This document shows positions 1 through 64,000 of a DNA stretch of 64,000 nucleotides, piece by piece. The position numbers and the translations under genes are program-made. Numbering within the stretch: position 1 is the first letter of the stretch; each line of letters begins with the position of its first letter. Below the pieces are notes generated by a model, which was given only the letters and a program-made list of their open reading frames with translations, did not search any database and was not told the DNA's origin. Source of the stretch: the human T2T-CHM13v2.0 reference genome, Homo sapiens; assembly GCF_009914755.1 (NCBI RefSeq), contig NC_060930.1. The stretch is one strand, 5' to 3'.

Positions 1-1249
1 AAGACCTGGGTTTGAGTCTTGACAATGTCCTTTGTAAGTAGCTTAAGGTAGCTCCTCAGTTCCCTGTGAGACACTGCACACAACATCCTTTAAACTGCCT
101 TAAGAAAAACAGCCCTACAAATGAAGACTCCATTGCCACTCCCTTTGAAGCAGCTGCTCTCAGAGTCCTCTGCACTGCCTCATCTGAATTGAACTATCTC
201 CCCACCTTCTCGCAGAATCAAAAACTAGAGGCTGCAGGCTGAAGAGGGCACCATTATTTTGTTTAACTCACAGAGTATTTAAAACTTTTTTTTAAGTTGT
301 TGGGTAAATTCTAACAGGTTTTCTTCAGGGTCCAGATTTTTACCTTCTCTTGAAAAATTAGAAGCTCCTGCAACATCAGTCCCACAGCTCTGCACATCAT
401 TGACTGGCATCAATTGGTTGAGCCAAGAGGTAGCCATGCTCTCTCCCCAGTGTGCCACTATCCCTACCTGAGGCTGGGAATCAGGTGTCACTTACCTTGA
501 CATCTGTTCCCTTATTTTTCCAACAATGGGAATACATTTTTCTGCATTCATGTCGCTAACAGAACTAGGAAAAGCAAGCCTGGACCACAAGGATAGTGCA
601 GTGAGAGATAATGTGAGTATAATTCTTGATGCAAGTGAAGAATAATCATGAGTTCAATATGGTTAAGTGCATGTGTTTCAAAACAACACAACCCAAACAA
701 GATTCAGCAAAAATACTATCCCCCAGCTCTATTTTGTTATGTTGCCTCTATGACCCCTGTAAGATTTTGAATTTCAGATGCTTGCTTCAGTTAAATAAAG
801 AGTTTTCTAGATGAAGGCATGCAGTAGGTCTCTAACACTGAGCCACTGCCTTGTCCCTCTCAATTAACCTTTGTCTTTAAGTCCCTGTCTAATGCCTACT
901 AGTAGCTAGGTCCCTGAGATTGTAAAGACCCCAAGGCCCCAGGACCCTGAAGAGCCCAGGAAGTATCAGACCAATGAACCAGACCTGAGGTCTCCTGTAC
1001 TCTTCAGCTTCTGAACTATAGGAGAATCCCAAGGAAAACAGGGCAACAACAACTTATAATAAATAGTAATACTGCCAGAATCCTATTTGTATTTACCAGT
1101 TTGCAAAGCACTCTCATTCATTCAACAGTCATATGGCAAATATAAGTTGAGGCTCTATTACAGATCTAGGCCCTGTGGGCGTGATGTTATACTTGGTAGT
1201 CAAGATCCCTGACCTTAGGAAGCTTCCAGTCTGGCCAGGAAACATCAGA

Positions 1250-1445
1250 GAACTAACATTTCTATAGCACTTTACCATGAACCAGTCACTCTTCTAGGTG
1301 CTTTACACTGAGTAACTCATTTACCCTTCATAGCAATTCTAGGAGATAAGTACTGCTGTTTTCCCCATTTCACAGATGAAGAAACTGAGGCTACAGAAGT
1401 TAAGTAACTTCCTCAAGCTCAGTGGTGGAGCCAGCCATCTGACCC
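1250..1445 (-). mobile_element. MIR
   Basis: Core ccccatttcacagatgaagaaactgaggct..agaagttaagtaactt. Further MIR cores near 19.0-19.15, 21.0-21.1, 27.6-28.0, 42.3-42.5, 46.0-46.2, 47.1-47.3, 49.5-49.65, 52.3-52.6 and 54.15-54.3 kb. Confidence 0.8.
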
Positions 1446-2264
1446 ACAGAAGCAAGTTGCTGGAGGCAGGCTTTTGGGACCACAGACTGGGAAGATGATA
1501 TCTTCACCAGTGAAGATTTCCAAGGCCAACATCACATGGCCAAATTGCATCACCCCATGGCCCTGGGCTCTTCTCCCTGTTCACACTAAAACTCAGAAAC
1601 ATTTATTCATGGGGGGAGTAGTCAGCACACTGGTTGCTCAGGTCTGAGAATGCCAGGGCTGAGCTAGCAGGGTTTGCAGGTCCCAAGGCAATTTGCATCT
1701 CCTGTTGGAAGTCTTCCTCATCAAAGCAACGGAAATCAATGCAGTAAATAGTTATAATGAACTGACCTGCTCACACTCCCTGTCTCTTCCTGAGGAAGAG
1801 GAATCATGAGAGACACATTGTTTCCAAATCCTTCACCTCTTTCCCCCTCGCCTGATCCTCCCACAGGGAATCCTCTTTGCTCCTGTCAACAGTGTTTGAG
1901 ATGTTTCAGAGTTTTTATTGGATCTTCATTGTAGCTCTGTCTGTGAGGATTCAGTGAAGCTAAGATTTAAGGGCCAGAGAGAGTTGAAACTTCTACCAAG
2001 CATCAGCCATGGCTGCCCTGCTTTCCAGAGTACTGTCCACGGACCTCTGGGCCTCAGGGACTAGAGAATGTCAGGGGACCATCTCATTTCATACATGTAA
2101 AAACTGAGGCACGGAGAGGGCAGGACCACCCAGCACAGGATCAGCACACCTCTCCAACATCAGTACACCCCACCTTTTCAGGCAGATACAGGAATCTCCT
2201 CCGCAGCAAAGTGTTGATAGGTGGGAAGCAGTGCTGTGATGCCCTTAGCTTTGGCATCCAAATG

Positions 2265-2515
2265 CTTGAGTTTTAATGCCTGACCCACCATTTCCTTGCT
2301 GTACAAGACCTTGAGAAAGCTAATTAACCTCTCAGTAACTGTTTTCTCATATATAAAACAGGGATGAAAATAAAAGTATGTGCTCCATTGAGTTGTTGGA
2401 AGCTTTAATAAACACAGGAAAAAAATTAGAATTGTGTCTACCATGTAGTAAGTATTCAATAAATGTCAGTGACTATGCCCATGATGAATATGGTGAATAT
2501 GATTATGATGATCAT
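2265..2515 (+). mobile_element. MIR with a degenerate (ATG)n-like tail
   Basis: gaccttgagaaagctaattaacctctc...catgtagtaagtattcaataaatg followed by atgatgaatatggtgaatatgattatgatg. Confidence 0.75.
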
Positions 2516-3189
2516 GGGCATTATCCCTGGTGCTAAGAGTCACTTCTACAGGAGTTTAGCTTGCCCTGACCTAGAACATTGAGGCAGGGCATGAACTCAA
2601 TGTTGCACTGAGAACCAGTCTAACACAGGAATGTTTTCTCTGTTTCACAGGTGTCAGTCATGTTCTCTGGATAAATGATAAGATTGAAAGTCCTTGAAGG
2701 CAGGAGACAGCCCCAGATATCGTTTTGTTGTCTGACACAATACCAAGCACAAATGATGTGCCTAAATCCTGGGTCTTTAACCCAAGGCCATCTACATATG
2801 CCCTGGGCCTGCCAGCTCATGAAAACCAGCCTCTGTGGCAGTTGGGGTGCTAAGGAATTGCTCCAGTTGAGCTTCACTGGTTTTTACTCTTGGCTGTCAT
2901 GCTTGGATCTCTTGATTATGTTCCATCAGTTCACCCCCTGCCTCTGGGCTGAAAGATTTGGTGTTCTTTCTAAGTTTTCTTGCATGATTTGTGGCTTAGA
3001 ACGTCTTTCCCGTACATCTCTAGCCCTTTCCATCTCAAATGTTGACTCAGATTATTGGCTCAGGGCAAAGCCACTGGCTCCAGCTCTTAACCCTGTAGAA
3101 TCTCACCTATCCCTGGCACCCAACATAGACATCCACCCCTTCAACTCCACCAAGCTAGGGAGTAGAGAGTAGTTGTCTTTTCCATCCAT

Positions 3190-3632
3190 TCTCTCCCTTC
3201 CCCTCCTTGTCTAATTTCTAAGAGTTAAGAGTGGGCACTTTTCCAACATTTCCGTGGTTACGGGTAACTATGTCACTCAATCCTGGCCACATGAGGTGGG
3301 ACACTAGCCCACTGGAAGAGTTTTCTTCTTAATAGAAGAGAGAAATCTGTAAGAATAATCCCCCACTGTTCCTACCTTGGGTGCTATTATGTGAGGCCTT
3401 GATGCTTGAACCTGTGGCAATGATCTTGCAACATGAGGAAAGGGTCACAAGAATTGCAGAGATACTGACTGGAGCCCTGAGCTGTTAAATAAACCAACTC
3501 CAAACCAATGGGAATGGGGTATGGAACCACCAGTCTCTAGATTTTCTGTGACAAGGAACAATTAAGCTTCCATATTTCTTAAGCCTATTTTAGTCAAGAG
3601 CTCAGTTAGTTGCAGGCAGAAGCATTCCAAAG
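3190..3632 (+). mobile_element. ERVL-type solo LTR (LTR33-like)
   Basis: gatgcttgaacctgtggcaatgatcttgcaacatgagg...ttaagcc...gttagttgcaggcagaagcattcc; related copy at 23740-24175. Confidence 0.6.
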
Positions 3633-3781
3633 TTTTATCAAGTAAGCATCAATTTGCCTATCACAAACTTTATCAAGGTGTTGGTAGATTCTACCTTGTA
3701 GACATAATGTGATCTACTAGGAATCTATGTAGAAAATTCAAGAATCCAAGAATTTGGGAGAAAACTTAAAAGTCGTCCATA

Positions 3782-4249
3782 TCTGACATATAGATCAATG
3801 GAATAAAATGGAGGGTCCAGAAACAAACTCTCATATTTATGGTCAACTGATTCTCAACAAGGGTGCTAAGAAAATTCAATGGGGGAAATAATAGGCTTTT
3901 TGCCAAATAGTGCTAGATAACAGAATATATCCACATGCAAAATATGAATTCAGAACCCTATCACACACCATATAAAAAAATAGCTCAAATGGATCAAATA
4001 TCTAAATGTAAGCACTAAGACTACTAAACTTTAAAAGAGAATGCATGTATAAATCCATGACCTTGGATTAGGCAATGGTTTCTTAGATATGACACCAAAA
4101 GCAATCAAAGAAAAAGACATATAAATTGGACATTAACAAAATTTAAAAATGTTGTGCTTCAAAGAACATCATCAAGAAAATTTAAAAAACCTTGAATACT
4201 GTATATATTTTCTCCAAAAAAGTTACACAAATAGCCAATAAGCTCACAA
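3782..4249 (+). mobile_element. Old L1M (L1MB-like) ORF2 3' fragment
   Basis: gacatatagatcaatggaataaaat...ggtcaactgatt...tttctccaaaaaagttacacaaatagccaataagc matches L1 ORF2 C-terminal consensus. Confidence 0.85.
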
Positions 4250-4384
4250 TGTGCTTCTCTGCTGAGCCCAGAGAGAGCAAGATACTACTACTCAACTAGC
4301 CCTTTAGACAGCCACCACAAACACATACGAACGGGCACATGGGATGAAATGTGTTTACCATTCCCAATCTAGGACAACGGTACC

Positions 4385-4443
4385 CAAAGGAAATGTTGGT
4401 GACTATGCCCATGATGAATGCTTATAAACCAACATTTCCTTTG
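4385..4443. repeat. Perfect 16-bp inverted repeat with a 27-nt loop
   Basis: caaaggaaatgttggt (4385-4400) / accaacatttcctttg (4428-4443). Confidence 0.95.
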
Positions 4444-4619
4444 TTTTGTAAAACATTTGAAGCCATGTCCATGGACACAGAGGAAACCATGACGGCACCA
4501 GAATGTCTATTTCTGTCCTTGAGATGATGCTAAGACTAGGATATCCCTGTGTCTAGGAACTCACTACTATTGTACTGGTGTAGCTCAGTCCATCTTTGAG
4601 GAACAAAAAGAAGTTCTAT

Positions 4620-5778
4620 TTTTTTATTTCAACTTTTATTTCAGATTCAGAGGGTACATGTGCAGGTTTGTTGCAAGGGTATATTGCATGATGCTGAGGT
4701 TTGGGGTACAATTGAACTCATCATCCAGGTAGTGAGTATAGTACCCAATAGGTAGTTTTTCAACCCTTGCCCCTCTCCTTCCATCCCTCTCTTGTAGTCC
4801 CCAGCATCTAGTGTTCCCATCTTTATGCCATGTATACTCAATGTTTAGCTCCCGCTTATAAGTGAGAACACGCAGTATTTGGTTTTCTGATTCTGTATTA
4901 ATTCTCTTAGGATTATGGCATCCAGCTGCATCCATGTTGCTGCAAAGGACATAATCTCATTATTTTTTATGGCTGTATAGTATTCCATGGTACATATGTA
5001 CCACATATTATTTATCCAATCCACTGCTGATGAGCACCTAAGTTGATTCCATGCCTTTCCTATTGTGAATAGTGCTGTGATGAACATACGAGTACAAGTG
5101 TCCTTTTGGTAGAATATTTATTTTCCTTTGGGTATATCCCCAGTAATGATATTGCTAAGTTGAATGATAGCTCTATTTTTAGTTATTTGAGAAATCTCCT
5201 AACAGCTTTCCACAGTGCCTGAACTAATTTACACTCCCACCAACAGTGCAAAAGCATTGCCTATTCTCCGCAACCTCGCCAACATCTGTTGTTTTTTTAC
5301 TTTTTAGTAATAGCCATTCTGACTGATGTGAGATGGTATTTCATAGTGGTTCTTATTTATATTTCTCTGACGATTAGTGATGTGGACCATTTTTTATATG
5401 TTTCTTGGCCACTCGTATGTCTTCTTTTGAAAAGTGTCTGTTCATGTCCTTTACCCACTGTATAATGAAGTTGTTTTTCACTTGTTGATTTGTTTAAGTT
5501 CCTTATAGACCTTTGTCAGGTGCATACCTTGCGAATATTTTTTCCCTTTCTGCAGGTTGTCTGTTTACTCTGTTGATAGTTTCTTTTGTTGTGCAGAAGC
5601 TCTTTAGTTTAATTAAGTCCTACTTGTCAATATTTGTTTTTGTTGCAATTGTTTTTGAGGACTTAGTCATAAATTCTTTGCCAAGGCCAATGTCCAAAAG
5701 GGTATTTCCTAGATTTTTTTCTAGGGTTTTTATAGGTCGAGGTCTCAGATTTAAGTCTTTCATCCATCTTGAGTTAAG
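4620..5778 (-). mobile_element. L1PA15/16-like element, 3' part (host of the nested L1)
   Basis: Poly(T), L1 3' UTR and ORF2 end (MFITALFTIGKAWNQ); resumes at ~12560. Confidence 0.9.
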
Positions 5779-5802
5779 TGATAAGTGCACACAAATTAAG
5801 GT

Positions 5803-8800
5803 TTTTTTAAGTATTTTTAACTTTTTTAAAGTATTTTTTAGGTATTTTTAACCCTTATTTTAGATTCAAGGGTACATGGGCAGGTTTGTTACATAGGTAA
5901 ATTCATATCACAGGAGTTTGTTGTATGGATTATTTTGTCACGCAGGTATTATGCCTCGTACAAAACAGTTTTTTTTTCTGCTCTTCTCCCTCTTCTCTTC
6001 TTCCACTCTCAGGTATGCCCTGATGTCTGTTGTTGCCCTCTTTGTGTCCATGTGCTCTCATCATTTAGCTCCCACTTATACGTGAGAACACGTGGTATTT
6101 GGTTTTCTGTTCCTGAGTTAGTTTGCTAAGGATACTGGCCTCCAGTTCCAACCATGTTCCTGCAAAGGGCATAGTCTCATTATTTTTTATGGCTTTGTAG
6201 TATTCCATGGAGTATTGTACCACATTTTCTTTATCCAATCTACTGTTTAGGTTAATTCCATGTCCTTGCTACTGTGAATAATGCTGTGACAAACATACAC
6301 ATGCAGGTGTCTTTATGGTAGAATAATTTACATTCTTTTGCGTATATACCCAGTAGTGGGATTGCTGGGTTGAATGGCAGTTCTGTTTTTAGCTCTTTGA
6401 GAAATTGCCACACTGCTTTCCACAATGGTTGAACTAATTTACACTCCTACCAACAGTGTGTAAGCGTCCCCTTTTCTCTGCAACCTTGCCAGCATCAGTT
6501 ATTTTTTGACGTTGTAGTAATAGCTATTGTGACTGGTGTGAAATGGTATCTCACTGTGGTTTTGATTTGCAATCCTGTAATGATCAGTGATGTTGAGCTT
6601 TTTTTATATGCTTGTTGGGCACACGTATGTCTTCTTTTGGAAAGTATCTGTTCATGTCCTTTGCCCACTTTTTAATGGGGTTGTTTGTTTTGTTCTTGTA
6701 AATTTGTTTAAGTTCCTTACAAATGCTGGATATTTTTAGGTCTTTGTCAGATGCATAGTTTGCAAATATTGTCTTCTATTCTGTAAGTTTTCTGTTTACT
6801 CTGTTAGTTTATTTTGCTGTGCAGAAGCTATTTAATTAGATCCCATTTGTCAATTTCTGCTTTTGTTGCAATTGCTTTTGGTATCTTCATCATGAAATCA
6901 TTGCCTGTGCCTATGTCCAGCATGGTATTTCCTAGGTTGTCTTCTAGGGGTTTTATAGTTCGGGATTTTACATTTAAGTCTTTGATCCATCTTGAGTTGA
7001 TTTTTGTATATGGTGTAAGGAAGGGGTCCAGTCTCAATCTTCCACATATGGCTAGCCAGTTATCCCAGCACCATTTATTGAGTAGGTTTTCCCTCTTGCT
7101 TGTTTTTGTCAGCTTTGTCAAAGGTGTGCAGCCTTACTTCTGGGCTCTCTACTCTGTTCTATTGGTCTATGTGTCTGTTTTTTACCAGTACCATACTGTT
7201 CTGGTTACTGTAATCCAGTAGTATAGTTTGAAGTCAGGTAATGTGATGCCTCCAGTTTTATTCTTTTTGCTCAGGATTGCTTTGGCTATTCAGGCTCATT
7301 TTGGTTCCATATGAATTTTTAAACAGTTTTTTCTAGTTCTGTGAAGAGTGTAATTGGTAGTTTGATAGAAATAGCATTGAATCTATAAAAATTTCTTCAG
7401 GCAGTATGGCCATTTTTACAATATTGATTCTTTCCACCCGCAAGCATGGAATGTTTTTCCACTTGTTTGTGTCATCTCTGATTTCTTTGAGCAGTGTTTT
7501 GTAATTCTCATTGTAAAGATCTTTTACTTTCCTAGTTAGCTGTATCCATTCTTTAGGTCTTTTATTCTTTTTGTGGAAATTGTGAATAGGATAGCATTCT
7601 TGATTTGGCTCAGGGCCTGGTTGTTGTTGGTGTATAGGAATACTAATTATTTTTATATGAATACATTGATTTTGCATCCTAAAACTTTGCTGGAGTTGTT
7701 TATCAGCTTAAGGAGCTTTGGACTGAGACTATGGGATTTTGTAGATACAGCATCATGTCATCTGCAAACAGAGATAGTTTTACTTCCTCTCTTCCTATCT
7801 GGGTGCTTTTTATTGCTTTATCTTTCCTGATTGCTCTGGCCAGGACTTCCAATAGTACGTTGAATAGGAGTAGTGAAAGAGGGCATACTTTTCTTTTTCT
7901 GCTTCTCATGGGAAATGCTTCCAGCTTTTGCCCATTCAGTAAATGTTGGCCGTGGGTTTGTCATAGATTGTTCTTATTATTTTGAGGTACATTCCTTCAA
8001 TACCTAGTTTGTTGAGAGTTTTTAACATGAAGGGATTTTGAGTTTTATTGAAAGCCTTTTCTGCATCTACTGAGGTGATCATGCGGTTTTTGTCTTTAGT
8101 TCTGTCTATTTGATGAATCATGTTTATTGATTTGTGTATGTTGCACCAACCTTGCATCCCAGGGATGAAGCCTACTTGATCATGGTGGATTAGCTTTTTG
8201 ATGTGCTGCTGGATTTGGTTTGATAGTATTTTGTTAAGGATTTTTGCATCAATGTTCATCAGGGATATTAGCCTCAACTTTTCTATTTTGTTATTGTTGT
8301 GTCTCTGCCAGGTTTTGGTATCAGGATGATGCTGACCTTATAGAATGAATTGGGGAGGAGTCCCTCCTCTTCAATTGTTTTGGAAGAGTTTCAGTAAGAA
8401 TGGTACCAATTCTGGTAGAATTTGGCTGTGAATCCCTCTGGTCCTGGACTTTTTTTATTGGTATGCTATTTATAACTGATTCCATTTGAGAGCTTGTTAT
8501 TGGTCTGTTCAGGGATTCAATTTATTCCTGGTTCAGTCTTGGGAGGGTGTATGTGTCCAGGAATGTATCCATCTCTTCTAGATTTTCCAGTTTGTTTGCA
8601 TAGAGGTGTTCATAGTAGTCTCTGATGGTTCTTTCTATTTCTGTGGGGTCAGTGATAATATCCCCTTTGTCATTTCTAATTGTGTTTATTTGGATCTTCT
8701 CTCTTTTCTTTATCAGTCTAGCTAGCAGTCTATCTATTTTATTATTTTTTTCAAAAAAAACTAACTCCTGGATTAATTGATCTTTTGGATGGATTTTTGT

Positions 8801-11800
8801 GTCTCAATCACTTTCAGTGCAATATGATTTTGGTTATTTCTTGTCTTCTGCTAATTTTGGGGTTGCTTTGCTCTTGCTTCTCTAGTTCTTTTCATTGTGA
8901 TGTTAGGTTGTTAATTTGAGAACTTTCTAACTTTTTGATGTGGGCATTTAACGCTATAAATTTCTCTCTTAACTCTACCTTAGCTGTGTCAAAGAGATTC
9001 TGGTGTGTTGTATCTTTGTTCTTGTTAGCTTCAAAGAACTTTTTATTTCTGCCTTAATTTCATTATTTAACCAAAAGTCACTCAGGATCAGGTTGCTTAA
9101 TTTCCATGTAATTGTATGGTTTTGAGTGATTTTCTTAGTCAAATTCTATTTTTATTGCTCTGTGATCTGAGAGAGTGGTTGGTATGATTTTGGTTCTTTT
9201 GCATTTGCTGAGGATTGTTCTATGTCCAACTGTGTGGTCAATTTTAGAGTACATGATATGTGGTTATGCGAAGAATGTATATTATGTTATTTGAGGGTAG
9301 AGAGTTCTGTAGATGTGTGTCAGGTCCATTTGGTCCACTGTTGAATTCAGGTCCTAAATATCTGTGTTAATTTTCTGCCTCAATGATCTGTCTTATACTG
9401 TCAGTAGGGTATTGAAATTTCCCACTATTATTGTATGTGAGTCTAAGTTTCTTCGTACTTGCTTTATGAATCTGTGTGCTCTTGTGTTAGGTGCTGCATA
9501 TATATTTAGAATAGTTAGGTCTTCTTGTTGAATTGAACCCTTCACCATTATATAATGCCCTTCTTTGTCTTTTTCTTTATTTTTGTTGTTTTAATGTCTG
9601 TTTTGTCTGAAATTAGGATCACAACTCCTGCTTTTTTCAGTTTTACATTTTCTTGGTAGATTTTTCTCTATCCCTTTATTTTGAGCCTATGGGTGTCATT
9701 GCATATGAAATGGATCTCTTGAAGACAAGATATTATTGGGTCTTGCTTCTTTATCCAGCTTGCCACTCTGTGTCTTTTAATTGGAACATTTAGCCCATTT
9801 GCCTTCAAGGTTAGTATTGATATGTGTGGATTTGATCCCGTCATCATGTTGTTAGGTGGTAATTATGTCAACTTGTTTGTGTGGTAGCTTTATGATGTCA
9901 CTGGTCTGTGTACTTGTGTTTTTGTAGCGGCTGGTAATAGTCTTTCCTTTCCATATTTAGTGCTTCTTTCGGGACTCCTTGTAAGGCAGGTCTGGTGGCA
10001 ATGAATTGCCTCAACTTTGCTTGTCTAAAAAGGATTTTACTTCTCTTTCGCTTGTGAAGCTTAGTTTGGCCAGATCTAAAATCCTTGGTTGGAATTTCTT
10101 TTATTTAAGAATGTTGAATATAGGCCCCCAATCTCTTCTGGCTTGTAGGGTTTCTGCTTAGAGGTCCACGTTAGTCTGATGGGCTTCCCTTTGTAAGTGA
10201 CCTGTCCTTTCTCCATAGTTGCCTTTAACATTTTTTTCTTTCATTTCAACCCTGGAGAATCTGACGGTTGTGTCTTGGGGAATTATCTTTTTGTGAAGTT
10301 TTTGCAGGGGCTCTCTGCATTTCCTAAAGTTTAATGTTGGCCTCTCTAGCTATGTTGGGGAAGTTCTCACGGATGATATCCTGAAATATGTTTTCCAAGT
10401 TGCTTCCATTCTCCCCATCCTTTTCAGGGATGCTAATGAGTCACAGATTCAGTCTCTCTACATAGTATCATATTTCTCAGAGGTTTTATTCATTCCTTTT
10501 CATTCTCTCTTCTTTATTCTTGTCTGACTGTCTCATTTCAGAAAGCCAGTCTTCAAGCTCTGAGATTTTTTTCTTAGCCTGGTCTATTCTACTGTTAATA
10601 CTTGGAATAGCATTATGAAATTCTTGTAATACATTTACAATTACCAGCCCTGTCAAGTCAGTTATGTTATTTTCTATACTGGCTATTTTTTCTGTCAGTT
10701 CCTGTATCATTTTATTGTAATTCTTAGCTTCCTTAGGTTGTGTTTCAACATTCTCCTGACTGTTGATGATCTTCATTTCTACCCATATTCTGAATTCTAG
10801 TTCTGTCATTTCAGCCATCTCAGCCCAGTTAAGAACACTTGCTGGAGAACTAATGTGGTTGTTTGGAGGAAAGAAGACACTCTGCGTTTTTGAGTTGTCA
10901 GAGTTCTTGTGCTAGTTCTTTCTCATCTGTGTGGGCTGATGTTCCTTCAGTCTTTGAAGTTGCTGACCTTTGGATTTTTTTTTTCTTTTATCCTATTTGA
11001 TGACCTTAGGGGTTTGATTGTGGCATAAGGTGGATTCAGTCAACTGGCTTCATTTCTAAAAGATTTTAGGGAGCCAAGTCTCAGCTCAGGACTCCTGGGC
11101 CACATTCTCTAACTCTGGGAGACTGGTATTGAGCCCCAGCTTTGTTCCCTGACTCCTCGAGGTTAGGAACCTGATGCACTGGGGGGGCCAAGATGCTGCT
11201 GGACCACTGGTCACAGTGCTCTGGTGGATGGTGCCAGCCAAAGCACTTCACAGGGCAGTGGTAGTGAGCTCTGTCCTCATTTGCACATGCCAGTAGCAGT
11301 GCAGTGGCAGTGCAGCAGGGTGCATGCTCAGCTGCAGCAGGGTGTTAGTGGGTACTGGGGTGCTGGCCTCTGTGCAAGTGTTCACAGCAGCAGCAGTGGC
11401 AGCACAGCTTGGGGTGGGCCCCACTGGACACTGGGCAACTGTGCATGCATTAACACCAATGGTGGTGTTAGCATGGAGACAGGGTGCTAGTGGGGGCAGG
11501 ACTGTGTGTACCCTTGTGCACGTACATGAGGGCAGCAGTGGCTACCCAGGGTGGGGACGGGTCCACTGTTTCAGCTGGGGTCAGGCATTGGCAGGCAAGG
11601 CTAGCAGGCTTCATGCCTACTAATACTCTGACAACAATGGCAGTTGGGGGGGCAGTGCACTCAAGTCAGCAGCAGTGGCATGTCAGGGTGCCTGCACACA
11701 CATATCCTTGTGGAGAAGGAAAGGCAAAGTCCACCTGCACAAGGTCCACATGTGCTGGCAAAGTGATGTGGGGAGACCCTGGGTGAGTATATACAGGCAA

Positions 11801-12552
11801 AGTGGCACAGGGGAGGCTACAGTAGGGGAAGAGCAGGGGTGGAGTTAGTGTGTGTCCACGGGTGGCTCTGCTGGAGCACTCTGCCGGTCAGGTACAGCCT
11901 GCCAGCCCTGAAGCTATGATGCAGGCCAAGGCAGTACCTGAGGGCTGCACTGCAAGCAGTTGTGGCCAGGCTGGGGCCTCAGGAGAGGCCATCAGACTAA
12001 GGGGTGCTCAGATCAGACTAGTCCTGTCTCATGGGCAAGACCACCCTGCAGTTCCAGTCTAACAGTTCCCCTAGGGCTATAGTCTCTTATGGCAGCAAGT
12101 TGAGCCTAAGAGGATGGGCATCCCTGGCCATGCTTCACTACAGATGCCCCTACACCAAACCCTCTGGGCTCCACACTACCTGGAGTTCTTCCCCATCTCT
12201 TCTCTAAGCAGCAATTCCTGCCAATTCAAGTGTCCATGGTAGTCGAGTGGTCACCTCCTGGTGGAATTCCAGAGGCCCAAGGTTAGAGCAGGTTGCTCCT
12301 TGCCTGTTGAACTCACCCCTTCATGCAGGCATCATTGAGGGGCAGGAACGAGTCCCAGTGTGCAGAAGCCCCTTGCAGGGTTCCCAGCTTCCTCCTGCTT
12401 CAGCCCAGCCTCTGTGTCTTCCTTATATTCACCCTGAATGCCTTCCCTCTGAAGACATGCTAGGAGTGCACCAGTCTTCCTGATATCCCAGTCTCTCGGT
12501 GAGAGATGTTCCTCCTGGCTGTGTCTAGTCAGCAGCCATCTTGGAGCTAGTC
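5803..12552 (-). mobile_element. Near full-length L1PA13-like LINE-1 (5' UTR, ORF1, ORF2, 3' UTR; inactivated)
   Basis: 5' end gccatcttgg at ~12540; long GC-rich 5' UTR; ORF1 ATG at ~10926; ORF2 start MTGSNPHISILTL at 9844; RT fragments ([25 protein letters not shown]); many stops and frameshifts. Confidence 0.92.
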
Positions 12553-12559
12553 CTCTGAG

Positions 12560-13466
12560 CTCAGTTTCATTCTTCTGCATATGGATAGTCAGTTACTCCA
12601 GCACCATTTATTGAATACGGACTTTCTCCATTGCTTATTTTTGTCAACTTTGTCAAAGATCAGTTGGTTGTAGCTATGCAGCTTTATTTCTGGGTTTTCT
12701 ATTCTGTTCCATTGGTCTATGTGTCTGTTTTTGTACCAGTACCATGCTGTTTTGGTCACTGTAGCCTTGTAGTATAGTTTGAAGTCAGGTAATGTGATGC
12801 CTCTGGCTTTGTTCTTTTTGCTTAGGATTGCTTTGGATATTTGGGCTCTTTTTTTTTTTGGTTCCATAAGGATTTTAGAAGTTTTTTCTAATTCCGTGAA
12901 AAATGACATTGGTAGTTTGATCAGAATAGCATTGAATCTGAAGATTGTTTTGGCAGTATGGACTTTTTAAAGAATTGATTCTTCCAATTCATGAGTATGG
13001 AATGTTTTTCCATTTGTTTGTGTCATCTATGATTTCTTTCAGAAGTGTTTTGTAGTTTTTCTTGTAGAGATGTTTCACTTCCTTGGTTAGATGTATTCCT
13101 AGGTATTTGTGTGTGTGTGTGTGGCGATTGTAAATGAGATTAGGTTCTTGATTTAACGCTCAGCTTGAACATTATTGGTGTATAGAAATGCTGGTGATTT
13201 TTGTACATTGATTTTGTATCCTGAAACTTTACTGAAGTCATTTATCAGTTCCAGGAGCCTTTTGGCAGAGTCTTTAGGGTTTTCTAGGTATAGAAACATA
13301 TCATCAGTGAAGAGAAATAATTCGTCTTCCTCTTTTCCTATTTGGATGCCTTTTATCTTTTCTCTTGCCAGATTGCTCTGGCTAGGACTTCCAGTACTAT
13401 GTTGAATAGGAGTGGTGAGAGTGGGCATCCTTGTCTTATTCTAGTTCTTGAGGGGAATGCTTCCAG
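12560..13466 (-). mobile_element. L1PA15/16-like element, 5'-truncated remainder
   Basis: Continues ORF2 just beyond where 4620-5778 stops ([21 protein letters not shown]); aagttctattt repeated at ~4611 and ~13471 as the TSD. Confidence 0.88.
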
Positions 13467-13479
13467 GAAAAAGTTCTAT

Positions 13480-14582
<1,103 letters not shown>

Positions 14583-15934
14583 AAACCAGGGTCCAACATT
14601 AAAATGTACATGATTTCTAATTACATAAAAATCTTTGCTAATTCATAGAAATGTGACTGGAAAGAAATACAACAAAGCACTGATAATCACAGTTACTGGA
14701 CAGTGGGATGAACAGTAATGCATATTTCTGTCTGTATTCTTTCCTATACTCTCCACATTTTCTCAAATAATCATGTTTTCTTTTTTAGAGGAAAAACAGC
14801 ATTATTACAAAAAAGAAAGGAGCCAAAGATCTTAAGTCACCATGGCTCCTTCTATTGCCCGCTGAGCTGTGTCTCCCAAGCTCACTGACCTTCAGAGGCT
14901 TTGTTCATAAAATAAGGACAATGGTATCTAAGAGTCTTCACAGAATTGCTGTGAAGATAAAATAAGAAAACGACATGCTTTGTAAATTGTAAAGCATTGT
15001 ACAAATGTTAGCTGTTACTAACATTATAACACAGAATTAATTCCAATAATCTGAGAGAAGAGAAAAGAAATTCATAATAAGATACCTCAGGCTTTGACAT
15101 AGGAACTAGGAAAATACAAGAATAAGCTAAGAATAGAAAGAAGTAAAACATCCACAGGAATCCTGGAGAATGTTCACTAGCATATCTCAGGAAGCTCAGA
15201 GAAAACATTTAACAAGAAGCCAAAAAAAAAAAAATTCACAAGGCAACCAAATATTAACAGCACTGCTTGGCTAACAAGCCACACATGATATTTTGTCTTT
15301 AGGTTTTTTAGCTTTCTGTTTTGTTTCATTTTGTTTTTTCAAGTCTTCTGAAAATTGAGAAATGATCAAGTTGGGAGAATGGAGGAGTTCACTCATTGTG
15401 ACAGGCAGATAAAAATTAGAGATAACTTAGGTCAAAATCTATTGAAGAAGCATCTTGCTCCAAAAGTCAAAATCAGCACCCAGAGGGAGAAAACTGGAGG
15501 ACAGAGAGGGCACTTAATGATCACAGGGCCAGGACTGGACTCAGAAATGACAAGGACCCAGCAAAAGGATTCAAATTCTTTACCTTGCAAAGGAAAATGC
15601 CTGTGGCCACTCGTTGCTGCCCACTCCTTCCTATACAAGACTCTCCTATTCTTGCTTCTTGAGTGCTCACCTGTCCCACTCCCCTGCAGCTCCCTCTCTG
15701 ACTTCCCTTCCCTCCCCACTCCACACTGTGCCTGCTCTAAGGGTCCTTTTTCACTCCCTGCTCTTGCCTATCCTCCCTGTTATTTCTCCCTGTTCTAGCT
15801 AACACCTTCAAATCTACATCTTCATGCAGGATCATTTCTCAACCCCCTTACCATCTCTCTAAATGCCTCTCAGACACACACCCCCAGAAGCCTTGCTGCC
15901 CCTGGAAACTAAGCCTGCAGCCAAATGCGTCTTC

Positions 15935-16142
15935 CTTTTTTTTTTTTTTTTTTTTTTTATTATACTTTAAGTTCTAGGGTACATGTGCACAACGTGCAGG
16001 TTTGTTACGTATGTATACTTGTGCCATGTTGGTGTGCTGCACCCATTAACTCGTCATTTACATTAGGTATGTCTCCTAATGCTATCGTTCCCCTCTCCCC
16101 CAACCCCACAACAGGCCCCGGTGTGTGATGTTCCCCTTCCTG
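15935..16142 (-). mobile_element. Short 5'-truncated L1PA4/5-like 3' end
   Basis: Poly(T) then tattatactttaagttctagggtacatgtgcacaacgtgcagg; TSD aaatgcgtcttc. Confidence 0.93.
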
Positions 16143-17084
16143 TGCGTCTTCTAAAAAAAATGCGTCTTCTAAAAAAAACGCAAACAAACCAGTGAAAGTG
16201 GGTTCAATGTATCCTTACTTGCTAGTCCTAATAACAATTCTGCTAGAAACAATTTCCTCTTGTGCTTCTTCTTCTCATCCCAAACTAAACTGATCATGTC
16301 CCAAATACTATTAATACAATCTTTCATATTTTTTTCTACCAGGCCCTTCCACCTGCCCCCATCCCAGTCCAGAGATTGATAGGTCACTGTGGCAGCTTTC
16401 TGATTACCTTCTCATCACTGCATCTCCTCTCCCCAATCACTTGTAAATGCCACTGTCAAAGGGAGTTTTGCAAGACAACACTTTCTCCTCACTTGGATTC
16501 TCCCAACAAAGGCTTTCAATGACTACCTTAAAGGCCTATTAGATAAAGAACAAATGCTTTTCCTAACATTCAAGCTCCTGAGTCCTAGCTAAGGGCTGGA
16601 TGGATGGAAATGTCTTGGCCAAGTTCAAGGGTTGGGCCAAGATGGTGGCCAACATTAGATTTCAAGCATGAAGGCTAGGGATACCAGTTGTCATGAGTTA
16701 ATTGTGCATGGGCAGGGCTGTTAATGGTCAAAAAAAGAGTCAAGTCTTGGGAAAGAATATAATTGTCAACATTTGAGCATAAAGAACAACCTCCCAAAGC
16801 AGAATCATTCCAGAAATGGAAAGGAACACAGAGATGAGAGGCAGGAGGGTGGGCTTCAGAAACAAGGACAGAAGCCAAAGTTGGGGCCAAAGAGGCCCTT
16901 CCCATGGGCAGATCAGAAGTGTGCTTGCTCAGAGCCCAGGAGGCTGAGGTTGGGCAACATAGTGAATGTGAAGCCAACTCTGTGGAGCACTTGCTCCCCA
17001 CACAGTGCTCACTCTTCTCCATAGAATAAGGCAAGCTGTAGCTCTGAAAAAGTCAAGAGTGTAGCTTCTGGAAAATTAACCTAA

Positions 17085-17545
17085 AAGTATAGAAGCCACC
17101 CAAAGCATAGAAAGCATCCATTCATCAACTGATGAATGGATAGACAAAATGTTGTATATCCAATACAATGGAATATTATTCAGCCATAAAAAGGAATGAA
17201 GTATGTTGCATATTGCAACATGATAATACCTTGAAAGCATTTTATGCCAAGTGAAAGAAGCCAGAAACAAAAGGCCACATATTGTAAGATTTCATTTATA
17301 TAAAATGTCCAGCATATGCAGATCTCTAGAGACAGAAAGTATCACAGATTGGTGATTGCTTAGGGCTGGGAAGATTGGGAGGCTAATGGGTAATAATTAA
17401 GAGGTATGGGGTTTCCTTTTGGGGTAATAAAAATGTTGTAAAATTGATGGTGGATGAATGTACAACTCTATACTAAAACACATTGAATTATACACTGTAA
17501 ATGGTAAATTGTATGTTATATGAATTATATCTCAATAAAGCTGCT
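17085..17545 (+). mobile_element. L1MB-like 3' end
   Basis: gatgaatggatagacaaaatg...tgaattatatctcaataaagctg. Confidence 0.85.
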
Positions 17546-20390
17546 TTTTAACAAAGGTGGCAGTTGGTTCAAAGTAGACTTCAATTCTACACGACCAAAG
17601 AAAGAATCAAAAAATAAGTCAGCAAGGAAAAAGTGAATTTTATAACACCTCTATCCTGGCAGCTTGTGGAAAGCCCAAAGACGTGCTATGTAATCTTTTC
17701 TGTCTCCATTGCGAGATTATTTTCTTTTCTCTGCCCCTTGGTGCTACCTCTGCAGCTTATACATATTTCTGTTTCTCCTTCAATAGCAATAGATTATAAC
17801 TGTTGGCCACCCTGGCTGCTTCCCTACTGCACACTGTGGCTCTCAGAGGACTGAGACTGTTCCCTATTGGCTCCTATATCTCTAGTCCCTGGCACAAGAT
17901 TGATGCTGACTAAATAACTGTTGAATTGATATTAATGTTATAAATCCTGGTCCCTTTTATCTAAAAAATCTTACTATCTGATGAGAAACTAGTAACACTA
18001 GTTGCTGATGAGGAGAACTCAGTAGTTAGGGAGAGGGATGGGAGAGAAGCATTTTGCACACCCTTTAGTACCTCTGGAATTTCATGTATGTCAATATGTC
18101 ACCTTCTCCCCAGATAAATTAATTTAATGTTTTAAATTGTTTAAAAATATATCATTTATTAGCAAAGACACAGAATTCATGCATTTGACAAAACAGAGAA
18201 CTGTAGAATGTGACAAAGCTCTCAGGAGAGCAGACTCAGACAGCAAACTCTTCAGTGGGAGGCCCAGGGGAGTGGAAATCAAAGTCCCCAGGAGACCAGA
18301 GTGGAGAGAATTATAGCTCTCTTCTCATAATTCTAAGGAAGCAATTGTAGTTCTCCATTCATTCTTGGTAATGACATCAGGGTTTCTCTGCCAGCCTCAA
18401 CAATCTCACCACTGCCAGTCTCAAGGCTGATACAGATTCATCCACATCATGTGGCATTCACATCCTTGCTGCCATGCCCACCTGTCCACTCAGGAGGACA
18501 GCTGCTGCAGCCAGAAACTGGGAGAGAAGACCTCATTGCTGGGCAGAATTACTCACTAACTAGTACAGCATACGAAGACCACCCTCGCCACACAAGGAGA
18601 GGCACACCTGGAAGCACTGGAAGAGAGGCTAACCTCGTCCCCCATGCCCTTTCCTCCTTTCTTTGAAGGTTTTTCCCCTCTCTTGGGACCACTTATGCAC
18701 CTTAAGACCCCTGGACCCTCATGCTGCACCTCATTGTCCCTAAGCACTGACGCACATCACAGTGAGAAAATAGAAAATAATGGGACCCAAATGTCCCCAA
18801 AAGACACCAGCCCTCACAGGGAGCCAGCACCTGGTTGGGGTACACTTTGAAATGGCCTGTAGATGTCTCAGCCTCTGCCTCCTCCAAGTAAGCACCCTGA
18901 AAGCAGCTCTGCAACTCCTCACCATTCATCACCAGCCCCCAGCATAGTCCCGGTACATGACAGGCAGTATTTGTTGTTTAGCTAACAATGAATGAGCATG
19001 TAGTAGTGCCATGCACTGTTGCAGTTCATTTAATCCTGACATCAGCCTTAAGAGGCAAATGCTATTAGTCCCATTTTACAAGTAAGTCACAGAGAACTTG
19101 AAATCACTTGCCCAAGAGCCCACAGCTACTAAGTGACAGAACCAGGACACAAACTCAATCGGCTACAGAATTCTTTAGCTTAACTGAAATGCTCATGACT
19201 CATACAAGAGATATTGAAAGTGTGTGTGTGTCAGGGTGAAGGTGGGCAGGGGCAGGGGTAGAAGGAAGAAAGAGAAAGACAAGAAAAGAAGGGTGGTAGG
19301 CAGGGAGGGACAGAGGAGGAGAAAAAGTGAGGTGGATGGAAGGGAGGCCACTAGGTCCCGGGCACAGGCTTTCCACCTTGAGAGGCAGCAACTCTATACG
19401 GTCAGTACCCTACAGTCCAGAGACTGACCCAGGTTGAACAAACTCTCAAGTGACTGATGAATAAGCCAGAATATCAATCAGTTTATTAGTTTCAGAGAGA
19501 ACTATTACTTCCAAGAAAACCAGAGCCTCACGTCCATTGGTGGGAGGTCAATGTACATGGGAAAAGGATCAGCCTCATCTGAAGCTTGCGTGGAAAGCAA
19601 GGACTCGGTGCCAGAGAGCCACAGGATGATGTTAATGGCTTGTGTCAGTGAGTTATGATTGTCTGGTGCTCCCTGCTCCTCCTAGACCCATCTGTCAAGC
19701 AGAGCGGATGTTTCTGTCAGCCAGTCGGGACCCCTTGCTTTGGACAATGCCGGAAAAACACTGACAAATTACTGCTCCGTGGCATCCCCTTCCTCTAGAC
19801 CATGCACAGACCACCCCACTTTGGTTAATACATTTGTTTCCCAGACGAGGCACATTGTGATTGATTAGATTTCACAATTGATTAGGTTTCACAATCCCAG
19901 ATGTTTAACTTCATTATGCATGGATTCTTCTTACTAACATAATCTCAGAGGACAACCATGTTCTGAAAAATAAAAAGGGGAAAAAAACAGGACTTATTCT
20001 CAGGCCTGTTGCTGCTCTCATCCTCTAAGTTGGCTCTTTGTCTCAGAAAAGGGTCCAGTTTGTGTCTTCACAGTGTGAACAAATTGGGAACTGGTTGGGA
20101 GGGGGACATGATGGGATGGGATGAAAACCAAGCCTGGATTAAGGAGGCTGACTCCACTGCAGAGGAATGAGCTTACAGCTCAAAAAACTGTGATGCTACT
20201 CTAGTTAGTCTAATTTAATCCTAGCTGCTTGTGAAGGCCATGCATAGGCTGCCTAGCTTATCAAATTTCTCTGGTACAGTACAAGACCTTATAACCAGTA
20301 GCAGAATTTTTTGGTGTCACTACTAAAAGTCATATTTAAATTTACCAAGCACCTTCTACATTGTAGATGTTGTGTCAAACTCTTACACGC

Positions 20391-20976
20391 ATGTGTTAGT
20401 TAACCATTGCTGTGTAACAAATTATCTTCCACGATTCAGCGTCTTAAAACAACATGCATCGACTGTCTTGCAGTTTCTGTGGGTCCAGGCACAGCCTAGC
20501 TGGGTCCTCTGGCTCTCACAATGCTGCAGTCTCATCTTGAGGCTGGACTGGGAAAGACTCACTTCCAAGCTCATGTCCATGATTATTGTAAAGATTTCTT
20601 CCCTCTTGAATTGTTGGACTGAGAGTTCTCCTCCTCAGGGAGCCCCCATGAGCTTTTGGCTGGAGACCTCCACACTTCCTTACTATGTGCCCTTCTCCAT
20701 AGACCATCTCATACCATGGCAGCTTGCCTCATTAGACTGAGCAAGTGAGAGGGCAAGGAACAGTACCAGTGACAGAAAGAGAGAGAGAGAGAAGGAGAAC
20801 GCTAGCAAGAAAGAAGTCACAGACTACAGACTTAACCATGGAAGTAACAACCCCTTACTTCGCTCTATTCCATTTGTTAGAATCAAGTCACTAGGTCCCA
20901 TGCACACTCAACGGGATGGGATACAGAGGGGATAAATACTAGGAGGTGGGGATTGTTGGGAGCCAGTCAGAAGCAC
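20391..20976 (-). mobile_element. MaLR LTR (MLT1-type)
   Basis: tgtgttagttaaccattgctgtgtaacaaatta...ttagaatcaagtcactaggtcc. Confidence 0.75.
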
Positions 20977-21627
20977 ATGACCTCCTCAAGGCAACCCTGT
21001 GAGATAGATGCTATTCCTGTTCTATGAATTTTCCAGATGTGGAAGCTCAGAGAGGTTAAGTCAGTTGTCCAAAGTCACATAGCTTGCTGATGGTGGAATC
21101 AGATCTCACATACGAATCTGATTTTATAATCATTCACTGAGTTCAGCTTGGTCAAGTGATTTTCCCATAGTGGTCCCAATATCCTATCAAAAGAAGGTCA
21201 CTCATTCTGTCAATGAGTAAGGTTGGTTGCCTCTAATTTAGCATGAGACTAATTTGAAGGGAGACCAATTTTTGGTGGCCACTAGCATCAGGACCAAGAT
21301 CTGGGCCTTTCCAATTCTGGACTTTGAATCTCAGACTTGCTGCAGAGATGTCCTGTGCTCCTCCTCCAACCTGGCTCTGTCAACACAAGGCAGTACCTCA
21401 CTCTTGGTCACTGCCTGGTTTCCCTTCCCTATTATTGTAGCTGATGTTTGTATATACAGTATTCCCCTTAGCAACCTGCCCAATGACATAACCCTGTAGC
21501 ACCAGGCATAGTTCAATAATGTCTCATAAACACTTATTAAACACTACTTTGTACCATGAATTGAGTGATGCAGAGAAAAATCAGACATTGCACCTATCCT
21601 CAAGACAGTCACAAAGTGTCTTGATTC

Positions 21628-21948
21628 TAGCATTGTGCCATCCAATACAGTAGCTACTGGTTACATCTGGCTACCAAGTACTTGCAATGTGGCTGGTCTG
21701 AAATGAGATAAGTTGTCACTCTAAAATAACAGTGGATTTCAAAGACATATGAAAAAAGTAAAAATATCTCATCAATATTTTTATATTGATTGTAAAACAA
21801 TAATATTTGGGGTATGTTGAATTAAATAAAATATACTATTGAAATTCATTTCACTTCTTTTTAGTTTTTTTAATGTGTAATGTGGCATTCCACATCGGAC
21901 TCACATTTGTGGCTCTTGTCACATTTCCCTTGGACCACCCTGGTCTAG
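21628..21948. mobile_element. MER33-like hAT-Charlie element
   Basis: tccaatacagtagctactgg...tgtggc...ttggaccaccctg, flanked by tctag. Confidence 0.75.
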
Positions 21949-22567
21949 AGGCAGGGAGTCACGTGATACCCACAATTCCCATTTATTGAGGGTTCACCCT
22001 GTGCCTGTGTTCCACATACTCTCTCTCTACATGGAACACAAGTTATTTCATCTAGTCCTCATAATAAACTCATGCAGTAGACATCATTATTTCCTCTTAC
22101 CACTAAAGCGGAGGCTCGGTGGACTGAAGCACCTTGCCTACAGCCACACAGTAAGTGGGTGAGCAAGACTGAGAAGCTATGGGGCTCCAGAGTCCATCAG
22201 AAAGAGGAATACACACCTGTGCTGTTCAGAGTGATGGACGCTGGAATGGAGCCACATGGGGAACCCAGGAGAAAGCATCCAACTCCACCTTGGAAGGCCA
22301 AGGAAGACCTCCAGATAGACATGACGCTTAAGCTGAGTAAGCCCAGAATAAAGATATCCACGAAGCCAACAGGCAGGAGAGAGCTTTCCCAGCAGAGGAA
22401 GCAGCTGGCGTGAAACCCCAGAAGCATGAAACTGCGTGGTGCATTCAGGGAACAGTGTGGGTTTGACATAAGAAAGTGGAGGGAGATAAGACGAGCAACA
22501 TAAGCAGAAACTTTGCAGTAAAAGAACTACACACCGTGCAGAGGGGTTTGGACTTTGTCCTGTTGGG

Positions 22568-22755
22568 TCAGTAGTCTCAACTCTGGCCGCGCATTGGAAT
22601 CACCAGGAGAACTTTTTAAAATACCAATGCCCAGGACCCATGTCAAAGCAATTAAATCGGAAGATCATAGGAGATGGTGATGAGGTGGCCCAGGCTCCAG
22701 AATTTGTTAAATACTCTCTCCAGCGATTCTAATGTGTGGCTGGGTTGAGAAGCTC
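22568..22755. mobile_element. MER5B-like hAT element
   Basis: cagtagtctcaac...cattggaatcacc...gattctaatgtg...ggttgagaa. Confidence 0.7.
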
Positions 22756-23399
22756 TTCATAGTATTAGGAATTTGCGGAATAGCTTTAAGAAATGAAGTC
22801 AAATGATCAGAGTTTTGTCTTAGGAAGATCATTCTGAGGGTTGCATCGAAAATGAATTATTTTCCATTCTCCAGTAACTCTGGAAGCCGGGAAACCAAGC
22901 GGGTTTCTACTGAAATAGTCCAGGTCAGGGATGCTGAGGCCTGAGGCCACGTAGATGAATGGAATGGCTGTGGGGGTTGAGGTGCGGAGCCCCCTGAGAG
23001 AGGCCCCTGCTATGGTTCTGACCACCTCCAGCCTCAAGCACTTCCAACTGCCTCCTGCATCTCTCCCACTAGGTGTCCCACAGACATCTCCAGCTCATCA
23101 CATCCTCATTGGAATTATTACATTCCCCCAGAGCCTGTTCCTGCAGGTTTTCCTAAGGTTTCCTTCATTCCCCTCATGGCTCCCTAGAAACCCTCCACCC
23201 CTCCAGGTCCATCATCAACTCCTCTCCCTCTCTCCCCTCTTTTCCCACATCCAATCAATCAGCAGGTCTTGTTGCTTTTATCCTCAAAGACTGTCAGAAC
23301 AGCTCTTCCCTGTCACTCCCCAGCCCCTCTCTTATTCAGGCTCTTTCATTTATGGCTTGAATCCTTGTGACATTCCCTGTGGCAATCGCTACTGGATTT

Positions 23400-23467
23400 G
23401 GATGTCCAAAGCCATTTGAAACTCTGATTCAATAGGTCGGGTGTAGGGCTCAGGCATCACACACATG

Positions 23468-23501
<34 letters not shown>

Positions 23502-23735
23502 CACAAAGAGATATAATCTCCCAAAGTTATTCTAACTTCGTTTTAGATATGTGGTTCTAAAAGTATGTCCTTGTACCAGCAGCATCAACATACCTGGGAA
23601 CTTGTTAGAAATGAAAATTCTTGGACCTCCACCCCAAGTCTACTGAATCAGAACCCTGGGGGTAAGACCCAGAGAGCTGTGCTTTAACAATCCCTTCAGG
23701 TCATTTTGATGCACATTCAGGTTCAAGAATCACCT
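23400..23735. mobile_element. MER5A/MER5-like elements with a (CA)n tract at 23459-23504
   Basis: accagcagcatcaacatacctgggaacttgttagaaatg...tactgaatcagaa; CA microsatellite. Confidence 0.7.
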
Positions 23736-23739
23736 ATCC

Positions 23740-24175
23740 AAACTACTCATGGAAATCTCATTCCCACTTGCTAATGATTGATTTTCAGTGTGCACATAAC
23801 CCAGTTCTGGCCAATGAAACATGAAAGAAAATCTTCCAGGAGGGCTTCTGGAAAAAAAATGTTTTCTCCCTGATAGAAAAAGGGAGCCATATTTTAAAAA
23901 AAGCTCTTTCTCCAATATGTATACTTTATGTGAGTAATAGGACCTGTTCTCATGTGAGGCTGTGATGCTTGGAGCTATGGCTGCTATCCTGGGACCATGA
24001 GGAGAAAGTGGAGAGGATCACAGGAAAGCTAATCCAAAACCTGATGTTAAACTTTCAAATTAATCAATTCTGGAACTTCCCAATCTTCATATCTGATGCA
24101 AGATCACTGTCATTCTTATTTAAGCCACTCTTAGTTATATACTTTCTTACTTGCAGCCAAAAGCATCCTGACTTC
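23740..24175 (+). mobile_element. ERVL-type solo LTR (LTR33-like)
   Basis: cccagttctggccaatga...tttaagccact...ttacttgcagccaaaagcatcctgac. Confidence 0.65.
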
Positions 24176-24242
24176 TATAGCCTCCTGACTGTTATCCATA
24201 GTTCCAGGCTCTTCCCTTCAAATCTATCCTACTGTGAGAAAC

Positions 24243-24683
24243 TGTGAAGGGTCTTAGATTTTACCCTATCTACAGGCTAACAACTGAGCATGAACCCTGG
24301 TGAAAGGCATAAAACTTCTTGGTCAGAGGCAAAATATTGTATTACTCATGGTACAGCAAGCACCATGTTTGCATCAGTTCCCCTTCTTCTCAAGTCACAC
24401 AGGGACAACACTGTGGGCCCATGTGGTACCTACACACCCAGTGGGTTGCATTACAGGAGAAGAACCCCAAGCCAAGGGCCCAAAAAAGCAGTAAGCAGCA
24501 AACAACAAATAGGTTCTCCTCCTGTCCTCCCAGGTAGGGATGGTTACCTTGCCCTACTTAGTCACCTTTATGACCAGATACAGAACTGCTCAGTATCGAG
24601 AAAGAGACAAACCCTGCAATCTGAGACATTCAGCAAAAAAGTGCAGGGAAGTTCAGAGCTCATAGTGAACTGCCTTTCCAACA
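24243..24683. mobile_element. ERV solo LTR (MER-type, subfamily not determined)
   Basis: TG...CA bounded; tgtgaagggtcttagattttaccctat...ggtcagaggcaaa...ttactcatggtacagcaag. Confidence 0.55.
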
Positions 24684-27295
24684 CCGTGTTTATCTTCCAG
24701 CTAGAGCTCCCAAATGTCCATGGCTGTAGTCACCTAAGTCCTTGCCTCAGATACCAGCAGAGTCTGAGCTAGCTTGAGCCCTTAATCATCCCTTCTCATT
24801 TCTGGCTGAAACCTATCACACCCTCCAAAAAAGACTGACTATGCCCCAGCGGCTCAAGGATACTCACCAGGCACTTTCTCTTACCTCCGCACAGAGTCCA
24901 CTTCTTGTCTGGCATCACAGTTTTCCAGACTTTCATCTTCCACCAGGCCCCTCCTCTCATCTGCATCTCTTTGAATTTATGCTTCAGTGACAGTCTCAGT
25001 CTTGATTCCCCTTTTGGTCCTACGTGCCCAGGGTTCTGCATTTTCCAGGGCAGTCCGAGTCTACTTTGTTCTCTCACCGCCAGCACCCTGGACTTCCACC
25101 AGTCCAGATGAGAGTTCAGACAAGCGGCTCCCTGTTGCCTCCTAAGCACATAACACTCCTCACTCTGGAATCAAAGCCCTACATGCCCTCCTCCAATTTC
25201 CTTCTCTGAAATTATCTCCAACTATCCCTCTACAGTCTACACACTCCCCAGGGTTCCTGGACTATGTGGTTTTCTCCATCCCATCTGTTGTTTTTCCCCT
25301 CTAGACCTTTCCTCATGATCTTTGCTGGATTTAGAATGTGCTCTTCCTCCCCACTCTGCTCCTGGGGAAATCCTATCCCTCCCTCAGGCCCATCTGAAAT
25401 GAAGACTTTGGTAAACCTCTGTACGGTTCTCTCCCTGCTGGCCAGGCCCTCTGCTTCTTTTCAACCCAGGGGCTGTGAGCTTCTCTTACAGTTCTCATCT
25501 TTCCAGTCTTCTGTGACGTCCTCCCAGGCTGGTCTCATTCCTGCTGCAAAATAAAAGCTCACAAAAGCAGGGACTACTTGATACTCCCTTTTGTCTCCCT
25601 TTCTGACCTGAGTACTGTTGCTAGCTCTGTTACTAATAGTGTTCTCCCCTAAATGCGTTTGAACACCATGACTGCTTTTTCCTAACTAAAGCAAATGAGA
25701 AAGCCCTGCTGTGAACTGCATCCCCGCCATGCTAGTCCATTTTTCTGCTGCCTTAGATACCAGAGGAGGGATGAAGCCTTCGTGTCACTGAAACTGATGT
25801 CACTTGTTGAGTCCGCCAAAGGGCAAATAGGCAAAATACAACTCTATAGGGGAAATATGTTGTGATTGGGGGTGTGCAAACTACACAATCTCCCAAACAG
25901 TGTGCTGAGAATTGATTCCAGGTATATCTGGATACTTCAGCCCTTGCAGTAGCTAGGTGGGGCCTGGATTGGGCTGAGCCTAGTGGGCTGTAAAAACATC
26001 ACTTTTGTGTATTTATGAAAATAAAAAGGATTGAAAGCCTAGCTTTAGGGATGTGGAATTCCTAGCACCAAAGGGCCTAGCATCTTGAGGGTCTAATCCT
26101 GCAAAGGTTTAGACTGTTTCACTCATAAGCACCAAATAAAGGGAATTGTCAATGAAATGAAGATAAGAATGAGGAGTTGAGAGGGGGACAGGCTATGCTG
26201 AAAAATGTGATGAAAGCTTGTGTATGGATTGGGACTAGGATGGAATGGCTCAGAAGAAACGAGATGGGCATAGGTCTAGCATGAATTGTGGTAAGAACAG
26301 GAGGCAATGGGTTAGAGAGGGAGTTAATGGAATTTGCGTGAGCTGGAAATAGGGTGGATGGATAGGGGAGTAAGGCTCCACCCAGAAAAACCCACCTGGC
26401 TTCCTCAATGTTTCCTTTCCTCCATCCTTCCCAGTACCCTGATGGATAGCTTTGCACAGATAAATTTTGTTCCCAGCCCATGTCCAAACAATATCACAAA
26501 ATCAGCCCTAGCCAGTTGTTTCTGTTTACAGCCCTGTCTGTGATTGATCCAGCTCTGGAAAAGCCCATTTATCATGAGGAACCAAAGCTTCATGGCCTAC
26601 TGTCTATTTTGTTGCTTTATTCCCTAGCACTAAATGGGACTTCAGGACCTCCCACTTGTTCCAGTACCCAATGACATGCCTATATTTCCACACTCAGTTT
26701 GCCCTTCCCTTCAGCCCCTCTAGCTCTCAGCCTTCCTGGGACCTTAAATAAGTCACGCAGCTCCTTTCACCAACTCTTTTCTTGTTCTCGTTACTTCTGG
26801 GCTCTTCTGCCTTTCTATCTCGTCTCCTTCTCTCAGCAGCTCACTGTCCTTTCCAATTTCAGCTGAAATCAGATTCCTTCTCCCTTGCCTTTGCTTTCCC
26901 ACCTCCCATGGCCTCTCTTATCATTTATTATTTAACTCAGTCACCATATTATGTATGCACAAGAGCCATTTCTGAACATGGTCGGCATGAAAAAAATAGG
27001 ACCCAAAGCAGAAGCAAACACCTCTTCCCTATCAGTCTCACAGCTCCATTGTCATCCTGCTCCAGTCCTGAGCAAGGTCCAGCGAAACAGCCAGATCTGG
27101 CCAACACACCCTCAAGCCCAATTAACTTCTTAGGTTGGACACAGGGAAAATTTCCAGATGGCTTTTTACAGATATCCTTCAATTTATGTAAGAGATGCCT
27201 TCCTGGAAGTGGATGTTTGAATGAAATTCCAAATGGAATATCAGGAGGGTCAGGCACACAGGATGTGTGGTTCAGAGACCCAGGTTCTATTCTTC

Positions 27296-27587
27296 TTGAG
27301 ATGGAGTCTCGCTCTGTTGCCCAGGCTGGAGTGCAGTGGTGCAATCTCGGCTCACTGCAACCTCCACCTCCAGGGTTCAAGCAATTCCCTGCCTCAGCCT
27401 CCCAAGTAGCTGGGATTACAGGTGCCCACCACCACAACCAGCTAATTTTTGTGGGTTTTTTTTTTCTTAAGTAGAGACGGAGTTTCACCATCTTGGCCAG
27501 GCTGGTCTTGAACTCCTGACCTCATGATCCACCCACCTCGGCCTCCCAAAGTGGTGGGATTACAGACCTGAGCCACCGCGCCCTGGC
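27296..27587 (-). mobile_element. AluS with an almost absent tail
   Basis: Reverse Alu dimer; TSD cca(g/c)ttctattctt type; explains ORFs 26782-27474 and 26949-27491. Confidence 0.93.
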
Positions 27588-28074
27588 CTCCAGCTTCTAT
27601 TCTTTAATAGCCCTCATTAACTTACTTCCAGAACTTGGGCAAGACCTGTAGCTTCTCTAGATCTCAATTTCCCCATTTATAAAACAAGGGAGCCAGACTA
27701 TATTTCCTCAAGTTTCTTTCAGTGTGAAAATTCAACAACTCCTATTTTACTTAATGATCCACATGATTCCATTGGAGATCCTTCCTACAGTTAAAATTCA
27801 GCTCTCTCCTCATCAATAGGTCATTACGGAGCATGTGCTATGCTGCTGCGCCTCATTAGAAGGGAATGTAGATTAACCTGGTGAAGCCCTCCTTTTATAG
27901 ATGAAGAGACCAGAGCCCAGAGAGGAGAAGCACCTAACCCTGGGGTCACACAGCCAGTGAGAGGCAGAGTCAGTCTAAAATGTACAAGTCCTGGCCTGAG
28001 ACTACTCTTTTTTTCCTGTGTGGTGTTTTAAGCATGACTGCAAATATTTTTATCCTCCTTCCATCAAGAGGTAG

Positions 28075-28402
<328 letters not shown>

Positions 28403-28573
28403 CTTGTCCCCTACTTTTTATTTGAATGGGTCCTTGGCACCTCCCACCAATAGTACATTTGGAATGAATGCTATGTAACTTCCAAGGCAGGGTGCATAGA
28501 AGGCCATACAGCTTCAGCCTAGCTCTCAAAGGACATTTATTTTCTCTCAGAGCCTTCATGTAAGAAGTCCAAT

Positions 28574-28861
<288 letters not shown>

Positions 28862-31269
28862 GTCTAACAATCCTGAGAACTCCATGCTCTCTCAGCTGAG
28901 CCCACCCGTAAGCCAGGCCAGCCCAGCCCAGCTGCCAGACATATGAGTGAAAAAACTATTGGAAGTGGATCCTCCAGCCCCCAGTGGTTGAAAGCACCCC
29001 CATTCCAGTCCTCCCCTGAAAGATCCACCTCTGTGCTTTTTTCTAACTTCTGACCCACAGAATTTGGGATCACAATAAAATAGTGGTTGTTTCATGCCAC
29101 AAAGCTTTGGAGCAGTTTTTTACATCGTCATAGACAACCTGAAGAACTAGTAAACTCTCATGTTGGCTAATATTCTTGGGCTCCCTTCCCCCAGGTGACC
29201 AATGCCAGGAGTGTGTGACTTGCAGCACATGTGCTGAAGGTGGAGAGAGGTAGCCTCTGCCTCCTCACACTGCACATCCCCTCACCTGCCTCCAGTGTGG
29301 TCAGTTCACATAGGCTTTCACTCCTCTGCCCAGGCAAAGTTCTCCTCTCTCCTGCCACGGTCCTTTGTTTATATCGTGAGTGCAGGCTTGTCACACGGAT
29401 AGCAACCAGATTATTTATGTTTGTCCTCACTAGACTACAGGCTCTAAAGGGACACAGCTGTATTCTATGCATTTCCCTGTGCTGAGGCCTAGCACCTAGT
29501 GGGCGTGAAATAAATACGTGTGGAATGAAACTGTCAAAGACCATGTGACCAGCTGGCCCTGACCCCCTGCTAACAAGCAGCAGACCCAGAACCCCTTTCT
29601 GGTTCTCCTCCAGGCAGGGCACAGTTGTTTCCTATCTGAGCAGGCTCCATTTGCTTCACATCAGCCCAAGAACAGGGAATGGGAAATGCCTTGTGCTGCA
29701 GGAGGGAAGACAAAGTAAGCCAGAGAGCACTTGGCCATCTGGGGCTGGGAGCGGAAGAGAATGGAACCATTCTGGAGAGCCAGACATTTGTTTTGTAGTT
29801 GTTGCCTTTGTGAATGTACATGTCCTGAAACCCTGGTTAATTTTCTTGTTCAAACATTGGTTTAAAATTGCTGGCTCTAGGAGAGATACTGTCCTTCAGC
29901 AAGTTCTGTTATAAACTTTGCAACTCCAAGGTCTGATTCAGCAGCAAGCTGGAAAAGTTCCTGGTTGCTAAGAGACCAGAGAGCAAATTAGCAGCTCACA
30001 AAAGACCCAGCTAAGACCAGTAAAAAATAAGACAAAAGAAAACAAGGTAGGAAATGGGCCTCCTCAAAATCAAAATAAGGTAAACAAACTGGCTAGGAAA
30101 ATGTCTGATTGGAAAAGACAATTATAAGTATTCTTCATGCTGAAGTAAAATGCACTATAGGTAGCTAAACTCTATCTTTGTCTTTTTGTCACTTGAAGAA
30201 AACAGCAGGGGAGCCCCTTTCTAGTCCTGAAATTCCGGATCTATGAGTCAGAGGGAAAAACAAACTGTCCCAGTTGATAAGGAGGAAAGAAAAAAGTGAA
30301 ATAGGCTGCCTCTTTTATGAGCTCTCCCTGCCAGGACGGTGAATGGGCTACCTGGGGTGGTGGCCCAGAAACATTCCTGCAAGCAAACAAAAGCCTCCCC
30401 CCAGGAAAGGTTTCTGATCACTGCTGGTCCAAGGCTCAGCCGCAACAGAGGGCTCTGACCCCCACAGGACTTGGCCAGACACTTCAAGATCCCATCTGGC
30501 AATCAAGCATGAGAATTCAGGTACTTGTAATAAGAAGGGGCAAAGAGAAAAGTACCAAATAGGTCCCAGGTATTAAATATTTATTTTGTTAAAGTGCCTC
30601 TATAGCTATGATTTTTAGTAATTTCTTTTCTGGTCAGACAATCTAGTAAAATATTATATTAAAATTATTTTTAATCAAAAACAGAAAAAAGCATGCCAAT
30701 CACTTACCTCTGATGGAAATTCATTCTCCAAGACACACAGTTTTCCTAAGAACCTACTGCTTAGCTGGACAAAATAGTAGGAAAATGCTCCAAGTGGAAA
30801 TTACCAGCCTCTTGAGGGAGGAGCTTGAAAATCTTAAGTGATCACAGAAAAGTCACAGTCATCTGGGTTTTGGAGACCAGAGAAGAAATGAAGAAGGGCA
30901 AAAAAAAAAAAAAAAAAGAAAAAAAGAAAAAGATGGGGTGTGGGGAGGAAGATGGGGAAACATGGAGCTACAAATTGGGAGAAAATTAAGGCAGCCAGTA
31001 GGCATATGTCAGGGAGCTATGGCGTGATATGCCTAAGAACTATGTGACTGAATAGCCTCCACTTATCAATATTTGTTGGACAGCAAAAGGATTTCAGAAT
31101 ATGATGGATCCAACAAGCATGAAATAATCTTTAGGGGAAAAAATTACAATTCCCCACATGGCAGCTTCCTTCAGATCTTTTCTGACAATCCTGTTTGTCA
31201 GATTTCTAAATCGCATGCAACTGCTATATTTTAGGCAGAGCTGGTATCTTCCTGGAAAAAGACCGTCCC

Positions 31270-31622
31270 AAATATTCAGTGCCCCTCCCTGCAGGAGAAA
31301 TAGACACCTCCTTTCTGATATATGCAGCTCTGGCCAAATGACTTGCTTTGGCCCATGAAATGTGAGCAGAAGTCACATGTGTCACTTTGGAGTATAAGTT
31401 TTAAGAGCTAGCACGTGGTTCTCTGGCTTTTCTCTTGCTGTCACAATGACCAGAACATGTTCCAGATAGTGCCTTATCCAACAGGCTTGGTCCCCAAGAG
31501 AAGAAAGCATGGAACAGAGCTGTGGCTGGATTGCAGTGGACACGTAGCCCAGATGAAAAATAAGTTCTGTTGTGGAGTTACCTGCAATTGCAGCAAAACC
31601 TAGCCTATGTGACTAATATACA
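31270..31622 (+). mobile_element. MLT1I/J-like LTR
   Basis: gacttgctttggcccatgaaatgtgagcagaagtcacatgtgtcactt...gcaaaacctagcct. Confidence 0.7.
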
Positions 31623-34479
31623 TGGCCCACGGGACTAAAAGGTGGCCAGAGTTGCCCCTCGCCCTCATTCACATTTTCTCACTAGCTGGCCACAGTCTCA
31701 CCTTGAGAGGAAAGTCATTATGCTCCAGGTGGCTTTCTTAGAATTCAGATATGTTGCCTGACTGACCCAGGAAATCAGGGCTGGCAGCCCTGCTGCTGAG
31801 CGTGGTTCAGTACCCAAGAAACAGGCAAAGATGGCGCACGGAGCTGAGAGGAGGCAGAACCATGAACTTCGAGTTGGAAATGCCAGGTTGGAGCTGGCTC
31901 ACCAGTTCTAATTTAACCCAAAAAGAACAACAAAAAACAAAACAAGCAAACAGAAAAAAAAAAAAACACTAGACCTTCTTATTCCTACCTTTAGAACTTT
32001 AGAGAGTGTTGATATTTAAAAAAAAAAAAAAAAAAAAAAAGGCAAACAAACAAAAAACTGACCCCCAAAGCCAAAGGAAATAACATGTCTTTATTGAAGA
32101 AATGTCCATTCTTCCTTCAAAGCCTCTTTCCCTTAACAAACGTGGTATGCACAGCAAAATGGAAAAGATGTCAGCCTCCACAGTACAGAGGAGGTGAGAA
32201 GATCTGCTTCCCAGCACACTGTGGAAAGGCAGGGCCTGGAGCAAGGCTGTGACCTCAGCTGCACATCTGGGTCCTAAGACCACTGGAGGGAGCTGTGCTG
32301 AGTCAAGGTTAGAGAGCCCTTGGCAAGCAGATCCCCGGCAAGGCAGCCAAGTCAAAGAGGAAGTTTGAACACTTAATGGGACATCAAATGGGATTTTCCC
32401 TGCAATCTCAGAACTTCTGCTAAAAGCCCTAAAGTGGATAGCAATAAGTAAAAGTGCCCCCGCAGTCTAAAAAGAAAGTGATCAGAGGATACCTGCAGGA
32501 TTTTCTCAAAGATGAGTGATCCAATCCTCCCATCCCACCTCCACCACCCCAAGAGAATACTAGAAGATTTGCGAGTCCATTGAAATAGGCGCATTTCTAA
32601 GAGTAGGGAGTTGTCAGCCTAGTAGGAAAGGCTAGGGTGTTTCTCCATCCCTCCCTTTCCCCATGAAGGCAGGAGGAAGATGTTTCTCCCATCCTCAAGT
32701 GAGGCACAAAGATCCAAGAGAACAGCAGGGAGGTCAGGAGGCCTTCGAGAGGGAGAGAGTGAGTCCAATACCCAGCTGGGTGCTGGCTGAGCCACAGAAA
32801 CCAGTAGGCTGACATGGTGCTCCCCAGACAGGAGCTTGGGGCTTGCCCTTGCCCCCAGGTTCTGGAACAGGGAGGCTGGCACCTGCTTTTTGTCCAGAGA
32901 ATTGTAAAGGAATGTAGGAAGCTGGCTGGGCTGGCTTGCAGTGGCAAGTACAGAGAGGGCATGAGGTGGGCATCCCTCTCATCTGGGCCACGTGACCACT
33001 ACGGAATGTGTCCCTACTCTAGGTCTGATAAGACTTCCTCCTAAAAGGGAAGCCCAGGAACTAGAGGCAAGGTGTGGGGGAAGGTGGTAAAAAGCAGACT
33101 AGGCCACCTCTCCAAGGCAGACCTAGCTCAGGCTTGAGCTGAGGGATGGGGAGGGGAGAAGCATAGTGCTGGGTATGAGATTGAAGTTTTGATTTAGCCC
33201 GGCCACGACCTTTCAATGCTTGAAAGTGAGGTGAGGCAGCCAAAATAAAACTAGTTATTATAACTGAAGGTGACCAAAAAGCTGTGGGCTGTGCCTGAAA
33301 CAACGTCAAGGGATGGTCCAGAAATAAGGAAGAGAAATGCAACAGAGAGCTAGAAAACAATAGTTGGAGAAAAATAAAGCCACCTCCTGATTGTACTCCA
33401 TGGAGTCACATCGGTCAAAAAACCAATTACAATTGGAGGGAAATTCACCAGAGAGAGAAGTGCTGTCTAGAGAGTAACTATGATTGGGGAGAACTGCCCA
33501 AAGACATTCCATTCTCCATCTCATTAGAGTATGCATTCTCCAGGGTGTGAATGCTCCCAAGTGCTCCCAAGGGGGTGGAAATTGGCTGGGGTGGGGGTGT
33601 GAAAAAACTTAGATGTTTCAAAGTTTTATGACCCTCCAAAGTTTAATCCTGCCCAACAAAATAGTATGTAATTATTTCTTAATTTATGTTTACTATACAT
33701 TTATTTATCAATACATATCTTATCTCTCTATAAATTTATATTATTTTATGTTATTATTTAAAATAGTGTTTAGGATAGGGAAAAAATGAAAGGAAGGGAA
33801 TTTTTTTTCCTTAGGGGAACAATGCTGAAGAAAAGTCTAGAAACATTGAGTTAGAGAGAAACACAACATTCAACCTCAAACCAGAACTGGTGTTTGGATA
33901 AAATTTTTCTGGCTCCAAGTAGAATTGCTTTCACTGAATTTGTTTTGATATCCTACCTTTTGAGGGCTTTATCCTCTGCTTCACAAGGTGTCCTTTTCAT
34001 AGGGACCCAGAAGAGAACGTTCTTTCAGGTTTCACTGTAAAGAAAAGCAGTGCTTCTTCTGGATAAATGGTTTGTTTATCTTTTATGTTTTATCTTTTAT
34101 GAGATTTGTTATGCACATCTCAAATTAGATCAAGTTTCCCTCTTTGCTTCAGCCACAGGGGAGCTCAGGGCACCTTTTGTAACCACTGCAGGACTGGGCC
34201 ATATGCATATCTGGGACTTTGCCTTATCTGTGCTTTTAGTATTTTTCTACTTTTAACTTTGCCCCAATTCCCTCAACTGTGTTTTAACTCTTTCCTATTT
34301 CATGTATTTTTATAAGCCCCCTACAATCCTTTGTGGAATATGTGGGATATAAATATGTAAAGAGGAACACTACCTCTCCTTCCAAAGTTTTCTTTCCGCC
34401 CACTCTTATTAAGTCTGTCCTTATACAGTTGCTTTTCTTTTTAACTCAATGCACAACTAAAAGGTATTCTATTAGGTTT

Positions 34480-34760
34480 TATCTTTTTCTTAGTTTTCCA
34501 GGATATTAAGATCATCTTGAAAACTGATTCTGTAACCCAACATGTTTGCCAACTTTGTGTTATCCATAGTGTTGAGGACCATACCTCCCATGTCTTCATC
34601 CAAGTCATTGATAACAATGTTGAATGGAACAGGGCTAAGACAGACCCCTAAGGTATGCCACTAGAGACCTTCTTCCAGCCAATATCAATGCACTAATCCC
34701 CTTTCTCTTCTGATATGGTTGAACCAACGATTAGCCCACCACATTTCTGCCATCTGTCTT
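34480..34760 (-). mobile_element. CR1/L3 LINE reverse-transcriptase fossil
   Basis: Minus strand reads SGIP*GSV[fs]SPVPFNIVINDLDE, matching the CR1 RT motif [22 protein letters not shown]. Confidence 0.85.
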
Positions 34761-35299
34761 CTGGCTAAGCTACTTGGTCAAACATCTCTCTGACCAAGGA
34801 GCCTCTGCCTACAGCATTCCTTAGACCTGTTACTCTTAATATCGCTCCCCAAAAGGAAGTAGGCTGACACTGGATGCCGGGAACTCAACTCTACTGCAAT
34901 TGTGTGGCTGCCACCTCTGCACTGGAAATTTGATACTGGATCCCAAAAATAAGAAGCCTGAGTTGCCAGCTGCATGAGTAAAATGAATACACCACCCAGA
35001 GCTATGTGTTTCCAAATCAAAGTCTAATGTAGGTTCTCCTCACCGGTGGAGCCTGGGTCACATGACTGGCACCAGCTGCAAAAAATACTAAAAATCTCAG
35101 TTCTCTGGATTCTGCCTTGGAGCAGCAGTTCCCATATGTCAGGAACTCTAACAAGGATTAGAATGATGCTCAAAAAGTGCTAAGCAGTCAGACATGACGA
35201 ATGTCCCTAGAGCCCAAATGGTGGGGGGACATGGCTGCCCAATGAGCCCAGGCTCCATCCTGCAGTTCTCAGACCCTTCTCCAAGCTCCTAGGAGAGGA

Positions 35300-35800
35300 A
35301 AGCCAGTGGGCTAACCTTGGACGGGGTGCTTTCCAGAGACAGTCTCAGCTAGTTTGCAAGGGGTCAGGCAGTGCTGTGAAGGCTGTCGGTGCCCTCCTGA
35401 TGTCCCCTCAGGGCATTTGATCCCCTCCTGGTGTGCTTCCACCTGAGTCAGCAGGCACCTGAGTCTCTGTGTCAGAGGACTGTTCTCGGGCAGCCTCAGC
35501 CCTGGGAATTCACATCCCCTAAGACAACCCTCAATCAATATGATTGACAACATAAGGATTAAACATTCTCCAGCCTTCTCCATGATGAAACAACTCTGAA
35601 GTGTGACTTACACCATTAACAGACATCCCCTGTGGGACTCTTCCAAAGTTACCCTCGGGGACACTTTGCTTCATACTCACTTCTTTCCCTTCTTTCTTCC
35701 AGTTCCCTACGACCTCTGGATTTTCCCTGGGAACACACTTCCTAACACTTTCACACAAACCTTTGCCTCAGGGTCTGCTTCTGGAAACCAACCTAAAACA
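35300..35800 (+). mobile_element. ERVL LTR (LTR16-like)
   Basis: Ends cctttgcctcagggtctgcttctggaaaccaacctaaaaca. Confidence 0.55.
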
Positions 35801-35999
35801 GGAAACCATGGCTGCCGGAAGTCCATGGTGGTAAATCGGGAATTACTAGAGAAGGAATGAAGAGAAGACCCCAAACGTGTCCGTTGTCCCCCTGGTTGGA
35901 CCCCCTCCAGACCACCTTGGTTCTGAATGTAGAAACTTAACCTCTAAATATCTGCCCAGGCCCTGCCCTGGTCCAGAAGCAGAGCTGGAACTCAAAACC

Positions 36000-37049
<1,050 letters not shown>

Positions 37050-38745
37050 CAAGAGACTAAAAGTTCTTAATTATAGTCCCTGGCCCATACTTTGAATTCT
37101 CTTGGCTTTTATTCCTGAGGGCAGGCCTCATGAAATCACCCCTTTCCATCACTTTAAGGGAAGGACCATCCTGCCTCATCCTCAGGAAGTAACATTTTTC
37201 TGCAAGGTTAGCCACCAACAATTGCCTTTAGGGTCATCAAATTTTTGAGACTCTCAAGCCCAGAAGATGCCCTGGTTCCCTGGCTTCTAAGCCTCTTGCG
37301 TCCCTAATTTCTTACTACAACTTACCCTTCCATTCTTGCACTATTTTTTTCTAATCTAGCTATAAGAGAGATTCACTTAGTTTCTTTAGCTAAATTTCCA
37401 TTTTTCCTCTTCAGCTGGATCAATGCTATTTTAAAACAACAACAATACCAGGAAGAGTAAATGAGAATCTAACGAAAATAGTTATCTGCAGGGTGTGAAT
37501 AGAAATGTAGAAATGTAGCAAAAGGGCTAGGGATCGGAGGGAGACATCTTCTAGTATACCGTCTTATATATGTTTGATTTTTCAATCATTTAAATGTTTT
37601 TACATGTTTAGAAACAAAATTAAATTACCAAGAGCGAAAAAAAACTAAACCTAAAGATGAGTTTTAACAAAAGCAAATGAAACCTAATTCTGTATCAAAT
37701 CATATAGAAAAATTCTAATTCAAAGAATTTGGGACACAGTACCCTGACTATACACCCTTAATGGAATATATTCTAAAGAGAATAAACACCACAAAGATGC
37801 CTTAAACCTGACTGAGTAGGTTTGTTCTTAGTAGTATAACTGGTGCAGTAACTCTGAAATGATTTGTGTGTGTTGTAGAATAGAGAAAGTTAATGAATAT
37901 GTTGGCATTTTGAGAACCAAGTTCTCACTGTGAGAGAAAGAACACATGAATAGGGATTGTGGGAAGGGAAGGAAGACCCTGGGGTGTTGGATTTGAATTG
38001 GAAGTATCAAAGTAAATACAAGATTTCTTTTTTTGAAAAAGTATTTGCTAGCTCTATCCACTGAAAGAGCCTAGAAATAACAATGCTCCAATGGAATGAG
38101 TGCACCAAGCACCCAGAATTTGGTTTTTTAATAGTGTTCTCCATTGAAAGGAGCCAGGAGCCTTGGGAGAAATGACTGATCCGATTCTGGAGCAGAGACA
38201 GTACAGGGTAAGCCTAGGATGTCAGGTTGCGCTAAAAATCAAGAAAGTGCTCAAATTCTAATGGTGACATGTCAAAGGAGCACGGGAGCCAAACTGAAAG
38301 GGCTCCCACCAGGCAAATTTTGGACAATTTGAGTTTTAATATTTGTAATTAATTATGACACATGGATTTTTTTTAAGTTCCCCAGTTCATGGTGATATTC
38401 AAAAGGGTGGGGAAACTCTTCTTCATGAAAGAATGCCTGTTAATGAAGTAGAATGATAGAATTAGACAATTACCATTTTACAACGTAGTGAGTTACTCGG
38501 CTAAGAATCATCGGTGTATTCTGTTACCATTGAATAAAAGGTTGGTGAGATATTCATGCAGTTCAAATATAACCCCTTCAGATTACTTAGTAAGTAAAAA
38601 GGGGCAAGGGTGCAATGGAGAACAGTGGTGGACACCACTTAACCAAATGATCAAACTCAGCATCTAATAACGGGACCAACTGACATGAAATGGCAGCCAA
38701 TTTCTCTACAATAGAAATGGCACGGATTCTTCAAAAATCTCAGGA

Positions 38746-39080
38746 AGGACCGAGCACAGTGGCTCACGCCTGTAATTTCAGCACTTTGGGAGGCCAAGGC
38801 GGGTGGATCACTTGAGGTCAAGGAATTCAAGACCAGCCTGACATAGTGAAGTGAAACTCCGTCTCTACTAAAAATACAAAAATTAGCCAGGAGGTGGCGC
38901 ACGTCTGTGGTCCCTGCTACACGGAAGGCTGAGGCAGGAGAATCGCTTGAACAGGGAGGAGGAGGCTGCAATGAGCCGAGATCATGCCACTGCACTCCAG
39001 CCTGGGCAACAGAGTGAGACCCTGTCTCAAAAAAAAAAAAAAAAAGAAAGAAAGAAAAAAGAAAAGAAAAAAGAAAGTCA
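38746..39080 (+). mobile_element. AluS
   Basis: Full dimer with a GAAA-patterned tail. Confidence 0.93.
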
Positions 39081-39366
39081 AGAAGAATTTTAAAAAATGA
39101 TCTATTCTAGACTCAAGGATAATAAAGACACATGCAATGCATGATCCTTGAATCAAGGAGGGAACTACAAAGGACATTGTGGGGACAATGGAGGATATTT
39201 GGATGTGGATAGTATATGAAATAGTGCTATATCAATATTACATTTCTTGAATGTGATATGGTATTGTGAAGGAGAGTATCTTTAGAAGAGATGTGCTGTA
39301 GTGTTTAAGAGAAAGTATTATGATGTCTATAACTTAAATGATTCAGATTTTTTAGAAATATATATA

Positions 39367-39729
<363 letters not shown>

Positions 39730-39737
39730 ATAGATAA

Positions 39738-39787
<50 letters not shown>

Positions 39788-39827
39788 GATAGATAGATAG
39801 GCATAGGCATAGATAGAGAGAGAGAGA
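39730..39827 (+). repeat. (GATA)n tetranucleotide STR
   Basis: About a dozen perfect GATA units plus variants directly after the Alu tail. Confidence 0.95.
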
Positions 39828-41445
39828 CATGGCTAATGTAAGTGAAACGTTCCAGGTGTTCATCGTACTCTTCTTTCAACTCATTCATAGATTTGAAACT
39901 TTTTGAAATTAAAAATTGAAGTAGGAGAATGCTCTGGCTTCACCTCAAACCATTTAAGTCAAAATCTCTAGGGGTCAGCCCAAGTTTCTTTTATAGCATT
40001 TCTCCAGAAGTGTTTACTGTGCATCCAGGGTTGAGAACTACTGGCCTACCTGATTCATGATGATGTCCAGGCCCTCAGACCCTGCCTCAGCCCCCAAGGA
40101 CCCTGAAAATAAGTCTCTTAAAGGTCACAGGGGCATCTGAGTCTCCAGCAGGCCCTTGCAGCCCTGAGTCAGTAGCCCAGGCTAAGGAGGAGAGAGTAAA
40201 GAGTCTTCATAGAAGTGTCTGCTTAGCATAGGAACCCTGACTGCTTTTAGGTCCTTCTGGCTTCCTCCTGCCAGGCCTCTCCCTTCTCAGAGGCCCCTCT
40301 GAGATAACCCTCATTCTGCCCCTTCAGGCTGCCTCTGAAAACCTCAGGCCTCTCTTCCTCCTCCCTTGTTCATAAGGCCTCCAGCAAGGGACCTTGCATG
40401 GCACGCCCTCAATAAATGAGTGCCAGGTGAGCCGAGGTGGGCTCACTCACACTGTGCCTCTCTCACTGTCACCCTCAGGGGGGAGGAGGAAAAGCCCATA
40501 TCAAACATGGGCAAAGGGTTTTACTTTGTCCAAAAAAAAAAAAAAAAGCAGAAGCTGAAGGTCAAAGAAGCAAAGAGAGTGGGAAGGACTCTGTTCTTTA
40601 CAAAGAACAGAGTCATGACACCTCACACTGGACCCTTGCTAGGTGTAGGTGCTGTGGCCGCACTGAATCTGTGTTATCTCATAAAATCAACAGCCTAGCC
40701 TTATGGGGTGGGTCATACTGTCATTGTCACTTCACACCATGTGTCCCCAGCATCACACAGCTGGAACCTCAGCAGTCTCGGACCAAAGCCCACACCTCTA
40801 GCCATGGTGCTAGACTGCCTACATAGGACTTAAGGAGGAGAAGGAAAGCAAGAGCCAATATTGATGAGGCGCCTACTAAGATGATCTTGTTGAATTCTCT
40901 CTGCAGCCCTGTGAAGTCAATCTTATCTTCTTTTGATGAAGCTGAGCAAATGGACTCTGAGATAAAGTAATTTCATTCCATCATGTTGAACAAGCCTAAA
41001 ATGTATCATGATCTGCATTGTCTTCTGTATGAATGGCAATCTCTGGAGTTGTGCAACCCAGGATCAAGAGTGACTTGCCCAGGGCTATGCTGCCAGTAAG
41101 GGATGGTCTCTGGATTTGGAAGCAAGGTCTCTCAGACTTTGGCCTCCCTGGAAAAGCCCTGCTGTCCCCTCACCCCCACCACCTCAAGTGTTCTGTTACC
41201 AGACATCTCTCCGCAGGGATCAGAACCTCCCTTCTGCAGGGAGAAGTGAGTCTTCCACTGCGCTGCCATCAAGGAGGTGTCAGAACCCTGAGCTCTTCTA
41301 GACAGACCTCAGCTGTTGAACATGTGAAGAACATGCCTTTCTGCAGATGATGAAGTGGGATGTTGGGGATGAGAAAGCAGAGGCAGAAAAGTCTGAGGCA
41401 TGCCCCCCACAATTCAGCAGACTGTGGGGTAGTGGCACTCATAGC

Positions 41446-41978
41446 TAGGATGACCAGCTCATCCCAGTTTTCTCAGGACTTTCCTTGTTTTAGCATTGAA
41501 AGTCCCACATCCAGGGACAACCTTCAATCCCAGTCAAGGGAGATGGTTAATGTCTTGGTCAGCTTGAGCTGCCATAACAAAATCCCATGATGGAATAAAA
41601 CAACAGACAAATTTCTTTCTCACAGTTTTCCAACATCGAGGTGCTGGCCAATTTGGTTTCTGTTGAATGCTCTCTCCCTGGCTTGTAGAAAGCATCTTCC
41701 TAGCGTGTGCTCATGTGGGCTTTCCCTGGTGTGTGCACATGGAGAAAAAGTAAGAAAAAGAGGGAGAACAAGAGACAGGAAGAAAGAGAGTGCGCTCAGG
41801 AGAATGCTCCAACGTCTCTTCTTAAAGGACATTAATCCTGTCATGGGGGCCCTACCCTCATGACCTCATCTAACCCTAAATACCTCCAAAAGTCTATCTC
41901 CAGATACAGCTACATTGGGGTTTCAACATTTGGATTTTGGGTAGACACAGTTCAGTCCACAGCAGTTGAATAACCTAC
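41446..41978. mobile_element. MER81-like hAT MITE interrupted by an MLT1A/MST-like LTR (41551-41963)
   Basis: taggatgaccagctcatcccagtt...ttttagcattgaaagtccc; LTR tgtcttggtcagcttgagctgccataacaaaat...ttcagtccacagca; MITE end gttgaataaccta. Confidence 0.7.
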
Positions 41979-42717
41979 TTGCAGCCAAATCCCTCTTCTC
42001 AACCCCTGGTCCCCGAGATGCCCAAGGGGAGAAGGCTATCTATTCTTCCAGAAACCCACTCAGCCACAACAGCTAGTAGATGAATACCTTGCACTGGAGT
42101 TTCTGGTTTTTTCCAGATTCCAGGCCTAAGGAACCCTAAGTGGTGCCTGGCTTTCGTTTCCAAGGCAGAGTCTCCTAAGAGTGGGCTGGGTAGGGAGGGT
42201 GATCCTCAAAACTCCTAGTTGCTATGGATAAGGTTCTGAGAGACCACACATCTGTACACAAAGTCACACCCAAATGCTTCTTTTGTGGGCCTTTCCAGAT
42301 GCCCCAGTCAAGAGGGAGAAAAGGCAAGGAGGCTGTGCATAGACCAGGGCTAGAATCCTGGCTAACACTCACAGCCTGCATAACTTCCCCGTGCCTCAGC
42401 TTTCTTTCCTGTAAAATGGGGATGCATTATAAGGGTTAGAATAAAATGGGTTTCAAGTGTTTGGCACCTAGTAATTGTTCAGTAAATGGTAATCATCTTT
42501 ATTTCTCTCCTGCCTACCTTGCATTCCCTCCATTCCCCCTCCCCTACCTTTCCCATTTTTTCATTCATTCAACAAGTACTTATTGAATAACTACTATGCT
42601 GTAGTCACTGGGGATGCAGGAGTAAATAAAACAGTTTCTCCCTCCAAGAAACTTACATCACGGCCTGAAAAAACTAAAAGAAAAATAAATATGAAAATAA
42701 ATATGAAAGTGACATTA

Positions 42718-43517
42718 TGTGATGGTTCACTTTAGGTGTCAACTTGACTGGGCTAAGGGATGCCCAGATCTTTGGTAAAACAGGATTTGTGGGTATGTCT
42801 GTGAGGGTGTTTCTGGAAGAGATTAGCATTTGAATTGGTAGCCTAAGTAAAGAAGATCCGACCTCACCAATCTGGGCAGGTATCACCCAATCCCTTGAGA
42901 GCCTGGATAGAGCAAAAAGGTGGAGGAAGAGCAATGTCCCTCCTCTCCCTGAGCTGGGACAACCATCTTCTCCTTCCTTTGAACATTAGAGCTCTTGATC
43001 CTTGAGCCTTCAGACTCCAAAACTTACACCACTATCCTTCCTTCTCCCTGGTTTGTAGGCCCTTGGCCTCAGAACTATACCACTGGGTTTACCAGTGAAT
43101 TATTATTTACCAGTGAATTATACCACTGGCTTTCCTGGGTCTCCAGCTTACAGACAGCAGATTGTGGAACTTCTCAGCCTCCAAATTGCGTGAGCCAATT
43201 CCCATGATAAATTTCCTCTTATATATACAGATGGTCCCCAACCTTCAATGGATCAACTTATAATTTTTCAGCTTTACAATGAGTTTATAGGGGTGTAACC
43301 CCATCATAAGTCAAGGAGCATCTGGACTTATAATGGTTCGACTTTTGATTTTTCAACTTTACAAGAGGTTTATCAGGATATTAAATACATTTTGACTTAC
43401 AATATTTTTGACTTACAATGGGTTTACCAGAATGTAGGCCTATTGTAAGCCAAGGAACAGCTGCATCTAAATATATCCTATTGGTTCTGCTTCTCTGGAG
43501 GACCCTGACTAATACAG
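42718..43517 (+). mobile_element. MLT2 LTR with an inserted Tigger-family MITE (MER47-like, ~43227-43465)
   Basis: tgtgatggttcactttaggtgtcaacttgactgggctaagg...ctctggaggaccctgactaataca; MITE tacagatggtcccc...gacttacaat repeats at a TA site. Confidence 0.8.
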
Positions 43518-44878
43518 ACTACGATAGAGGTGGGAATGGAGGCCAGAGGAGGCAGGAGAGTGGATGAATCTGCAGCCCAGATTCATCTAGAATGGATAAA
43601 TGGAAAGGGATGAAAGGGATGGAAAAAGATGGAAGCCAAGAGAGAAAGAGATCAGAAACATAAATTTTGGAACCATCAGAGTCAAGATAGCCTTTAAAGC
43701 CAGAAGTAGATGAGATCAATGAGGGAGCAATGGTAGACAGAGAGAACCTCTGAGGTCTGCAGGGCTCCAACCTTCAGAGGTTGAGGAGACAAGGAAGGAC
43801 CCCTAAAAAGGGGTCACAGCTAGAGACAGGACATTGAGGGAGAGGGCATCCTAGAAGTCCACACTGCAGAAGATCTGAGGGGAAATGGGAAGAGAGGTCT
43901 GGAGAGAGCAGTGTAGACAGCTCCCCTACAGTGGAGTGTGTGCCTGGGAGTCGGCATCCCAGCTGCAAGGAGAAGCCCCAAACGGTATGGCCATGTTTCT
44001 TTTATCTCTGGGTCTCCCCAACACACAGTAGGTTCTCAATCAAAATCTACTGAGTTGGCATCAGTTAGATGTCCTGTTTATGGCTGAGGCAAAGTCTGGA
44101 GATTTCCCCTACCTCTCAGGCCCTCGCTGCAGGCCTCTGACACTCCAGGGATAGCTGGCAAGCCCACAAGGCCTCCCTGAGGGTCCTTCTCTCTCAGAAA
44201 ATATCAGCACATGTGTCCAGCAGGGCCTTTGATGGCTTCACACAAGAGGAGAGTCATGTGTGCATTCCTGGCTCTCTGGACAAGAAATAAATGTTCAGGC
44301 GGAGAGGGAGAACTTGGCTGAAGTGGAGGAGGGAATTGAAATCACTGAACAAAATAACAGCAACACCAATAACAACCATTTATTGATCTCCTGTTCTGTA
44401 GCAGACGCTAGGACAAATGCAGGGCATTTGTTGACATTGTCTTTCATCTCAGTCCAGTTCAGTCCATCTCCAGTTACCTGGTGAGGGAGGGGCTGCAAAC
44501 CCCACCCTACAATGAGTTACCCTGCTGCCTGAGGCCACATACACAGTAGCTCCAAGGCTGATGTTCCTCAACCACTGTGTGAAGATTTATCATTGAAGAA
44601 AGGAGAGATGGAGGTAGGAATAGCAAAGGCTAAAGACAAAGCTACCCCAAGCAGCAGCATCTCCTTCCATGACTTCAACTCCACTGACACCAGGCTGACC
44701 TGGGCTTTCCCTTTGCCTTTCCCACCATCACCTTTGCTAGCTGGTGGGACTTTCAGGCCAATGGGTTACATGTTTAGAAACAAAATTGGGCAGTGGGCTG
44801 GGGCCAGCAACCACAGAACCTTCCTCCTCAGCCATTGTCATTAAGTAGGCAGAGATTTCCTGACCTTGTCAGTAGCCC

Positions 44879-45239
44879 TCTATTAGTCCATTTTCATGCT
44901 GCCAATAAAGGCATACCCAAGACTGGGTAATTTATTAAGAAAATGAGGTTTAATGGACTCACAGTTCCACATGGCTGGGGAGGCCTCACAGTCATGGCAG
45001 AAGGCGAGAGGCACATCTTACGTGACAGCAGGTAAGAGAGGAAGAGAGCCAAGTGAAAAGGGTTTCCCCTTATAAAATCATCAGATCTCATGAGACTTAT
45101 TCACTACCATGGAACAGTATCAGGGAAACAGCCCCCATGATTCAATTATTTCCCACTGATTCCCTCCCACAACACATGGGAATTATGGGAGCTACAATTC
45201 AAGATGAGATTTGGGTGGGGACACAGCCAAACCATATCA
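44879..45239 (-). mobile_element. THE1 (THE1B-like) solo LTR
   Basis: tattagtccattttcatgctg...ggggacacagccaaaccatatca; 5-bp TSD agccc on both sides. Confidence 0.92.
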
Positions 45240-45474
45240 AGCCCCTCAGCCAACATTTTCATGGTGGCAGCTGCTCATGAAGTGTAATCTAAAAGGACAT
45301 AAAAAACATTCATACACACATACACACACACATACATACATATACACACACAAACATTCATCACACACTCAAAAAATCTCTCCCATTGGCTCACCTCAGC
45401 ACCTGAAATTCTGCCAATTTAAGGTCCTGTGGAGACCAGAGTAGTTGTTATGTTTATCAATATGTGTATACTCA

Positions 45475-46060
<586 letters not shown>

Positions 46061-46599
46061 CTAATTACGTGGCTTAGGAAATTACTCAATCCTCCTATCT
46101 GCATCCTTAAAATGGGAAGAATGACAGTACACATCTTGAAGGGTGATCTTGAGGCTTCAGTGAGGTAATCCATGCAAGGACCTTAGCACAGTTCCCAGAA
46201 TTGAATAAACACACAGTAAATGTTTAATATTATTATTAATATTTAACTGAAGTCTGCGGCCTGTTTCCACCATCAGCTCCTCCAGCCATGAGTTGGAGTC
46301 TGCCAAGGATTTTAGAGTTCATTGATTCTCTGGATGTGAATCATTGTAAACAGATAGATTGGTGTCTTCTGTTTGGAGACAATATCTCCCCTTCTTCCAA
46401 TGGCAGAACATCTGGTGACTTCCCAGGAGATAAAAGGGTGGAGTACAATAAAGGCCAGAAACCTGGTTCTCCCTGAGGGAGCAGAATGAGAGGAATAGGT
46501 CCCGGTGGCATATGCTGCTTTCCTTGACCTTGGCACCTGTTCCAAGCTGGCAGAGTGCAGAGGAGGGAGCACTGGGGACACAGAAATTGGTGTAACTCC

Positions 46600-47110
46600 T
46601 ACAGACAGCAATGTGCTCATAGCTCAAAATTTTAAACGCGTGTCCCCTTGACCCTAAATTTTGGTTTCTAGGATTTTTTTTTTTACAGATATGCCCCCAC
46701 ATACAAAATGATGTAAATGCAAAGTTATTCACTGCAGGATTTGTTATGACACAGAGACTGGGAAAAAAATCTAAATGTTCACACTTTACTGAATATATTA
46801 TGGTCCATCCATACAATGGAATATTATGCAACAGTGGAAAACTGTGAAGAAATGTCTATAAACTGATTATGAAAAGATCTCCAAGATCCATTGTTAAGTA
46901 AAACAGCAGGGTCCAGAAGAATGTAGAAAAAGTGAGAAAAAGTAATATGTATTCAATATGCATAGACTATATATTCAATATGTATAGAATAACACCAAAA
47001 GAAAACTCAAGAGATGATAATATTGGTCTCTGAAGAAGGGATCCAAGAAGCCAAAAGACAAGATAGTCACTGACTTTTCTTTCATATATTTTGAATTTTA
47101 AAATGCTGAA
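46600..47110 (+). mobile_element. L1ME-like fragment
   Basis: atggtccatccatacaatggaatattatgca...gaaaagatctccaaga. Confidence 0.7.
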
Positions 47111-47334
47111 GACAACTAAATTTTGTTTACAAGCACGGGACTTGGAGTCAGACAGACCCAGGTTCAAAACCCAGATCCACTGGCTATGTGATGTTGGGCA
47201 GGTCACTTCAGATCACTTTAATCTCTTTGAGCTTTGTTTCCCATTTGTAAAACAAGGATGAGAATAATACCTATATCACAGGGTGGTTGTGAGCATTCAC
47301 TGAGATGGTATTTTTAAAAATATCCTATGTGGAG

Positions 47335-47497
47335 ACAGGCATGGTGGCTCACACCTATAATCTCAGTGACTCAAGAGGCTGAGGCAGGAGGATCGCTTAA
47401 GCCCAGGAGCTCGAGGTTGCAGTGAGCCAAGATCACACCACTGCACTCCAACATGGGCAACAGAGTGAGGCTGCCTAAAATAGAAAACAAAACAAAA
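47335..47497 (+). mobile_element. Alu monomer (FRAM/FAM-like)
   Basis: Single arm gaggctgaggcaggaggatcgctt...ccactgcactcca with A-rich tail. Confidence 0.85.
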
Positions 47498-48279
47498 TGG
47501 GGAGGTAGCTACAGCAAAGATGACTTTTAATAAATTTTTGATGAATCTGCATTTATTCCCTTCTATATGCCCAGGAGAGCATTATAAGGTAAGGTTCAGG
47601 ATTGCCAGTAGATGGAATAAAGAGAAATGAAAGTAAATATCTATCTTACAAGGAGTGGAGGGTGGCAGGTCCCTCAGTGCATGTGTGCTGAGGAATTCGC
47701 ATCACTCACATGTGCTGAAGAGTCCATCCAGCTCACCGTTTATAATGCCAGGGTTTGCGGGGGGCAGTCCCCATCACCAGGTCATTGGATCCTCACTGAG
47801 GACCCTATGACATGAACAAGCTGGAGACTCCTGGTGCCATTTTACAGATAAGCTCTCCCAGGGAGCTGCATGATGGGCCTAATGTTATTAATCGAACAGA
47901 CATGAGTGGAGAGGCAGTAGGTCAGTGTGAAGTGAGCATAGGTTCTGGGAAGAAAACAAGTTCTGGTTGGCCATTTAACTGTGCTGAGCCTCAGCTCCTG
48001 CAGCCACAAAAGGGAGATCATAACACCAGCTGCAAAATGTTGTGTGAATCAGAGCTTCAGGCACTGTGACCAAGACACGGGAAAGCTCAGTCAATGGAAG
48101 CTATGATTATTTGTGTGGGATTATGATTGGAGGAAGGCAGTGGGGCTGTGTGCCCCCAAAAGTGCCTTAACCACTCAAAAACAGAATCTCTGCCATGAAG
48201 GAGTTCACAGTCTAATAAGAGAAAGAGACAGATCATCTCTATTCAATAAAGTTCCCCCTAAATAAAAATATGGTTTACA

Positions 48280-48989
48280 TCAGTTAGAATGACGATCATT
48301 AAAAAGTCAGGAAATAACAGGTGCTAGAGAGGATGTGGAGAAATAGGAACACTTTTACACTGTTGGTGGGACTGTAAACTAGTTCAACCATTGTAGAAGA
48401 CAATGTGGCGATTCCTCAAGAATCTAGAACTAGAAATACCATTTGACCCAGCCATCCCATTACTGGGTATATACCCAAAGGATTATAAATCATGCTGCTA
48501 TAAAGACACATGCACACGTATGTTTATTGCGGCACTATTCACAATAGCAGACTTTGAACCAACCCAAATGTCCATCAATGATAGACTGGATTAAGAAAAT
48601 GTGGCATATATACACCATGGAATACTATGCAGCCATAAAAAAGGATGAGTTCATGTCCTTTGCAGGGACATGGATGAAGCTGGAAACCATCATTCTCAGC
48701 AAACTATCGCAAGGACAGAAAACCAAACACCGCATATTCTCACTCATAGGTGAGAATTGAACAATGAGAACACTTGGATACAGGAAGGGGAACATCACAC
48801 ACCGGGGCCTGTCATGGGGTGGGGAGCGGGGAGGGACAGCATTAGGAGATATACCTAATGTAAATGATGAGTTAATGGGTGCAGCACACCAACATGGCGC
48901 ATGTATACATATGTAACAAACCTGCACGTTGTGCAGGTGTACCCTAGAACTTAAAGTATAATAAAAAAAAAAGAAAAGAATGTTCAAAA
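48280..48989 (+). mobile_element. 5'-truncated L1PA4/5-like element
   Basis: ORF2 end (WRFLKNLELEIPFDPAIPLLGIYPK), 3' UTR, poly(A); TSD aaaaata(t/c)ggtttaca at 48264-48279 and 48990-49005. Confidence 0.93.
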
Positions 48990-50819
48990 AAAAATACGGT
49001 TTACACAAGTGTATTCCTGTATATCATGGTCTCATTATAGGTGTAGTGCCAGGTGTTCCCATCGGCCATGATTAAAAATATCAAGAGGTGGGTGTCAAGG
49101 AGTGGAAGGGTGGGAAGGCCGGAAGCAAAGCAGAGAAGTTTGCAAAGATCCCTGCAACGATAAATGAAGATGGGGAGGAGTCAAATGGGGCCTCCAAGGA
49201 GCTTCCTTTGCGAGGCATTGGTGAGGAGGGAGTGCAGTGAGCTGTGTACGAGAGGCTGAAGCAGGGACCTGGGCCTAGGGCACCACAGCAAGCATCTTAG
49301 GGAGGGGGCTGACAACTGCAGCCCCAGGTGTGCTGATAACATCACATGCTAGTCCTACTTTCCTACTTTATTTTTCTTGCGAACCTTAATTATTCCAGAG
49401 ACTGAGTCAACAAACAACCCTGAATCATAAAGTCAAAAGGCCTTCACAAAAGGATGCTGATATTAGCACATTGTGAACTTACTCTGTTGGGAATGCGATC
49501 TTTCAGAACAACCCAGGAGCAGGGTACTATTTTCATCCCACCCTTCTACAGACGAGGAAGCAGACTCAGAAAGATTCATTCATGTCTGAGGTCACACAGC
49601 CAGCCAGGGGCGAAGCCAGGATTCAAGCCAGGTGTGTCTGATGAAAACACTCCTGCTCTTCCTCACTTCACTGTAGGTTTTGAACATACTTTTTTTGCTG
49701 CTGTGAAGGAAAATAAATGCAGATGTGGCAGCAGTAGTATATGAATCTATGCATGTGATAAAACGTCATAGAATTATGTACAAGGCATACTAAAAAAAAA
49801 TGAGTACTTGCAAAAACTGGGGAAATCCGAGGAAGATCTATGATCTAGTTAATTGCATTGTGCCAGTGTTTGTTTTCTGGTTTTGATAATGCACTGTAAT
49901 TAGTCAGATGTCACCTTTAGGGCAAGCTGGGAGATGAGTCTACAGAAGCTCTCTTTTTGCAATTTCTTGTGAGTCTATGCTTTTTTCGAAGTAGAAATCT
50001 GGAAAAAATACATGTAGAAATCTCCTGTTGAAAATACAAACAGGGCCAGAGTAGGACCAAGGAGACTCAACAGCTCCTAGTAAGTAAAGAACAGCACCAG
50101 GGCATTACCAGGGCAGTAGGAGCCTTCATTCCAAACGTTAAGAATTACAAAATGATACAGCTGCCCCCTTACTTACAGGACTCTTGTATAGCTTTATTTT
50201 AGGGTAACCCAAGTTTTCCAGATTCACCTGGCTACAGGGGGGGCTCACCTTTACAGATATCACTCATGTTTCACCAATCTTTCCCCTCCTTGCTATGACA
50301 GAGCTTCCAGCCCACCCCAAACCTCACCCACCCAGTCACTGCTGGGGCCCTCTGGAGGTGTCTCACACAAGCCTACTGGCCAGATGCTGTAGTCTGCTGC
50401 TCACCTGCTACCCTGTCTGCAGGTGCCCTCTGTGCCCAGAAATTCCAGGGTGTTGCGTCAGCAGGGCCCCTGTGCCAGGCACAGAGGTGACTAGGGTCTG
50501 TGCCCAAGAATGGCCTCTGGATCTTAGCAAACCCCAACCCAATTCCACTGGACTCCCCTGGCCTGAAGCTTCTCTGCATTCCACACAGAAAGTGGGTGGA
50601 TGCCCACTGAAGGTCAATCTTGATTGCCTGGCACCAAAGCAGGGCAGCATATGTCCAACAGAGCCCTCATGAAAACTGCTCCCAAATCCTCCACTCTGAG
50701 GTTTAGAGATGTGTGCAAGGTTTTGAAACACAAATGCAGTTACAGTAAGAGCTAACATTTACTGAGCATTTACTATGTGCCAGACCAAGCAATTCACATG
50801 GGTAAACTTGTCTAATTCT

Positions 50820-51297
50820 GATAGATAGGTAAGCTGCTGCCACAAAGAGACCCATCAATAATAACCCAGTGGCTTAAAGAAGATAGAAATGTAGTTCTCT
50901 CTCACATAATCTGAGGGAGTCCCCCTGGTCAGCAGCAGCTTTGCTTCAGGCAGAGTCCACGGCCCAGGTTCTTTCCATCTTGTTTCTCTGCCATCCCCCA
51001 AAACGTCCTCAGCCTCATGGTGGCAGCTGGGTCATTGCCATGCCTGTTTGCAGACCAGGAGGAGAGAGGCAGCAGGCACGAGGCATGCTGATCGCCCCAC
51101 ATCACTGGGCCTGGGACTCTCATGCACCACTCCACTCACATTCTGCTAATGAGAACATTCTGCAGGTGAGAACTTAGTTACACAGGCTCACCTAACTGTA
51201 GGGAGTCTGGGGAGATGGGGATATGTGTGCCCGAGCAATTCTTTTACAGTGAAAGAAGAGAAAATGTGTTCTGGTGGACCATTGTCCCTCCACCACA
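50820..51297 (-). mobile_element. MLT1J/K-like LTR
   Basis: gataggtaagctgctg...cagtggcttaaa...acctaactgtagggagtctggg. Confidence 0.65.
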
Positions 51298-51827
51298 CTT
51301 CCTCACAGGTATGACCAAAGATGTTCAGAATGGTTAAATGCTTGCCCTAGGTAAAAACTATCTAATCTGATAAGTTAATTTTAACCAGTGAAGTAGACCT
51401 GGACCCCTTTCAGATAAAATATGCGTTTTGTGTGTTTTAATAGGGATCCAATGGAGATGCAAAACTTAACCCAGAAGCATAGCTCTAGCGGGAGATACAG
51501 GGTCGGGGGTTTGGCAGGGCTTTTTGAGTGGCATCATAGTCCGGGCTTTAGAACGGGGAGTCTTGAATGAGTCCAGGTCCTTCATATGGGAAAACCACTA
51601 AAAATCTCAGCCCTCAGCTCTGAGACAGAATCCAGGGTGATAATGGATGTGGCACAGCTAGTGAGCTGCAAGTGGCTGTCACATGTAGGGGGTTATTTTT
51701 TATCTAAGGGGATCTGCACATCCCACCACCAAAGCTGCCTTTTGGGAAGGTAACAGGTGACCCTGTCCAAGGTCTGGGCTGAGGATGAACAAGTTTCCAA
51801 AGGTGAGCTGCAAGGAGCTTGACAGGA

Positions 51828-51905
51828 GTGTGTGTGTGTATCTGTGTGCATGTTTGTGTTCGTGTGCACACATTTGTGTGCATGTGTGTGTATATGTGCA
51901 AATGC
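51828..51905 (+). repeat. Degenerate (TG)n tract
   Basis: gtgtgtgtgtgtatctgtgtgcatgt...; a similar degenerate (CA)n lies at 45310-45370. Confidence 0.85.
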
Positions 51906-52904
51906 ACACGAGCAGCTTCAGCCAGCTGAGCAGCCAGTCATTTATTCATATGGATGACTTGATTTTTGATTGAGTTAACAAGTACTTATTAAACACAGTT
52001 TTGCAAAGGCCTGCAGTAAATTGGAAGCTATACAGGAACCCTATAAGTTTTTACAACCCTGCATTCTTCAAATATTGGAATAATATAAAAGATAAGTAGG
52101 GAGTAAGAGGAAGGAAGAGCAAACACTAGAGAAGGAGGAGCCATGGGAAAGTGGGTTAGAAGAGAAGGAGGAGGGTTGGTTGTCCTTCTGGTTTCGAAGC
52201 ACCAGTGGGTCCATTCACCAATGAATACAAACCAACCTATTGTGCAAATTATTAAACTACATCATCTGTCCTAGTCTGAGCTAATATTCACTACAATGGC
52301 TCATGTTGCTGAGTGCTTACTAAGCTCCAGGCACTATACTAAGTGTTTTATATATTCTATCTCATTTAACCCTGACTACCCTGAGGACTGGCACTATTAT
52401 TGTGGCTCTGTTATTAGCCTATTTTATGGGTGCAGAAATGAAGGCAGACAGATGTTAAGCAACTGACTCAAGGTCACACAGCTAGTAAACTGCAGACTCA
52501 GGCCTGTCTGATTCCTAACCTAACCACCATGTCTAACACTTGTTGCCCATAGGCCTCAGTCTCCTCGTTTGTGAAATGGAACCACTACATCCAGCTTTGC
52601 TTGCCCTATGGGCTGTTGCAAGGATCCACTGAGAAGTGATTGCCAAGGTGCACTGTGAACTTACAAAACCTAATGTAAAAGAATCAAACCACATTGCTCC
52701 AAGTTTTGCTAAGATGAATCTACCTTAGGATCATCTAGAGAATAAAACAGTTACTAGCAACCAAGATTAAATTAAGCCTCCTCTGTTTGGAAACAACTTT
52801 AGAGGAAGGATGTTGTTGATTTGCCTGGCAGAGAATGGTTCCAAGCCTAAGAGCTCACAGTTGTTTTTATCCCAACCGCCTTATCAGAATATTTAGGAAT
52901 CAAT

Positions 52905-53212
52905 AATGTAGTGGCATGCTCTGAGGATTCTCAAGAAGTCCTATGGCGAGCCCCACATGCAGAAAAACTAAAAACCCCTGGTCAATAATCAACACCAACT
53001 TGCCAGCCATTGACTGGGTCACTGTGGAAGTGGATCCTCCAGCCCCAGTCAAACCTTCAGATGACTGCTGCCTCATGGAGTCCCTGAACCAGGAACTGCT
53101 CCTGACTCCTTGAGCCACAGACACAGTGAGAGATTATAAATGACTACTGTGTGAGGCCACTAAGTTGGAGGGGTTGGTAATTTGTAATACAGCAATAGAT
53201 AATTCATACAGC
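52905..53212 (+). mobile_element. MLT1G/H-like LTR fragment
   Basis: ggaagtggatcctccagccccagtcaa...aatttgtaatacagcaatagataat. Confidence 0.7.
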
Positions 53213-53473
53213 ACCTATGATACCTTGTGACTTAAGTACAAGGTTATTGGGTATTAACCAAAATTCTAGTTTTCAAGCAAGAGAAACTATTCTGGTACAT
53301 GTAAGCCAAAGGGGAATTTTCAGGGAGGGCGTCAGGGCTCATCAAATCCAAGAAAAGACTGGAGACTCAAGTGTAGGATCCTCTGGCAACAGAACTCCAG
53401 CTCCAGTTCAGGGAGAGGAACAGCCAGGTTTCCACACCTCCATGGCTCCAGAGAGCCACTAATCATTCCACAC

Positions 53474-53852
53474 ATCTTGATTTAGTCCGTTCAGACTGCC
53501 ATAAAGAATACCAAAGACTGGGTGGCTCAAACAGCAAACATTTGGTTCTCACAGTTCTGGAGGATGGGAAGTCCAAGATCAAGGTTCTGACAGATATGGT
53601 GGCTGGTGAGGGCCCTTTTCCTGGTTCTCAGACCACCATCTTCTCATTGTATGCTCATGTGGTAAGAAGCAGAGAGAAAAGAAGCAAGTTCTCCTGTGTC
53701 TCTTCTTATAAGGGCACTAATGCCATTCATGAAGGCTCCACCTTCATGACCTAATTACCTCCCAAAGGCCCCACTTCTGAATAGCATCTTATTGAGGGTT
53801 AGGATTTTAACAAATGAATTTTGGGGGCACACAAACATTCAATCCATAGCAC
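53474..53852 (-). mobile_element. MLT1A-like LTR
   Basis: ttagtccgttcagactgccataa...acattcaatccatagca. Confidence 0.85.
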
Positions 53853-56152
53853 AACCTCCGTGTACTCACTGAGGATTCAGTGTCTAGAGTGACAGAGACA
53901 TTGATCATGTTCCAGCCCCCTGACTGCACCAAGGGTGAGAGAAAGCATCTGCCCCTTGGTATTATTTCCCTCTGAGACAAATCCCACTAGGGAAAGATGA
54001 TTCTTGAAAGCAAGTCATGGTGCTTTTAGAGAAGGGGATGGGATGCTCTGCAGCCAACATCAATAAATGCCCAGCCAGTGGTCATTAGATGGTGTTACAA
54101 AGAAGAAGGCCTTGAATAATACTGAACCAGGCTACGTGTAGGCTGTGGGCTTTATAGTCATTAATCCTCACAATAATCTTAAAAGGAGGATGATATTATC
54201 CCCGTCATCCAGACAAGGAGGCAGAACCTCAGATACATTAAGTAACTTGCCAGAATCCACGTGGAAAGTGATGAAGCTGGCTTCTAAGTTAAAGTCTATG
54301 GGGTTCCAGAGTCCTTACTTGTCCCACATAACCAGGCTTCCAAGAAGGGCCTCAAGGGAATGGAACCACATTCTTGCTTTGATGAAGTCAAATAAATTAA
54401 AAAGAGTTTATTAAGGGAAAGAGACAGAGACTGAAGTAAAGGGTTCACCTGATCTTCTCCCAAGGAAGAATGTGCCTGAGTCATATCTGACTGGCTTGAC
54501 CCAGAAAGAAGAGGGTAGTCACAGGCAGAAAGGAAGGACAACACAGGCACACAGAGACGGGCGGTCTCCAGAACTCAAAACTTCCCAAGGGTTTACACCC
54601 TGTGTACTGAACATGGTCCGCTTCTGCCACCTAGCCACAGATGGTCTCCTCAGCCACAGCACAAGAAGCCCAACTGTGGTGAAAGCCTGTGGGTGGGTAT
54701 GCAGCAAGCACAAGCCACATGTAAAGGCTTTCCTGGTAAATTTCCAAGATGACCAATGCCACTGAGTCCTCTTCTCTGTCATGTGCCTTCTTCATATTTA
54801 TCCGAGATTCCCAGGGACAGGATGGCCAGCTCCTCCTTTAGATTAGGGAGGGTGGGTCCTTCCCCACCCCCATCTATACTCTCTGCCCCACTAAAGAACT
54901 TTTCTATAATCCCATCTTCACCATACTCAGCATTTGCCAAATATTATTCTTCATTTTCTAATTGTGTCTTTTCTAGTTTGTTTGGAAATGAAATCTGGTT
55001 TCACCTGAAGGTTGAGAGCTAATATGAAGCATATTCCTGCCCTTGGGCTAATATCTTTATGACATCATGACACTAACCAGCTAGAACTGACTTAGTTTTT
55101 GTTGGCCAGAAGCCATAACATCTCTGCCAACAAGAAACTAGCATAGGCTGGATTAAAGTCAGCATGAGAAAGATTACCTGAAGATAAGAAAATAAATGAA
55201 GGCCCACCATGCTTCTAAGCACATAGTAAATAGTCAAATATGTGCAGAGGAGATGCATAAACATATCTGTGCAAGGCTTTCAAAAGGATCAGGAAGACAG
55301 GTCTCACAAAAAAAGCATTTCCAGGCTTTGTATTTTACAGACCAATATTTTTGTGTTTTGTTTTTTATTTTGGGGAGGAAAATCCACACAGGATTATTAT
55401 CTTTTTACTTTACCAAGTAGAGACATTTTAATAAAGCTTTACCATCCTTTCATAAGATAATAGACCTGTTAACACAAGCCAAGTATGAAGTATAATCACA
55501 GAATAAAGGACAGTCTTTCCAGGGAAAAATCATCGGCACACTGGATACGGGTCTTTGTTTTACACTATATAGTCCCTCTCTGGCTAGTTTAAGCACAAAC
55601 AATATATTATGGAGCCCAGATAGATAGTTCACAAATCACTGGAAAGGCTGTAGGGATATACTCCAAGTTGAATTCCATATTAACACCCCAAACTATGCCA
55701 CGTAACTTACCACTGAGGGAGCTGCTGCCACAGCCGCTGACCACTCTAGCTCCTCAAAATGAGCACCAGCTCTGTGCCCTGTTCAGCTCCCTCCATTATT
55801 CCAAATTACCCCTCCATATTCCAAATCAAAGTCCTGCATGAGTCCCAGCTGATTGGCTGAACCTAAGCATATCTAGATCCCCATCTGCCAAGGAGTCTGG
55901 GAAACGTAGTTTTAGTTTTCAGCCTCTGCAGTACAGGGAGGCACAGGGGCTGGAGAAGGCATGGAGTGAACCAGTTAGCCACTGTTGGTGAGCTTTTTGT
56001 CAGACCACAGCACTTCTAAAACATGTCAAGGTCTAAGCCTGGGTTACAGAATCACATTTGGGTGTACTGGCATGAGAGCCATCCTAAGGAATGTGTGCAG
56101 TCACGCTTTATTGAGAAGATTCTGAAGGTCAGTGGTCTTACACAGGCACCTT

Positions 56153-56449
56153 ATCAAGGTTCTGACAGATATGGTGTCTAGTGAGGGCCCTCTTCCTGGT
56201 TCTCAGACCACCATCTTCTCATTGTGTGCGCCCATGTGATAAAAAGCAGACAGAAAGGAAGCAAGCTCTCCTGTGTCTCTTCTTATAAGGGTGCTAATGC
56301 CATTCATGAGGGCTCCACCTTCATGACCTAATTACCTCCTAAAGGCCCCACTTCCTAATACCATCTTATTGAGGGTTAGGATTTTAACATATGAATTTTA
56401 GGGGCATAGAAACATTCAATCCATAGTACATCCTCAGTCTACTCTGCTG
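56153..56449 (-). repeat. Local duplicate of 53578-53870 (partial MLT1A plus flank)
   Basis: Direct alignment by eye, roughly 90% identical, running beyond the LTR end. Confidence 0.85.
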
Positions 56450-56848
56450 CCAGAACCTTGATATGGCACCTACTGAGTGAATGGCTGTTCTTAAGAAGGG
56501 AATTTGCTGCCTGAGGCTACAGCATGACCACACTCTGACTGTAGTAGACATCTGTCATATTTGTGGCTTCTCATCAACTTTTGAGTAGCTTTCCCGTATC
56601 TGGGGATATTCTCATGTAATAAGTCTCATCTCCCTAATATTGAAGTCAGAGATCGAGTCAGAGTTCAGAGCGTTCAGGTGTCTTTGCAGCTAAGATTCAG
56701 GGATGTGGTCTGAGCTCTCACAACCCAAGGCCTCCACTAGAGATTTGATTCAGAAGTGAGTAGCATAAAGAGCAGGCAGTGCACGGAGCTTCTGTTTTTG
56801 CTGGCATGGAAGGCAGCAGAGGCCTTAGCTTTCAGAAGTGGTGGTGAG

Positions 56849-57337
<489 letters not shown>

Positions 57338-57791
57338 CTATTTCTCCACCCTCCAAATGATTGTTTGTCCTTCAGTTTCCTTTATTAAATCCCATCTGCC
57401 TCAACTAGCCAGAGTGAATCCTGTTGTCAGCAACCAACAACCCACTTGATGTGCTAGATAAGCCAGGAACACTGACCCTGAATCTACTGCCTCTACACCA
57501 GGCTGCAGTGTGAACCATTTCTGCAACAGAGAGTATCGGCCTGAACCTCATCTCCCATTGCCTTCTTGAGTCAGGTACAAAGAAGGATGGGAGGAAAGCG
57601 TACTTCCTTCTGACTCCCAGCTTTCCAGGAGCTCCTACAGAACAAGAATGTTTCTTCTTCACTGGATTGTTATCACCAACAATTTGTGCAGGGCTTAGCA
57701 CAGAGTAGGTATTCAGCAAATGTTTGACGAATTAATAAATAAGTGAATGGTAAAAACACTATAAAGTTATACCCAGCTGGATTCCTAACCC

Positions 57792-58276
57792 AGATCTGTG
57801 CTGTCCATTAACAGTACCCACTAGCCACACATGGCCACTAAACAACTGAAATGTGGCTAGTGCAATTGAGGAACTGAATTTTTATTTTATTTCAGTGAAC
57901 TAAAATTTAAAAACTGATACCTAATCCCATTTTTGGAAAACTTTTGGCTCATTTGTGTATGTAAATGTACATTTTAGCTATAAATTGTATAAAAGCTGAA
58001 TACAGATGAAATCTTTCCAATGAAAAATTAGCATACAAATTGAGATGTGGTGTAATTGCAAAGTATACACCAGATTCCAAATAATATAAAAAAGAATGTA
58101 AAATATACTATTAATGTTATATTGATTACATGTGGAAATAATATTCTGAATATATTAGGTTAAATGAAACATTAAAGTTGACTTCACCTATTTCTATTTA
58201 CAATTTTTGATGTGACTACTAGAAAGTGTAAAATTATATATGTGGCTTTCATTGAATTTCTGTTAGCACAGATCTG
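57792..58276. mobile_element. hAT-Charlie element (MER33/Charlie5-like)
   Basis: Inverted ends cagatctgtgct / agcacagatctg; actagccacacatggccact...aaatgtggctagtg. Confidence 0.75.
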
Positions 58277-59464
58277 AACATTAGCATAAATATTGCTCAG
58301 TGGTCAAAGGGGATGCCAAGGACACACATTTCCTCTGAGCACTAGAGGCTCCAACCCCACAGACCTAGGCCCAACCTTACCCTTTCATTTCCCCATCGCC
58401 TTTCCCCAGACTCCAAATCCAGCAGGAGGAAGTGTAGACGTGGGCCTCTGCAACATGTGAAAAAGCAGAAATCACAAACGCAGTGTTTTTCAGCAGGTGA
58501 TTTAGGCAACTCTTCATCAGGGAAAGGGCTGGAAGTAAGGCCACAAGCAGTGATCAATTGTTTGCTATTTGAAGGCAATTCAAAAAGAAAAAAAAATCCC
58601 CAAGTGAACGTTCCTTGGGTGACCAGTGTGCCACCTCTGCATAAGTCTATGAAATCAAAGGCCCTGGGACAGCCTCTAATATGGTAGCTTCATTCCAAGG
58701 AAGAGTTTAAAGCACAAAGAAGAGCTGTTCTAGTTAGTATGAGTCAGGGCTAAATGTTAAGTCTCCTGATGCTCACTGGGGCACACCATCTCTCAGCATT
58801 AGGTGCCAATACATAACATGCCAAATGGGTTTGATGTGAGAAAGGAAGTGTCTGCCTTATAGGAATCACTTGGCCTGCATCTACCCCAGGATTTCCAAGC
58901 CTCCCTTTGCCAGCACTGGAAACGCATTTTGAGAAATTGGAGTTGGGGCCAGAAAGCATTCTATTCCCATCACTGGAATCTGTGTGGCTTCTATTTGCAA
59001 CTCCAGTAGATGTGAAACTCTTAAAATGATTTTTTCCAGGGTAGGAAGGAACACAATGATGTCTTTGGCTAAACAGTGCCGGGCTACTGCACAGTTCAAT
59101 CCTGAGCTAAGTGAAGGGGGAAAAGTCCGGGGCACTAATCTGGCGTGACTGGCAGCACCCGATGGGGTAAGGAGGACAGATGAGAAGGGTAGGAGAGGAC
59201 TGGTGGGGATAGGGGAACAGGGAAGGGATGGAAAGGCCTGCTTCTGAAGGCTTGCATCTAACAGAAAAGGAAGGGAACCTCCCTGACTTACCATGCGGGA
59301 CCCAGGTAATTTTCATACTGGAAGCACAATCTACAAAATGCTTCCCTCCAACCCATCCCCATAGGTACAATTTTACCAAATAAAATCATTCATACTCACA
59401 TCCAAATTTGCCAATCTGAGCAAAATATAGTTAGTAACAAAGGAAGGCAATTTTCATATTTTAT

Positions 59465-60936
59465 CATTCATCATAGAAAAAAAGCTTTAATATTTTTTAA
59501 TTAAATACAGAAGAAAATTGTGTTGCCAGAGAGATTGTTTGCCTGCCTTTGAACAAATTAACAACACCTGTTTGCAAACAAAAGAATTTCCAGAATGGAG
59601 TCAAACCCTTTATTCTCTGTTCAGGACCCAGCCCATTCATGTCTTTTGTATACAGTATCAAACACATAGTAGGTGCTGAATAAGTATCTGCTGACTGAAT
59701 GGGGTGCCTCTTTTATCCCTATCCTTTATTTCCCAACCCTAAACTGGATCTTGATCCATGGGGAAAATATCCCCACCCATCCATTCCTAGAGTAGCCCTG
59801 TCTCTTTCAACAGTCTTTGATACATAACATTGGTTTAGAGACATATGCCTGAAGGGAAAAGAGGGAGGGTTTCAGGCAGAGAAAGAAACACACAAAGACA
59901 GGGCACAGAGACTAGGCAGAAACAAAAAGATCTAAGACAGAGAGAGAGAGTAACTGAAACACAGGTGCAGAGCGGGAACAACTGTGGGAGACAGGGACAG
60001 AAAAACCAAGTCAGAGAAACTTAAAACGCACACCATTGGAGATAAAGAGATAAAAGGGCTGGGCCAGAATGATCATCTTGAAGTTTCTACTCAGCTTTAA
60101 TGTTTTCTGATAGAGAAAATGGCAGAGAGAGAGGAAGACACGGCCTAAGCAGGAGGATAAAGAGACAAAGGAAGTTAGTAGAGGCAGAGGCAGCCAGCCA
60201 GGCGTGCCTAGCCGGGAAGCCTGGTCCTACCCCGGCCTCACACCCACGGGGATGGGCTCCCATGCCCACTTTCGGCTCCTACCTTAAGTCCAGCCACCCT
60301 CTTCCCCTACCCGCCCCTAAAGATCTCCAAACCACTCGGCAAATCAAATCCTCTCTCCCCAACATCCTCCGTGAAGCATTCTCGCTGCTCCAGCCCGCAC
60401 TCAGCTCTTCCCCTCTCAACTCCTAAAGCCACACCCACCTCCCCTAACCACAGGGCAGGGCTGTTTTCGAGTTTGCCCTTGGCTCCTATGAGCACATCTT
60501 GACTCCTGCAAAAGAACTGTGTGCTTGTCAGGGCTCCAGACCCTACCTCCTATATTCCAGTATTCTTCATGACACCAGCCCAATGCCCGGTCTTCCTAAG
60601 TGCTCAGTGAATACTTTAGGGCCTGACCGGCCCTAAAGTGCACGCGGGGACCGTGGCCGTCCCCTGGTCAGTTTGGCAGGCTGGCCACGCTGAGGCCATC
60701 TCCTGGGCTCCTGCGCCCTCTGCCGGCCAGGAGGGGACCCGCACGCGGGACAGCTCGCGGCCGGAAGGGCGCGCCTGCTGCTGGGAGGCTGGCGAGGACG
60801 CGGGCGGCCCTGGCACCGTCCGAGGGTTCTGGGAAGGGTGGTGGGCACAGCCAGGAACAGCTGCTGTGTTCCTCTTAGGCGTAGGAGAACAACCCCTCTC
60901 GCCCCTACACCTCCTCCGGCCCTGCCCGCTGGGCGC
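59465..60936 (-). other. UNC5CL: Probable UNC5CL 3' UTR
   Basis: Follows the stop codon; minus-strand poly(A) hexamers at 59725-59730 and 59609-59614 (AATAAA) and 59496-59501 and 59486-59491 (ATTAAA). The 3' end is inferred. Confidence 0.6.
59486..59730 (-). terminator. Cluster of candidate polyadenylation signals for UNC5CL
   Basis: tttaat twice and tttatt twice on the plus strand, 1.2-1.45 kb downstream of the stop. Confidence 0.5.
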
Positions 60937-61270
60937 TCAGAGCTTCTCGTCCAGCTCCAGGCCCTGGTTATCCCGGGCGCCCCCGCGCTCGGGGCCTGGG
61001 CTGCCGCCGTGTGTCCCACTCAGGTAGTTCTGGATGGCGGAGGCGCAGTCTAGCCGCTCCATGACGGTCATGAGGTAGTGCAGCTCCTGCAGGCTGCCGT
61101 TCTGCTCCTCAAACAACTCCAGGATGGCCGCTGCGGGGCTGCGCTGGCAGGACAGGAACCTGGCCCGAGGTAGGGGAGGAAGAGAAGGGTGTAGGAGCAG
61201 GGAGGGGCTCCCCCCCTGCTGCAGGCTCCCTGGGCTGCGCAGCGCAAGGTCCGTCCCTTCCCCATCCTGT
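60630..61270. promoter_or_regulatory. CpG-island-like region over the UNC5CL last exon
   Basis: High GC and dense CpG (cgcg, gcgcc, ccgcgctcgg) against a CpG-depleted background. Confidence 0.75.
60937..61159 (-). CDS. UNC5CL: UNC5CL last coding exon (death domain C-half and stop)
   Basis: Pyrimidine tract plus ccag acceptor; encodes [73 protein letters not shown] then TGA. Not present in the ORF track; found by manual translation. Confidence 0.95.
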
Positions 61271-61569
61271 AGCTTTTGTCCTTGTCCTGCTCTTGCCTGC
61301 CTTCCAGGGCACAGGAGGTGGGAAGCCCCAGGGCTTTGAAACTTGAGATTGTCCTGGCTTGGAGGCCAACTCTGACCCCTACTCCTCTCTAGGCTTCAGT
61401 TTCCTCTTATTAAGATGAGGGCTTAGACAAGAGGACCTCTAAGTTTGCTACAGTTCTGATGTTCTGTAATTGCCTTCTCTACCTCCCCCACTCCAAATAC
61501 ACCCCTAGCCTCCCCCTAGCCTCCTAACTCCCTCCTTCCTCCCTCTCTCCTAGGCCACAACATCCTGCT

Positions 61570-62172
61570 CACTACTAAGGAAACAGTTGCTGTAAACCAT
61601 GGCTTTTTATCACGACTCTCCCGTCCACTAAAACCTTCCAGAGTCTCTCACCTCCTAACCAGCCCACGCTCCATGAGCCTTTCTGGCTCATCCAGCACCT
61701 GGCCTTGCCCTGTCTTTATGCTTTCTCTCCTTTCTCCCATCCTGAACCCCCTTAGCTCAGGCCTCTCTCTTTCTCGCCTTGCACACACTACACCCACAGC
61801 CACCTCTGCTACTCCCCAAAACAAAATGGCTGATCTCTTCCCCATCACTTCCTCCCTGAAGCCCTTTCTAGTTCACCCCTCCCAGGTGGAAGAGAACATT
61901 CTGCATCCCTCAGTTCAGACTTCTGGTCATAACGCCCGCAGTTCATTATTATTCTTGCTTCAGCTGTTTTCTGTCTCTCTTCAATGTGTTATACAATACT
62001 GGATTCTTACAGGAAGGCACAAGGAACACTTGCCTTTATTTTTCAAGCTCTCTGAACCCTTTACTAGTGTGTGCGCTCCTAGGCGCCGGGACCATGCCTC
62101 ATTCATCTTGTATCATAGTGCTTAGCACAGTTTCCAGGGCATAATAGGTACTTGATAAATGTTTAAATGAAT
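61570..62172. mobile_element. L2 3' fragment in the last UNC5CL intron
   Basis: gcttagcacagtttccagggcataataggtacttgataaatgtttaaatgaatga terminus. Other L2 fragments near 22.2-23.35, 24.7-25.65 and 43.5-44.05 kb. Confidence 0.65.
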
Positions 62173-62191
62173 GATTTAAAAATCCACCCTG

Positions 62192-62452
<261 letters not shown>

Positions 62453-62951
62453 CTAGCCCCATCACCAGGATAAAGTCTTCCCTGACCGCTGCACTCATAG
62501 TGTAGTTTCTGGAGCTTAGCTCAGTATTCTCCTGCTTTCTGAGTTCCTTGACAGGGATCATGACTGCACTGTCACCATTATTGATAACATTTATTGAATT
62601 AACAAGTGTCAGGCACCCAGCTACATGCTTTACACACATTATCCTATAATCTGTCTTTCTCCTCCTCAGGGCATAGCATGGCAAGCACTCAACATGTACC
62701 AAATAACTTCCATGTTAATGGATTCACTGTTAAATGTTAATTGAGCACCTACTATGCACCAGGCATCATTCTAGGTACTGATGATACAGTGATTAATAGA
62801 GCTGCCCTTTTATGGGAAATAGGGTGGACAGTAGCCATTCTCTGACTTTTAAGTCACTCCCTTGCCTGTGATCCAGTCTCCAGAGTGTCCTGAGGAACCC
62901 CATTCCAGCCCACCCTCCTCTACCATCCACAGACCTCACCCCTCTTCCTAC

Positions 62952-63065
62952 CGGATCTTCATGCCGCAAAGCCCCAGGTGGGAGGCCAGTCCGCGCCAGT
63001 CATTGCCGGTGATGCTGTTTGGCTCCAATAACATCCGCAGCTGCTCAAAGAGCTCTGGGGGCAGC
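62952..63065 (-). CDS. UNC5CL: UNC5CL penultimate exon, N-terminal half of the death domain
   Basis: Acceptor ttttccctgcctaag, donor CG|gtagga; 114 nt encoding (R)[37 protein letters not shown](R), with the death-domain DW..LA..LG motif of UNC5-family proteins. Confidence 0.95.
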
Positions 63066-63218
63066 CTTAGGCAGGGAAAAGGGTGTTCTTGGAAGAAAGG
63101 GACAAACAGACCCACTCTGGTTCTCCCATATGCACCCTAAATGCTGTAGTCACCCTGTGGGTGCCAGGGTAGGAACCCAACATCCCCCAGGCAGCAGCCC
63201 AAGCAACCCCCGTCTCAC

Positions 63219-63319
63219 CTATTGCATGGGGGCGGCTGGGAAACAGGTGGTGGCGCTGCCCAGGATTCCTCCTCTGATGCCTGGAATCTGAGGATTTCCA
63301 TATACTTGGTCTCCAAGCC
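63219..63319 (-). CDS. UNC5CL: UNC5CL internal coding exon (third from last)
   Basis: Acceptor ttgactcag and donor AG|gtgaga flank 101 nt encoding [33 protein letters not shown](R); phase joins in frame to the next exon. Confidence 0.93.
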
Positions 63320-64000
63320 CTGAGTCAACACAGGGCAGGGAACACACTTAGGGGTCACAAGCCATCCCCCTGAGTAAGAAGCTGGAGTCCTACCTCCATT
63401 CCTCATGTCTCTCCTTCAGTCTGTCACTCAGAGCCACCTTACCAGGAGATACAACCCTGCTCCACCCAGCACCCTCTACCCACTGTCTCCCTGTGACTTC
63501 AGAACCGCACCTTCAGCCTTATGTTTGCCCCTGAGCTCTTTGGGAACTGGGACATGAAGACCAGAGTGCAGCCTGAGCCACCAGGGGAAGTCCTGGGTGG
63601 GGCCGTGGAGCAGTGGGAGGTCATCCAACCATAGAGACACTGATCTCAGCCATATGTGTACCTTCCTCCATTCCAACCTTCCCTTCCTCTTCTCCAAGTG
63701 ACAACAGGGTATCTGCCTGCCCTCCACTAAGGTGCCACTATGGTTCCCCAAAGACTCTCAACTCCGATTTCTTCGCATCTTCCCTTGGTGCAGCAGGAGA
63801 GGAGAGATACCTAACTCCCAGCCTGCCTACTCAAGACCCTCTTCCTGGTCACTTCCCACACTGAAAATACAAAACATCATCTCTCAAATCCCACACTGAA
63901 GATACCAAACATCATCTCTCAAATGTAGACAATCAGCCTAGAAAGAAACCATATCAACTTGATGCCCCAGTTCTCTGAGTTGGGAGAAGGGGTTAAACTA

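What the first reader, a model, noticed from the sequence alone, without database searches (positions are those of the whole stretch)
4250..4606. ~355-bp anomalous block interrupting an old L1, with an abrupt change in divergence and retained CpGs
Seen: the well-preserved L1M stops at ...gccaataagctcacaa (4249). The matching L1 continuation (aaagaagttctatttcacaagcaatcaaagaaatg) appears at 4607-4620 and 13480 onward once the younger L1s are removed. acaa flanks both sides (4246-4249, 4603-4606). The block holds four CpGs, the 16-bp hairpin, a bulged hairpin at 4252-4279 and the palindrome tgtccatggaca (4466-4477). It has only faint colinear echoes of an L1 3' end (tacccaaaggaaatg, atgtccat, atgctaag) and of 2420-2585 (tgtgt.taccat, tatccctg, tcact.cta, tagct, ttgagg). 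Inference: a patchwork insertion rather than an ordinary transposon; no TIRs, LTR TSD or poly(A).
Basis: partly seen in the sequence, partly recalled or inferred. Interest (0 to 1): 0.7.

Follow-up and report, generated by a model that had tools for sequence, protein, structure and literature searches.

The report
Repair scar joining two old LINEs
A unique 357-base stretch of human chromosome 6 sits exactly where remnants of two different old LINE-1 retrotransposons meet, and its middle holds an exact copy of DNA from 1.9 kb away plus a short mirror copy of itself, so it is likely a scar left by DNA-break repair, a known kind of event with no sign of function.

Summary
The block (4250-4606) is real and single-copy. 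Two features exceed chance. One is a 21-nt exact copy of 2469-2489 (27/29 when extended), found at only two places in the genome; the finding does not mention it. The other is a perfect 16-bp fold-back (4385-4400/4428-4443) around it. The four CpGs, small hairpins, palindrome and 'colinear echoes' are at chance level.

The flanks rejoin in exact L1 register but are not one element. The left side matches one L1 group (82-84%); the right side matches an older group (about 68%). None of 37 control copies shows this switch.

Best reading (0.45): filler made by template-switching break repair at a junction that likely fused two L1 copies and deleted what lay between. The templated core is well supported (about 0.9). 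About 295 nt have no traceable template. Main rival (0.25): only the core is a later templated insertion into older unique DNA, with the register a coincidence.

No TIR, LTR, poly(A), Pfam or Rfam evidence was found. Primate orthologues, which I could not fetch, would decide it. It is a known kind of event of modest interest.

The parts
2461..2489 (+). Likely donor of the templated copy (21 nt exact at 2469-2489; 27/29 over 2461-2489), at the 3' end of a MIR-like element running into an ATG-rich tract (the MIR label is recalled, from no call)
2466..2530 (.). Hairpin at the donor site; perfect 11-bp arms 2475-2485/2511-2521; the donor 21-mer forms its 5' arm
   Evidence: RNA fold z -3.2, 1 of 200 shuffles
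3785..4189 (+). Left L1 remnant, piece A (group Y); 84% to the majority of its relatives, which themselves average 85%
4190..4249 (+). Left L1 remnant, piece B, after an internal gap of about 115-130 nt; types as group Y (9 Y-like : 2 X-like diagnostic sites); ends without 3' end or poly(A)
4246..4249 (+). ACAA, repeated at 4603-4606: 4-nt junction ambiguity (microhomology or short duplication)
4250..4380 (.). Left outer part of the block; no traceable template
4381..4393 (-). 13-nt exact match to the reverse complement of 5122-5134 in the neighbouring younger L1; possible further template, weak
   Evidence: a match this long within 1 kb arises in 2.5% and within 2.5 kb in 7.7% of 2000 shuffles
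4385..4400 (+). Left arm of the perfect 16-bp inverted repeat
4391..4419 (+). Templated copy of 2461-2489, same orientation, 1930 nt away (21 nt exact at 4399-4419; two adjacent mismatches, TG against CA, in the 5' extension)
4428..4443 (-). Right arm: fold-back copy of 4385-4400, 27-nt loop
4444..4606 (.). Right outer part of the block; no traceable template
4607..4621 (+). First bases of the right L1 remnant, including the left copy of the younger L1's target-site duplication (4611-4621)
4622..13470 (-). Younger minus-strand L1 sequence inserted 4 nt right of the block; reads as one L1 nested in another (read from the sequence, not analysed in detail)
13481..13800 (+). Right L1 remnant, piece C (older group X); about 68% to the X majority; 17 X-like : 6 Y-like diagnostic sites over 13507-13620

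Best explanation
The block is a single-copy stretch that sits at an in-register switch between two different old L1 remnants and whose core carries a copy of DNA from 1.9 kb upstream and a fold-back copy of itself; it is likely filler made during one template-switching break-repair event that would have fused the two L1s and deleted what lay between them. Shown: single copy, 21/29-nt local copy, 16-bp fold-back, exact register, change of L1 group and of divergence. Inferred: a free 3' end primed on the hairpin-forming site at 2461-2489 through a few matching bases, copied up to 29 nt, released, folded back on its own product for 16 nt, and was joined to the right-hand L1 at the ACAA microhomology (polymerase-theta end joining or MMBIR; sequence cannot tell these apart). 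Inferred and weaker: the outer ~295 nt are either copied from the interval lost in the same event or are very-short-patch or untemplated synthesis; the register was kept because the two related L1s were paired when the break was processed. The core is inferred to be much younger than the left L1 (primate-era). No function is proposed.
For: The 21-mer occurs at exactly 2 places in 3.1 Gb with up to 1 mismatch, 1930 nt apart; about 1e-5 expected by chance in the window (arithmetic). The 16-bp repeat is the longest non-microsatellite one in 124 kb and overlaps the templated copy. Anchor spacing across the skipped block is 44 nt, the modal value in L1 copies (10 of 27 anchor matches; 4 more at 43). 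Left piece B scores +24.5 (Y-like), right piece C -44 (X-like); 0 of 37 alignable control copies show this pattern. Diagnostic sites 9:2 against 6:17, Fisher p=0.003. Core pair mismatch is 2 of 45 (95% upper bound 13%), P about 2e-5 at the ~30% expected for copies as old as the left L1. Dinucleotide profile is closer to 'random plus CpG decay' than 94-96% of tiles. Precedents, passages read: local templates within 10 kb in 53% of complex human deletion junctions and retained spacers up to ~204 bp (PMC4617611); complex germline templated insertions with microhomeology (PMC8421209); filler copied from inside the deleted interval at NCLI48 (PMC1920257); homeology-influenced NHEJ between 15-30% diverged Alus (PMC4356517); mixed random, snap-back and in-trans synthesis by Pol theta (PMC4912351).
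Against: About 295 of 357 nt have no template and no excess of local k-mers. Higher-order composition is ordinary (20th-55th percentile of 148 tiles). The genome DNA search is blind to old repeats: piece C, a real L1 remnant, also finds only itself. In human polymorphisms, homology-driven L1-L1 rearrangements join copies of median 93.5% similarity (PMC9675761, passage), far above the roughly 65-75% here, and homeology-influenced NHEJ is described as joining near, not exactly in, register. Group X was collected with a motif taken from piece C, and I dropped 6 of 29 X loci as younger-looking before building its majority. The distal part of C (13621-13760) does not discriminate by site count (20 Y: 16 X: 18 neither; 67% against 65%), though it hits only the X profile. 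Piece B is only 45 nt. No outgroup was seen, so no deletion was observed.
Confidence: 0.45

Rival explanations
1. The outer ~295 nt are old unique DNA lying between two unrelated L1 fragments. Only the ~45-63-nt core is a later, small templated insertion (local copy plus fold-back). The L1 register and the ACAA repeat are coincidences.
For: Only the core shows templating. Outer parts have ordinary higher-order composition and CpG level. Two L1 groups need no joint history. The genome search cannot see old repeats.
Against: Needs exact register (44 = modal 44), which I estimate by hand at a few in a thousand, a 4-nt repeat at both ends (a few per cent), a separate loss of the left L1's 3' end, and the templated core landing in the same 357 nt.
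Confidence: 0.25
2. Two events. An earlier recombination or gene conversion made an in-register Y|X chimeric L1, and the block later entered as pure filler without deletion; or the block entered first and stopped a later exchange at its edge.
For: Explains exact register and the 4-nt duplication directly. In-register chimeras are the known product of repeat-repeat recombination (PMC4356517, PMC9675761, passages).
Against: The switch lies within about 15-22 nt of empty-site sequence around the block, so two rare events must coincide unless one positioned the other. The two L1s are very diverged for recombination.
Confidence: 0.17
3. The block is a fragment of an unrecognised low-copy or very old transposon, or non-L1 'extra nucleotides' that came in with the left, 3'-truncated L1 in an endonuclease-independent insertion.
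For: The left L1 has no 3' end or poly(A) next to the block. Such insertions carry 4-312 bp of non-L1 DNA in 15 of 21 cases (PMC1920257, section 11 read). The block starts TG and has CA near its end. Dfam could not be run.
Against: Two 24-mers from the outer parts have no other genomic match at 3 mismatches (reversed controls 0 and 3). No terminal inverted or direct repeats. The core is too intact to be as old as the left L1. Register is unexplained.
Confidence: 0.1
4. Assembly or consensus artefact of the reference.
For: Fold-back plus local copy can arise in library or consensus errors. Read support could not be checked.
Against: The outer 295 nt are not copies of anything nearby. The copy carries two mismatches of the CpG-decay type. 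The assembly is a finished one per the hub's annotation.
Confidence: 0.03

Closest known systems
Complex deletion junctions of the 1000 Genomes SV map ('Ins with Dup and Del', 'Ins with MultiDup and Del', 'MultiDel'; PMC4617611, passages read)
   Same: Inserted DNA at a junction with a local template of 10 bp or more within 10 kb, and microhomology at the template edge.
   Different: The deletion is inferred here, not seen; the untraceable part (~295 nt) is longer than the ~204-bp spacers quoted; flanks are in L1 register.
Complex MMBIR-type templated insertions (MMB-TI) found as human germline variants (PMC8421209, abstract and part 1 of 2 of section 10 read)
   Same: Several template switches, one forward and one reverse copy, microhomeology at the priming site.
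   Different: Most of this block has no template; whether it is polymorphic is unknown.
Polymerase-theta filler (PMC4912351, passages) and yeast fold-back inversions at breaks (PMC11724301, passages)
   Same: Mix of snap-back copy, copy in trans and untraceable bases; fold-back of 16 bp with a 27-nt loop (yeast: mostly under 14 bp, up to ~150 bp; 41-nt loop).
   Different: 357 nt is far above the 7-bp median quoted for reconstituted end joining; a template 1.9 kb away needs long resection or a replication setting.
Homeology-influenced NHEJ and in-register repeat-repeat deletions (PMC4356517; PMC9675761; passages)
   Same: Two diverged copies of one repeat class meet at homologous positions.
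   Different: Described for Alus of 15-30% divergence; homology-driven L1 cases are ~93.5% alike; no long filler at the junction in the passages read.
Non-classical (endonuclease-independent) L1 insertion and class 2 TSIP (PMC1920257; PMC5110952)
   Same: 3'-truncated L1 without poly(A) beside non-L1 DNA; no long target-site duplication.
   Different: No distant donor found; the left L1 is ~16-18% diverged while the core is nearly intact.

Membership tests
Complex templated junction insertion (TMEJ/MMBIR type) | Segment of 10 nt or more copied from a template within 10 kb | tested here: met
   21 nt exact, 27/29 extended, 1930 nt away; two places in the genome
Complex templated junction insertion (TMEJ/MMBIR type) | Fold-back (inverted) copy of adjacent sequence | tested here: met
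   16-bp perfect arms, 27-nt loop; above all 300 shuffles
Complex templated junction insertion (TMEJ/MMBIR type) | Microhomology at switch points and outer junctions | tested here: inconclusive
   ACAA at both outer ends; 8-of-10 match at the entry to the donor may be priming microhomeology or part of the copy with later CpG decay
Complex templated junction insertion (TMEJ/MMBIR type) | Whole insert traceable to templates | tested here: not met
   ~295 of 357 nt untraceable in 124 kb and genome-wide; the class includes partly untraceable inserts (PMC4617611: 53% had a local template)
Complex templated junction insertion (TMEJ/MMBIR type) | Ancestral allele without the insert, with or without a longer interval | not testable with these tools
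   no other primate or human haplotype is held
In-register L1-L1 recombination junction | Breakpoints at homologous L1 positions | tested here: met
   anchor spacing 44, modal in copies; profile positions 496 and 498
In-register L1-L1 recombination junction | Two distinct parent elements | tested here: met
   caveats: X set picked with a motif from C, B is short, distal C uninformative by site count
In-register L1-L1 recombination junction | Clean chimera with homology at the junction and no insert | tested here: not met
   357 nt intervene
DNA transposon / MITE | Terminal inverted repeats and further copies | tested here: not met
   no terminal arms among the repeats listed; single copy
Solo LTR | TG...CA ends flanked by a 4-6 bp duplication, many copies | tested here: not met
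   with TG at 4250 and CA at 4604-4605 the flanks are CACAA and AAAAG; with ACAA as the duplication the insert ends in GGA; single copy
TPRT product (class 1 TSIP, processed transcript) | Poly(A) tail and target-site duplication of 5 nt or more | tested here: not met
   4-nt repeat only, no tail (criteria from PMC5110952 passages)
Class 2 TSIP / NUMT / captured foreign DNA | Identifiable distant donor | tested here: inconclusive
   none in the 24 nuclear contigs, phages or viral contigs (11 of 11 hits to one 19-mer do not extend); mitochondrial DNA was not among the contigs searched
Known repeat family (Dfam/Repbase) | Match to a curated repeat model | not testable with these tools
   no such library; four own L1 profiles give no hit
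Structured RNA / pre-miRNA | Rfam match or long (about 30-bp) stem | tested here: not met
   no Rfam match in the block at E<=1; no tRNA; stem is 16 bp (the stem-length criterion is recalled)

The most novel reading that the evidence does not exclude
A single germline event paired two L1 copies only about 65-75% alike in exact register, deleted the DNA between them, and left a 357-nt, largely untemplated or very-short-patch filler at the crossover: a fossil of homeology-guided repair at a divergence and with a filler length beyond what the papers I read report, and a signature (family switch plus exact register plus orphan insert) that could be counted genome-wide.
Probability: 0.2. Interest if true: 0.55.

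Novelty: new member of a known kind. Interest (0 to 1): 0.3.

Why it matters
Templated junction filler is a well-described product of break repair, so one more instance changes little, and nothing points to function: the block lies in an intron of the lncRNA LOC101929555 with no listed functional element (hub annotation). The point of interest is the combination of exact L1 register with a change of L1 group. If outgroups confirm one event, it shows that very diverged LINEs can steer a deletion and that repair can leave hundreds of bases of orphan sequence in the germline, a small source of new unique DNA that repeat annotation would read as one interrupted L1.

Tried and rejected
Whole-block patchwork of local templates: rejected for the outer parts. 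Coverage by 9- and 10-mers from 0.5-4 kb flanks matches shuffles in most settings (some 8-mer and pre-L1-flank rows reach p 0.02-0.04), and against real distal tiles p is 0.06-0.98. Extra core matches (11-mer at 3243-3253, 10-mer at 3489-3498, 13-mer at 5122-5134) beat the control tiles, but the core limits were chosen after seeing them and the 11-mer counts twice, so they are leads only.

Colinear homology with 2420-2585: nothing beyond the 29-mer. Block as decayed L1 3' end: no hit to four profiles. Hairpin or repeat richness: chance level; whole-block DNA fold z -1.8, 5 of 100 shuffles. CpG retention: ordinary.

Coding: 7 of 18 stop-to-stop frames scanned, 0 Pfam hits. RNA families: one weak match (E 0.74) at 2471-2541, none in the block. 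Phage and viral origin: none. Templates in 60 kb upstream: best exact matches 12-14 nt, as expected by chance. Two gapped patterns for the older L1 group were too strict (3 and 1 hits). The TSD check printed False through an off-by-one slice; corrected.

Full report
WHAT IS THERE. The 357-nt block at 4250-4606 is present once in the window's genome at 100% identity. Its halves find only themselves at E<=10. Two 24-mers from the outer parts have no other match at 3 mismatches. This does not exclude a very old repeat: the recognisable L1 remnant at 13481-13800 also finds only itself.

WHAT EXCEEDS CHANCE. First, 4399-4419 is identical to 2469-2489. With up to one mismatch this 21-mer occurs at exactly two places in 3.1 Gb. 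The match extends to 27 of 29 nt (4391-4419 against 2461-2489); the two mismatches are adjacent, TG against CA, the pattern left if a CpG decayed on opposite strands (inference). Among 30 exact direct matches of 20 nt or more within 5 kb in the window, the other 29 are simple repeats or pairs of interspersed repeats (family labels recalled). The donor is the 5' arm of a hairpin of its own (z -3.2). It fits its context at the end of a MIR-like element (label recalled), so I take 2461-2489 as donor and the block as copy. Second, 4385-4400 and 4428-4443 are perfect 16-bp inverted arms around a 27-nt loop that holds most of that copy. This is the longest inverted repeat in the window; the best of 300 shuffles reached 14, and the only longer one in 124 kb is a microsatellite.

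WHAT DOES NOT. Four CpGs are ordinary (42 of 179 tiles have as many). Short hairpins, the palindrome and direct repeats are at shuffle and background level. The echoes of 2420-2585 vanish when the 21-mer is masked. The block has no hit to L1 profiles, Pfam (7 of 18 frames scanned), Rfam, tRNA or phages; 11 of 11 viral-contig hits to a 19-mer do not extend. Outside the core 4381-4443 there is no consistent excess of local templates, against shuffles or against distal tiles, and none in 60 kb upstream. Composition is mixed evidence: dinucleotides look more like random sequence with CpG decay than 94-96% of tiles (I fitted the decay fraction to the block), while order 3-5 Markov scores are ordinary.

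THE FLANKS. Skipping the block and the younger minus-strand L1 (target-site duplication 11/11 at 4611-4621 and 13471-13481), the spacing between two L1 anchors is 44 nt. That is the modal spacing in genomic copies (10 of 27 anchor matches in 31 sequences; 4 more at 43; the rest scattered), and a profile places the two ends at positions 496 and 498. The register is therefore exact, with ACAA at both ends. The flanks are nevertheless not one element. I built group Y from 29 relatives of the left piece and group X from 29 loci carrying a motif of the right piece (own locus and two duplicates left out, and 6 younger-looking loci dropped, leaving 23 for the majority). Piece A is 84% to Y, like Y members (85%); piece B is 82% to Y and 70% to X; the first part of C is 68% to X and 65% to Y. 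At sites where the groups differ, B is 9 Y: 2 X, and C outside the selection motif is 6 Y: 17 X (Fisher p=0.003). B hits only the Y profile and distal C only the X profile. Of 48 control copies scored, 37 were alignable on both sides; none was Y-like on the left and X-like on the right, and 3 showed the opposite signs. Against this: distal C is uninformative by site count (20:16:18), B is 45 nt, and X is a loose set. From recall, Y resembles L1M4/L1MB and X L1ME; no call names them.

AGE. The core pairs differ at 2 of 45 positions (95% upper bound 13%). Copies as old as the left L1 should differ at about 30% (P about 2e-5). The core is therefore likely much younger than that L1. Tract ends are defined by matching, which biases this somewhat, and a hairpin can be homogenised.

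MECHANISM. A local copy primed at a short, imperfect match, followed by a fold-back, is the recognised signature of template-switching repair. I read passages or sections showing local templates within 10 kb at 53% of complex human deletion junctions, and retained spacers up to ~204 bp (PMC4617611); complex germline templated insertions with microhomeology (PMC8421209); mixed random, snap-back and in-trans synthesis by polymerase theta (PMC4912351); and fold-back inversions in yeast (PMC11724301). I put about 0.9 on the core being such a product. How far the event extends is less sure. One event that fused two L1s explains the family switch, the lost 3' end of the left L1 and the orphan outer parts, which could be copied from the deleted interval, as at NCLI48 (PMC1920257). 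It needs the L1s to have been paired in register. That has precedent for 15-30% diverged Alus (PMC4356517) but is atypical for L1, where homology-driven events join copies of median 93.5% similarity (PMC9675761). I give it 0.45. The rivals are a small core insertion into old unique DNA with coincidental register (0.25), two events (0.17), an unrecognised element or endonuclease-independent L1 filler (0.10) and artefact (0.03).

COMPARISON AND NOVELTY. It works like a complex templated junction insert. It meets the local-template and fold-back tests, is inconclusive on microhomology, is not wholly traceable, and could not be tested for an ancestral allele. It fails the tests for DNA transposon, solo LTR and TPRT product; class 2 TSIP (PMC5110952, passages) lacks a donor. 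Nine literature searches showed no paper on this locus: 4 papers name the host lncRNA (listing only), and the 10 of 15 listed and passages of PMC13174262 and PMC12350158 described no in-register L1 chimera with a long insert. The library lacks most subscription papers, and I opened no supplements; structural-variant tables there could list this site. Verdict: a new member of a known kind, with one unusual combination that outgroup sequence can test cheaply. Interest 0.3.

Noticed in passing
window 2466-2530: The donor site is itself a long imperfect hairpin (perfect 11-bp arms, RNA fold z -3.2); the only Rfam match in 2200-4800 lies here and is weak (snoR28, E 0.74). It may have been an exposed single-stranded template or an older fold-back.
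   Followed up: partly
window 4189-4205: The left L1 has an internal gap of about 115-130 nt relative to its relatives, 45-60 nt before the block.
   Followed up: partly
window 4245-4621: Three events fall within about 25 nt of empty-site sequence: the L1 group switch, the block, and the target site of the younger minus-strand L1.
   Followed up: partly
window 3707-3749: A possible further L1 fragment about 580 profile positions upstream of piece A; not significant (E 0.88).
   Followed up: partly
window 53578-53812 and 56153-56389: Two copies of a repeat about 2575 nt apart share five exact stretches of 24-33 nt, unusually alike for neighbours; family not determined.
   Followed up: no
window 39537-39600: 33-nt tandem duplication inside an Alu-like sequence (copies at 39537 and 39568).
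   Followed up: no
L084 9176-9360: Compound microsatellite (TG, TA, CA runs) forming a 34-nt perfect palindrome, followed by an AT-rich low-complexity tract, about 5 kb left of the block.
   Followed up: yes
window 13869-13975: Short tandem duplications with imperfect units of about 25-30 nt inside an L1 3' end; read, not tested.
   Followed up: no

What the first reader, a model, noticed from the sequence alone, without database searches (positions are those of the whole stretch)
4385..4443. Perfect 16-bp hairpin whose loop is an exact copy of a site 1.9 kb upstream (guide-in-a-stem architecture)
Seen: arms 4385-4400 and 4428-4443 are perfectly complementary. gtgactatgcccatgatgaat (4399-4419, 21 nt) is identical to 2469-2489, and the match extends to 27/29 from aaatgt (4391 vs 2461). 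The copied part fills the 5' 19 nt of the loop, and a T-rich run follows the stem. By rough estimate each feature alone is unlikely by chance in 64 kb, and here they coincide. Inference: either a templated insertion with fold-back synthesis (polymerase-theta / template-switch signature), a structured RNA presenting a sequence matched to a nearby site, or non-native sequence. Function is not shown.
Basis: partly seen in the sequence, partly recalled or inferred. Interest (0 to 1): 0.8.

Follow-up and report, generated by a model that had tools for sequence, protein, structure and literature searches.

The report
Template-switch scar: hairpin with copied loop
A perfect small hairpin in a human intron carries in its loop a short patch copied from the edge of an old SINE 1.9 kb away, which is best read as a harmless scar of error-prone DNA repair or replication and not as a working RNA.

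Summary
Arms 4385-4400 and 4428-4443 pair perfectly over 16 bp round a 27-nt loop. No arm of 16 or more appeared in 0 of 200 shuffles. The 21-mer 4399-4419 equals 2469-2489, and at up to 1 mismatch these are its only two places in the 3.1-Gb genome.

New here: the upstream site is the last 16 nt of a MIR SINE (2236-2476, E 1.3e-25) followed by 13 nt of unique flank. The downstream site carries this same junction but no MIR body. So a short patch was copied, most likely from upstream to downstream.

The order is a same-sense copied patch, 8 nt of unknown origin, then a 16-nt inverted copy of the sequence just before. This matches the published mix of in-trans, untemplated and snap-back synthesis by polymerase theta, and template-switch mutation and MMBIR scars.

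Rfam gives nothing significant, and the stem looks too short for a microRNA precursor. There is no support for a guide RNA or for foreign sequence. Timing, and whether it was one event or two, need primate and pangenome alignments, which are not held here.

Verdict: an ordinary but clean mutational scar, of low interest.

The parts
4385..4400 (+). 5' arm of the perfect hairpin (CAAAGGAAATGTTGGT). Its last 10 nt overlap the copied patch.
4428..4443 (+). 3' arm (ACCAACATTTCCTTTG), an exact reverse complement of 4385-4400. Inferred to be a fold-back (snap-back) copy.
   Evidence: the mechanism is inferred
4391..4419 (+). 29-nt patch matching 2461-2489 at 27/29. 4391-4406 equals the last 16 positions of the MIR profile; 4407-4419 equals the unique flank of the upstream MIR.
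4399..4419 (+). Exact 21-mer shared with 2469-2489, found at only two places in the genome.
4420..4427 (+). 8 nt (GCTTATAA) between the patch and the 3' arm, with no convincing template nearby.
2461..2489 (+). Inferred source of the patch: MIR end (2461-2476) plus unique flank (2477-2489).
2236..2476 (+). MIR SINE copy, positions 17-260 of a 270-position profile built here from 29 other genome copies.
   Evidence: E 1.3e-25; alignment
2467..2529 (+). Imperfect inverted repeat at the source: arms 2467-2485 and 2511-2529, 16/19, with an 11-nt perfect core. The source segment was also copied once in inverted orientation.
   Evidence: I2; E 0.003; DNA fold z -2.83

Best explanation
The feature is a neutral mutational scar of template-switching DNA synthesis. 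It is not a gene or a regulatory device.

A 3' end at about 4390-4400 left its own template. It paired with the end of the MIR element 1.93 kb upstream, through the shared AAATGT..GT, and copied 19-29 nt across the junction of MIR end and unique flank. It then came off and gained 8 nt of unknown origin. It folded back on itself and copied 16 nt of its own fresh strand in reverse complement, which made the perfect stem. It was then joined to the right-hand flank.

Shown: the anatomy; the genome-wide uniqueness of the 21-mer; that the patch spans a MIR-end/flank junction; and that no MIR body lies downstream.

Inferred: the direction of copying (upstream to downstream), that it was one event and not two, and the enzyme (polymerase theta end joining, or replicative template switching/MMBIR).
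For: 1. The stem is perfect over 16 bp and far beyond chance.

2. The 21-mer occurs only at these two places in 3.1 Gb at up to 1 mismatch. At up to 3 mismatches there are 43 places against 10 for the reversed control, none forming a family. My hand estimate for random sequence is about 54.

3. The upstream site is a real MIR. The word CAATAAATGTYAGTGAYTAT has 107 genome places against 2 for the control. In 30 fetched loci the sequence after that word differs from locus to locus. A profile of 29 of those loci hits 2236-2476 at E 1.3e-25 and ends at 2476.

4. None of the profile's 33 window hits at E up to 10 touches 4200-4600. Searched alone, 4244-4604 gives only 4391-4406, the last 16 profile positions. 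A shared junction of SINE end and unique flank without the SINE body means copying, not independent insertion.

5. The flanks of the two sites do not align. Local alignment adds 3.5 points to the core, and blastn finds only the 29-mer.

6. Published mechanisms give this layout. Polymerase theta switches among untemplated, in-cis snap-back and in-trans templated extension within one product (PMC4912351, passages). Templated inserts arise by repeated priming, and about 3% map to distant sites (PMC5068794, passages). Template switching creates perfect inverted repeats and hairpins in human DNA (PMC5453318, passages). Human germline MMBIR-type insertions can use up to five templates (PMC8421209, passages).

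7. At 4397 the copy has T, the MIR profile's consensus state, where the source now has C. This fits a copy made before a later change in the source. The 3' arm pairs with the copy's own TG state, as expected if fold-back followed the copying.
Against: The direct template lies 1,930 nt away. In the C. elegans data about 85% of polymerase theta inserts are primed within 10 bp of the break and only about 3% map far away (PMC5068794). The MMBIR detector in PMC8421209 considers only templates within 100 bp.

No ancestral empty site was seen, because no other human or primate genome is held here. So insertion, direction and single-event origin all rest on inference.

The two mismatches (TG against CA) need either a mismatched primer, polymerase errors or later substitutions.

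The 8-nt filler has no demonstrated origin. Its best local matches (ATAAACCAAC at 3489, CCAACATTTCC at 3243) are matched or beaten by 111 of 3000 random 24-nt segments.
Confidence: 0.7

Rival explanations
1. Two separate events at one place. A local template-switch mutation made the 16-bp inverted repeat. Independently, before or after, a short patch templated from 2461-2489 was inserted into what is now the loop, perhaps because the hairpin made the site break-prone.
For: Template-switch hairpins are common. 53,666 putative events, 31,007 of them forming a new stem, were reported in human gene regions on the primate lineage (PMC10710096, passages). Another perfect 28-bp-arm hairpin of complex sequence turned up in about 122 kb of other human DNA held here. 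A second isolated 22-nt patch copy exists in this window with no hairpin beside it, so the two kinds of event can occur apart.
Against: It needs two rare events within 60 nt. The arm and the patch overlap by 10 nt, and the 3' arm pairs with the patch's own TG state, which a single run of synthesis explains directly.
Confidence: 0.17
2. Remnant of a larger duplication, or of gene conversion, between the two sites, of which only 29 nt can still be recognised.
For: Both copies lie on the same strand 1.93 kb apart. There is a weak gapped similarity further 5', giving a score of 28.5 against 25 for the core.
Against: No MIR body lies downstream. The flanks are unalignable on both sides while the core is 21/21. 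Neutral decay does not leave one perfect island. Gene conversion needs flanking homology, and none is seen.
Confidence: 0.05
3. A functional structured RNA, such as a young microRNA-like hairpin or a stem-loop that presents a sequence matched to the upstream site.
For: The fold is stable on both strands. The site lies in an intron of the lncRNA LOC101929555 (hub annotation). Template switching has given rise to at least 18 human microRNA genes (PMC10710096, passages).
Against: The best Rfam match at the hairpin is mir-16 at 16.7 bits against a gathering score of 36.5, E 5.8. The stem is 16 bp, or about 20 with the lower helix, round a 27-nt loop. From recall, that is short for Drosha and Dicer substrates. 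The loop has the same sense as the upstream site, so it cannot pair with a transcript of that site made from the same strand. Four papers mention the lncRNA and none in its title or abstract; I saw the listing only.
Confidence: 0.04
4. An assembly artefact or sequence foreign to the genome.
For: None beyond the oddity of the structure.
Against: Window 4360-4560 is 100% identical to the held genome at its stated place. The surroundings are ordinary old repeats.
Confidence: 0.02

Closest known systems
Short template-switch mutations (four-point model; Loytynoja and Goldman 2017, PMC5453318; Walker et al. 2021, PMC7954356; Monttinen et al. 2023, PMC10710096)
   Same: One event copies a nearby stretch in reverse complement and creates a perfect inverted repeat, or hairpin, in otherwise unstructured DNA. 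At 16 bp the arm exceeds the 14-bp cut-off those authors used for confident calls.
   Different: That model has one switch and return, with an inverted copy only. It does not account for a same-sense patch taken from 1.9 kb away. The derived state could not be shown here against an outgroup.
Polymerase theta end joining with templated insertions (Kent et al. 2016, PMC4912351; van Schendel et al. 2016, PMC5068794)
   Same: One junction holds a mosaic of an in-trans templated stretch, an untemplated stretch and a snap-back (reverse-complement) stretch. The sizes are tens of bases, and there is possible microhomology at the switch (AAATGT..GT).
   Different: Most such templates lie within about 10 bp of the break; here the direct template is 1,930 nt away. 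Dependence on the enzyme, the break and any accompanying deletion were not observed.
MMBIR-type templated insertions in the human germline (Osia et al. 2021, PMC8421209)
   Same: An insertion of 10 bp or more that is an inverted copy of a template within 100 bp. Complex germline events that use several templates are described.
   Different: Their detector does not look for templates kilobases away, so the direct patch lies outside the class as they defined it.

Membership tests
Template-switch mutation (four-point model) | A fragment that is the exact reverse complement of nearby sequence, 14 bp or longer | tested here: met
   16/16 arms, 27 nt apart. The 14-bp threshold is from PMC5453318 (passages).
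Template-switch mutation (four-point model) | Derived state relative to a closely related genome (a mutation cluster in the alignment) | not testable with these tools
   The held genome has no relatives here (header).
Polymerase theta templated insertion | Insert identical to sequence elsewhere on the same molecule, in direct or reverse-complement form | tested here: met
   21/21 direct copy and 16/16 inverted copy.
Polymerase theta templated insertion | Template close to the junction (about 85% primed within 10 bp) | tested here: not met
   The direct template is 1,930 nt upstream. The snap-back template is adjacent. About 3% of inserts map to distant sites (PMC5068794, passages).
Polymerase theta templated insertion | Microhomology at the priming junction | tested here: inconclusive
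   AAATGTTGGT against AAATGTCAGT is 8/10 with a matching 3' GT, but this cannot be told apart from copied sequence.
MMBIR templated insertion (MMBSearch definition) | Insertion of 10 bp or more, inverted, with its template within 100 bp | tested here: met
   The 3' arm is 16 nt and its template ends 27 nt away. That it is an insertion is inferred.
microRNA precursor | Match to a curated family, or a long enough stem plus processed reads | tested here: not met
   mir-16 at 16.7 bits against 36.5. The stem is 16 bp plus a 4-bp lower helix. Reads are not testable here.
C/D-box snoRNA (upstream site 2469-2543) | Match to a curated family, with C and D boxes next to a terminal stem | tested here: not met
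   snoR28 at 22.1 bits against 45, E 0.85. By eye, CTAA stands where CTGA would be, and 6 extra nt lie between stem and C box.
MIR SINE (upstream site) | Significant match to a profile of genome copies over most of the element | tested here: met
   2236-2476, E 1.3e-25, positions 17-260 of 270. The name MIR is my recall from the sequence type, not a database label.
MIR SINE (downstream site) | The same profile match | tested here: not met
   No hit among the 33 in the window. Only the last 16 positions match when 4244-4604 is searched alone, score -3.3, E 0.84.

The most novel reading that the evidence does not exclude
Short patches of about 20-30 nt, copied in the same sense from templates kilobases away, may be a frequent and under-described class of human germline mutation.

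This 64-kb window holds two such patches, each unique in the genome: 2469 copied to 4399, and the 22-mer at 37600 and 44766. The published scans read here look only for inverted copies or for templates within about 100 bp.

Here one patch is caught in the same run of synthesis as a fold-back. Its donor is itself a quasi-palindrome (2467-2529), which hints that structure-prone donors are preferred.
Probability: 0.25. Interest if true: 0.45.

Novelty: new member of a known kind. Interest (0 to 1): 0.2.

Why it matters
The locus is a clean natural example in which a distant in-trans copy, a filler and a snap-back copy can each be read base by base. The donor can be identified because the patch spans a SINE-end/flank junction.

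It shows how a perfect hairpin with a 'meaningful-looking' loop can arise with no function. That is a caution for scans that treat such coincidences as design.

If kilobase-range short patches prove common, indel and mutation-cluster models that only look near the break would need widening.

Tried and rejected
1. Repeat-family word. Rejected: the 21-mer has 2 genome places at up to 1 mismatch and no family at up to 3.

2. Both sites as independent MIR ends. Rejected: there is no MIR body downstream, and the non-MIR 13 nt are shared too.

3. snoRNA at the source. TGATGA boxes and a GTGACT/AGTCAC stem are visible, but Rfam stays below threshold and the box spacing is not canonical.

4. microRNA family at the hairpin. 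Below threshold.

5. Further local templates for the filler and the 3' arm (3489, 3243, and 2285-2304 inverted). These are at chance level: 111 of 3000 random segments do as well, and my hand estimate for a 16/20 match in 3 kb is about 1.7.

6. Empty-site test through paralogous repeat copies. Not possible: 4244-4604 has no other copy at the sensitivity.

7. Link to the 5'-truncated L1-like repeat that starts near 4605. It lies about 160 nt away, so it was not pursued.

The 124,988 bases of loci already held were used instead. That sample is small and centred on repeats.

Full report
**1. The observation**

- The repeat finder on 2000-5000 reports arms 4385-4400 and 4428-4443, 16 nt, 100% complementary, 27 nt apart.
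- It also reports a 29-nt direct repeat, 2461-2489 against 4391-4419, at 93% identity. Within it the 21-mer from 2469 and 4399 is exact.
- In the whole window only 2 perfect hairpins have arms of 12 or more and loops of 3-60: this one, and a 12-bp one at 40587-40614.
- Base composition predicts 0.0008 hairpins with arms of 16 or more, and 0.19 with arms of 12 or more.
- In 200 shuffles within 500-nt blocks, none gave an arm of 16 or more. The mean count of arms of 12 or more was 0.12.
- Folding energies are well beyond shuffled controls. RNA + strand: -25.2 kcal/mol, z -4.46, 0 of 200 as good. DNA: -15.4, z -4.22, 0 of 200. RNA - strand: -24.9, z -3.59, 2 of 200.
- The 'T-rich run' after the stem is only TTTTGT.

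**2. The 21-mer is not a repeat word**

The held genome is 3.1 Gb in 24 contigs, and the window sits at C6:40796001-40860000.
- At up to 1 mismatch the 21-mer occurs twice, at the two window sites, against 0 for the reversed control.
- At up to 3 mismatches there are 43 places against 10 for the control. Two have 2 mismatches and the rest have 3. Several are copies of one another in duplicated regions, and none suggests a family. My hand estimate for uniform random sequence is about 54.
- A DNA search with 4360-4560 finds only itself, at 100% identity, plus its own inverted arm. So the stretch is part of the assembly as held and has no paralogue at that sensitivity.

**3. What the upstream site is**

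- A DNA search with 2430-2570 found one other place, C14:56590439-56590484, 89% identical over query positions 4-47. The local alignment to that locus runs over window 2267-2476.
- The word CAATAAATGTYAGTGAYTAT has 107 genome places at up to 1 mismatch against 2 for the control.
- In the 30 loci fetched, the 60 nt before the word are visibly related, while the sequence after it differs from locus to locus.
- I built a profile from 29 of these loci, leaving out the window's own. It hits window 2236-2476 on the + strand at E 1.3e-25, profile positions 17-260 of 270. It also hits 32 other places in the window at E up to 10.
- From the sequence type I recall this family as the MIR SINE. No database label was available.
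- So 2461-2476 is the end of a MIR copy, and 2477-2489 (GCCCATGATGAAT) is the unique DNA next to it.

**4. What the downstream site is**

- None of the 33 profile hits touches 4200-4600.
- When the interval 4244-4604 is searched alone with all filters off, the only hit is 4391-4406, AAATGTTGGTGACTAT. It aligns to the last 16 profile positions (245-260), score -3.3, E 0.84.
- The flanks of the two sites do not align. A gapped local alignment adds 3.5 points to the core match. blastn with word size 7 finds only the 29-mer between the regions.
- The downstream site therefore carries the junction of MIR end and unique flank without the MIR.
- Independent SINE insertions cannot share a flank. Neutral decay of a larger duplication would not leave one perfect 21-nt island. 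So a short patch was copied.
- The whole element exists only upstream, so I infer that upstream is the donor.

**5. Anatomy of the inferred event**

Reading the + strand:
- Left flank ...GGTACC.
- 4385-4400, CAAAGGAAATGTTGGT.
- 4401-4419, GACTATGCCCATGATGAAT, which with the preceding GT is identical to the donor.
- 4420-4427, GCTTATAA, with no convincing template.
- 4428-4443, the exact reverse complement of 4385-4400.
- Right flank TTTTGTAAAAC...

The donor reads AAATGTCAGT before the 19 nt, and the acceptor reads AAATGTTGGT. That is 8 of 10 with a matching 3' GT. Either this was the mismatched primer-template pairing for the switch, or the copy began at AAATGT and carries errors or later changes.

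The MIR profile consensus at these two positions is T then A. The donor has C then A, and the copy has T then G. So each copy differs from the consensus by one transition. That fits a copy taken when the donor still had T.

The 3' arm pairs with the copy's own TG. This is what fold-back synthesis straight after the copying would give. The inserted length is 43 or 53 nt, depending on where the switch is placed.

**6. Mechanism and literature**

I read passages of these papers, except where stated otherwise.
- Kent et al. [quoted passage not shown] This gives short duplications and short complementary tracts.
- van Schendel et al. 2016 (PMC5068794): templated inserts arise by repeated priming and template switching. 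About 85% are primed within 10 bp of the break, about 3% of mappable inserts come from distant sites, and the error rate is about 1 in 30.
- Loytynoja and Goldman 2017 (PMC5453318): short template switches create perfect inverted repeats and hairpins in human DNA.
- Monttinen et al. 2023 (PMC10710096): 53,666 putative events in human gene regions on the primate lineage. Of these, 31,007 formed a new stem.
- Osia et al. 2021 (PMC8421209): about 100 germline MMBIR-type insertions of 25 bp or more per person, some using up to five templates. Their search is limited to inverted templates within 100 bp.
- For Walker et al. 2021 (PMC7954356) I read the abstract. For PMC8794818 I saw only the search listing.

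The present scar fits these processes in everything except the 1.93-kb distance of the direct template.

**7. Age**

No substitution has hit the roughly 70 informative sites (32 in the arms, 38 in the two copies of the 19-mer). With recalled neutral rates of 0.5-1.0e-9 per site per year, the median expectation is 10-20 million years and the 95% upper bound is 43-86 million years.

The event is thus probably much younger than the MIR it copied. That MIR is well diverged from the profile (alignment).

**8. Function**

- Rfam at E up to 10 gives 10 matches in 2000-5000, all far below their gathering scores. At the hairpin the match is mir-16, 16.7 bits against 36.5. At the donor it is snoR28, 22.1 bits against 45.
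- The loop has the same sense as the donor, so it is not a guide against a same-strand transcript of that site.
- The only annotated transcript across the site is the intron of the minus-strand lncRNA LOC101929555 (hub annotation). Four papers hold that name and none in the title or abstract; I saw the listing only.
- Expression data could not be consulted.

**9. Base rates**

- Together with the window, that is 2 complex perfect hairpins of 16 bp or more in about 186 kb. This is far above random expectation and in line with the published abundance of template-switch hairpins.
- In the window, 207 exact pairs of 18 nt or more exist, counting both orientations. Five have dissimilar flanks. Two of those five carry what I recall as Alu words, and one extends to a repeat of about 210 nt. 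The remaining two are truly isolated: this 21-mer, and a 22-mer at 37600 and 44766.
- The 22-mer is also unique to its two places in the genome. At 44766 it sits as an AT-rich block between GGG and GGG in GC-rich DNA.
- So short same-sense patches from kilobases away may not be rare.

**10. Context**

- An old L1-like repeat covers 3800 to about 4190, at 73-77% identity to thousands of copies, with a further 35-nt match to 4209-4243.
- A younger one starts near 4605 and runs past 5100 at 82-84% identity.
- The donor segment also has an older inverted copy 42 nt downstream: 2467-2485 against 2511-2529, 16/19 with an 11-nt perfect core. The DNA fold gives z -2.83, with 1 of 200 shuffles as good. 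The same stretch has therefore been used as a template twice.

**11. Verdict**

It is a new example of a known kind of mutational scar. Interest is low, apart from the hint that kilobase-range patch copying is under-described.

Left open for lack of other genomes and expression data: the ancestral state, one event against two, polymorphism, and transcription.

Noticed in passing
window 37600-37621 and 44766-44787: An isolated exact 22-mer (TTACATGTTTAGAAACAAAATT) on the same strand, 7.2 kb apart, with no flank homology. These are its only two places in the genome at up to 1 mismatch. At 44766 it is an AT-rich block between GGG and GGG in GC-rich DNA, so it looks like a second short templated patch.
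   Followed up: partly
window 2467-2485 / 2511-2529: The donor segment has an older inverted copy 25 nt away (16/19, with the 11-nt perfect core ATGCCCATGAT/ATCATGGGCAT). It includes MIR-end bases, so it was made after the MIR inserted. It also gives weak snoRNA-like and microRNA-like Rfam scores below threshold.
   Followed up: partly
window 40587-40614: The only other perfect hairpin in the window: 12-bp arms (GACTCTGTTCTT/AAGAACAGAGTC) with a 4-nt loop.
   Followed up: no
L008 43-104 (G000 C1, near 13,904,234): A perfect 28-bp-arm hairpin of complex sequence with a 6-nt loop, found by chance in a locus fetched for another reason.
   Followed up: no
window 28928-29137 and 52995-53202: An exact 22-mer (TGGAAGTGGATCCTCCAGCCCC) shared within a weak alignment of about 210 nt. 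Probably two copies of an old repeat family that was not identified here.
   Followed up: partly
window 3800-4243 and 4605-5100+: Two L1-like repeat pieces of different age (73-77% and 82-84% identity to thousands of genome copies) bracket the 360-nt single-copy interval that holds the hairpin.
   Followed up: partly
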